Source: Spirochaetaceae bacterium
GTDB taxonomy: Bacteria; Spirochaetota; Spirochaetia; B11-G9
DNA: 35,865 nucleotides
Direction of reading: 5' to 3'
Assembly: GCA_030638735.1 (NCBI GenBank)
Contig: DAOWEB010000035.1
Location: 1 to 35,865 of the forward strand
Part shown: piece by piece, positions 1 to 35,865 of the stretch
How positions within the stretch are numbered: the stretch's first letter is position 1
How the letters are laid out: every line of letters begins with the position of its first letter
Translations under genes and position numbers: made by a program
Notes under the pieces: generated by a model
Seen by the model: only the letters and a program-made list of their open reading frames with translations
What the model was told of the DNA's origin: nothing
The model's database searches: none

Positions 1-141
1 ATAAACATCTTTGGCCATTGAAAGCCAAATTTCACCAACACGGCGGATTGTTTTTGCAAAGTTTGACATATAAATAAATGCTTGGCCGTCTATTTTTTTC
101 TGGATCATCTCAATAGCTTTACCGGAAATATTGGAAACAAT
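1..141. repeat. Left copy of 141-bp terminal direct repeat (identical to 35725-35865); circular assembly overlap
   Basis: ataaacatctttggcc...ttggaaacaat occurs at both ends. The portal frame is continuous across the join, and 141 is a common maximum assembler k-mer. Confidence 0.97.
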
Positions 142-1434
142 CTTTTCACCTTCCCCAGGGTTCCCGAGAATATCTTTCATATCAATATCAACTAATTGAA
201 GAAGGGCGGCAAGTGCAGGAGGTATTTGCGGAGGTTTGGTATAACCAATGGGTCCTGCGGGTAATTGATTCCCTGCTGCATCTGTTATTGGATGCACAAG
301 CTGGTAAGGATAATCTTTAATATTATCACTCGCCCAGCGCTCCTCAAGTCCTACAACTTGCTCAGGTGTGAATATAGGCTTTTCAACTGTGGACAATGCG
401 GAAATTTCGGCCAGCTTTGAAGTCAACATATTTTTAATACGCTGAACATCTTTAACAAGCCTTACATGTCCCATACATCGCTCAATTGAATCAACATACC
501 AGCGTTTTCCATAGGCTGGTATAATAGGGATATTCTTTCCTGCAATATATCCGCAATCTTCTAATATTTCGTTTCCAGATAGGATATATTTTCTTACTTT
601 GTGCTTTTTGACTTTCTTCTGCCGAATCTCTTTTGATCCAACGGCGGAAAGTTCTTCCATAAGTTCAGGGTTATCATCAAAATCATCTTGAGAATATCGC
701 TCTTCTTCTCCAGTTATTGTTCTAAAAATCCGGATAGTCTCCCGCTTTTCTTCTACCCTGTAATATTCTGCTACATACACGATATCAGGAGTATACCAGT
801 CATATTCTATTTGTGTGATTTCTTTACCAATAGTAGTCGGAGATTTACCGTATTCTTCTTCAAAATCTTCAGGTGAAATGGCATACATAACAAAGCAGTA
901 CTTTGAATCAGCCTTATCTTGTCGTTTTGCACCTATGTCAAAAAATACCGATGAATCAGCATCATAGATCGGTTCAATTCTGATTCTCTGGTTTTCATTA
1001 TCATCGTCTTCCTCATCTTCGTATTTGTTACCTATCCTAAGAGCTCCGAAACCACCACCAACAGCCTCCTCGAAAGCATTATCATAAGCTTCTTCAGCCC
1101 CAGAATCTCGTTCATCCGCTCTGAATAGACCATCACATACATCAGATAGGTCATTGTCATTGGTACCATCTTTGGAGACAAAATCAACCGAAATTCTATT
1201 ATTACGGTATTCGTTTATAATTCTCATTACTGAAAGGTGTATTTTATTAATTTCGTACTTTGGTTTATTCTCAAACTGTTCTGCGAGAGATCCCTCCCAC
1301 TGCGCTCCAGCTATGGAATAAAATCGGCGATCCTCAAGACATTGTTTCCGCTCAGAATATAGAGCGCTCTGGCATTTATCAAAATTGCGCATTGCCTCAG
1401 AATGTATATCCTGATGTTTTTCAGCCTTTGTCAT
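1..1434 (-). CDS. P22-like portal protein, N-terminal part (continues across the junction to 35161; about 665 aa total)
   Basis: Missing from the ORF track. My translation from ATG at 1434 gives MTKAEKHQDIHSEAMRNFDKCQSALYSERKQCLEDRRFYSIAGAQWEG..., a typical P22-like portal N-terminus. It is in frame with 35161..35832 and lies between terL and scaffold. Confidence 0.93.
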   Translation of the reverse strand, partial: MTKAEKHQDIHSEAMRNFDKCQSALYSERKQCLEDRRFYSIAGAQWEGSLAEQFENKPKYEINKIHLSVMRIINEYRNNRISVDFVSKDGTNDNDLSDVCDGLFRADERDSGAEEAYDNAFEEAVGGGFGALRIGNKYEDEEDDDNENQRIRIEPIYDADSSVFFDIGAKRQDKADSKYCFVMYAISPEDFEEEYGKSPTTIGKEITQIEYDWYTPDIVYVAEYYRVEEKRETIRIFRTITGEEERYSQDDFDDNPELMEELSAVGSKEIRQKKVKKHKVRKYILSGNEILEDCGYIAGKNIPIIPAYGKRWYVDSIERCMGHVRLVKDVQRIKNMLTSKLAEISALSTVEKPIFTPEQVVGLEERWASDNIKDYPYQLVHPITDAAGNQLPAGPIGYTKPPQIPPALAALLQLVDIDMKDILGNPGEGEKIVSNISGKAIEMIQKKIDGQAFIYMSNFAKTIRRVGEIWLSMAKDVY

Positions 1435-1633
1435 TTTTCTCACCTTTCAGGGATTTAATAGATTCCCCGAGAATGTAATGAAAGTCTTCTATTTCTGAAA
1501 CACCGAACCTTTTTATCAAAGCAAGAGCAAGGCCAGCCCATGACCAGTTTTCATTTCTGCACAACTTATTAAATCGCTGCTGTGCACCCTCTGAAAAGTT
1601 TAATTTATATTCATCATTCATTTTCTTTGGCAT
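1421..1633 (-). CDS. Small protein (70 aa), possible ribbon-helix-helix DNA-binding protein
   Basis: ATG at 1633 follows AGGTGG. The pattern YKLNF (strand)-SEGAQQRFNKLCRNEN (helix)-WSWAGLALALIKRF (helix) fits RHH. The gene is tightly packed between terL and portal. Confidence 0.55.
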   Translation of the reverse strand: MPKKMNDEYKLNFSEGAQQRFNKLCRNENWSWAGLALALIKRFGVSEIEDFHYILGESIKSLKGEKNDKG

Positions 1634-1634
1634 T

Positions 1635-2927
1635 TTACCACCTATTTTGTGTCGGTACATCTATTATTTTAACCGATTTTTTCTTTCTGTCAAGTCTGGA
1701 TCTCTGAATAGCCAAAGAACATGCATAGCGGATACTATCAATACTATGGTTGTCCTTGTCCGGAAACTTACTTATCACTTCCCCTTGTCGGTTCACTTCA
1801 AGGGCATAATTGACAAATTCCTTTGCGGATAATGGGCATCGTACAGGGTCAATAATTATCTCCTCAAGATCTTGAAGCCATTTTACACCATGATCAACGC
1901 TCCCAGGACCTTTCTCTGCACCTGTGATTTTTAGCCCATGATCTTCTCTTAGTTCATCAATGCTCTTAGGTTCTGCTTTGTCCGCCATAGTTAATTCTGT
2001 TTTTTGTTCTTCTGACAACATTTCTGCAAATTCTCTGTTTTTTATCCCGTGTCCTGAAATCTCATCGAATAGGAAAAGCTGATTCCGCTTAGAATCGTAG
2101 TGCATTTGCTCAAAGCAAAGAGGATCCGCTGCATAACCAAAATCAAGCCCCTGATATATGTTATCAAAATAAGACATATCGTTTTCTGTAATTGTTCTGA
2201 TTGTAACATTGTTAAATATTTCTAATCCTGTCCCGACCTCTTCACCTAAATATTCATGTTTATAAGCCATTTCATTAACATTTTTTAAATGCTCTGCCTC
2301 TGCAACAAAACGCTCCCCCAGCCATTCAAGGGGAACTTCTCTATAATCTGAGTAATGAACAGTCCTACCAACTTTTGACGCTTTGCTTTCCATATTTGCC
2401 CATGATCTGGCAGACTTTGGAGGGTTGTAAGAGTAGAAACTTATCTGTTTTTTTGTCGTACCTCTGAAAAGAGACTGTAATATATTTCTTATTTCTCCCA
2501 TACCAGGGAACTGATCAACCTCTTCAAACCAACAAAATTTCACATATCCGGTTCCGAGATTAATAGATTTTATCTTCTGCGGATTATCAGCACCTTTGAA
2601 TATAATAATTTGACCTGTAGGAATATATGTAATCTTATATGGGGAAACATTAAACCTGAAAAGCCCTGCAACACCAAGTTTATTAGCTGCCCATTTGATC
2701 TGACCAAAGACAGAATCACGTATTTCATTTTCATATCTTCGGAAGATTACAGCGTTTGCTTCAGGATCTTTTATAATTCCGAGAATTATCTCTATAGAAA
2801 TGAAAGAGGACTTTGTTGATCCTCTTCCACCTCTAAGCCAATATTCAATAAAATCCTCTGTTGATATCTCGTTATGTAGATCATAAAAATTGGAAGCGAT
2901 GCAGTCAGATAGCTTAATATCTATCAA
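1635..2927 (-). CDS. terL: Terminase large subunit (PBSX family)
   Basis: Walker A GGRGSTKS, Walker B WFEEVDQF, coupling motif SYNPP, nuclease motifs GLDFGYAADP and DKDNHSIDSIRY. TTG start with AAGGAGG, overlapping the upstream stop. Confidence 0.96.
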   Translation of the reverse strand: MIDIKLSDCIASNFYDLHNEISTEDFIEYWLRGGRGSTKSSFISIEIILGIIKDPEANAVIFRRYENEIRDSVFGQIKWAANKLGVAGLFRFNVSPYKITYIPTGQIIIFKGADNPQKIKSINLGTGYVKFCWFEEVDQFPGMGEIRNILQSLFRGTTKKQISFYSYNPPKSARSWANMESKASKVGRTVHYSDYREVPLEWLGERFVAEAEHLKNVNEMAYKHEYLGEEVGTGLEIFNNVTIRTITENDMSYFDNIYQGLDFGYAADPLCFEQMHYDSKRNQLFLFDEISGHGIKNREFAEMLSEEQKTELTMADKAEPKSIDELREDHGLKITGAEKGPGSVDHGVKWLQDLEEIIIDPVRCPLSAKEFVNYALEVNRQGEVISKFPDKDNHSIDSIRYACSLAIQRSRLDRKKKSVKIIDVPTQNRW

Positions 2928-5212
2928 ACATGCCCTCCTTCACACCATTTCGTGTAATTAGCTTCGAGTGCCATAAGATCAAAGTTAGAACCAGATAGAA
3001 CACTCATATTTATTGAAATTGCAATGAAGTCTGGAGCACCTCCATCTCTTCTTGATAACACTCCTGATACATCTAACAAAAAGGTATAAACCTCAATTTC
3101 TCCTACAACCACGGCTCTTGATTCTGAAACTGACTGTTTTCCTGGTAATAATCCAGGATCTGAAGTATATGCTATATCTCCCTCAGTCACCCAATCATAG
3201 GCTATTGTTATTTCTACAGTTCCCGTCCCTGTTGGCCTCCCTGCAATTATAAATTCTATGGGTGATGATGTATCAAGATCCAATGGTGCAAAGAAATACC
3301 TTCCTATATAACTAGTTGTGGTGATAAATCTATTTTCAATTAAACCAGCTGCAACATTTAGATTGATCCATATAGATTGATTTTGTACCGTTCCCGCAAA
3401 TGCCCTGTCACCTCCAATAGAAAGAGGTAGTTGACCAATAGGACGAGCACTACCAAAATACTCAATCCATCCGTCTGAATTTAATTCAGATCTATTTGTG
3501 TGCAATTTGAATTGTTCAAATATTGGTGCTGTAGTTACTGCAGAATCAATTCTAAGTCTTATCCAATAATAATTAGTACCTAAAGACATTGGATCATTCT
3601 TAACCCATCCATTAGTCGCTAACTGACTATCATATCTAATATGCTGACTTCCGATATTTTCAAAGTATTTGTTGGCATGGGGTAGATATTGTCCACCGGA
3701 TTCTACTTCCATACTTGGAACTTCTGTCCATGCTGCTCCATCCCAATATTCAATTATAATACTCCCTGCCCCTTTCACAGCTGCTGTTAATACACTTACT
3801 TTTATTCCAAAGTGCTCCAAATAGTCAGTCCCATCATTTAAAATACTAGCAAGATATATAGAATTATCTGCTGCTATCCCAGGAAAAGTGAAAGAGGATC
3901 CGCTTGAACTTCTTGCTTCATCACTTACATCTACAAAAGCACCAAGAGTAGTTTCCGTATAAACTATCATTCCATTTGTGTAGGAATCGCCACCACCAAA
4001 GACTGACTCTGTGGGTCTTGTCGGAGTTCCTACATGTAATTCTCCAAAAACATTAAGACCTTCGTCTCCCTCTGTTGTATCTAATAAATATGCAAATATT
4101 TCTGCCCCTGGGATAATAAAAGATTTATTCAATTGTGTGTAACCATTCCCTAGTACAGTTACATTGGGATTAAGAATATTAAAATTGAGATTTACACAAT
4201 TGATTATTGTTGTAGCAAACAGCGACAGGTTAATTCCTGTACCAACATTTTCAATCCGGAAACCATCATTGAAACAATTCTGTATTTTTACAGCATCAAA
4301 CTCTACAATTGTGTCATTTCCATAAACAACTAGCCCATCAGTGCATAACCCTATAAATAATGCTGTGCCTAATGTTTTGGAACCGTCAAAACATTTTATT
4401 GCTGTGTGCATCCCAGGTGTTGCCGCAATCATATTATGAATATTTACAAAAGAATCTGTCCCACTTATACTTATTCCGGTAGTAACTTTAGCTGTCCCCC
4501 TGAAAGTGATTTCATCAAGCGTAGCTGCCCCAGCTACTATATTTATTGCATTTATGGTGATTGTTCCCGCTGGATTATTTATTGCTAAAACTTTAATCTC
4601 AAATAAAGCTGATGCATTGTTTAGAATAAATCCATTTGAACAATCCCTAAGAACACAATCTTGTATAAAAGTACTTCCTAATCCTTCATGCCTGACAATA
4701 TAACTTGTTCCAGTGTTGCCAGAAAATACAATACCTACAAGATGAGAAAAGGTATTTCCTAAAAACATATCTTGTGCAGGATCTTTCGGGGTAAATGTAA
4801 CCGATCTTAGTCCTGTAGATGATATATTACAATATGATTTTAACTGCAAGGCTCCAGCTGTATTGTCTACCTCGTATAATCCAGGCGCTACAGCAATTGT
4901 ATATCTGTTTGTTGATGAATTATCTGTGATAAAAGCAAGAGCCTCTTCAATAGTTGTAAAATCACCACCAGATTTAGCAACAGTGATCAAATTATGTAGC
5001 GGTTTTTTCAGTTCTGCAACTTCACTTGTTAGATCATTTGCCCTTGACTCTATTGCAAAAAGAGCCTGTGAGCTGTCTGTATCATCTTCTGGTATAAGCC
5101 TGTTAATATATTTTATCAATCGCTCAAACTGAACAAGAGTGTCATGGTCATTAATGAAAGAAGATAATTGTTTTCTTGTTAATTTTAATTTATCGTTAAT
5201 TGGAAAAGCCAT
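2924..5212 (-). CDS. Large virion tail/receptor-binding protein with pectinesterase-like lead-in and beta-helix (762 aa)
   Basis: N-terminus KLKLTRKQLSSFINDHDTLVQFERL resembles the tail protein that usually follows gp10 in P22-like podoviruses. ITVAKSGGDFTTIEEAL...IAVAPGLY is a pectin-lyase-fold cap, followed by a G/N/I-rich beta-helix. Confidence 0.7.
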   Translation of the reverse strand: MAFPINDKLKLTRKQLSSFINDHDTLVQFERLIKYINRLIPEDDTDSSQALFAIESRANDLTSEVAELKKPLHNLITVAKSGGDFTTIEEALAFITDNSSTNRYTIAVAPGLYEVDNTAGALQLKSYCNISSTGLRSVTFTPKDPAQDMFLGNTFSHLVGIVFSGNTGTSYIVRHEGLGSTFIQDCVLRDCSNGFILNNASALFEIKVLAINNPAGTITINAINIVAGAATLDEITFRGTAKVTTGISISGTDSFVNIHNMIAATPGMHTAIKCFDGSKTLGTALFIGLCTDGLVVYGNDTIVEFDAVKIQNCFNDGFRIENVGTGINLSLFATTIINCVNLNFNILNPNVTVLGNGYTQLNKSFIIPGAEIFAYLLDTTEGDEGLNVFGELHVGTPTRPTESVFGGGDSYTNGMIVYTETTLGAFVDVSDEARSSSGSSFTFPGIAADNSIYLASILNDGTDYLEHFGIKVSVLTAAVKGAGSIIIEYWDGAAWTEVPSMEVESGGQYLPHANKYFENIGSQHIRYDSQLATNGWVKNDPMSLGTNYYWIRLRIDSAVTTAPIFEQFKLHTNRSELNSDGWIEYFGSARPIGQLPLSIGGDRAFAGTVQNQSIWINLNVAAGLIENRFITTTSYIGRYFFAPLDLDTSSPIEFIIAGRPTGTGTVEITIAYDWVTEGDIAYTSDPGLLPGKQSVSESRAVVVGEIEVYTFLLDVSGVLSRRDGGAPDFIAISINMSVLSGSNFDLMALEANYTKWCEGGHV

Positions 5213-5213
5213 T

Positions 5214-5384
5214 TTACCCCGCCTTGTTATCTGTAGAATAAAACCCGGAACCCTTCAGTTGAAAAAAACAACCGAACACCTGTTTTATATTATTATCACA
5301 TTTCGGACATTTATCAAGGATAATAGCATCTTTTCGATAATGCTCAAATTCTCCGCATTTAGGGCACTTGTATGTCCGTATCAT
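5214..5384 (-). CDS. FmdB-family zinc-ribbon protein (56 aa)
   Basis: My translation: MIRTYKCPKCGEFEHYRKDAIILDKCPKCDNNIKQVFGCFFQLKGSGFYSTDNKAG, with CxxC...CxxC and the KGSGFYxTD signature. ATGA overlap with the terS stop. Confidence 0.85.
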   Translation of the reverse strand: MIRTYKCPKCGEFEHYRKDAIILDKCPKCDNNIKQVFGCFFQLKGSGFYSTDNKAG

Positions 5385-5833
5385 TTCTTTACTTTTATAT
5401 CATCGATAATCGTAACAGAAACATTCCCTGAATGGTCCATTTCGTGCTTATCTCTCCATCTTTCAGGTTGCCTATTTTTCAGCCAGAAAATAGCTGCTAC
5501 GGTATCAGGAGCATAATGTTTTTTGATATTAGTAATGGTTATTTCCCCTTTATAATTGCTAATATGGACATCAGGATGTTTGTATCCTGTGGCTCTTTCA
5601 AATAATCTTCTTTCCACCATACCATCAAGATCCTCTTTGGATGCTTTTATGGACTTAAGAAACTTTGGATATTTCTTTTTCCATGCATTAATAGTAACCT
5701 CTGAAACTCCGAAAAAATCAGCCAAATCTTTATCTATTGCACCAAGTTTACATAATTTACTAGCCTGAATACAAAACTTTTCTTGATATCTTGTAGGTCT
5801 TCCGCCTGCATGTTTCTTTTTTTTCTTTTCCAT
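5381..5833 (-). CDS. terS: Terminase small subunit (probable start at 5833, MEKKKKKHAGGRPTRY)
   Basis: GRPTRY, HTH (DKDLADFFGVSEVTINAWKKKYPKF) and PDTVAAIFWLKNRQPERWRDK motifs are typical of TerS. Confidence 0.92.
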   Translation of the reverse strand: MEKKKKKHAGGRPTRYQEKFCIQASKLCKLGAIDKDLADFFGVSEVTINAWKKKYPKFLKSIKASKEDLDGMVERRLFERATGYKHPDVHISNYKGEITITNIKKHYAPDTVAAIFWLKNRQPERWRDKHEMDHSGNVSVTIIDDIKVKK

Positions 5834-5850
5834 AATTACAAGTATATCAC
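5834..5850 (-). promoter_or_regulatory. Extended -10 promoter (TGnTATACT) 7 nt upstream of the terS ATG; probable leaderless mRNA
   Basis: Minus strand reads gTGaTATACTtgtaattATG, with no Shine-Dalgarno. Confidence 0.5.
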
Positions 5851-5989
5851 TGAAAATTGATTTTGTAAAATAGTAGAAAAACAAGTAATATGCTAAAATG
5901 GGGAAATAAAAGCCAACTTCTTTAGAATCTTTATATTGTGTTGTACATTTGTACACTCATTTTTAATTAAAGCTCAGGAATTAGAGTTT

Positions 5990-6235
5990 TTTTTAACATT
6001 TTAACATATTAAAGGCTAAGTCTTTATATAGTATATAATTAGCGATGCGAAAAGCGATGCGAAAACGGTGGGAAAACGGGAATTTACTATGGCCCGTTTT
6101 CGCATATTTAACCAAATTCATGTACATATTAAACAATCATTACTATAAATATAATATATAAAAATGGCTGATATGTTAAAACCAATACCCTGAAAAATCG
6201 CTTTTAACATGGTTTTCGCATCGCTTTTCGCATGA
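5990..6235. other. Putative replication origin with convergent ATGCGAAAA iterons and a 22-bp inverted repeat
   Basis: atgcgaaaagcgatgcgaaaac (6045-6066) is the exact reverse complement of 6212-6233. An extra copy lies at 6097-6105, TTAACAT repeats occur at 5993, 6001, 6173(-) and 6204, and the centre is AT-rich. It sits at the strand switch upstream of the primase-helicase. Confidence 0.7.
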
Positions 6236-6257
6236 TAAAAATAAATCATTTAAGGGG

Positions 6258-6286
6258 TTGATATCTATGTACATATGTTATATGCT
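6258..6286 (+). promoter_or_regulatory. Sigma70-like promoter for the replication operon
   Basis: TTGATA-17 nt-TATGCT, then an AAGGAG RBS before ATG 6319. Confidence 0.55.
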
Positions 6287-6318
6287 GTTATTACTTACAT
6301 AATAAACAAGGAGTAATC

Positions 6319-6492
6319 ATGTTATCAAGAGTAGTTGTTGAAATTGATTCTGATTTAAAAAAGGAAGCACAAATTAAAGCCCTTCAAAATGATGCAACTT
6401 TAAGAGATATTGTATCAGATGCCCTACGTCTTTATTTAAAAGACGAAGTAGAAGTAAAAACAGAAAACCAGGAAGACATAGAAATCAACTAA
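6319..6492 (+). CDS. Ribbon-helix-helix regulator (ParG/CopG-like, 57 aa)
   Basis: My translation: MLSRVVVEIDSDLKKEAQIKALQNDATLRDIVSDALRLYLKDEVEVKTENQEDIEIN. It has an alternating beta-strand plus two helices and a strong RBS. Confidence 0.8.
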   Translation: MLSRVVVEIDSDLKKEAQIKALQNDATLRDIVSDALRLYLKDEVEVKTENQEDIEIN

Positions 6493-6504
6493 CGGCGGTT
6501 ATAA

Positions 6505-8973
6505 ATGAATGATGTTTTTGAAGCCGCAAGAAATAAAATAGGAGCTGGTTTAATTCATTCCTTCTTTAATTCTGAAGGCTCATATAGTAGGGCAGGTGAA
6601 TATTATATTTTGTCACCTTTAAGAAGTGATCGTAATGTTGGATCTTTTCATATCAATGAAGAGACTGGACAATATTATGATCATCAAACTGGAGAAGGTG
6701 GGGATTTTATAGATCTGGTTTCTAAAGCCAGAGGGGTAAATTCGAAAGAAGCAGCTGAGCATATTTTAAATGAATCAGGCGGTATATTTATAAATCCTGA
6801 TACTTCTAAGAAAAAGCATAAAAATAAGAAAGATTTAATACCTCCGCAAATTCCTATTCCTGATACTGCTGAAATAAAAGAATCTTTAAAGAAACGAGTA
6901 AAAGATCAATGGTGTCTGGATAACTGGGGTAAGGCTACAAGTATAAGCCGATATTATAATAAAGACGGAGGATGGTGTTTTGTTGTATGTCGTTTTGAAA
7001 TGGAACAAAAAGTAAAAGGCAAGAAGCGCAAGAAAAACGACATATTATTTTATTTGGGAACTGATAATAAATGGCAGACAAAATGGCATGATGATTTAAA
7101 GCCTTTTCCTCCTTATGGTATTGAGAAAATCAAAGATAATAATTTACCTGTTTTAATTGTGGAAGGTGAAAAATGCGCAAGAGTAGAAGTCCCTGGATAT
7201 AATGTTATTTCATGGATCGGTGGAACTTCCAATATGGGAAAAACAAATTGGAACCTGTTAAAAGGTCGGGAAATTATAATATGGCCTGATACCGATTCAG
7301 AACTTGATAAAAATAAAGAGTTCTTCCTTCCCAGAGAATTACAATCAGGGATGAAAGCAGCATATTATATTAAATCTCAATTATCGACTTCAAAAATATT
7401 AGATATCTATAAAAATAAACCTCTTGAAGATGATCCCCACGGATGGGATATTGCTGATTTTGTAGAGGAAGGTGGGGACCCTTTAAAGTTTATTGAAGAG
7501 TTTACTCCTTATAATTCTATATCTGTTCAAATTGATCCTTACCAGGTTTACCGGAAATTCATAGAAAATTATTATGATCATGATAGCTTAGAACAATCAT
7601 CCGGAGGATTCTGGAATTATTATGAGGATGAACACTTCTGGAGAAAAACTACTAAAAATGATATTTTATGTAATTTTCAAAGATGGCTTGAAGATACTGG
7701 CCTGCAGTGGGTAATAGCAAAAAAGCAAAAAGCAACAACATTTATAAATGATACAAAACAATATTTAGATCGTCATTCCCTGGGGTATGTTGGAAATAAT
7801 CCTTTTAAAGATTCTGCAATTTCTCCATATATTCATTTTAACAATGGAGCTATTCATATTACTAAGGATAAAATTGAATGGTTCGAACGGATTAAATATG
7901 GTGAAGATTTCTATAAAAAACTGTATCCAGTCCATTGTCTTGATTTTGATTATGACCATACAAATTATAATAATATTGATCCAGAAAAAGACGCACCCGC
8001 ATTTTATTATTTTATAAAGGAATTAATACCTCATAAATATTTTGAGAGATTAAATAAAAAGGATAAAATAAAATCAATAAAAGATACACTTATTTTTATT
8101 AGCCAGATAATAGCTTATTCACTTTCTCCAGTAAAACCAAATGAATACTTTTTCGGTATTTATGGCAAGCAAAGAACTGGTAAAAGTTTTCTTCTTGATA
8201 TAATTAAATCTATTATAGGAAAGGAATTTTGTGTTGAAAAGCCTATTACAGATATGGAAAACCGTTTTGCCTCTTCTGGATTATGGGGTAAAAAGGTATT
8301 TATTGAGCCTGATTTGAAAACCAGAAAGATGTTACCAGAGGCATTTATTAAAGCATATGCAGGAGAACAGACAATTACAGTAGAAGAGAAAAATATGCCT
8401 GCAGTCGATGGGGTTAATATTAGTATGTCAATGTTCTTTGTATCTAATTATGAATTCCATACAAAAGGGCTTGAAGGATTAGCCCGCCGGATGGTTATGG
8501 TTCCATATAAGAATAATATTAAAAAACATGATACCAGATTACTTGATAAAATTTTAGGTAAATATCCCCATGGTGAAGAATCAGAAGAATTACAAGATAA
8601 AACTTTTGACGAACGTCCGGCAATAGTTGCCCTTACTATGAGGGCATGGGAGAAGTTTTGTGATAATGATTTTATTATGCAAATCCCTGAATGGGCTCAG
8701 AAAGAAAAAGATATCTGGTTAATAGAGTCCAACAGCGTTGTTAAATTTATGGAAGAAAGATATTACAACCAGGCTTATACAATGTCTGTAAAAAGAAAGG
8801 AGATTTATGATCAGTATAAAGAATGGTGCGAGGAAGAAGGGCGCAAACCATTAGGAAAAAAGAATTTTTATGAAGATGTCCGCATGGATGAAAGGATTAC
8901 AGAGACCAGAATCTTAGGTGCTGAGAGTTTCAGAATAGAAATAACCGGAAATGAGGATGATATACCATTTTAA
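6505..8973 (+). CDS. Primase-helicase (Cys-less DnaG-type zinc-binding-like domain, TOPRIM, D5/P4-type SF3 helicase, winged helix)
   Basis: SPLRSDRNVGSFHIN...GEGGDFIDLV, TOPRIM VEGEKCA and WPDTD, Walker A GKQRTGKS, and C-terminal wHTH (YDQYKEWCEEEGRKPLGKKNFY). The protein ends EDDIPF. Confidence 0.9.
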   Translation: MNDVFEAARNKIGAGLIHSFFNSEGSYSRAGEYYILSPLRSDRNVGSFHINEETGQYYDHQTGEGGDFIDLVSKARGVNSKEAAEHILNESGGIFINPDTSKKKHKNKKDLIPPQIPIPDTAEIKESLKKRVKDQWCLDNWGKATSISRYYNKDGGWCFVVCRFEMEQKVKGKKRKKNDILFYLGTDNKWQTKWHDDLKPFPPYGIEKIKDNNLPVLIVEGEKCARVEVPGYNVISWIGGTSNMGKTNWNLLKGREIIIWPDTDSELDKNKEFFLPRELQSGMKAAYYIKSQLSTSKILDIYKNKPLEDDPHGWDIADFVEEGGDPLKFIEEFTPYNSISVQIDPYQVYRKFIENYYDHDSLEQSSGGFWNYYEDEHFWRKTTKNDILCNFQRWLEDTGLQWVIAKKQKATTFINDTKQYLDRHSLGYVGNNPFKDSAISPYIHFNNGAIHITKDKIEWFERIKYGEDFYKKLYPVHCLDFDYDHTNYNNIDPEKDAPAFYYFIKELIPHKYFERLNKKDKIKSIKDTLIFISQIIAYSLSPVKPNEYFFGIYGKQRTGKSFLLDIIKSIIGKEFCVEKPITDMENRFASSGLWGKKVFIEPDLKTRKMLPEAFIKAYAGEQTITVEEKNMPAVDGVNISMSMFFVSNYEFHTKGLEGLARRMVMVPYKNNIKKHDTRLLDKILGKYPHGEESEELQDKTFDERPAIVALTMRAWEKFCDNDFIMQIPEWAQKEKDIWLIESNSVVKFMEERYYNQAYTMSVKRKEIYDQYKEWCEEEGRKPLGKKNFYEDVRMDERITETRILGAESFRIEITGNEDDIPF

Positions 8974-8984
8974 AAGGAGGCAAT

Positions 8985-9248
8985 ATGAGCGATAAAATCT
9001 ACATCGGAAAAGGTAAAGTAACAGGCAATTATGGTAATATAAGTATTACCCTTGGGCTTGATGGATTCGGTGAAATCTATAAAAAACATGGATTTGAGAC
9101 TAAACAGAAATCTAAAAAGCTGAAAATTATTATTTCCGAAATGAGACAGGCTGATAATTACGGAAATACACATACTTGCTATGTGGACACATGGAAACCA
9201 GACAGCGCCGGAAACGGTAATCTTGATTCAGGAGGGGAAACATTTTAG
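8985..9248 (+). CDS. Small single-stranded-DNA-binding-like protein
   Basis: KIYIGKGK...ADNYGNTHTCYVDTWKP plus an acidic tail ending in F resembles small phage SSB-like proteins. It has an AAGGAGG RBS and follows the primase. Confidence 0.6.
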   Translation: MSDKIYIGKGKVTGNYGNISITLGLDGFGEIYKKHGFETKQKSKKLKIIISEMRQADNYGNTHTCYVDTWKPDSAGNGNLDSGGETF

Positions 9249-9296
9249 CAATAACCCATGTTATAATGGGATAATAAATATTTAAGGAGCAACATT

Positions 9297-9755
9297 ATGT
9301 CAGATGTACAGGAAGAAAAAGGATTACATATTTTTGATGATGATGAAAATGTGGAACCATTAACAGAAACCGAAGAAAATAAGCTTAAAAACATTCAGGA
9401 AGAAAGAGCAATTAAAAAACTTACTGATCTTCGGGCAAGAGTTTTATCTGTAAAGGCAGCAATTGAAGAGGAAAATTTTATCGAAATCTTCATTAAACCA
9501 ATCCGGGGAAATATTGCAGAAATCAAAGAAGCCCTAGAAAATGTAGATAAGCCCCGTGATCTTGCTATGATGCAAGGCCGATTAATTGCATATCGTAAAA
9601 TGTTAAACTTTCCAGAGACTGCCTGCCAACAACTTGAAACCGAAGTTTCAGAAATTAAAAGAGATATGCCCCTCTTTTATATGCATAATGAAACTTTCCA
9701 GGATTGCCAGAAAATACGGTTTGATAAAGATCAGTATAAAATTATTACTGAATAA
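9297..9755 (+). CDS. Hypothetical helical protein
   Basis: AAGGAG RBS, 152 aa, coiled-coil with a MQGRLIAYRKML motif. Confidence 0.7.
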   Translation: MSDVQEEKGLHIFDDDENVEPLTETEENKLKNIQEERAIKKLTDLRARVLSVKAAIEEENFIEIFIKPIRGNIAEIKEALENVDKPRDLAMMQGRLIAYRKMLNFPETACQQLETEVSEIKRDMPLFYMHNETFQDCQKIRFDKDQYKIITE

Positions 9756-9762
9756 TTATTTT

Positions 9763-9793
9763 AGCCCTTATCTTAAAAAATAGGGGCTTTTTT
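9763..9793 (+). terminator. Rho-independent terminator
   Basis: AGCCCTTAT-loop-ATAGGGGCT followed by a T run. Confidence 0.75.
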
Positions 9794-9795
9794 AG

Positions 9796-9833
9796 TTGAC
9801 ATATGTATAGATATAATATACAGTAATAGACAA
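9796..9833 (+). promoter_or_regulatory. Operator-containing promoter, copy 1
   Basis: TTGACA-17-TACAGT-AATAGACAA, containing TGTATA-N17-TAGACA. Confidence 0.75.
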
Positions 9834-9855
9834 ATAAAGAGTAAAGAAGGGAATT

Positions 9856-10632
9856 ATGAAGGCGTATAAAGTATTTAATCCAGATTGGACATGTAGAAGT
9901 TTTCATTACAAAGTAGGTGAAACTTATTCTATAAAAGAAGATCCTCAGTTATGTAGTTTGGGGTTTCATGCCTGTAAAAAAGCTGTAGATTGTTTTGATT
10001 ATTATAAATTTGATCCTAAAAATAAAGTTGCTGAGGTTGAATTATTAGGCAAAATTGAGGGTCTTGACGATGATAAACAGGTAACCAATAAAATCAAAAT
10101 AATTAGAGAAATTCCATGGGGTGAATTATTGGAATTAGTAAACAGCGGCAAAGATAATACTGGTAAAAAGAACAGCGGAGACCGGAACAGCGGATACCTG
10201 AACAGCGGATACCGGAACAGCGGAGACCGGAACAGCGGAGACCGGAACAGCGGAGACCGGAACAGCGGAGACCTGAACAGCGGATACCTGAACAGCGGAG
10301 ACCTGAACAGCGGATACCGGAACAGCGGATACCTGAATTCAAAATCACCAGCCAAAAGTTATGCTTTTAATAAACTTTTGGAAGAATCAGAATTACAAAA
10401 AATATTACATTCAAGAGGATTTAATATTTTAATGAGATTCAGACTTGTTAAATATAGAGTCAGAACTAAAACTGGTAAGTTTGGGGATTATAGGTATATC
10501 TCTTATAAAAAATCATGGAAATATTTATGGTCTACTCTTTTAATTCAGGAAAGAATTGCTGTATCAGAAATTCCTCATTTTGATAAAAATGTATTTTTTG
10601 AAATAACAGGAATAAAAGTTATTGTAAAATGA
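9856..10632 (+). CDS. DUF7666-like protein with NSGxx pentapeptide repeats
   Basis: N-terminal MKAYKVFNPDWTCR...YKVGETY...LCSLGFHAC domain, NSG(D/Y)(R/L) repeats, and C-terminal FDKNVFFEITGI typical of this phage family. Confidence 0.85.
   Translation: MKAYKVFNPDWTCRSFHYKVGETYSIKEDPQLCSLGFHACKKAVDCFDYYKFDPKNKVAEVELLGKIEGLDDDKQVTNKIKIIREIPWGELLELVNSGKDNTGKKNSGDRNSGYLNSGYRNSGDRNSGDRNSGDRNSGDLNSGYLNSGDLNSGYRNSGYLNSKSPAKSYAFNKLLEESELQKILHSRGFNILMRFRLVKYRVRTKTGKFGDYRYISYKKSWKYLWSTLLIQERIAVSEIPHFDKNVFFEITGIKVIVK
10171..10335 (+). repeat. 11 x 15-bp tandem repeat AACAGCGGA(G/T)ACC(G/T)G
   Basis: Read directly. Units encode DR, YL, YR, DR, DR, DR, DL, YL, DL, YR, YL after NSG. Confidence 0.95.
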
Positions 10633-10856
10633 TAACATATCTTCACAGTAAAATTTTAGATATGGATTTAAAGCTTGACAATGAGACAGGTATTACCACT
10701 GTAAAAGACCTGAAACGCTATGGACAAAAGGGTTATGTTAAGTATTCTTCTGAAGAAGTAAATATTTTAAATGAGCTGGGAGGCATAACCCCGGATATCC
10801 ATCTTGTAAAAAATGTCTTTAATGGGGAAATTGTAAGGGAGGTTAAAGGAGAATGA
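10629..10856 (+). CDS. Hypothetical protein
   Basis: ATGA-coupled to neighbours; ends IHLVKNVFNGEIV. Confidence 0.7.
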   Translation: MITYLHSKILDMDLKLDNETGITTVKDLKRYGQKGYVKYSSEEVNILNELGGITPDIHLVKNVFNGEIVREVKGE

Positions 10857-11041
10857 TTTTTTTATCTGAGTTAGAAATCGAAACTAAAATACCTGAACAT
10901 ATAATATTTAATCATTTTAATAAAAATAATATTCATGTTGGGTCTTGGTATTGTGGTAAAAAGTTTTTAGGTTTTGGGGTTTCTAACAAAGTGGGTAGTA
11001 ATTATTTGAAAGAAACCAGGGAGGCAACAAATGGCAATTAA
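10853..11041 (+). CDS. Hypothetical protein
   Basis: ATGA overlap with the upstream gene and an AAGGAG RBS. Confidence 0.6.
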   Translation: MIFLSELEIETKIPEHIIFNHFNKNNIHVGSWYCGKKFLGFGVSNKVGSNYLKETREATNGN

Positions 11042-11195
11042 AACAGTATTAGATTGTGATAATAAAGGGTGTAAAAATACTCTTGAATTATCGGGACCTT
11101 ATCATATTGCAAAAAAACAAATGAAAGAGGCTGGCTGGAAGAATAAAAAAGTTAATGAAGAATGGCAGATTATCTGTAAGGAGTGTAACAAATGA
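11031..11195 (+). CDS. Small zinc-finger protein (54 aa)
   Basis: My translation: MAIKTVLDCDNKGCKNTLELSGPYHIAKKQMKEAGWKNKKVNEEWQIICKECNK, with CxxxxC...GW...CxxC and a GGAGG RBS. Confidence 0.75.
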   Translation: MAIKTVLDCDNKGCKNTLELSGPYHIAKKQMKEAGWKNKKVNEEWQIICKECNK

Positions 11196-11305
11196 AATTT
11201 AAATTACTATGGAGAATAGGCACAGCATTAAAAGACTGGGCAGAAAAAAACAGTCACCCTATATTTAAAGGGATAGGCTACAGAATAAGAGGACACCGGG
11301 CATAA
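11192..11305 (+). CDS. Small basic hypothetical protein (37 aa)
   Basis: MKFKLLWRIGTALKDWAEKNSHPIFKGIGYRIRGHRA, with ATGA and TAATG overlaps on either side and an AAGGAG RBS. Confidence 0.55.
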   Translation: MKFKLLWRIGTALKDWAEKNSHPIFKGIGYRIRGHRA

Positions 11306-11679
11306 TGGCATCTAAACATGAAGTAATTGTCCGGAATGTAATAACCTCTTTCTCAGTAGAACGCCGGGGCAGGCTGTACACCATGCAGCAGGGTCTCGCT
11401 ACACCGTGGGGTGAAAGTACTCCAAAATGGTACGGACCATACCCAGGTAAAAGAACAAAGGGTTTTCCTGATATCTTCGGTTTTGAATTTGATAACAGAT
11501 ATGTAAAACCAATTCCGGTTTATTGTGCTATCGAAGTAAAAACAATTGCACATTCCAGATTGTCACCACAGCAAAAGAATTATCTTAATTATTGCAAGAG
11601 CATAGGCGGGCGGGCATATGTAGCTATGGAGGATTCAAGTCCAGAAGGATATAGCCTGACTGAATGGGTCCCAGTGTGA
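11305..11679 (+). CDS. VRR-NUC domain nuclease (probable resolvase)
   Basis: GFPDIFG...AIEVKT...RLSPQQKNYL...GGRAYVA, a PD-(D/E)xK VRR-NUC pattern. Confidence 0.88.
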   Translation: MASKHEVIVRNVITSFSVERRGRLYTMQQGLATPWGESTPKWYGPYPGKRTKGFPDIFGFEFDNRYVKPIPVYCAIEVKTIAHSRLSPQQKNYLNYCKSIGGRAYVAMEDSSPEGYSLTEWVPV

Positions 11680-11694
11680 AATATTTATTTTACT

Positions 11695-11728
11695 TGACAT
11701 GGTGCTTATCATCATGTAGTATAATAGT
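11695..11728 (+). promoter_or_regulatory. Promoter giving a probable leaderless mRNA for the endonuclease
   Basis: TTGACA-17-TAGTAT-6 nt-ATG (11729), with no Shine-Dalgarno. Confidence 0.6.
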
Positions 11729-12334
11729 ATGAAAAATAAAATAAATGATACAGTAAATTGTACAGTATGCGAAAAACCTGCAATATTAGACAAATATTAT
11801 AAGGTTTCTAAATACAATAATCATGGCCGGGCTTATTGTTCTTCTGAATGCTCAAAAGAATATTGCCGAAAAGTTTCTTCTGAAACAATGGCAAAGACAA
11901 ATAGAAAATATGCTTCAGAAAGAATGATAAAAAATAATCCTATGAAGAATCCAGAAACCAGAGAAAAGGTAAGCACTAAATTAAGAGCTATGGGACATAA
12001 ACCAAAGATTCAAGGCGGTAATGGCAGAGGTCATACAATATATCAACTTGCTCTTTCTATGGCTTTAGGTTGGCCTATGGAGGTAGTAGCTCTTACAGGA
12101 GAACCAAAAGGAAATGGTATTCCAACAGCTTATAAAATAGACATAGGCAATCCGATTTTAAAAATTGCAATAGAGGTTGATGGTAATTCTCATACCGCTT
12201 TAATAAGACAAGCTCAAGATAAACGAAAAGATAATGTTTTAAAAAATTTAGGATGGAAAGTTCTAAGATTCAAAAATAGAGAAGTAGAAAATGATTTACA
12301 TGGATGTGTAAAAAAGGTTCTGGATCTTATATGA
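11729..12334 (+). CDS. DUF559/Vsr-like (EDxHD-type) endonuclease, homing-endonuclease-like
   Basis: CTVC...YCSSEC zinc motif, NUMOD-like NPMKNPETREKVS, and YKIDIG...IAIEVDGNSH...QDKRKDNVLKNLGWKVLRFKN. Confidence 0.85.
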   Translation: MKNKINDTVNCTVCEKPAILDKYYKVSKYNNHGRAYCSSECSKEYCRKVSSETMAKTNRKYASERMIKNNPMKNPETREKVSTKLRAMGHKPKIQGGNGRGHTIYQLALSMALGWPMEVVALTGEPKGNGIPTAYKIDIGNPILKIAIEVDGNSHTALIRQAQDKRKDNVLKNLGWKVLRFKNREVENDLHGCVKKVLDLI

Positions 12335-13788
12335 AACTCAGGGACTATCAAGAAGATATAGTAAGAGAAGTTGTTAAGGCATACAAGCAGGGATACAAGG
12401 CTCCATTAGTTGTTGCTCCCACTGGTTCAGGCAAAACAATAATATTTGCTTTTATCGCTACCGGTGCAATCAAAAAAGGTAAAAGAGTTTTAATCCTTAC
12501 TCACCGTCGGGAAATTCTTCAACAAACAATGTCTAAACTGTTTGATTTTGGAGTACAGGCGGGACAGATTGCCTCCGGGCGTCCTATGACAGATGAACTA
12601 ATACAGGTCGCCATGGTTGGAACTATTGTAAGGCGGCTTGACTCTATCATACCCCCGGATTTAATAATAGTGGATGAAAGTCATCATAGTATCTCAAATA
12701 CTTGGAGTAAAACAATAAACCATTTCCCCAATGCTTTAAGACTAGGACTGACCGCAACTCCTGAAAGGCTTGACGGTTCCGGGCTTATTGAAATTTTTGA
12801 TACCATGATTATGGGTCCTCATCTAGTTGATTTGGTAAAATCCGGAAATCTTTCATATCCTAAAATATATTCAGCACCTGCCGAACTATTACCAAAAAAA
12901 GTAAAAATTACCCGTGGTGATTATGACTCCAAAGAGGCAACCAAAGCAATGAAAAAACGGGTTGTTGTTGGGTCAGTTATCCAGCATTATAAACAATATC
13001 TGAACGGATTACCTACAGTCTGCTTTTGCGTATCCATCGAACATTGCCAAATAATGGAGGATGAATTTAAAGCTGCTGGATTCAGATCACAAACTATTCA
13101 CGGTAAAATGAACCGGGCAGACCGTGAAGCAAGTATAAAAGGACTTGAGACCGGAGAAGTCCAGGTACTCTGCAGCTGTGACGTAATATCTGAAGGAGTG
13201 GACGTTCCTGTAATTGCGGGCGCTATACTGCTCCGAAGGACTAAAAGCCTCGGATTATACCTCCAGCAGATAGGGAGGGCATTAAGGCCATACCCTGGTA
13301 AGACACAGGCTATAATTCTGGATCACAGCGGGGTAGTTCAGGACCATGGCCATGTACTTAATATCAGAGACTGGTCGCTTATGGCAAAGAAACGGAATAA
13401 ACGGGATAAAGACGATATGAAACCGCCGGAAGTCTCAGTCTGTCCGAAGTGTTCAGGCGTCTGGCCTGGCCTTCCTAAACTATGCCCCGATTGCGGATAT
13501 AACTTGCAGGAAGATAGAGACCGGGCAGAAGGTAGAAAACCGCCTAAAGAGATAGAAGGGATTTTGCGGGAAGTACTCCCAGAAGATACTCCAGACGGTC
13601 AAATGCAGGCTTTAATTGATCAGGCTTTGAAAATTCAGCAAATGACACCTGGAGATCGTCAAAAAGCTATGATGAGTAATTTATATAAATATGGTAAGAC
13701 TGATAGGAATAAAGGACTGGCAACGGCTCTGGGATATCATAAGAACTGGACAGAGACTGTATATCATCGATTGAGGGGGAGAGGATAA
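12331..13788 (+). CDS. SF2 DEAD/DEAH-box helicase (RadD/YejH-like) with C-terminal zinc finger
   Basis: LRDYQ, APTGSGKT, DESHH, TATP, EGVDVP, QQIGRALR and CPKC...CPDCG. The start at 12331 overlaps the upstream stop (ATGA). Confidence 0.95.
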   Translation: MKLRDYQEDIVREVVKAYKQGYKAPLVVAPTGSGKTIIFAFIATGAIKKGKRVLILTHRREILQQTMSKLFDFGVQAGQIASGRPMTDELIQVAMVGTIVRRLDSIIPPDLIIVDESHHSISNTWSKTINHFPNALRLGLTATPERLDGSGLIEIFDTMIMGPHLVDLVKSGNLSYPKIYSAPAELLPKKVKITRGDYDSKEATKAMKKRVVVGSVIQHYKQYLNGLPTVCFCVSIEHCQIMEDEFKAAGFRSQTIHGKMNRADREASIKGLETGEVQVLCSCDVISEGVDVPVIAGAILLRRTKSLGLYLQQIGRALRPYPGKTQAIILDHSGVVQDHGHVLNIRDWSLMAKKRNKRDKDDMKPPEVSVCPKCSGVWPGLPKLCPDCGYNLQEDRDRAEGRKPPKEIEGILREVLPEDTPDGQMQALIDQALKIQQMTPGDRQKAMMSNLYKYGKTDRNKGLATALGYHKNWTETVYHRLRGRG

Positions 13789-14040
13789 ATGGCATATTTT
13801 GCGAATGGATCAGAAGGGGAATGTTTTGAGGCTCAATGTGAAGAATGTAGATATGGTGAAAAACCGTGTCCTATTGCAGGTATCCAATTAAATTATAATT
13901 ATGATGCTTGTAATAATGAAGTAGCAACAAAAATCTTAAATGATCTTGTAAAAAATGATGGAACATGTGAAATGTTTAAATTGTGTAAAAAAGATTTTCA
14001 ACTTACTGAAGGTGAAAAATCTCAGATATCATTATTTTAA
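13789..14040 (+). CDS. Small Cys-rich protein ending in clamp-binding-like QISLF
   Basis: MAYFANGSEGECFEAQCEEC...CPI; the C-terminus is QISLF. Confidence 0.75.
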   Translation: MAYFANGSEGECFEAQCEECRYGEKPCPIAGIQLNYNYDACNNEVATKILNDLVKNDGTCEMFKLCKKDFQLTEGEKSQISLF

Positions 14041-14041
14041 T

Positions 14042-14215
14042 ATGAATCTTATCTATGATATCCGACTTGATACAGTTCTTTGTCCATGTTGTAATGGACC
14101 GGCACACTGGACTAAAAAAGGCTTACAATGTGAATGGGATAAATGCAAATATTTTTATACTATATTTCCAGTAAAAAAAAGCGTTAATATATTTCAATTG
14201 GAATTAGATTTTTAA
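14042..14215 (+). CDS. Small zinc-finger protein ending in QLELDF (probable start 14042)
   Basis: CPCC...CEWDKC; the ATG lies 1 nt after the upstream stop. Confidence 0.6.
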   Translation: MNLIYDIRLDTVLCPCCNGPAHWTKKGLQCEWDKCKYFYTIFPVKKSVNIFQLELDF

Positions 14216-14217
14216 TA

Positions 14218-14290
14218 TTGCGGGAACGGGACTCGAACCCGTGACATCATGGTTATGAGCCATGTGTTCTGCCAACTGAACTACCCCACA
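14218..14290 (-). tRNA. tRNA with CAT anticodon (probably elongator tRNA-Met); CCA not encoded
   Basis: Full cloverleaf: TGTGGGG TA GTTC AGTTGGCA GAAC A CATGG CT CAT AA CCATG ATGTC ACGGG TTCGAGT CCCGT TCCCGCA A. Confidence 0.92.
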
Positions 14291-14295
14291 AAAGT

Positions 14296-14324
14296 AATAT
14301 ACCATAAAAAACCCGGCTGATCAA
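14296..14324 (-). promoter_or_regulatory. tRNA promoter
   Basis: TTGATC-17-TATATT with an extended TG, only 5 nt before tRNA position 1. Confidence 0.6.
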
Positions 14325-14333
14325 ACCGGGTTT
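14305..14333 (-). terminator. Rho-independent terminator (possibly bidirectional)
   Basis: On the minus strand, AAACCCGG-loop-CCGGGTTT followed by further Ts. Confidence 0.7.
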
Positions 14334-14344
14334 CACGTGAAACA
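14329..14344. other. parS-like centromere site (GGTTTCACGTGAAACA)
   Basis: 15/16 match to the bacterial parS consensus TGTTTCACGTGAAACA, with a perfect 14-bp palindrome, in an intergenic position. Confidence 0.8.
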
Positions 14345-14356
14345 AATTTCTTATTA

Positions 14357-14722
14357 CTAAATAATTAAAGTTAACTGTTGATAGTGACTTGCAAAATGCA
14401 AGTATCCTCCCCTCAGTTCGCTGATTATTGTTAATTGTGCAAAATACTTTATATTGTAAGATTTTACTATAGTTTCCATCTCAAGGCCGATGTCTGCCGA
14501 TGCACTAACCGCTTTATTATCAATAACTACCTGTTCACTAAGGTCAACCGAAAGAACGGCTACACCTCCAAAATCCGGCGCCGAAACAGCCTGAATTTCT
14601 ACCATAGTCAAATTAGGAATATTTTCTAGTGAGATAAAAAACCCTTCCAGGCTTTCTGCTGTTACCATTGTCGAAAATGACAAAGCCAATACCAACAGCG
14701 TAATTAATACATATTTCTTCAT
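14357..14722 (-). CDS. Exported protein with signal peptide (121 aa), moron-like
   Basis: GGAGG RBS before ATG 14722 and signal peptide MKKYVLITLLVLALSFSTMVTA-ES. It has its own extended -10 and flanking terminators. Confidence 0.7.
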   Translation of the reverse strand: MKKYVLITLLVLALSFSTMVTAESLEGFFISLENIPNLTMVEIQAVSAPDFGGVAVLSVDLSEQVVIDNKAVSASADIGLEMETIVKSYNIKYFAQLTIISELRGGYLHFASHYQQLTLII

Positions 14723-14754
14723 GTCTGAATCCTCCTGTAAAATATCAATAAATA

Positions 14755-14790
14755 AGTATAGCATAAAAAACCCCTTATTAAAAGGGGCTG
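14755..14790 (-). terminator. Terminator of the accessory cluster, immediately followed by an extended -10 (TGcTATACT)
   Basis: Minus strand reads CCCCTT-TTAAT-AAGGGG-TTTTTT-aTGcTATACT. Confidence 0.65.
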
Positions 14791-14799
14791 TAATTTTAA

Positions 14800-14973
14800 T
14801 TATCCTTTCCTCCATTCAAACCAAGCTGACACCATCCAGATTACAGTTACAGGCCAGATTAAAGCACCAAGACAAACCATTGCCAGATATCCATAAGTAT
14901 TATCCTTAAATTCTTCCCGGAAACATACAGCCAGGTAAATAGAGACAATTACCATTGGTATTGTGTAGATCAT
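14800..14973 (-). CDS. Small membrane protein (57 aa, two hydrophobic segments)
   Basis: My translation: MIYTIPMVIVSIYLAVCFREEFKDNTYGYLAMVCLGALIWPVTVIWMVSAWFEWRKG, with an AAGGAG RBS and ATGA overlap. Confidence 0.7.
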   Translation of the reverse strand: MIYTIPMVIVSIYLAVCFREEFKDNTYGYLAMVCLGALIWPVTVIWMVSAWFEWRKG

Positions 14974-15227
14974 TTGTTACTCCTTAAATTATCCACCATC
15001 ATTAGATTAAGATTAATTAGGTCGAAATTCTCTGTTTCGATATTTTCATTTTCATAAATAGCCAAATCAAGTTCTGCATTTTCCACAGCGATCATTTTTT
15101 GAAGTCCCTCAAGACATTCACTTGACCAATGAACTTTACCTATATTCTTAGGACTATCCATCTTATCAATAGAATCATCCAGGATTTTATGAAATCGCTT
15201 TCTTTCTGCTTCAGTTATTCTGCTCAT
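14970..15227 (-). CDS. MazG-like all-alpha NTP-pyrophosphohydrolase-type protein (degenerate)
   Basis: K..N..K..W...L...I..E..EL...I..E..D..N..MM..D pattern. Confidence 0.45.
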   Translation of the reverse strand: MSRITEAERKRFHKILDDSIDKMDSPKNIGKVHWSSECLEGLQKMIAVENAELDLAIYENENIETENFDLINLNLMMVDNLRSNK

Positions 15228-15496
15228 AGATTATCCTTTATTTCTTCCCAGGGTTTATTGTAGGCTTTTTCTATTATTTCAATTCTATGTATATGCTTTG
15301 CAACTATATCATCCATTAAAGTTACATTGATAGATTCTAATATTTTAGCCTGTTCGGAAATTACTTCGTATAAAGCCTCAACAGCCTCTTTGTACTTCTC
15401 TTCTAGTTCTCTTACTAGTTCAGGATCATATATTTTAAATCCTACTGCATGGACTCCATCAGTTGTTATTATTTGTTTTATAGGTTTTATATTCAT
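15224..15496 (-). CDS. Hypothetical protein
   Basis: GGAGG RBS and ATGA coupling; ends IEIIEKAYNKPWEEI. Confidence 0.7.
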   Translation of the reverse strand: MNIKPIKQIITTDGVHAVGFKIYDPELVRELEEKYKEAVEALYEVISEQAKILESINVTLMDDIVAKHIHRIEIIEKAYNKPWEEIKDNL

Positions 15497-15516
15497 TTAA
15501 CCCTCCAGTAAAACGT

Positions 15517-15633
15517 CTAGAACAAAAACTGTATAGTTAATGTTTCCATGTTCGGGATAATATCATTCCATTTTTGGTAATATATTCCTAAACCAAAACA
15601 TAACCATGAAAAGCTTATACTAGGTATATTCAT
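15517..15633 (-). CDS. Small hydrophobic ORF (38 aa), possibly truncated by an internal TAG
   Basis: MNIPSISFSWLCFGLGIYYQKWNDIIPNMETLTIQFLF with a GAGGGGAG RBS. Confidence 0.4.
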   Translation of the reverse strand: MNIPSISFSWLCFGLGIYYQKWNDIIPNMETLTIQFLF

Positions 15634-15652
15634 TCTTTACTCCCCTCTTTTG

Positions 15653-16018
15653 TTATGCCTTTGACTCGTGAATGTTGCCAACAATTTCAATAGCATGATT
15701 TATTGTGTGGCATTTTAGATAATCCCTGAACCCGTTATGGCTTTCAATGTCAAAACAACCATCATTAAAACAAACAATACATAACATTGTACCACCGTAA
15801 ACATCAGTCATTATGACTTTATCACCCTCATAAATCTCTTTACCGTTCTTGTCTTTCAGTCCGGTAAAAAACTCTACAATATGGCTATCTTTATTAAGAG
15901 GGACATAATAGCCATTACTCATCTGATGTACTAAAACACCATCTTGAGCCACAAAACAAAGATCCTTTTCCCATTCGTTATTATCATTACACCAAACTCG
16001 AAACTTATTACTTTTCAT
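15653..16018 (-). CDS. YopX family protein
   Basis: KFRVW...FTGLKDKNGKEIYEGD...IEIVGNIHE. Confidence 0.9.
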   Translation of the reverse strand: MKSNKFRVWCNDNNEWEKDLCFVAQDGVLVHQMSNGYYVPLNKDSHIVEFFTGLKDKNGKEIYEGDKVIMTDVYGGTMLCIVCFNDGCFDIESHNGFRDYLKCHTINHAIEIVGNIHESKA

Positions 16019-16041
16019 ATTACTCTCCCTTATTCCGTTCT

Positions 16042-16197
16042 TTAATCATTGCATCGGCATATCTGTATTTTGCCTGTTCCTTCGCAAATAGAACAATCTA
16101 TATATTCACCATATCTAAATATTTGACCAAGATGTATCTGTTTCTCGATATCATCTTTATATTCATCACGACATTGACAATCTATCTCTCTAGGCAT
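16042..16197 (-). CDS. Small Cys-rich protein with CxxCxGxG motif (51 aa)
   Basis: My translation: MPREIDCQCRDEYKDDIEKQIHLGQIFRYGEYIDCSICEGTGKIQICRCND. Confidence 0.55.
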   Translation of the reverse strand: MPREIDCQCRDEYKDDIEKQIHLGQIFRYGEYIDCSICEGTGKIQICRCND

Positions 16198-16468
16198 CTA
16201 TTCTCACCTTTAATAATTTTGTAAAAGAGTTATTAAAATCAATAATTGCTTTATAAATAGTATCACCAAAGCCACAAATACCATCTTGTAAATTATCACC
16301 ATACAATACACAGTATTTATTTCCATCTATCGATACTTTAGGTTTAAGCATACTAAATAAAGTATACTCTTCTTTTAAAACTTCAACACCTATTCGTACT
16401 TGATGCTCTAACACTTCATGATGTTGCCTTTGACTTGATTCTACCTGCATAAAATCTTCTTTAGTCAT
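16190..16468 (-). CDS. Hypothetical protein, HicB-N-like fold
   Basis: DGNKYCVLYGDNLQDGICGFGDTIYKAI motif, common in phage early genes. Confidence 0.6.
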   Translation of the reverse strand: MTKEDFMQVESSQRQHHEVLEHQVRIGVEVLKEEYTLFSMLKPKVSIDGNKYCVLYGDNLQDGICGFGDTIYKAIIDFNNSFTKLLKVRIDA

Positions 16469-16777
16469 TTATTCACTCTCCTTAATAATATCTAATAACG
16501 CCCAAACGTCAACATCTCCTAATACATCTATGGCAATCCCTTTTTTATTAACCTTTAGATTATTGCATATATTTTGTATAACCTGTTTTAACATTTTTAT
16601 TTCTTCTTTTTGTTCAGTATACTCAGATTCTTCTGCAATCATTTCCAATACAACATTATAAACCTCAATCATTGCATTATTTAATTTATCTACATCATCT
16701 ATATCAAAATTATGTAGATTTAGCTCTGGTGCATCTTCTAAAATTTTCTCAAGGTTTTTTAATCTTTGTATTTTCAT
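16469..16777 (-). CDS. Hypothetical protein
   Basis: Abuts its neighbours; GGAGG RBS. Confidence 0.7.
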   Translation of the reverse strand: MKIQRLKNLEKILEDAPELNLHNFDIDDVDKLNNAMIEVYNVVLEMIAEESEYTEQKEEIKMLKQVIQNICNNLKVNKKGIAIDVLGDVDVWALLDIIKESE

Positions 16778-17137
16778 CTATTCCTCCAATGCTTCTAATA
16801 ATTCATGCCACCTTCTACCCCTACTATCTGCTGATTCTATGACTTTGATATTGTGTTCTATATCAATCAAAAACTTGTTGAATCTTGGATCTGTAAATTG
16901 TTCTCCATATTTTATTATGCTTAAAGTGCTTTCTATTAAAGCTACTAACATTTTAGGGGAGGCTTTGATTAGATTTGCATTTTTTGCTTTTACATCTTCA
17001 ATACAATATTTTCCATTATTATCTAATATCTGTTGCCGTGTTTCTTTTCGCTCTGGAAGAGGTTGATATATACATCCTGTATTCCAAGGCCCCGGTGTAA
17101 TTTCAAAAACTTCATATACTCTTTCAGGTGTTATCAT
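16778..17137 (-). CDS. Phage hypothetical protein of the TPGPW...NAxLIxAxP family (probable start MITPERV)
   Basis: ITPGPW and NANLIKASPKMLVAL motifs. Confidence 0.65.
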   Translation of the reverse strand: MITPERVYEVFEITPGPWNTGCIYQPLPERKETRQQILDNNGKYCIEDVKAKNANLIKASPKMLVALIESTLSIIKYGEQFTDPRFNKFLIDIEHNIKVIESADSRGRRWHELLEALEE

Positions 17138-17759
17138 TTGAGTTTTCCTTATTATCTGGAGATTTCCCATATTGCTCAAAATAGGCTTCATTAAATTCTT
17201 CTTTGGGTTTCAGATTATTGCATCCTGTACATTCATAAGGAAAATCATCTAAACAACTGCAACCGATACAGCTATTTCCATCTTTTACAAATGTTCCCAT
17301 CTGTTCACTCTCCTTTAAGGCTTCTGTTACCATATTATATATTGTATTAAGCGTAGGAGTATGCAGGATACATTTCTGTTTTACCTCTTCCAAAGCATCC
17401 CTTAACTTTTTGTTTTTATCTTTATGTTCTTTATCTCTACCCATCCATTCTTCAATTACTACTATATCTAATCTACATTTTTCTTCTAACTTCTTTATTT
17501 CTACCTGATCGGTTACATGTATTTCTTGATACATCTTTGCACTTGTTAAAGAGTCTTTAACTTGTTCAGTGTAATCATCTATATCATTTTTAAGTAGTCT
17601 TATTTCTTTATCAAGGAATCTGTAATCTTCAACAGCCATTAAATAACCAAGTTTCAATTCCATTGTATGAGGTTCAATATATTCGCCATGAGACATAGAT
17701 AAATCATAACCCATATTCCTTGCTCTATTTTCAAACTCTTCTCTTATTTTATCCATCAC
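17124..17759 (-). CDS. Coiled-coil hypothetical protein with a C-terminal Cys cluster
   Basis: REEFE N-terminus, long coiled coil, CIGCSC...CTGC. Confidence 0.7.
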   Translation of the reverse strand: MMDKIREEFENRARNMGYDLSMSHGEYIEPHTMELKLGYLMAVEDYRFLDKEIRLLKNDIDDYTEQVKDSLTSAKMYQEIHVTDQVEIKKLEEKCRLDIVVIEEWMGRDKEHKDKNKKLRDALEEVKQKCILHTPTLNTIYNMVTEALKESEQMGTFVKDGNSCIGCSCLDDFPYECTGCNNLKPKEEFNEAYFEQYGKSPDNKENSNDNT

Positions 17760-18049
17760 TTAACCACTCCAATTATCTTTAATGCTGCCATCCTACTCAC
17801 TTTTATAATCCCCTTCAGCTCACTTATTACAGAATTTTTTTCTTTTAATTCTTCCTCTAATTGTGATATTTTATTCTTCTGGTATTCCAGGGTTTTAACT
17901 ATCTCCCTATCAGCATATCTGTAAATTCTCGGCTTCCAGTATGCTCTGTCAATTAATATCCCAATAACTATACAAAATGATGAAATAACAACACCACTTA
18001 AATATGGCCATAGAGTATGTAGTATTATTGATATTTCATATTCAAGCAT
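17756..18049 (-). CDS. Membrane-anchored coiled-coil protein
   Basis: N-terminal hydrophobic segment followed by a coiled coil. Confidence 0.65.
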   Translation of the reverse strand: MLEYEISIILHTLWPYLSGVVISSFCIVIGILIDRAYWKPRIYRYADREIVKTLEYQKNKISQLEEELKEKNSVISELKGIIKVSRMAALKIIGVVK

Positions 18050-18254
18050 CTTTCCTCTTCCTTCCCGGTTTCTTACGGTTATAATTTACAATTGCCTTCA
18101 GGTCTGTTTCTGTAAATACCCGGATAGATCCTACTTTGCCACGTGCAGACCTCCAAGGAATACCATTCCCATCCTCTTCCATCTTTTTAAGCCTGTAAAG
18201 AACTCCCTGTTTAGTCAATCCGGTTGCCCTGCTCACATCTTCAGTTGTTATCAT
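18042..18254 (-). CDS. MerR/Xis-like HTH DNA-binding protein with AT-hook-like KPGRKRK tail; leader of the accessory operon
   Basis: TTEDVSRATGLTKQGVLYRL...RVFTETDL, with an AAGGAG RBS. Confidence 0.75.
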   Translation of the reverse strand: MITTEDVSRATGLTKQGVLYRLKKMEEDGNGIPWRSARGKVGSIRVFTETDLKAIVNYNRKKPGRKRKDA

Positions 18255-18272
18255 ATGTTTCTCCTTGCAAAT

Positions 18273-18301
18273 AGCTTACTCCAAGTAAAATGATATGTCA
18301 A
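18273..18301 (-). promoter_or_regulatory. Leftward promoter of the accessory operon
   Basis: TTGACA-17-TAAGCT. Confidence 0.7.
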
Positions 18302-18325
18302 GAGTAAAATATATACAAAATTGTG

Positions 18326-18363
18326 TTGACATATGTCTATTACTATTATACAGTAATAGACAA
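18326..18363 (+). promoter_or_regulatory. Operator-containing promoter, copy 2 (perfect 11-bp inverted repeat)
   Basis: TTGACA-17-TACAGT, with TGTCTATTACT-N7-AGTAATAGACA at 18334-18362. Confidence 0.8.
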
Positions 18364-18376
18364 GGAGACTAATAAA

Positions 18377-18544
18377 ATGAAAGAAAATAAACCAGAATTA
18401 GATTTATCAGTAAGTAAATGTCATGTTTGCGGTGCTCCTATGTGGAAGGATATTCCTAAAAGAATCGAACGATGTACACACTATGCTTGTAGTGTAAAGA
18501 ATATTGACTTTTCTATCAGGGTGAAAGAGGATCTTAAGAAATGA
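18377..18544 (+). CDS. Small zinc-finger protein (probable start MKENK)
   Basis: AAGGAG RBS; CHVCGAPM...CTHYAC. Confidence 0.7.
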   Translation: MKENKPELDLSVSKCHVCGAPMWKDIPKRIERCTHYACSVKNIDFSIRVKEDLKK

Positions 18545-18708
18545 GTCAATACATAGATGATGAATGCAAAAGCTGTGATGAATATAATAGTACTTATGGT
18601 TGTATGTGGCATGATTGCCAGATATATATTGAAAATAAATTAGGCCGGGCAGAAATGGCTGCTGATGATGAACTGGAGAGAAGAAAGGATGAAAGATTAG
18701 GACTGTAA
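18541..18708 (+). CDS. Small Cys-rich acidic protein (55 aa)
   Basis: My translation: MSQYIDDECKSCDEYNSTYGCMWHDCQIYIENKLGRAEMAADDELERRKDERLGL, with an ATGA overlap. Confidence 0.65.
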   Translation: MSQYIDDECKSCDEYNSTYGCMWHDCQIYIENKLGRAEMAADDELERRKDERLGL

Positions 18709-18722
18709 GAATAAGCCTGGAG

Positions 18723-19139
18723 TCAATCCAGGCTGTTAATCCCTATATATGTTAATTCCCCAAGTACGACCGATGACAACCCTATTATTACATATTTCAT
18801 GATTTTAATCTGTAATTGTTGCCGATTCGATAAACTCTGCAAAGTCTGTATTGATAAGCCCATATTCTGCAAGGTCTGATTCTGTTTTTTCGCTTCCTGC
18901 TGTGAGGTTGTCAATGATTCGTTCAAGTTCGATATTGTCCGTTTCGAGTTCCTGATTGTATCCTTTGCTTTTAATAAGTTCGCTTTGGATAACCTCATTT
19001 GTTCTAGTAAGCTCTGTTCGTTGCTTTTGTAACGATTCAATAATAGAGTCAAGCTGACCTTTTCCTGAGAAGATAAACCAAATAAGGCCGATGATAATGA
19101 GAGAAAGAATAATAATAGCAATAGTTTTTTTATATTCAA
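18723..19139 (-). CDS. Spanin-like protein B: signal peptide, coiled coil and C-terminal hydrophobic anchor
   Basis: MNIKKLLLLLFFLSLSSALFG-, heptad coil, YVIIGLSSVVLGELTYIGI. Nested in a different frame over protein A; no Cys. Confidence 0.6.
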   Translation of the reverse strand: MNIKKLLLLLFFLSLSSALFGLSSQEKVSLTLLLNRYKSNEQSLLEQMRLSKANLLKAKDTIRNSKRTISNLNESLTTSQQEAKKQNQTLQNMGLSIQTLQSLSNRQQLQIKIMKYVIIGLSSVVLGELTYIGINSLD

Positions 19140-19146
19140 TTGTCAC
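18805..19146 (-). CDS. Spanin-like protein A (i-spanin/Rz-like): N-terminal TM and coiled coil
   Basis: KKTIAIIILSLIIIGLIWFIF TM segment, then an acidic coiled coil. GTGA overlap with the holin stop. Confidence 0.65.
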   Translation of the reverse strand: MTIEYKKTIAIIILSLIIIGLIWFIFSGKGQLDSIIESLQKQRTELTRTNEVIQSELIKSKGYNQELETDNIELERIIDNLTAGSEKTESDLAEYGLINTDFAEFIESATITD

Positions 19147-19379
19147 CTCTTTAAATCCTTAATAAAGACAAGAGCTTTTTCTCCAAAGACAGTTATAAGA
19201 ACTATAAATATCCAAGTATAACCTACTGCTGGCTCTGGGATCATCTCACCCCTGATAAGATAAATAGTCCCAGCTAGCACAATACCTTTCATACCTAACA
19301 ATTTATTAACTGCATTTATTACCCTGGCAGGTAAATATTTGACGGCCTCAACAAATGTCATATCTTTATAATCTGTCAT
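19143..19379 (-). CDS. Putative holin (two TM segments)
   Basis: 78 aa, two hydrophobic segments and a basic C-terminus, next to the lysin. Confidence 0.6.
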   Translation of the reverse strand: MTDYKDMTFVEAVKYLPARVINAVNKLLGMKGIVLAGTIYLIRGEMIPEPAVGYTWIFIVLITVFGEKALVFIKDLKR

Positions 19380-19381
19380 TC

Positions 19382-19837
19382 TTAGACTCCAATGTTGTAG
19401 TAGCGTATTGACATCAAATTACTAAAATGTATCTTAGGCATATACGGATCGTAATGCTCTCTCCTGAAGTGGCCGTTACCGTTCTTAGTCTTAAACTGGA
19501 GTATCATAAACATTCCGTATTTCTTACCCCAGGAGTCACGATCTGTTAAATATCTTGCTCCTGAATATGTTACCTTATCATGACAATCAAAAACTTCCAG
19601 AATATCCTGCAAAACTTTTGTATGGGAATTAATATAGCAGTCTTTACCCATTAACGGAATTTCTTCCCCATTCCGGATAAATGTAGTAGTGGTCAAATGA
19701 TCATAAAGTTTATTGATAGTTTTAGGTATAAAATCATGTCCAGTATATTTTTCGGCTATATCCATAAGGGAGAAGAAAAGACAGCCGTATTTATTTATAT
19801 TTTCATTAAAGGATTTATCTGTTTGTTTGTATTTCAT
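19382..19837 (-). CDS. DUF261-like protein; putative cysteine-peptidase-type endolysin
   Basis: KYKQTD...INKYGCLFFSL...GHF...YDPY resembles spirochaete DUF261 and a C39-like Cys-His-Asp triad. It occupies the lysin position. Confidence 0.6.
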   Translation of the reverse strand: MKYKQTDKSFNENINKYGCLFFSLMDIAEKYTGHDFIPKTINKLYDHLTTTTFIRNGEEIPLMGKDCYINSHTKVLQDILEVFDCHDKVTYSGARYLTDRDSWGKKYGMFMILQFKTKNGNGHFRREHYDPYMPKIHFSNLMSIRYYNIGV

Positions 19838-19838
19838 A

Positions 19839-20240
19839 TCAGCCTCCGATATAAGGCAAAAGCCCCAAAATAATCATTGCCAGAACCCCTGCAACAACAA
19901 GCCATTGAGTAATATTAAATTTCTTATTATTTTCCATTGCTTCTATTGCTTTGGTGTTTTGTTTAACATGTTCATCTATCCTGGTAACAGTTTGTTCTAA
20001 ATCACCTATTCTAATACCTGATTTTTCGCTTGATTCTCCGGTTTGTGTCTGACAGTGCCTTACTTGTTTTTGCATATCATCTCTCAATAACTCAAAATTT
20101 GCGTAATGTTCACCTGATTGTTTAGTTAGCCTTTCAATTTCTTTATCATGAGAATCTTTATTTGCTTTCAATTCTACTATCAGGGGCTTGATAGCCTCGT
20201 CAAATAGCTCTTTTATATCTTTCCTGTTTAATTGCTCCAT
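19839..20240 (-). CDS. Coiled-coil protein with C-terminal TM (XhlA-like lysis accessory)
   Basis: RIGDLEQTVTRIDEHVK...QWLVVAGVLAMIILGLLPYI; first gene of the lysis cassette. Confidence 0.6.
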   Translation of the reverse strand: MEQLNRKDIKELFDEAIKPLIVELKANKDSHDKEIERLTKQSGEHYANFELLRDDMQKQVRHCQTQTGESSEKSGIRIGDLEQTVTRIDEHVKQNTKAIEAMENNKKFNITQWLVVAGVLAMIILGLLPYIGG

Positions 20241-20258
20241 TTAAGCCCCCAAAATAAT

Positions 20259-20287
20259 AGAATATCACTATTACAGTTTTTTTGCAA
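20259..20287 (-). promoter_or_regulatory. Promoter of the lysis cassette
   Basis: TTGCAA-17-TATTCT with an extended TG. Confidence 0.55.
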
Positions 20288-20295
20288 TTAATTTA

Positions 20296-20333
20296 TTGAC
20301 AATTGTATAGATATGTTATAATATGATAGACAA
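20296..20333 (+). promoter_or_regulatory. Operator-containing promoter, copy 3
   Basis: TTGACA-17-TAATAT-GATAGACAA, containing TGTATA-N17-TAGACA. Confidence 0.75.
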
Positions 20334-20355
20334 TAATAACTATATGGAGGGTCTT

Positions 20356-20538
20356 ATGACTGTAATAGAATTAGCCGTTGATAGTGGTAGATCAGATATG
20401 ACTATCAGAAGGTGGATTAGGGCGGAAAGGATACCATTTAAAAGAATAGGTTTACGGGAGATTTTCGTTGAACCTGCAGACTGGGAAAAGTTCTGTTCTG
20501 ATAATAATATCAAGAGGAAGGGGGGGAGAATAAAATGA
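20356..20538 (+). CDS. Excisionase-like HTH (HTH_17) DNA-binding protein
   Basis: MTVIELAVDSGRSDMTIRRWIRAERIPFKRIG; GGAGG RBS before ATG 20356. Confidence 0.8.
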   Translation: MTVIELAVDSGRSDMTIRRWIRAERIPFKRIGLREIFVEPADWEKFCSDNNIKRKGGRIK

Positions 20539-21731
20539 ATGACTGGCGGTATATGAAGGATCGAGATTTTAAGGAAGGACGGAACTATCTCGGAGCCAGT
20601 GATGCTCCAACAATTGCGGGAATAAATCCATATCAAACCCCACTTGAATTATGGGAAATATTCACAGGTAGAGAAAAAGGTTTTACCGGTAATGAACTTA
20701 CCAAATGGGGACATATTCAAGAAATCAATATTCTGGCTGAATATGTACAGAAAATAACCGGATCAAGTGAACAAAGAAATGATTTCATTACTTCCCGAGT
20801 CTGGGGAGAAGAAAAGTTTAATAAGTTCCATTCATGGACAGAGGCAGTTTATCCAGAAAATAACCGGATATTGTCCCATGCTGATCTTTTAGACTTATCC
20901 GGAGAGATTCCCGTAATAATTCAGGCTAAGAATTCCGGGGAATTTGCAGCTGCTACCCGTAAAAAAGATGTAAATAAAGGTTATGACCGGGAAGATATGA
21001 CCAGCAATGGTATTCCTTTATCTGTTTACTTCCAGGAACAAATTGAGTTATTGACTTATGGGCTCCCCAGGGCATGGGTAGCGGTTCTTATTGGTGGTAA
21101 TTCTTGGAAACTGTATGGACCAATTGAATATAATAAAAAAACAGTTGAAAAGCTTCTTGCTTTATATATGAGATTCCTCTGGCATGTTGATAAGGATATC
21201 GCTCCAACTCCTGAGACCTGGAGCGATGTTGTAAAATTATTTCCTAATTTCAAGAAGAATACAAAAGCGGTTGTATCTGATGAGGCGGAAATTGAATGCC
21301 GTCAAATGCTTGAAGAACACGGGAAAATAGGTCTGAAGATTAAGGAACTTGAAGGCCAGAAAGATAATATTAAAAATGCCCTGGGATTATTTATCGGCGG
21401 GAATAATTATCTTGAGACCCCGGACGGACGGAACCTTGCTTCTGCTTCTGAGATTAAAGGACGGGAAAGTATATCTGTATCATCACTCAAAAAGTTCCCG
21501 GAACTCTATAAAACTGTGACAGAGGTGGGACTTATAACCACAAGCGATAGTTATAGACAACTTTATATTAAAGGCACGCCAGCGGGTAATATTGTTACTT
21601 ATACCCTTCTTACTACTGATGATGGAGAGAAATGGAAAAAATCCCGTAAAAAATATACTGGAGCTGAAAAGAAAGAGGCATACGCTTTATTAAAGAGCCT
21701 TAAAATTGATTGTAAATGGGAGAAAGTATAA
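20535..21731 (+). CDS. YqaJ/lambda-exonuclease family viral recombinase nuclease
   Basis: RNYLGASDAPTIAGINPYQTPLELW...WGHIQE...SHADLL...IIQAKN...YFQEQIEL. Confidence 0.88.
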   Translation: MNDWRYMKDRDFKEGRNYLGASDAPTIAGINPYQTPLELWEIFTGREKGFTGNELTKWGHIQEINILAEYVQKITGSSEQRNDFITSRVWGEEKFNKFHSWTEAVYPENNRILSHADLLDLSGEIPVIIQAKNSGEFAAATRKKDVNKGYDREDMTSNGIPLSVYFQEQIELLTYGLPRAWVAVLIGGNSWKLYGPIEYNKKTVEKLLALYMRFLWHVDKDIAPTPETWSDVVKLFPNFKKNTKAVVSDEAEIECRQMLEEHGKIGLKIKELEGQKDNIKNALGLFIGGNNYLETPDGRNLASASEIKGRESISVSSLKKFPELYKTVTEVGLITTSDSYRQLYIKGTPAGNIVTYTLLTTDDGEKWKKSRKKYTGAEKKEAYALLKSLKIDCKWEKV

Positions 21732-22084
21732 TGGGTGTGGATTTGTATTTATTACCGTTTGATTGTGATGATCCTGATTTAAGCTTTTCTCATACAATAT
21801 TGGATTGTGAAAGAGAAAGAGCTTTGTTTGGTTTAATATCAATTATATCTATAGAAAATGGAATAAAAGTACCTGACGGTTTTACAGGATTCTTGTCAAG
21901 AAAAAGTAATGGTGAATCAGGATATGGGGAAATAAAAGAAGATCCTTATGGGGATCCAGTAAAGTATGTAGATGCTGATAAATTGATTGAGATATGGAAA
22001 TCTGAATATGATAAAAACAAGGCTATATTATCATATTTGAAATGTTTACCGAATAATACTAAAGTAGCTTTATTTTGGCATTAA
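21731..22084 (+). CDS. Hypothetical protein (MGVD/MGLD-type phage family)
   Basis: TAATG overlap with the exonuclease stop. Confidence 0.7.
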   Translation: MGVDLYLLPFDCDDPDLSFSHTILDCERERALFGLISIISIENGIKVPDGFTGFLSRKSNGESGYGEIKEDPYGDPVKYVDADKLIEIWKSEYDKNKAILSYLKCLPNNTKVALFWH

Positions 22085-22089
22085 GTTAA

Positions 22090-22127
22090 TTGATTATTGT
22101 ATACAAATGATATACAATAATAGACAA
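22090..22127 (+). promoter_or_regulatory. Operator-containing promoter, copy 4
   Basis: TTGATT-17-TACAAT-AATAGACAAATAAAGAGT, containing TGTATA-N17-TAGACA. Confidence 0.7.
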
Positions 22128-22147
22128 ATAAAGAGTGAGGAGAATGT

Positions 22148-22339
22148 ATGAGAACTATTAAATTATGTGCAGGTTTAAGTCTGTCTCATAAATCAGATGG
22201 TATCTGGCTAAATTTTGAAACAAAAACTGGATTATATGCTTCTATTCAGTTAGCCAATACTTTCAAAGTGGGTATTATAAAATCTGCTATATTGGGTTGG
22301 GCTGAAGAACGACTACAGGAGGAAATTGATGGGAATTAA
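22148..22339 (+). CDS. Hypothetical protein
   Basis: GAGGAG RBS; 63 aa. Confidence 0.7.
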   Translation: MRTIKLCAGLSLSHKSDGIWLNFETKTGLYASIQLANTFKVGIIKSAILGWAEERLQEEIDGN

Positions 22340-23462
22340 AAAAGGCTTAACACCTAGGCTTGCTGAAGTCGGGAAAATCAAGATAGGAATGAAAGGAGAA
22401 GAAAGGAAAGGTAAAACTAAAATGTATCGTCTACCTGTAAGATTAGATCATTTTATAATTACCACAACAGAACGGGAAAATAAGAACGGAAATTTTATTC
22501 CGAACTGGGAATTAATGGAAAAGTTAGACCCAAAAGAAAATTGGATAGATGGTCAGATTCATGCGAAACCAAAAGAAATCCCTATTATATTTCTATTCGA
22601 TGATATTGATTTGAACTTTCAGACCTCCTTTGCATTCTATCAGGGCGCAAAATGCTTATGCCGTGGGGATGGTGAAACATCAGAAAGGCATTGCCTTAAA
22701 GCTGGTAAACAGAATGTATTTGCTGGAACGGATAACAAAAATAATCCGGTATTTGAAATGATGGACGTAAAAGCCGGGGCTATGGCAAAAGTTGAATGTG
22801 ATCCTGATATATGTCCATTCATGCAACCCAATTCAGATGGGATTACAAAGTGCAAACCATCAGGAATTCTCTCTTGTCTTATACCTGCATCAATGAACAT
22901 AGGTGGAGTATATCGGTTCAGGTCTCATTCATGGAATACCCTATCTAATATTCTTGCTTCCCTGGAACTCATTAAAACAATCACCGGTGGAATATTAGTC
23001 GGTCTGCCCATGAAGTTGCAAATGTTAAAAAAGGCGACTGAAAGCCATGGAAATGTTAATACGGTCAATGTAGTATTTGACGGTGAAACCCATCAAGAAA
23101 TGAGACAGTTAGCACTCATAGAGAACAAAAACCGTATGGAGCACGGAGTCAATATGCTACTCATTGAGGATAACGCCCGAAAAGCAGGTTTTACAAACGA
23201 CATAGATGACCCGGCAGATATTGAAGCAGAATTTTATGTTGAATCTGAAGAGAAAAAAAAGCCTCCTGTAAATATCACAGATAGGGCGGATCTTGTTCTT
23301 GATGGTGTTCAGGATGAATCTTTTGTAGAACCAGAAGAAGAAACAGAACTGGAGCCAACTATTGAAGAGGATGAGCCTGAGCCAGAAAAATCTGATAAGC
23401 CAGAGACCACGGAAGAATCAAATAAAAAACAGCCTCCTGATGATGGATTGGAGATATTCTAA
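22329..23462 (+). CDS. Gp3-like (recombination directionality factor-like) protein; probable ssDNA-binding/annealing partner of YqaJ
   Basis: IKKGLTPRLAEVGKIKIG...CRGDG...CDPDICPF...CKPSGIL...GGVYRFRSHSWN, with a long acidic tail ending DDGLEIF. Confidence 0.7.
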   Translation: MGIKKGLTPRLAEVGKIKIGMKGEERKGKTKMYRLPVRLDHFIITTTERENKNGNFIPNWELMEKLDPKENWIDGQIHAKPKEIPIIFLFDDIDLNFQTSFAFYQGAKCLCRGDGETSERHCLKAGKQNVFAGTDNKNNPVFEMMDVKAGAMAKVECDPDICPFMQPNSDGITKCKPSGILSCLIPASMNIGGVYRFRSHSWNTLSNILASLELIKTITGGILVGLPMKLQMLKKATESHGNVNTVNVVFDGETHQEMRQLALIENKNRMEHGVNMLLIEDNARKAGFTNDIDDPADIEAEFYVESEEKKKPPVNITDRADLVLDGVQDESFVEPEEETELEPTIEEDEPEPEKSDKPETTEESNKKQPPDDGLEIF

Positions 23463-23467
23463 ACAAT

Positions 23468-23495
23468 AAAAATGCCCCTGCTATTAACAGGGGCA
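23468..23495 (-). terminator. Rho-independent terminator at the end of the late operon and sRNA
   Basis: On the minus strand, TGCCCCTG-TTAATAG-CAGGGGCA followed by TTTTT. Confidence 0.8.
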
Positions 23496-23541
23496 AGTAA
23501 ATAAAGGAAGGAGAACCTTATGAAAAAGACTGGCGGTCTTT
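23468..23541 (-). ncRNA. Candidate small RNA with 5' hairpin, anti-RBS core and terminator
   Basis: Promoter TTTACA-17-TATACT (23575-23547), 5' hairpin AAAGAC-CGCCA-GUCUUU, core UUCAUAAGGUUCUCCUUCCUUUAUU, and terminator UGCCCCUG...CAGGGGCA-UUUUU. Confidence 0.55.
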
Positions 23542-23590
23542 AAATCAGTATACTTTATATTATACCAATTGTAAACTGTTCAATAATAAA

Positions 23591-25543
23591 TTATACATCA
23601 AACCATCCAACAACATCATCAGTAATCGGACTAAGATGCAAAGTAAGAATAAAGGTTGCATCTGTAAGAACTCCAGCAATATCAAATGTATAAATATCAA
23701 GAGTCGTAGCTGGAAGAGTCCCTCTAATAAATGTAAATAGAATAGGATTTGCAGAAATATTATCCGCAAAGGCAGAATACCCATATGATATACTTGAAAT
23801 TCCATGATCAAGTTGATAATGTCCGGTTCCTATTTTAGCTATTGTCCATCCTTTCATAGGTATAGGGACACTGAATACTCCAGACCCTGTAATCCTCACT
23901 GGTATAGAAAGATTATCTGTATTAAACCAAGTTTCAGTAGCATTGATTTCTATGATATTTCCTGTTGCCTGGCTAAAGAAAACATTAGAACTAAGTTTAA
24001 CCCCAAAAGTATCATCTAAGGATACAGCGTAATCTCCACCTCTAACCGTATTCCCTATTATTACACAATTGTCGCTGCGGACAAGAGATATAGCACCTTC
24101 TCCAGCTACTGTGCTTTGAGGTCTAAAATCATTACCAATTATTTTTGTATAAGGCATATCGATTAAATAAACTAAAAACCCTTGTGTTGAATCACCTGTT
24201 ACTAAAGATTGATTATTAGATATAATACATGTATTTTGAGGAGTCGCCACATCTCCTTTAATTAGTATTATATATTGTCCTGTTTCTATGTGATTAAACT
24301 TATTATTAGCTATTGTTAATTTACCATTATTTGTACCAAAATTAGCAAATAATGCCGCCATAGATGCACTTTTATTCGCATTCAATTCCATTACAATATT
24401 ATTTGTAAAGATAGAATTTGCACCATGATCAAATCTGATAGCCTGGGGTATTCTAAAGAATTGATTATTAGTTATTATACTGTACTCTGATTCTTCAGAC
24501 ATAAGAATTCCGCACTGAAAAACAGATGTATTATCAAATGGAAAATCTCGGAATATACAACCATCTATTAAAGCACCTTCCTGTTCTGTCCCACCTGTCA
24601 GGTCTTGTACAAATATTCCAAAGGAAGCATATTTCTCAAATGTACAATTTATAACTCTAGGAAAAGCACAATCTCTTATATCTATCCCGTCTCTTCTGTT
24701 TGCTCCGTCATATATGATTGAATCATCAGAAGTACCTATAAATTTAATATTTTGAATAGTAACCCTTGAACAGCCAGCTCCTATTCTTATAGCATGGTCA
24801 ATATCATCAACTTTTGTCTGTATGATTCCACCTTGTATAATCACACTTTCTTTATTAGTAATTAAAACTTCTGCTAAAACAAATGAATTATCAGATTCAA
24901 ATACAAAAGTCTGGCCAGTGTCTAATAAATTAATACCGATCTGAACTGCAGCCGAATCATCAGTAATACCGTCTCCTTTAGCACCTGTCCATTTTGCGTT
25001 TATTATTCCGCCATAGCTCCATAACCATCTTCCTGGGTCTGCAGGGTTTATAGCTGTAGGTTTTATTATTGAGGCTCCATTGTCTGCCGCTGTAGATGCA
25101 GTATTCCAATAGCGGATGGGACCTCCTCCACCATCTCCTGCGGTGTAATACCCGGCCACTGATATCTGGACGGCTGGATCTGTTGGAATAATTAGCCTTA
25201 AATCTGCTATTGTGTCAGTTTTTAAAACTACTTGTCCGCTAGGGGCATTGAAATAATCCACTGAGTCTAATAGAGAATATACTGTGGCCCCTCTTTTATC
25301 CTGGACAAGAATAGAATAGTTTGTAGATGTGTAAAGCCTGGAAGCGGCTCCATTATATACAGGGTATCCACCTTTTGTTCTGATATTCGAGGCTGGAACT
25401 GTAAGACTTGGATCCCAATAAGCCTGTAGTGGGTTTGATATTGGGTTAAGACCAGCTACACCTATAAAGATATATCCATCTTCAAGTGGATCGCCGTCTA
25501 CATCTGTAAAAACTGGAAATGGATTCTGTACTAAATTTGGCAT
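23591..25543 (-). CDS. Tailspike: P22-like head-binding domain plus right-handed beta-helix
   Basis: PFPVFTDVDGDPLEDGYIFIG..NP..NP head-binding motif, GYYTAGDGGGG, GAKGDGITDDSAAVQ pectate_lyase_3 lead-in, and Asn-ladder repeats. Confidence 0.88.
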   Translation of the reverse strand: MPNLVQNPFPVFTDVDGDPLEDGYIFIGVAGLNPISNPLQAYWDPSLTVPASNIRTKGGYPVYNGAASRLYTSTNYSILVQDKRGATVYSLLDSVDYFNAPSGQVVLKTDTIADLRLIIPTDPAVQISVAGYYTAGDGGGGPIRYWNTASTAADNGASIIKPTAINPADPGRWLWSYGGIINAKWTGAKGDGITDDSAAVQIGINLLDTGQTFVFESDNSFVLAEVLITNKESVIIQGGIIQTKVDDIDHAIRIGAGCSRVTIQNIKFIGTSDDSIIYDGANRRDGIDIRDCAFPRVINCTFEKYASFGIFVQDLTGGTEQEGALIDGCIFRDFPFDNTSVFQCGILMSEESEYSIITNNQFFRIPQAIRFDHGANSIFTNNIVMELNANKSASMAALFANFGTNNGKLTIANNKFNHIETGQYIILIKGDVATPQNTCIISNNQSLVTGDSTQGFLVYLIDMPYTKIIGNDFRPQSTVAGEGAISLVRSDNCVIIGNTVRGGDYAVSLDDTFGVKLSSNVFFSQATGNIIEINATETWFNTDNLSIPVRITGSGVFSVPIPMKGWTIAKIGTGHYQLDHGISSISYGYSAFADNISANPILFTFIRGTLPATTLDIYTFDIAGVLTDATFILTLHLSPITDDVVGWFDV

Positions 25544-25546
25544 CGT

Positions 25547-27538
25547 TTACTCCTCTATCTTTTGTGCAGCCTGAGCGGTCTCAAGCAATCGTTTAAATAA
25601 TACGGCCTCTTCTGCTGATCCTGCAACACTAAGAGGGATTTTCATAAGTATATCACGAACTGGCTTTGATTCATACAATCTTGCAGCTCCGCCAACTCCT
25701 GCACCTGTTCCAACTGCTCCTAGAAATCCTTCAAGACCTCCACCAAAGAATGATGCAAGTCCGGCGGCTCCAACTGGAATAACTGTCTGTATTCCTGTAG
25801 GCGGTGTTACTGCTGCCTGCCCAGCTCTTTTTGTAGCATCCAAAACACGCACAAGCCCTTCGACCTCTTTAAGATCATCGGCTTTAAAAAATACCCCTGT
25901 TTGGCTTCCGAGACGTTTAACAGCATTAGCGAACCTATCAGGAGAAATAGCCTCTCCTCCTGCCTGTTCAACTGCTTTTGCAATAATGGCAGTCCTGGCC
26001 GAAGATCTTCCTGGTTCCGAAAGCTGATTATACAATTTAGAAACATCAGAACGGTTTTTGCTAAACAATAGGCTATTAACTATTTCTGGAGTTGCCTCTC
26101 CACGGTTTAAAACTCTTTTTAAAGCTGGAATATCTAAGTCTCTCATCATTTCAGAAAGATGTTTGTTTGAAATTTCCCATTTATTAAGGTCAGCTTGTCC
26201 GCCAACTTCTCGGATATAATCGGACATATCCTTTTTTACTGCGCCATAAATAGATGATAGAGCTCTTTCACCTGTTGACCTTACGCCAGCAAGCTCAGGA
26301 GCCTTGAAACTTTCCCCGAGCTGCTTTCTTAGCAATTCGACATTTTTCAAATCCTGGTCTTGAATAGCGTCTTTCCAGTCAGCAAGGCGAGCAATTACGG
26401 GATCCATCTCTGCAGTCCCTAGGCTTTCAAGCTTAACTATCTGATCGTCAATTGCTGAAACAGTATTATTTACAGGAACAATATCATCAGAAAGTTTTGT
26501 TATTACATCATCTTTTGCGGTTGCCCATTTTGAAATATTAGCAGATCTTGTTTTCAAGAGATCGTCAACGATATCATCAGAAAGATTTGCAACGTCATCT
26601 GCTCCATATTGCTGAATAAGATCCCGAACAGCTGCCACTCTTTCAGCTTGCTGTTTACTTCTAAGCCTGCCAGTTCCAAAAACAGGGATTTTTTCCGTTA
26701 TACTCTGAACCCATCTTTTCACAAAAGTTTGGGGTGGTGCAACATCTGAGGTTAATAATCTGACCCCGGCTTCCTCTGCCTCCTGTACTGGTGCTGTAGC
26801 TCCTATTCTTGCTCTGGGCTGACCTACAACAGATCCAAGTACGCTACCACCGAGTCCAGCGGCTATTTGCCCTACTGGACCAGCTCCTGCCTCCTCTGCA
26901 AGCCTTTGTGCTCCTCCTGCTCCTATTCCCCCAGTTATCTGTTGGATAGGCTGTGAGGCTAAAGTCTGGCCTATTGCCTGGGTTGCTGTAGGTACTAATT
27001 TTGCTCCGGCTGTCATAGCTGTTCCAAGTCCTACACTCCCCATTGCTCCGGCTGCTCCCTCTGCTGCTGACTCAAATATCTTTTCCGCTGCAGTATCAGG
27101 TTTAGGTACTCCCATCTGGTCAAAAAGTGCTGTTAAGGCTGTTCTTGCATCACCATAATTAGTACCAAATGTTTTATTTATAAAGTTAGTTATCCCTGGG
27201 GAAATAGCTTTTGTAACTTCAACTCCGGCGGCTCCAACCCCTGCACCAACAGGGCCTGCTAAAACACCACCAATACCAGCAGCCGTTGCCGTTGGACCAG
27301 CTCCACGAACTAATCCACCAAGTAATCCACCCACTGTCGTTTTTGGTTTTACTGGAGGCTGCTCTACTTGAGGGGCTGCAAGTCTCTGCTTTGCTGCTTC
27401 TGTAGTCTCAAAAGTATACTCCCCAGGACCTGCAATCTCTCTGATTGATGCAACGTATTCACGTACCTCTGCCCCGTTCGGATCGACTCCCTCTGGAATA
27501 TTAACAATAATATTGTCTCTTGTTTTTATTTTTGGCAT
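25547..27538 (-). CDS. DNA ejection protein (P22 gp16-like)
   Basis: Gly/Ala-rich hydrophobic segments and ARLYESKPVRDILMKI; third gene of the ejection trio. Confidence 0.7.
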   Translation of the reverse strand: MPKIKTRDNIIVNIPEGVDPNGAEVREYVASIREIAGPGEYTFETTEAAKQRLAAPQVEQPPVKPKTTVGGLLGGLVRGAGPTATAAGIGGVLAGPVGAGVGAAGVEVTKAISPGITNFINKTFGTNYGDARTALTALFDQMGVPKPDTAAEKIFESAAEGAAGAMGSVGLGTAMTAGAKLVPTATQAIGQTLASQPIQQITGGIGAGGAQRLAEEAGAGPVGQIAAGLGGSVLGSVVGQPRARIGATAPVQEAEEAGVRLLTSDVAPPQTFVKRWVQSITEKIPVFGTGRLRSKQQAERVAAVRDLIQQYGADDVANLSDDIVDDLLKTRSANISKWATAKDDVITKLSDDIVPVNNTVSAIDDQIVKLESLGTAEMDPVIARLADWKDAIQDQDLKNVELLRKQLGESFKAPELAGVRSTGERALSSIYGAVKKDMSDYIREVGGQADLNKWEISNKHLSEMMRDLDIPALKRVLNRGEATPEIVNSLLFSKNRSDVSKLYNQLSEPGRSSARTAIIAKAVEQAGGEAISPDRFANAVKRLGSQTGVFFKADDLKEVEGLVRVLDATKRAGQAAVTPPTGIQTVIPVGAAGLASFFGGGLEGFLGAVGTGAGVGGAARLYESKPVRDILMKIPLSVAGSAEEAVLFKRLLETAQAAQKIEE

Positions 27539-28861
27539 TTAGAAATCCACCTGTATAATAGTTTCGCTTCCTTCTCCTGGAAAAGAAGTATAAGTGTTCG
27601 GATAAGCCACTTTTATCTCTTCTTCTGTCATAGCCTCAATATTTCCGGTTGAATCTGGATTATTAGATCTGGCAAACGTCCTAAGCTCAGAGAGTCTGTC
27701 TACTGTAGGCTGGGAATGTTCTTGTGTTCCAAAAACATTTCCAGGGTTTAGTTTGTAGTTTTTTACAGGGATCATTAAATCAGCTCTATGGCGTTTTTCC
27801 ATCGATCCGTATGAATCCATGTATTTACCTGCTAAACCTACAAAGTTTTCCCTTTGTCCCTCTGTTAAAAATTCACCAGCTCTTAATTTAGGCAGTAAAG
27901 CTTCTAGTCTACCAAACATTCCAGACGTATCCTGTGCCATTGCAAATTCCGACTCTCTAACAACTGAACCCGGATCGAGCATTTTCATAAATGCAAAAAC
28001 AAGAGCAACATCCCCTGCTCCAGTAGGATCTTCCCCCGAAGCCTTAATATTATCGAAAGTTACCAGGGTGTCATTAAAATCACCGACACGGCCTATATAT
28101 TCTTTCCTGAGCTTTTCTTCCATATTAAAAATATCCTGAGGATCTAAAGTCCCGGCTTCCTGTCCGGATGCATACTCAAGGATCATTTTTGCAGTTTGCT
28201 GATTAAATTTTGATGCTGTTTCCATGGCTTTCCGTTTACCTTCAGGAGTAAATTCAAGATCATTTGCCATTTTAAGAAGTGTTCCTTCATGAACTTGTAC
28301 GGCTCTGGCTTCTTCTCCGAGTCCGACTGCTGTATCGATAAGATCCGTTCCACCTGGTAACTGAGAGAGGATAACACCTAACATTGTTTCTATAGACTGA
28401 GCCCCTATATTCCCTGAAGCAATAGTATTTGACATTGTTTGAAGCATTGTTGCTTCTCTATCTTTCCCACTGTTCTTGTAAGCTGTTATCATATCATCCA
28501 TGAGAGTTTTTGCAATTTCAGGATTGCCAGAAACAAGAGCGGAATAAACTTTAGCCTGTTGATCCAGTTCCTGTCGTTGTTGTTCTTCTGTTAATGTATT
28601 GAAAGAGGACATAAGAGCCTTACTTTGCTCTGGACCCTGCAATAATCCTAAATCGGCATAGTTTTGAGCTGATCTATCACCAGATAGAATCTTGTTCATT
28701 ATGCCATTGACTTGAGCCTGCCTTTGTGCTCCTTGAGCTTGTGAAGCTGCGAGGGCTTCGGCTTCTCTTCTCTGGGTTATTATACCACCTATTCCGGCGC
28801 CTATATCCGTTAGACTTATTCCTGGCATATTCTGTGTGAACTGTGTTACTAAATCAGACAT
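27539..28861 (-). CDS. DNA ejection protein (P22 gp20 position)
   Basis: Helical, Gln-rich protein with GDVALVFAFMKMLDPGSVVRESEF, a motif common in podovirus internal virion proteins. Confidence 0.7.
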   Translation of the reverse strand: MSDLVTQFTQNMPGISLTDIGAGIGGIITQRREAEALAASQAQGAQRQAQVNGIMNKILSGDRSAQNYADLGLLQGPEQSKALMSSFNTLTEEQQRQELDQQAKVYSALVSGNPEIAKTLMDDMITAYKNSGKDREATMLQTMSNTIASGNIGAQSIETMLGVILSQLPGGTDLIDTAVGLGEEARAVQVHEGTLLKMANDLEFTPEGKRKAMETASKFNQQTAKMILEYASGQEAGTLDPQDIFNMEEKLRKEYIGRVGDFNDTLVTFDNIKASGEDPTGAGDVALVFAFMKMLDPGSVVRESEFAMAQDTSGMFGRLEALLPKLRAGEFLTEGQRENFVGLAGKYMDSYGSMEKRHRADLMIPVKNYKLNPGNVFGTQEHSQPTVDRLSELRTFARSNNPDSTGNIEAMTEEEIKVAYPNTYTSFPGEGSETIIQVDF

Positions 28862-29538
28862 TAGAATCCACCTCCTGCAATAGAGGTCCCAATATTAACC
28901 CCTAATCCGGCCAAATCAGTAAGAAAACCTCTCTGCAGATTGTATTGTCCTAATATATTTGAGCCTTCTAGTTGACCCTGCTGAGTTAAAAGGTTTCCTA
29001 TATTTGCACCAGTCCCAATCCCTGCCTGACCTACACCAGCAGCAGAAGCCTGTCCCATTCCTGAAATTCCTCCAAGCTGTGAATATCTCTGATCAATCAA
29101 ACCACTTAAAACTTGTGGCCTAAACTGAGCTAAAGCATCCTGAGTCCTACCTCCACGAAGTCCACCTGTTGCAGCAGCGTTCTGTAGGATTGATGTTTCT
29201 CCACTTTGAATCATAGCTTCATATGATGGAGATTCCTGTATTGCCTGTATAGCTTCCTGTTGTGCTTCTGGTCCTAAAGCTCCAGTCAATGCTTGCTGTT
29301 GATCTAATGCTGCAGCCCCCGCATCCGTATAAGGAGATAACATTTCCTGCATCGCATCAAATTGCCGTTGCTGTTCATCAATAGCTAATCCAGTCCCTTC
29401 TATCTGTACATCTGTTGCTTCTTTTGCAGCTGTAACCCCTGTTACATCTTTCCACAAGTCCCCCAGTCCAGTTAATGGATTATATCCACCTTTTTCCCCG
29501 GATTTAAAAGCACCTGCAGCCAATAAAGGTATTAACAT
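28861..29538 (-). CDS. DNA transfer/ejection protein (P22 gp7-like)
   Basis: ILQNAAATGGLRGGRTQDALAQF...GQASAAG. Confidence 0.8.
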   Translation of the reverse strand: MLIPLLAAGAFKSGEKGGYNPLTGLGDLWKDVTGVTAAKEATDVQIEGTGLAIDEQQRQFDAMQEMLSPYTDAGAAALDQQQALTGALGPEAQQEAIQAIQESPSYEAMIQSGETSILQNAAATGGLRGGRTQDALAQFRPQVLSGLIDQRYSQLGGISGMGQASAAGVGQAGIGTGANIGNLLTQQGQLEGSNILGQYNLQRGFLTDLAGLGVNIGTSIAGGGF

Positions 29539-29593
29539 ATCTTCACCTCCATATCTTCAATTATACTCTTAATTCTCAATAAAAATAATTGTA

Positions 29594-29935
29594 TCAATTT
29601 ACAATCTCCCGACCGCTAATTACAATTGTTATGGCAGAGGCGACACTTGCAATTGTAGAGATAATCCCGGCGGTGTCCATGATCTGCCCAACAAGCTCTG
29701 GGAAAGTGTAAGTTTCTCCAGGTGCAATATTTCTTTCTTTGACAATTAAATTAGAATCTCCAACAGAATCACCGATAGGAATAAGATTAACACTTAATTT
29801 TTCTGGAGATCCGCTGGTATTTGTTCCTGTGAATTTGTCAATAACTATTTTAGATCCACTTGGCACGGTATATTGAGAAGTTTGAATATTCTCTGCCTCT
29901 TTAGGTGGTACAAATAATCTTGTATATACTGCCAT
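29594..29935 (-). CDS. Small virion (tail-associated) beta protein
   Basis: PPKEAENIQTSQYT...IDKFTGTN...PGETYTFPELVGQ, recalled as conserved downstream of gp10 in P22-like podoviruses. Confidence 0.65.
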   Translation of the reverse strand: MAVYTRLFVPPKEAENIQTSQYTVPSGSKIVIDKFTGTNTSGSPEKLSVNLIPIGDSVGDSNLIVKERNIAPGETYTFPELVGQIMDTAGIISTIASVASAITIVISGREIVN

Positions 29936-29945
29936 AATCTCTCCT

Positions 29946-31349
29946 CTATACTATCAATGGTTCGAGATCTGCTTCTAGTCGTGAAATTGCTATATAAGCA
30001 TTGCTGTCACCTGTGAATCTCTGAATTCGTGTATTCTTCATATGTCCCTGTCTCCACCAGACAAGGCGCTTAAGCCTATCTCCAGCTTTTCCAATCCTTA
30101 TGCTTCGCTCTTGACTCCATGTTCGGCCATCAAGAGAATATGATGTACTTATGACAGGATCACTAAAGCCCTGTGTTCTTCCTGTCAATGCAACCAGTTC
30201 GAGCCTTCTAAACAATGCTCCTCTGCTTTCGTTATATACAATTTTAGTGCCAAATTCCCATTTTACAGTATCCTCAAAGTGAGTAGAAATAGTATTATCC
30301 AAGACCCCTACTTTTGAGCTTTCTGTGTCCCCGACCTGCCATTTATCATAGCAAAATATAACATCTCTGGCTCTGTACTGTGAATAGTTCGCAATCGAAC
30401 TGGACATAATATACCAGACAGACTCCCCTACTGCTCTGGAGGCAGCCATATCATAAACTAAAGTTCTATCTGGGAGTCTTACCCATAAAAAAGCTTGACT
30501 TTTATCATTCAAAGTTTCAAGGACTGAATTAGATAATTCTTCTTCTGAAAACTGAATAAGGATCTCATCTATTTCCCTGGTGCTTATTTTTACTGTTCCA
30601 CCATTTGCTCCGAGATATATTGCGGGAGCTTCATTTCTTCCGCTTCCTAAAAATGCAATCGTGTCTTCATAAATAATAGAACAGAATGTCCCGATAGATC
30701 CTCTCTGAATCTGTGCCCCGTTTATCCTCTGGAAGGGAAAACCCTCCCCTCCTACATTATCGAACACTTCGATTGTGTATCGATTGACTGCATATATTTC
30801 ATTACGAAGCTTTAAAAGTCCGTTTACAGGGTCTGGGTCTATTTCAGACGATCCATACTTTGTAGGAAGAACTTGTGTCGGATCCGTCAATTCTGTAACA
30901 ACAAGGAATTCACCATCCGTTGTCATGAAATACCCATCAACCCATACCACATCAAGAACTGTACCTAGGTCTAGGTCTGTCACCTGGGAGAGCGTTGAAC
31001 CATCATAATAGAAAAGGGATCTGTTAGATGAAATTGCAAGCTGATCAAATGAATAATCCATGCTTACCCGTTTGTTATCATTTCCAACATCTCCGATTTC
31101 TATAACTGTCCCTGCATTAGATATTCTGCAAAATTTACTTCCCATTACTCTATAGTGCTTCCCATTCCAGTTTATAGCTCCTCTGGAAATACCGGGACCG
31201 GTTCCGATCTCAACAATCCCCTCAACTGGACGCAAATATCCGTTTGAAACCCCAGTATTTTGTACTACTGGCATCATATTAAGGGGATATAGAGTTTTAT
31301 AATCGGCATTTTCTCCGGTATAAACACCGCTGATCATAGGGATCTGCAT
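29946..31349 (-). CDS. Packaged-DNA stabilization / tail hub protein (P22 gp10-like)
   Basis: MQIPMISGVY...YPLNMMPV...GYLRP...SRGAINWNG; beta-propeller character; SYSLDGRTWSQER. Confidence 0.9.
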   Translation of the reverse strand: MQIPMISGVYTGENADYKTLYPLNMMPVVQNTGVSNGYLRPVEGIVEIGTGPGISRGAINWNGKHYRVMGSKFCRISNAGTVIEIGDVGNDNKRVSMDYSFDQLAISSNRSLFYYDGSTLSQVTDLDLGTVLDVVWVDGYFMTTDGEFLVVTELTDPTQVLPTKYGSSEIDPDPVNGLLKLRNEIYAVNRYTIEVFDNVGGEGFPFQRINGAQIQRGSIGTFCSIIYEDTIAFLGSGRNEAPAIYLGANGGTVKISTREIDEILIQFSEEELSNSVLETLNDKSQAFLWVRLPDRTLVYDMAASRAVGESVWYIMSSSIANYSQYRARDVIFCYDKWQVGDTESSKVGVLDNTISTHFEDTVKWEFGTKIVYNESRGALFRRLELVALTGRTQGFSDPVISTSYSLDGRTWSQERSIRIGKAGDRLKRLVWWRQGHMKNTRIQRFTGDSNAYIAISRLEADLEPLIV

Positions 31350-31813
31350 TATCCGATCCTATACCATGAGTTTACAGTCTGGTCATATTTTAAAGTGAAA
31401 AAATCATCTGCACCCATTGAAGTAGGAGCGCCATACACTCCGGTTGCTCCATTTCCGTTTACAACAAAAGTGGAAATCTGTTTTGTGCTGTTCACAATTA
31501 CAATCTGTTTATCCCGTACCGTTCCGGATGCTGGGAGAGTTATAGCTCCATCAGCATAAGCAGCCGCAGGGGTCAGTATTAAATGTGTATCCTCGTTGTT
31601 GTCAGTTACCAGAATTGTAAACCCTGTTGCAGAGGGGGCTGAATACTGAGTATTAGGCTCAGGCCGTCCCGCATCAGGAAAAGTAAGATTGTTCTGATAT
31701 AGAGACATCACCGCCGATAGAGTTGTTAGTCTCCAATCGCTGGCCGCTACATCCCAAATAAACGCAAGATCCGACAATTCAGGATCTGTTTTTCTTGTGT
31801 AATTTCGTCCCAT
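31349..31813 (-). CDS. Virion protein between the gp4- and gp10-like genes
   Basis: QYSAPSATGF...LILTPAAAYADGAITLP...WYRIG; position conserved in related phages. Confidence 0.65.
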   Translation of the reverse strand: MGRNYTRKTDPELSDLAFIWDVAASDWRLTTLSAVMSLYQNNLTFPDAGRPEPNTQYSAPSATGFTILVTDNNEDTHLILTPAAAYADGAITLPASGTVRDKQIVIVNSTKQISTFVVNGNGATGVYGAPTSMGADDFFTLKYDQTVNSWYRIG

Positions 31814-32298
31814 TATACTGGTCCTCCCGATGGGTCAATAGTTTCGTCAACAGGCAATAGAATTTCGCTTTCAGGATCACGAGTCCATCTTCTATCATCT
31901 ATATTTTTATACGCTGCACCCTTTGGCATTGATGGTAATTGCATTTCTGGTGTTTGTGCATATTTTGCAATTAATGTGTTCATTGCGTTTTTTGCTGTTA
32001 TTTTTGTGTCCGGACTAACTGTTTTTCCATAACTTGGAGCAATCCTGATTGCAAGATTTGTTACTACAGCCTCCCATGCAACATCAGGAATATTGGAGTC
32101 AGAGTCAGGGTCTGGCGTGTTTGGTGTCCCTGAAATAGGATAAGATAGAATGATCCCCCTCCCGTTCCAGTTCATTATCATGGCATCGAGTTTCCTTATT
32201 CCTGATTGTAACTGTTCAGGGATAACATCAAAATCATAATCAGCGATCCCTAACTCATCAAGAGCGGAGTGGACAAGCTCACCCTTTGTGAAACTCAT
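31813..32298 (-). CDS. Head-to-tail adaptor (P22 gp4-like tail accessory factor)
   Basis: TKGELVHSALDELG...LDAMIMNW...NLAIRIAPSYGK...MPKGA. Confidence 0.88.
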   Translation of the reverse strand: MSFTKGELVHSALDELGIADYDFDVIPEQLQSGIRKLDAMIMNWNGRGIILSYPISGTPNTPDPDSDSNIPDVAWEAVVTNLAIRIAPSYGKTVSPDTKITAKNAMNTLIAKYAQTPEMQLPSMPKGAAYKNIDDRRWTRDPESEILLPVDETIDPSGGPV

Positions 32299-32573
32299 TT
32301 ACCTACTACCTTTTTCATTCTGGAAATGCGGCGCCTGGCTTCACTTTTTGCCCTCTTAAGCCTTGCCCTATTTCCCCGTATTTCCTGAGCTTCTGCCAGA
32401 GTATTAGCATCTTGTTCAGACTGCCATTTTGCTTCACTATTCTGGGAATATGGAGCCATAACTGTTTTTTTTGCTGCACTTTCCTTTTTTGGTGTTGATT
32501 TTTTAGAAGGAGCCTTTTTTTTATTTCCTGAGCCTTTCCCATTTTTAGAGGGATAACTTTTCTTTTTTGCCAT
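32295..32573 (-). CDS. Small, highly basic protein
   Basis: Lys-rich N-terminus, then WQSEQDANTLAEAQEI; GGAGG RBS. Confidence 0.7.
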   Translation of the reverse strand: MAKKKSYPSKNGKGSGNKKKAPSKKSTPKKESAAKKTVMAPYSQNSEAKWQSEQDANTLAEAQEIRGNRARLKRAKSEARRRISRMKKVVGK

Positions 32574-32896
32574 TATTCAGCCTCCGCAATCTCCAGTAAT
32601 TCCTGAAGATCTGATTTTTTATCTCTTGAATTGTACTCAATTCCGAGATCATCAAGAGCACCCATTATTTCAGATTTTGTGAGTTCATCAGATTCTATCT
32701 CCGCAAAAAGAGCATCATGAAAACTGTCCACATACCCGGCTTTCTCTGCTGCAGCAAGCTCATCTTCATCATTGACAATTACATCATCATATGATTTATT
32801 TTCTGATTTGCTACCCCATTTGATTTTCCCTGGTGAGGTGTACAGTGTTCTCGGAAATCTTGTTTCATCCTTTGTCATTGTTTCATCCTTTGTCAT
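32573..32896 (-). CDS. Small acidic protein with C-terminal HeH/LEM-like domain
   Basis: LTKSEIMGALDDLGIEYNSRDKKSDLQELL; follows the coat gene. Confidence 0.7.
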   Translation of the reverse strand: MTKDETMTKDETRFPRTLYTSPGKIKWGSKSENKSYDDVIVNDEDELAAAEKAGYVDSFHDALFAEIESDELTKSEIMGALDDLGIEYNSRDKKSDLQELLEIAEAE

Positions 32897-32903
32897 AATT
32901 TAC

Positions 32904-32924
32904 AAAGGGAGGCCGAAGCCTCCC
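32904..32924 (-). terminator. Hairpin with cUUCGg loop after the coat gene (weak terminator)
   Basis: GGGAGGC-TTCG-GCCTCCC-TTTGT. Confidence 0.75.
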
Positions 32925-32929
32925 GTATT

Positions 32930-34198
32930 TTAAGTCTGACTAAATAGCAAGATTCCTGACATTTCAGGCGCTTTGTTTACCACACCGAAGCGGGTATCAA
33001 GACGATAAAATGTCTTCATAGTGTTGATATCGTACTGTTTGCTCATGCAAACTTCAAGACCAGAATCAGTTTTCCCTCTCATAATAGCAGCACCAGCATT
33101 TTCAGGCATTGCATACTTTCCGGGAAGTATTTCAATTGCATCTTTCTGCCAGAAAGGATTGATTCTTCCTGATGCAATATTGAGCCATGTTACAGCTGCG
33201 GTTGCGCTTTCAGTATTTACAACACAGTTCTGATACTGTACCTCTGCCTCGGATGCACCCTGTGCAGTAATCATAGGAGGTGTAATCTTTAATACTGTAC
33301 CAGAAACAACTTCAACAACACGGAAGGTTTTAAGCTGTCCGGTATCCTCTTTGGTGATCTGGTGAACTGCATTAACATTGGCGACTGTAAAAGCGTCCCC
33401 GGCCACAACATTGGCAGTTGCGGTAACTGTCAAATTCTGGAATCTGTTGTCCACGTTCAACCGCTCAGAGGTAGTTGGGGAAGTACTGATTGCTGCAGGT
33501 ACATGATAATTAGCGGCAGCGGTCACGGTGCTTAGTGTGATTGCTCCACCAGCTGCAGCCGCAATAGCCTTTGCATAATCAAGTTTAAAAGTATCAAATG
33601 AGGCAATTCTACCAACAAAAGCTCTTTCATATGCGGAGAGGGCCTTTGCATTAAGAGTCTGTCGCTCTGCAAGATTTCCGGCCATACCATTATAATCTCT
33701 GGTGGAAAGTGCAAGATATCTGTCCCAGTCGGGAACTCCCTGTTCATTCATTATTGCTTCAACAAGAGCAACATCATCAAATCCAGTTGCGGCTGTTGAA
33801 ATAGGCACAACAAGCGAGCCCTGCATAGATGCAATATTCAGAATTGCAACATTGATATCGGATGCGAGTTTCTGTTTCGCACCATCTCCGAGCCTACCTT
33901 CCTGGAGAGCGTCACGAAGTTCAGTTGCTGTAAGCGCCCATGGTACAGACTTTTCAATATTGATAGAAGCAGGAACGGCAAGCTGTGTTTTGTCGTTAAA
34001 ATTACCAGTCTGATCCTGTCCATCGAATGAATTCATAATATAGGGCTGAGGTCTCCATATGGTATCCTGTGCCCGTTCCATCATTACATCGGATGTATTG
34101 TATTTACTACAATTCCGTGCCATTACTTCAGCATCCTGGAATCCTTCCAAAATCTGCTCGAATGCTACTCGTTCTTCTTTATTAAAATCATTAGCCAT
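32930..34198 (-). CDS. Major capsid protein (P22 coat family)
   Basis: MANDFNKEERVAFEQILEGFQD...IWRPQPYI...AKQKLASDIN...YRLDTRFGVVNKAPEMSGI. Confidence 0.93.
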   Translation of the reverse strand: MANDFNKEERVAFEQILEGFQDAEVMARNCSKYNTSDVMMERAQDTIWRPQPYIMNSFDGQDQTGNFNDKTQLAVPASINIEKSVPWALTATELRDALQEGRLGDGAKQKLASDINVAILNIASMQGSLVVPISTAATGFDDVALVEAIMNEQGVPDWDRYLALSTRDYNGMAGNLAERQTLNAKALSAYERAFVGRIASFDTFKLDYAKAIAAAAGGAITLSTVTAAANYHVPAAISTSPTTSERLNVDNRFQNLTVTATANVVAGDAFTVANVNAVHQITKEDTGQLKTFRVVEVVSGTVLKITPPMITAQGASEAEVQYQNCVVNTESATAAVTWLNIASGRINPFWQKDAIEILPGKYAMPENAGAAIMRGKTDSGLEVCMSKQYDINTMKTFYRLDTRFGVVNKAPEMSGILLFSQT

Positions 34199-34199
34199 T

Positions 34200-35108
34200 T
34201 TATTTATTCCTTATTTTTCGTTTGTAAGCAGAGACCTTTGTATAATCTCCGGTTTTCTCTGCCTCTGTCCGTAGGCGATCTAAAGTTTTATCAACAGTCC
34301 CAGAGATACCCCCAGCTTTTCCACCGGAAACCCTCTGTTCTGGACTTGGTGCTTTTTTCTTTGATGTAACCTTCAATTGCGCCTCCAATTTTGCAACCTT
34401 GAAAGCAAAGTCAACCGGATCTGTAATCAATGCCAGTTCTTTGGCTTTCTTCGGATTTTTACCGAGAGCATAAATCAACAGAGCGGAATCATCCGCACCC
34501 TGAACCATTATTCCCTGCTGGGTCGTGTTGAAAGTATCTGTAACAAATGCCTCTGCATCCTCGAAGTTCTTGAAACTATGGGATTTTTTGGACTCGTTAT
34601 ACTTATCCATTTTCCCGTTCCAAGCTTCTTTTTGTACTTCCTGCTGTTTCAACAAGTTAGCATTCTGCTCATCTACTTTCCGCTTGCGGTCATAGTACCC
34701 AATAAGTTTACTCTCATAAACCTTGTCGTCGAATCCACATTTTTCAAGAGTCGGCTTTTCTCCCAGTTCTACAGGTTTATTCTCTGTATCCTGTTTCAGC
34801 TTCTTCTCAAGTTCACGGTTCCGCTTCTCAAGTTCACGGTTCTTTTTCCGTACTGTTTTGACCCATCCAGGAGCCTCGGCATGTTCATCTTTTTCTGGCG
34901 CCTCATCTCCTATAGTAACAACAACATCATCTTCCTCTAATTCACCATCCGGATCCTCTTCGGTTTCTGACTCTGTATCGTTGTCATTTTCGCCGGAAAT
35001 AATCTCGGCATCTGGTTCCACGTTGTCGGAATCCTCAACAGCGCTTTCTTCCAGATCAACATTCAATACATCTTCTTCAATGATCCTGCTCTCTGCAATT
35101 ACACTCAT
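34200..35108 (-). CDS. Scaffolding protein
   Basis: Acidic N-terminus, coiled coil and C-terminal EAEKTGDYTKVSAYKRK; lies between portal and coat. Confidence 0.88.
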   Translation of the reverse strand: MSVIAESRIIEEDVLNVDLEESAVEDSDNVEPDAEIISGENDNDTESETEEDPDGELEEDDVVVTIGDEAPEKDEHAEAPGWVKTVRKKNRELEKRNRELEKKLKQDTENKPVELGEKPTLEKCGFDDKVYESKLIGYYDRKRKVDEQNANLLKQQEVQKEAWNGKMDKYNESKKSHSFKNFEDAEAFVTDTFNTTQQGIMVQGADDSALLIYALGKNPKKAKELALITDPVDFAFKVAKLEAQLKVTSKKKAPSPEQRVSGGKAGGISGTVDKTLDRLRTEAEKTGDYTKVSAYKRKIRNK

Positions 35109-35160
35109 AGTATAAACCTTCCTTTACTCAGGCGCAAGTTTTATTTGCACCCGGATTTTA

Positions 35161-35865
35161 TCAGTTTTGGAGCATGTCCAAAACTGCTTTTGCCTGTTCA
35201 ATCTCTATATCAGAATAAACTTCTGCGGTTTTTGCTTGATTCAGCTCTGTTTTAGACATACTCTCAAGAGTACTTACCCTTGCTTTGGCGGCGTTTGCTT
35301 CTGCCTCTTCAGCCATTGCATTAAGAGCTTTATCCTGTGCGTTTGTCTCTTCGGCCTGCGCTGCCATCATTTCCGCTTCTTCTTCAGTCGGTTTGATAAC
35401 TCCCATAGAAACAAGTTTTTTCCTAAAATATTCCCGAACTTCTGCGATCCCATCCCCTTCCATGTTCATCATTGCCATTGCCTGGAGAACCTGAGCCGTT
35501 TCTGGATCGGTTGTCATCTGCATCATTCCTGTTAAAGATTTGACTGTAGCCTCTCTTTGGGTTGTAGAAGATGGTCCAACATCAACTGCAACATCAAAAG
35601 TAGCTTCGGTTATATCGTTCTCATATACATTTTTGCCTTTGTCAGTTATTATAGGTTTTTGTAGTTCTACTGTTCCTGTTTCTCCCATAGTCCCGATGGT
35701 CTTCATCATGCGACCTTTTTCCACATAAACATCTTTGGCCATTGAAAGCCAAATTTCACCAACACGGCGGATTGTTTTTGCAAAGTTTGACATATAAATA
35801 AATGCTTGGCCGTCTATTTTTTTCTGGATCATCTCAATAGCTTTACCGGAAATATTGGAAACAAT
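35161..35865 (-). CDS. P22-like portal protein, C-terminal part (continuation of 1..1434)
   Basis: FDVAVDVGPSSTTQREATV motif; in frame across the circular junction. Confidence 0.93.
   Translation of the reverse strand: MVSNISGKAIEMIQKKIDGQAFIYMSNFAKTIRRVGEIWLSMAKDVYVEKGRMMKTIGTMGETGTVELQKPIITDKGKNVYENDITEATFDVAVDVGPSSTTQREATVKSLTGMMQMTTDPETAQVLQAMAMMNMEGDGIAEVREYFRKKLVSMGVIKPTEEEAEMMAAQAEETNAQDKALNAMAEEAEANAAKARVSTLESMSKTELNQAKTAEVYSDIEIEQAKAVLDMLQN
35725..35865. repeat. Right copy of 141-bp terminal direct repeat
   Basis: Identical to 1-141. Confidence 0.97.

Follow-up and report, generated by a model that had tools for sequence, protein, structure and literature searches.

The question raised by this locus is why a phage genome in which neither partition genes nor an integrase had been recognised should carry, wedged between a terminator and a tRNA promoter, a sequence that looks like the centromere of a bacterial chromosome. 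The window, i.e., the whole stretch of DNA that was analysed (35,865 nucleotides), corresponds to contig C258 of the assembly. It closes on itself via a 141-bp terminal direct repeat to yield 35,724 bp, and the portal gene is split across its two ends; this overlap and the split portal gene bear out the earlier description of the sequence as a complete genome, which is circular and P22-like. The P22-like gene set comprised the portal, terminase, scaffold, and coat proteins, gp4/gp10-like connector proteins, a gp7-like ejection protein, and a tailspike with a head-binding domain. Based on the coat protein, the closest cultured relatives infect Ralstonia and Pseudomonas (53–55% identity). The replication genes encode a primase/D5-type helicase, a second helicase, a RecE-like exonuclease, and a Gp3-like protein.

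All 55 ORFs of the phage were searched for ParA, ParB, and recombinases, and none of them gave a match (Pfam, E ≤ 0.01; PHROGs, E ≤ 1e-3). In a six-frame HMM search of the whole assembly, ParB_N and ParA matched other contigs only and not the window, all six tyrosine integrase matches likewise lay on other contigs, and no serine recombinase was matched anywhere in the assembly. The absence of ParA, ParB, and integrase genes had at first been read from the letters and the open reading frames, with an HMM search named as the means of uncovering a cryptic copy; that search found no cryptic ParB or integrase. The window hence has neither the partition cassette of phage-plasmids (an own ParA-type ATPase and a centromere-binding protein) nor the tyrosine or serine recombinase of temperate integrating phages. 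An S24/CI-type repressor was not matched among the phage ORFs either. Small ORFs with a helix-turn-helix (HTH) flank two divergent junctions. An unannotated ORF of 762 aa was considered as a place for a cryptic ParB or integrase and was rejected, as it had no match in Pfam, PHROGs, or NCBIfam; the only lead for this ORF, from the Atlas and with a high score, is to a beta-helix/tailspike protein.

Around an AT-rich stretch at the start of the replication module, iteron-like 12-mers (6041–6079) and inverted copies (6197–6233) were found, with an ORF of 57 aa (6319–6492) just downstream and the primase/D5-type helicase gene behind it (6505–8973). An iteron origin with a CopG/ParG-like regulator had been proposed for this region. 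The iteron-like 12-mers are indeed present, whereas the CopG/ParG-like label of the 57-aa ORF could not be upheld, since a ribbon-helix-helix fold had no Pfam support even at E ≤ 5. Further candidate iterons at 10170–10337 were rejected, as they are a coding pentapeptide repeat.

The sequence GGTTTCACGTGAAACA at 14329–14344 agrees with the palindromic parS consensus TGTTTCACGTGAAACA at 15 of 16 positions, as had been pointed out from the sequence at the outset. Because its sole mismatch is the outermost base (14329), the 14-bp palindromic core GTTTCACGTGAAAC (14330–14343) is intact. It is the only match to the parS consensus in the whole window at ≤ 3 mismatches, and neither a second copy nor an array of half-sites was detected in the window at this threshold. 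The built-in shuffle control at ≤ 3 mismatches is lenient, with a mean of 0.14 matches and a match in 13 of 100 shuffles. Under a first-order Markov model, the number of sites expected in 35.7 kb was 3.5e-4 at ≤ 1 mismatch, and that of occurrences of the 14-bp core was 4.9e-5. With about 250,000 windows scanned at 3.5e-4 each, tens of chance matches of such quality are expected overall; the p-value alone is not decisive.

The rightward replication operon ends at 14215, a leftward operon converges on it, and the site lies at their junction; the coordinates of the features are given in Table 1. Read along the minus strand, the order is the stop codon of the last leftward gene, 12 nt, the parS-like site, the terminator, the promoter, and the tRNA, which places the parS-like site in the 3' untranslated region of that gene. 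The product of the latter had no family match in Pfam, PHROGs, or NCBIfam. As is typical of intrinsic terminators, the stem is rich in G+C, and a T-run follows it on the transcribed strand. The segment 14292–14360 of the minus strand folds at −18.6 kcal/mol (z −3.06), which was equalled by one of 200 shuffles. The terminator was not listed by a simple terminator scan because its loop of 9 nt exceeds the limit of 8 nt in that scan. The promoter assigned to the tRNA is a consensus match only (9 of 12 positions), in a region that holds nine promoter-like sites compared to 5.8 ± 2.5 in shuffles; its −35 element sits inside the terminator loop, and the start predicted from it falls at or beside the 5' end of the tRNA. 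The parS-like motif shares 5 nt with the 5' arm of the minus-strand terminator, and 4 nt separate its end from the −35 element of the tRNA-Met promoter downstream, which confirms the overlap and the spacing reported for it earlier. A second, similar terminator-plus-promoter module was observed at 14750–14790, so the compact layout is a habit of this phage.

Table 1 Features of the phage genome around the parS-like site and in the replication module (positions in the window)
Feature	Position	Strand	Description
Replication module	6041..8973	+	Iteron-like 12-mers, 57-aa ORF, primase/D5-type helicase
Two small ORFs closing the rightward replication operon	13789..14215	+	Lineage-specific segment with the tRNA and the parS-like site
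tRNA-Met (anticodon CAT)	14217..14291	-	ARAGORN; Rfam tRNA 65.3 bits
Sigma-70-like promoter for the tRNA	14296..14324	-	−35 TTGATC 14324-14319, 17-nt spacer, TG-extended −10 TATATT 14301-14296
Intrinsic terminator of the leftward operon	14306..14333	-	Stem arms 14326-14333 and 14309-14316, loop 14317-14325, T6 run 14311-14306
Chromosomal-type parS-like site GGTTTCACGTGAAACA	14329..14344	.	Core 14330-14343; motif match, first-order Markov expectation 3.5e-4
Last gene of the leftward operon, small protein with N-terminal hydrophobic signal-like segment	14357..14722	-	Start at 14722 behind AGGAGG, read from the sequence

The assembly with which the phage was binned (G000; 4.33 Mb in 431 contigs, 90% complete, 6.8% contamination) encodes a GyrB that is 87% identical to that of a "Spirochaetia bacterium" MAG and 65–78% identical to those of other spirochaete MAGs. 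A canonical parA-parB operon was found on its contig C235, the ParB of which matches solved chromosomal ParB/Spo0J structures (E-values of 1e-52 to 1e-53). Two perfect parS sites are located 365 bp apart on contig C77, between gyrB-gyrA (upstream) and an adenosine deaminase gene. Comparison with the parS of the predicted host, which had been suggested as a check, thus gave a positive result, as the binned MAG uses the same motif. Across 61 genomes (G000 and 60 relatives of the same class), the perfect TGTTNCACGTGNAACA occurred in 52, with one to four copies each, while the reversed control motif had no match in these 61 genomes. Of 31 genomes, 28 contained the 14-bp core, and in all of these but G029 its occurrences formed a single cluster confined to one contig; in G029, they are found at the ends of two contigs.

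It is also in the chromosomal cluster of G029 that the exact one-mismatch variant of the phage occurs, 56 bp from a perfect site. Among the 14 one-mismatch sites in the matches listed besides that of the phage, ten differ at the outermost base and four at position 5/12, with 22 further matches outside this tally. The variant observed in the phage is hence one that occurs at centromeres of the host clade. Jalal et al. 2020 (PMC7383237) count the positions of the parS half-site from the G ("guanine 1, adenine 6"), which leaves the outer T outside the numbered core, and this numbering agrees with the outer base of parS being dispensable. The phage site thus shares with chromosomal ParABS centromeres an identical 14-bp core and an outer-base variant that is natural within related chromosomal clusters, and it differs from them in being carried by a phage, in having no second copy, and in its distance from any parAB genes, whereas the chromosomal sites of the clade form one cluster (in G000 beside gyrB-gyrA). 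Judged by its letters, it is indistinguishable from the working chromosomal sites of this clade. In agreement with the earlier note, the sequence is that of a bona fide chromosomal parS, and the same motif is found in the MAG with which the phage was binned, which has a canonical parA-parB operon.

The host was assigned mainly by binning, and the link of the phage to the Spirochaetia MAG is weak. The G+C content was 37.2% in the phage and 35.9% in the MAG. A DUF261 domain was detected in the phage ORF at 19385–19837, and this family was found in 17 of 200 other Spirochaetia genomes vs none of 14 control genomes; in addition, one phage ORF of 55 aa is 61% identical to a sequence in a MAG of the same genus. 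A homologue of the coat protein was found in none of 400 other Spirochaetia genomes. With the MAG itself, gene sharing was limited to four weak tblastn matches from the 55 phage proteins, no similarity between phage and MAG was found beyond the motif, and none of the host contigs matched the sequence on either side of the site. A CRISPR-type host link was considered and rejected, as the best match of 23 nt (contig C415) lies in ordinary coding sequence. The phage sequence was detected in one public sequencing run only, which is probably its source and contains all sampled words of the phage; two other runs of the same study contain next to none of them, so neither coverage nor recurrence speaks for carriage of the phage. 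The parS motif is common to most bacterial phyla. Consequently, the argument requires only a host with a canonical ParB, and not the exact host.

Orphan parS-type sites were then considered as a class, using the viral contigs of IMG/VR. The perfect 16-mer was found in at least 137 stretches (115 sequence clusters), compared to two stretches with a reversed palindrome of the same composition, which makes perfect parS at least 68-fold commoner than this control, although the latter does not reproduce all sequence biases. Sites with one outer mismatch, i.e., of the class of the site in the window, were present in at least 122 stretches vs 11 for the reversed control (at least 11-fold). As the reversed sequence is equally palindromic (2 vs at least 137), structure alone does not explain this enrichment. 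Chromosomal-type ParA or ParB was found by tblastn in none of the 137 stretches, of which 79 were longer than 2 kb and each was covered up to 3 kb on either side of the site; the positive control worked. Among 17 records of at least 30 kb, picked from the 80 matches listed, ParB_N was detected in two, a tyrosine integrase in two (environmental phage contigs mostly lack integrases anyway), and a ParA-type ATPase in none. In five further records of the outer-mismatch class, ParB_N was detected in one. The viral parS sites prefer non-coding DNA, with 57 of 105 lying inside an ORF of at least 80 aa vs 3390 of 3950 random positions. Five IMG/VR records of 35–41 kb with an outer-mismatch site were unrelated to this phage at the DNA level. 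As a class, orphan parS-type sites in these predicted viral contigs, some of which may be plasmids or host fragments, exceed chance in their sequence counts, and this large excess may be a more interesting lead than the single site itself. We put forward, with considerable reserve, that orphan chromosomal-type parS may be widespread and largely undescribed in phages, that many phages of non-sporulating hosts may load host ParB, and that in the present case a borrowed centromere may let a phage without integrase persist as a segregating episome.

Phages whose genomes are kept as episomes by a ParB-type centromere are represented by P1 (parABS) and N15 (sopAB), each of which has its own ParA, ParB, and centromere sequence; the phage in the window, unlike these, encodes neither ParA nor ParB. 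It resembles Bacillus phage phi29 more closely, in that a phage without its own ParA and ParB carries the parS motif of the host chromosome. According to PMC2731898, which cites the parS/Spo0J work of Meijer et al. 2005, phi29 has five parS sites, and segregation of its genome into the prespore involves the host protein Spo0J. In a control scan, four perfect parS sites were recovered in the 19 kb of phi29, so that the precedent invoked by the earlier note stands on both the published account and the scan. One of these sites (17243–17258) lies 4 nt from an annotated bidirectional terminator; an intrinsic terminator at a convergent junction is much the setting seen here. Unlike phi29, with its five sites (four perfect by scan), the phage in the window has a single one. 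Moreover, phi29 has a linear protein-primed genome, a sporulating Firmicute host, and a genome that is trapped in the spore, whereas the present phage has a circularly permuted P22-like genome and was binned with a host that belongs to the Spirochaetia by its GyrB relatives. Spirochaetes are not known to form spores. A further parallel is the element SGI1, which has no partition genes and carries the centromere of another replicon; PMC10954446 describes parS mimics that bind the ParB of the helper IncC plasmid, stabilise SGI1, and destabilise the plasmid. As described there, SGI1 differs from the present case in that it borrows from a helper plasmid and not from the chromosome, has two copies and an accessory protein (Sci), and is an integrative element and not a phage. 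Apart from phi29 (and SGI1), no further phage cases of host-ParB use were found in a literature search that covered few subscription journals.

Taken together, the sequence at 14329–14344 is probably a real loading site for host ParB that the phage has borrowed, an assignment made by motif. Its direct basis is the sequence match, the presence of ParAB and of the same motif in the binned host, the lack of ParA, ParB, and integrase genes in the phage, and the enrichment of the class in viral contigs. That host ParB and ParA position or segregate the phage genome via this site is the explanation we favour, albeit tentatively. In ParABS systems, ParB acts as a clamp, and a single parS can suffice to stabilise a plasmid. 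Once the phage genome has been injected and circularised, dimers of host ParB would bind at the intact 14-bp core, turn into closed clamps in a CTP-dependent manner, and move out along the adjoining DNA, so that a small partition complex would form on the phage genome. Acting through this complex, host ParA, perhaps together with SMC, would bring about the positioning or segregation of phage DNA that replicates by itself and is not integrated, so that neither daughter cell would lose it in a phase in which lysis is absent or delayed. ParB binding, clamp loading, the effect on positioning or inheritance, and the carrier state are steps that we infer, and the same applies to the segregation, the plasmid-like carrier state, and the gating of the tRNA promoter that had been proposed from the sequence initially. 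The principle would be the one published for phi29 and the Spo0J of its host, now in a phage of the P22-like kind that was binned with a spirochaete, a host that does not sporulate. Overall, the interpretation is plausible and partly supported, and the sequence evidence has placed it on better ground.

The weakest point of the host-ParB reading is that the site is not conserved. The early region of the phage has few relatives. At the DNA level, the 5 kb around the site matched only tRNA and YopX fragments in 50,697 phage records. Searches with the helicase returned one relative in IMG/VR (42%) and four in the JGI metagenomes, of which only L236 was informative. In the two closest relatives found, the metagenome contigs L235 and L236, one helicase is 88% and the other 79% identical to that of the phage, and in both contigs homology ends exactly at the helicase stop codon. 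L236, which extends 2.2 kb downstream of the helicase, has no tRNA and no site at ≤ 3 mismatches and runs straight into a convergent leftward operon; L235 is too short past the helicase to show presence or absence of the site. The surroundings of the coat genes in 80 related loci, 883,739 bases in total, contained no site at ≤ 2 mismatches, and none of 18 related P22-like records (12 of them at least 90% complete) has a site at ≤ 1 mismatch. Judging from the loss of homology at the helicase stop codon and the absence of the site from relatives, the segment with the two small ORFs, the tRNA, and the parS-like site is an insert specific to this lineage, in a place where the genome is variable. 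The earlier note had named absence from close relatives as a finding that would refute a borrowed centromere, and the orthologous junction of L236 and the 18 P22-like records go part of the way in this direction.

These observations are what a chance match or a neutral passenger would lead one to expect, i.e., a motif that arose by chance or came with the lineage-specific tRNA segment, and which ParB may bind with no gain to the phage. Such an origin would fit a hypervariable segment in which both relatives lose homology, a single copy where phi29 has five, the many comparisons made in the wider scan, and the 11 outer-mismatch matches of the control in IMG/VR. We nevertheless regard it as somewhat less likely than positioning or segregation by host ParB, given the expectation of 3.5e-4 per genome, the excess of the same site class in viral contigs over the control, and the lack of any trace of a recent capture from the binned host. 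As for the latter, joint capture of the site and the tRNA from the origin region of the host was rejected, since not one of the 28 chromosomal parS loci compared has a tRNA within about 1.5 kb and no part of the MAG matches the flanks of the phage site.

A distinctly unlikely alternative to partition of the phage genome, and one which retains ParB binding, is that the site serves another ParB-dependent function. On the one hand, ParB bound 4 nt from the −35 element could gate the tRNA-Met promoter or read-through of the terminator, which would tie phage expression to the ParB/CTP state of the host. On the other hand, replicating phage copies could titrate ParB, so that chromosome segregation or SMC loading of the host would be disturbed as a takeover or incompatibility effect. 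The overlap of the site with the terminator stem and its position against the −35 element are consistent with gating, as is one other viral contig in which a perfect parS lies 3 nt from a tRNA-Gln. The title of PMC5521831 names ParB-dependent repression of promoters beside parS3 and parS4 in Pseudomonas aeruginosa, and the SGI1 parS mimics destabilise the helper plasmid whose ParB they bind (PMC10954446). Against this, the link between parS and tRNA is not general, with a tRNA in the retrieved flank of three of 79 viral parS loci, two of which are the same contig, and the promoter matches the consensus at 9 of 12 positions only.

That the palindrome is unrelated to ParB, being an operator for a phage protein or an extension of the terminator structure, is very improbable. 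The palindrome does overlap a terminator arm, and the phage does encode small HTH proteins without assigned targets, but an operator array is not apparent (no second copy or half-site at ≤ 3 mismatches), the minimum-free-energy fold does not form the hairpin of the palindrome itself, and the equally palindromic reversed sequence is rare in IMG/VR. An assembly or binning artefact, in which host DNA was joined into the contig, has in its favour the 431 contigs and 6.8% contamination of the MAG but can be dismissed almost entirely, as the two ends of the contig overlap by 141 bp, its set of phage genes is unbroken, no host contig matches the DNA flanking the site, and the single run with the stretch contains all its sampled words.

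If the site is a passenger, it is a well-matched but ordinary motif match. If, on the contrary, host ParB loads on the phage genome as we propose, the strategy known from phi29 would not be limited to phages of spore-formers. It would constitute a general way in which the chromosome-segregation machinery of a host positions, regulates, or passes on phages that have neither integrase nor partition genes. This would bear on the persistence of "virulent-looking" phages in slow-growing environmental hosts, e.g., those of a cold-seep community, would affect the prediction of phage lifestyle from genomes, and would raise the question of whether titration of ParB by the phage disturbs segregation in the host.

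Perfect sites of the chromosomal parS type were enriched at least 68-fold over the reversed control, i.e., the reversed palindrome of the same composition, in viral contigs of IMG/VR (loci L088-L224), and sites with an outer mismatch were enriched at least 11-fold (L349-L470). The perfect-parS stretches listed comprised 115 sequence clusters. Viral sites were preferentially located in non-coding DNA, and ParB and ParA were absent near parS in the majority of the IMG/VR parS stretches. Some contigs (e.g., L111, L151, and L093) carried four to five sites inside 1 kb.

The placement of the site in the window has counterparts elsewhere. In Bacillus phage phi29, one of the four perfect parS sites directly follows gene 16, with 4 nt between this site and an annotated bidirectional terminator, an arrangement matching that in the window, where the parS-like site likewise adjoins a terminator. 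Proximity to a tRNA was found in one other contig among 79 loci, i.e., an IMG/VR contig in which 3 nt separate a perfect parS from the 5' end of a tRNA-Gln gene. In the assembly holding the phage contig (G000), the approximately 350 bp bracketed by a pair of perfect host sites contain two G+C-rich hairpins, and this spacer matched no Rfam family; such pairs, 341-584 bp apart, were also present in genomes of the same genus. A short second ORF with a ParB_N domain is located apart from parA-parB in this assembly.

Coordinates of the features described
Feature	Location	Strand	Remark
phi29 parS	L483 17243-17258
phi29 terminator	L483 17262-17301
parS/tRNA-Gln region	L163/L164 2926-3016
Two perfect host parS	L084 (G000:C77) 5229-5609		between gyrA and adenosine deaminase gene
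Second ParB_N ORF	G000:C171:11827-12063		136 aa; E 1.9e-9
762-aa ORF	window 2924-5212	-	between small and large terminase genes
12-mers, direct copies	window 6041-6079
12-mers, inverted copies	window 6197-6233
57-aa ORF	window 6319-6492
15-bp repeat	window 10170-10337	+	about 11 copies, inside ORF 9856-10632
Terminator-promoter modules	window 14750-14790, 14296-14336	-
DUF261 ORF	window 19385-19837	-	E about 1e-7

Two near-identical modules in the window, each combining a terminator T-run with TGnTATAnT, suggest that this phage routinely fuses a terminator to the next promoter. Since the -10 element of the tRNA promoter ends just 5 nt ahead of the tRNA, the latter may be made almost leaderless.

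Direct and inverted copies of 12-mers (GCGATGCGAAAA-like) flank an AT-rich stretch upstream of the 57-aa ORF and primase, and this region (6041-6233) may therefore serve as an origin or operator. Pfam provided no support for reading the 57-aa ORF as a ribbon-helix-helix protein. The 15-bp repeat was rejected as an iteron array, as it is coding and encodes pentapeptide repeats of a DUF7666 protein.

The 762-aa ORF matched nothing in Pfam, PHROGs, or NCBIfam, and its sole lead was a weak beta-helix/tailspike-like one (0.82, protein atlas); it may encode a second depolymerase-like tail protein, oddly positioned. The DUF261 family was detected in 17 of 200 other Spirochaetia genomes searched, in multiple copies in one small-genome genus, vs. 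none of 14 control genomes searched, and its presence in the phage provides a modest, independent hint at a spirochaete host.

Follow-up and report, generated by a model that had tools for sequence, protein, structure and literature searches.

A phage genome carries, between its early and late operons, what its sequence identifies as a predicted cis-antisense RNA of the SymR/RNA-OUT type whose sense gene, encoding a lipoprotein, has been deleted in this phage. We propose, as a reading with about an even chance of being right, that this orphaned antisense RNA persists as a likely Hfq-independent trans repressor of the phage recE/YqaJ exonuclease gene. Observed directly are the remnant of the lipoprotein gene, the conserved geometry of its promoter and terminator, and the computed pairing with recE.

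The stretch of DNA analyzed (the window, 35,865 nucleotides) is a complete circular phage genome with a 141-bp terminal overlap. Its portal, scaffold, coat, head-closure, DNA-transfer, and tailspike genes are P22-like, and the 36 ORFs scanned in the window included no integrase. The host is probably a spirochaete, because the genome bin that contains the phage contig holds three FlaA genes and because the phage carries a DUF261 gene, a family that we take to be associated with Borrelia; this assignment is inferred from the binning of a contig that is not integrated, and binning is not proof. The RNA element sits where a plus-strand early operon and the minus-strand tailspike gene (ending at 23591) converge. 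The early operon consists of an HTH gene, recE/YqaJ (20535-21731), two small ORFs, and a Gp3-like gene (PF18897; 22326-23462, plus strand), the left neighbor of the element and our synteny anchor. On the other side, the tailspike gene (23591-25543, minus strand) is the last of the late operon, and its 3' untranslated region would hold the whole RNA.

The predicted antisense RNA, of about 74 nt, occupies 23468-23541 on the minus strand, with its 5' end placed from the promoter. This promoter consists of a -35 box, TTTACA (23570-23575), overlapping plus-strand codons 17 to 19 of a former signal peptide, and a -10 box, TATACT (23547-23552), overlapping codons 10 and 11; the spacer is 17 nt and the consensus match 10/12. 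A second possible promoter, a perfect extended -10 element (TGGTATAAT) that had previously been missed, lies within the spacer (23559-23567, minus strand) and is absent from the two related loci, L006 and L016, described below. Downstream, the minus strand encodes a 5' hairpin with a 6-bp stem and a CGCCA loop (23525-23541), a mostly unpaired linker carrying anti-AUG and anti-Shine-Dalgarno sequences (23496-23524), and an intrinsic terminator (23468-23495) with its stem at 23495-23473 and a U-tract running to 23468. That terminator is also the first terminator-like site past the tailspike gene in this phage. An earlier note, made from the sequence alone, had described the promoter, 5' hairpin, linker, and terminator, together with a plus-strand ribosome-binding site (RBS), an ATG at 23520, and a 7-codon ORF (MKKTGGL); all of these are present where it had placed them.

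Folding of the 79-nt strand gives -22.9 kcal/mol (z of -4.0; none of 200 shuffles as good), an energy that comes mostly from the terminator. The promoter by itself is at chance level, with 18 sites against 17.8 expected in 4 kb and 29 sites scoring at least 10/12 in the window; it rises above chance because its position is fixed in relatives. The best Rfam match was suhB/MmgR (RF00519), at 34.6 bits (E value of 5e-5), short of the gathering score of 41, and the L006 and L016 counterparts do not match RF00519. The suhB/MmgR RNA shares the layout of hairpin, anti-Shine-Dalgarno linker, and terminator but differs in origin, and this common layout is a generic shape.

The short plus-strand ORF proved to be a broken lipoprotein gene, a point that the earlier note had overlooked. 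Its remnant (23503-23579, plus strand) comprises the RBS, the ATG, and a signal peptide up to Cys20; read through the stop, MKKTGGL*ISILYIIPIVNC is a 20-codon lipoprotein signal peptide, with 15 of its 20 residues identical to those of the family member P0125 and 14 of 20 identical to those of P0122 and P0123. The stop falls at codon 8 (23541-23543), there is a proline in the hydrophobic h-region, and the rest of the gene past about codon 20 is absent; what is left stops only a few bases past the -35 box. Protein constraint on the remnant is therefore gone (stop, proline), while the promoter, hairpin, and terminator are intact. The sequence thus identifies the plus-strand RBS and ATG as the remains of a deleted lipoprotein gene and no arbitrary mimic of an initiation region, and the anti-Shine-Dalgarno and anti-AUG sequences of the RNA are, for that reason, simply the complement of that gene's start. 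A remnant of a deleted gene together with an unconserved hairpin and promoter had been named beforehand as findings that would speak against a small RNA; the remnant is what we find, and the promoter is kept in relatives. The ancestral arrangement is also preserved in P0320, a family protein whose miscalled N-terminal extension retains the order of Gp3-like gene end, terminator, and RBS directly before an intact gene. This extension is compatible with 17 of 18 nt of the Gp3-like gene end in the window and with 14 of 15 and 10 of 12 nt of the two terminator arms.

We fetched relatives of the Gp3-like gene and scanned 137 loci for this architecture. The scan returned 10 rows: the window twice, L006, L016, L030, L071, L086, and three Lactococcus phage loci. 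In L006 (2448-3143) and L016 (764-1444), the ATG opens intact lipoprotein genes of 231 and 226 amino acids, respectively, which occupy the same genomic position as the remnant, before the convergent gene. The two lipoproteins are homologous, and that of L016 matches the family profile at 2e-7. In all three DNA copies (window, L006, and L016), the minus-strand -35 box begins exactly at ATG+55 and is followed by a 17-nt spacer; the promoters score 10/12, 9/12, and 11/12, respectively, with the -10 box at the same place in L006 (TACAAT) and L016 (TATAAT). All three copies also carry a terminator hairpin with a minus-strand U-tract upstream of the RBS, and the predicted RNAs measure 74, 71, and 75 nt, respectively. 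In L006, two pairs of the 5' hairpin are changed on both sides (three sequences compared); the L016 counterpart lacks this hairpin. These observations of conservation rest on three DNA copies.

It is because the intact genes of L006 and L016 keep the ATG+55 promoter and the terminator upstream of the RBS that we assign the element to the cis-antisense RNAs. A promoter lies within the 5' coding region of the sense gene and faces it, as a consensus match only, and predicted units of 71 to 75 nt run over the RBS and start codon to a terminator at three loci. An intact sense gene lies opposite in L006 and L016, with only the 20-codon remnant in the window. For the earlier proposal of a small RNA gene that masks initiation regions, the layout and the conserved promoter and terminator thus hold up; the origin and the target given for it do not.

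Signal-peptide codons could produce promoter-like sequence as a by-product, and we compared the family with lipoprotein candidates of the host. Residues compatible with the -10 box occur in 18 of 18 family signal peptides versus 14 of 85 host candidates, and residues compatible with both boxes occur in 16 of 18 versus 0 of 85, although the family counts overstate the difference because the proteins are related and not independent. (Eighteen family proteins with a signal peptide were counted; P0138 was dropped as truncated.) One highly improbable alternative is that the remnant and recE share a sense-strand signal, such as a protein-bound translational operator, and that the promoter boxes are by-products of Ile, Val, and Asn codons. 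In keeping with such a signal, the two sites share one orientation, as direct repeats, and signal-peptide DNA is often antisense-promoter-like, with a match of at least 9/12 somewhere in the signal peptide in 17 of the 85 host candidates. However, none of these 85 has an in-register antisense promoter of at least 9/12, and the residue before the Cys is Asn or Tyr in 16 of 18 family members versus Ser, Gly, or Ala in 83 of 85 host candidates. Also against a sense-strand signal, the L016 promoter stays at ATG+55 even though its Cys is at residue 33, and all three terminators have their U-tract on the minus strand.

A further orphan unit was found in L030 (1020-1124), a distant Gp3-like phage, at the late/early junction: a 5-codon ORF with TTGACA-17-TACTAT at ATG+56 and a minus-strand terminator. 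A possible small lipoprotein ORF lies just upstream of it (about 880 to 1019). A look-alike in L086 was set aside, as it has no lipoprotein remnant and a different offset. We also observed, between the integrase and lysin genes of Lactococcus P335-type phages (L117:1455-1570, also L109 and L129; L192), a look-alike unit with an A-tract, a hairpin, an RBS, an 11-codon ORF, and minus-strand TTTACA-17-TATAAT. It matches 72 phage records, its ATG+55 spacing is imposed by the search pattern, and it has no Rfam match except to a nearby tRNA; it is possibly an unrelated orphan antisense RNA.

Other searches returned no further copy of the cassette. No RNA sequencing run was listed as containing the phage, and three DNA runs contained no variant of it with an intact gene; the one DNA run with the phage may be the source of the window. 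An exact 18-mer search of viral contigs gave 2 matches, both ordinary gene starts; lipoprotein-alignment scans of viral and genome contigs gave no locus; and alignment of the Gp3-like protein gave none in 400 genomes of the bin's class. Degenerate pattern scans yielded 35, 4, and 46 loci, none of them of the lipoprotein family, and four loci of recE relatives contained no family cassette. Annotated phages gave no match to the lipoprotein, and the DNA matches among them were short and attributable to chance.

The lipoprotein family comprises 19 close members and 146 distant representatives, of 225 to 258 amino acids. Among distant members the promoter signature is mostly absent (32 and 25 of 83), which makes the cassette clade specific. 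Phages of P22-like and of baseplate type both carry the family, which indicates that the early module containing this cassette moves between morphotypes. No Pfam family was found for the four lipoproteins searched. An AlphaFold model had a pLDDT of 61; Foldseek gave no match at an E value of 0.001 or below, Atlas matches reached at most 0.83, and the best VIA Z score was 3.8. These results are no evidence of a new fold.

The strongest computed trans partner of the RNA is the recE start, 3 kb away. The predicted trans target (20518-20550, plus strand) comprises the Shine-Dalgarno sequence, the start codon, and codons 2 to 6 of recE/YqaJ; this start call is supported by the fact that most recE homologs begin at the equivalent Met. 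Our target scan used the 46 nt before the terminator against 53 phage starts and 4,841 host starts. The recE duplex has an energy of -44.9 kcal/mol (net binding, -37.9) and a predicted 29 bp, of which 14 lie over the Shine-Dalgarno sequence, 5 over the AUG, and 10 over codons 3 to 6; the next-best phage start reached -25.4 and the best host start -34.7. Ten bases of the 5' hairpin are the exact complement of recE codons 3 to 6, and the standing of recE as an outlier is visible only when this hairpin is included, a scan with the linker alone having missed it. The recE Shine-Dalgarno sequence is predicted to be unpaired and open. With full-length RNA and longer context, the values are -30.6 for recE and -17.1 for the scaffold start. 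Specific, imperfect pairing above background with a distant mRNA start, as expected of a trans-acting sRNA, is therefore present, as a computed result only.

The earlier note had aimed the RNA, through its anti-Shine-Dalgarno/anti-AUG linker, at the scaffold mRNA or at host MKK-type exported proteins, and had missed the far stronger recE match. The scaffold start does share the same 10-nt Shine-Dalgarno block and ATGA at an identical 8-nt spacing; the linker alone ranks it third of the 53 phage starts (-22.2), net binding of the full RNA to the scaffold leader is -17.1, and the top host matches of the linker include many signal-peptide genes. The scaffold duplex is nevertheless an ordinary match (-25.4; net binding, -10.9) that 117 of 4,841 host starts equal, and no host start stands out or approaches recE, the best being the -34.7 noted above. 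MKK genes are enriched among the host matches because the RNA is itself the complement of an MKK gene. We consider silencing of these targets very improbable.

Four null tests put the recE match at a p of about 0.002 to 0.03, for a match found post hoc in one genome. None of 400 host-derived and none of 53 phage-derived mock antisense RNAs reached the recE energy or ratio on phage starts; a Gumbel fit gave a p × 53 of 0.025; none of 1,902 mocks bound the recE start as well (best mock, -40.8); and synonymous versions of recE codons 2 to 6 that pair equally well make up 2.6% of the codon-usage weight. The recE start is G-rich and sticky, being the top partner of two of the five best phage mocks. 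A 7-mer common to the RNA locus and recE occurs at only these two sites in the phage. We rejected a reading of it as a Chi-like repeat, as the phage has two copies and it is not enriched in the bin.

The pairing does not extend across the family. Window recE pairs weakly with the L006 RNA (-22.1) and the L016 RNA (-24.9); the recE starts of these two loci are off-contig, and no relative in the close clade offered both DNA regions. The Trp-Arg pair at recE codons 4 and 5 occurs in 7 of 35 recE homologs, and P0122 (LRR, intact lipoprotein) and P0287 (a recE product with Phe-Thr in place of Trp-Arg), which are probably from the same contig but are linked only by an equal length of 9389, could not form the 10-bp helix. 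For the L030 orphan RNA, the best duplex among 11 starts is with its own recE, a weak one (-22.9), and by net binding another start ranks above recE. The shared 7-mer is already possible in relatives that have an intact gene with AGG at codons 4 to 6, and on this ground recE pairing may predate the loss of the lipoprotein gene, which would make the RNA a dual-target one, as is sRNA162.

The same AGG codons also suit an unlikely though far from negligible alternative, in which the antisense RNA lost its job with the gene, the terminator was kept for the late operon, and the recE match reflects chance or ancestry. A terminator would be needed after the tailspike gene in any case, as L006 and L016 have a separate one between the tail and lipoprotein genes that is gone in the window. 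The gene loss may be recent, given that 15 of 20 remnant residues still match P0125, and the recE match comes from the one genome. Against mere survival of a remnant stand the four null tests and the place where the remnant stops, just past the -35 box, with the protein damaged and the RNA features intact. The locus would, if this alternative were true, be an ordinary pseudogene remnant with a reused terminator.

A very improbable third use of the RNA is as a weapon against co-infecting relatives of the phage, whose intact lipoprotein gene (possibly encoding an exclusion factor) it would silence. The sequencing run that contains this phage, and that may be the source of the window, also has a contig with an intact family member, at higher depth than the phage, and the full-length duplex with the L006 gene start reaches -38.5. 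Without the terminator arms, however, the L006 and L016 starts give only -29.2 and -27.9, values within the host range.

Returning to the preferred reading, repression of recE in trans, the following course would fit the predicted pairing. Host polymerase would make the RNA from the sigma70-type promoter inside the old signal-peptide codons. The open anti-Shine-Dalgarno linker would nucleate on the accessible, purine-rich recE Shine-Dalgarno sequence (14 bp), and pairing would then spread across the AUG (5 bp) and unfold the 5' hairpin, which would pair with codons 3 to 6 (10 bp). The RNA would then mask the recE initiation region and block ribosome loading without Hfq, limiting an exonuclease that could do harm outside the replication phase. 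The deletion also took away the terminator that lies between tail gene and lipoprotein gene in relatives, so late transcripts would carry this anti-recE sequence at their 3' ends and could silence recE in the later phase of infection. The perfect cis site in the remnant forms a duplex of -80.2 with the RNA, and we found no plus-strand terminator between the recE promoter and the remnant; early mRNA may therefore carry this site, which could outcompete recE, and early transcripts that extend over the remnant could sequester the RNA and so create a threshold. The full scenario, in which a cis-antisense RNA becomes a trans sRNA as its gene is deleted down to the promoter, fusion to the late operon switches recombination off, and the dead start acts as a sponge, is a tentative one to which we give somewhat less than an even chance.

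Independence from Hfq agrees with the setting. No Hfq was found in 30 relatives of the bin, and the bin itself has, at the extreme edge of a contig (L005:2-127), only the first 42 residues of an Hfq, likely a foreign fragment at a chimeric contig end; its sequence looks betaproteobacterial. A host encoding Hfq, as an Hfq-dependent sRNA would call for, is thus not indicated, with the host itself assigned by inference. The relatives of the bin are in line with Borrelia, from which the cited text describes Hfq as absent (PMC11607428).

The predicted RNA has several parallels. SymR, transcribed from a promoter within the symE ORF, represses translation in cis and does so independently of both Hfq and RNase III (PMC1891008). 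Like Escherichia coli SymR, the predicted RNA is a small cis-antisense RNA with its promoter within the target ORF; unlike in the SymR/symE pair, the target is a phage lipoprotein without evidence of toxicity, and this phage, having lost the cis gene, offers its best partner in trans. The small toxic peptide of type I toxin-antitoxin systems has no apparent counterpart, the sense gene belonging to a lipoprotein family of 225 to 258 amino acids. RNA-OUT, an RNA of about 70 nt from the mobile element IS10, covers the 5' end of its target and blocks the RBS (PMC7968456), and P22 sar, of 68/69 nt, acts against ant (PMC12197685). The predicted RNA shares with both the length of about 70 nt, the mobile-element origin, the 5'-end overlap, and RBS blocking, but has no Rfam match to them, concerns other target genes, and is orphaned with a second target. 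P22 sas, of 105 nt, switches translation between sieB products (PMC12197685); it too is a phage antisense RNA acting in cis on an accessory gene, whereas our lipoprotein is matched by nothing in Pfam, the PDB, or annotated phages.

Among sRNAs that arose from protein genes are OxyS, IsrK, and EcsR2, and OxyS is a sense 3' mRNA fragment (PMC8825220). In these cases, as in ours, a regulatory RNA outlives its parent gene. In contrast to OxyS, what was left behind here is an antisense unit already complete with promoter and terminator, and, unlike for the OxyS group, ancestral and derived states are both seen in related phages. sRNA162 of Methanosarcina has dual cis and trans targets (PMC3510493), a single RNA with both kinds of target as proposed here. 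Antisense RNAs over gene starts, sRNAs from decayed genes (PMC8825220), and dual cis/trans RNAs are thus already known. A literature search lying mostly outside subscription journals returned nothing on the lipoprotein family, on antisense RNA against phage recE, or on recE pairing by an orphaned antisense RNA of a phage.

How new sRNAs are incorporated is called unresolved in one source (PMC8825220). The locus suggests a direct route, as promoter, terminator, and target all come with an antisense RNA that lies across a gene start, and the anti-Shine-Dalgarno/anti-AUG face of such an RNA would be preadapted to other gene starts. The ancestral state with an intact gene and the derived, orphan state both exist among related phages, and the locus would, if our reading is true, be a snapshot of a small regulatory RNA gaining a new target. 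It also defines an undescribed cassette of antisense RNA and lipoprotein whose signal peptide is dual-coded, and the phages that carry it come from a group apparently without Hfq.

Several other features of the phage genome deserve mention. A repeated early promoter/leader motif, running from a TTGACA-type box to AATAGACAA, occurs at 9795-9842, 18325-18363, 20296-20337, and 22090-22136 of the window and at 734-790 of L006; three copies are 85 to 90% identical, and the motif is likely the site of a shared regulator. A perfect 22-bp inverted repeat (6045-6066 and 6212-6233), intergenic and upstream of the primase operon, is a candidate replication origin or packaging signal. Tandem 18-bp repeats (10170-10337) lie within the ORF at 9856-10632, and the phage encodes a tRNA-Met(CAT) on the minus strand (14217-14291) that is 77% like a tRNA in the bin.
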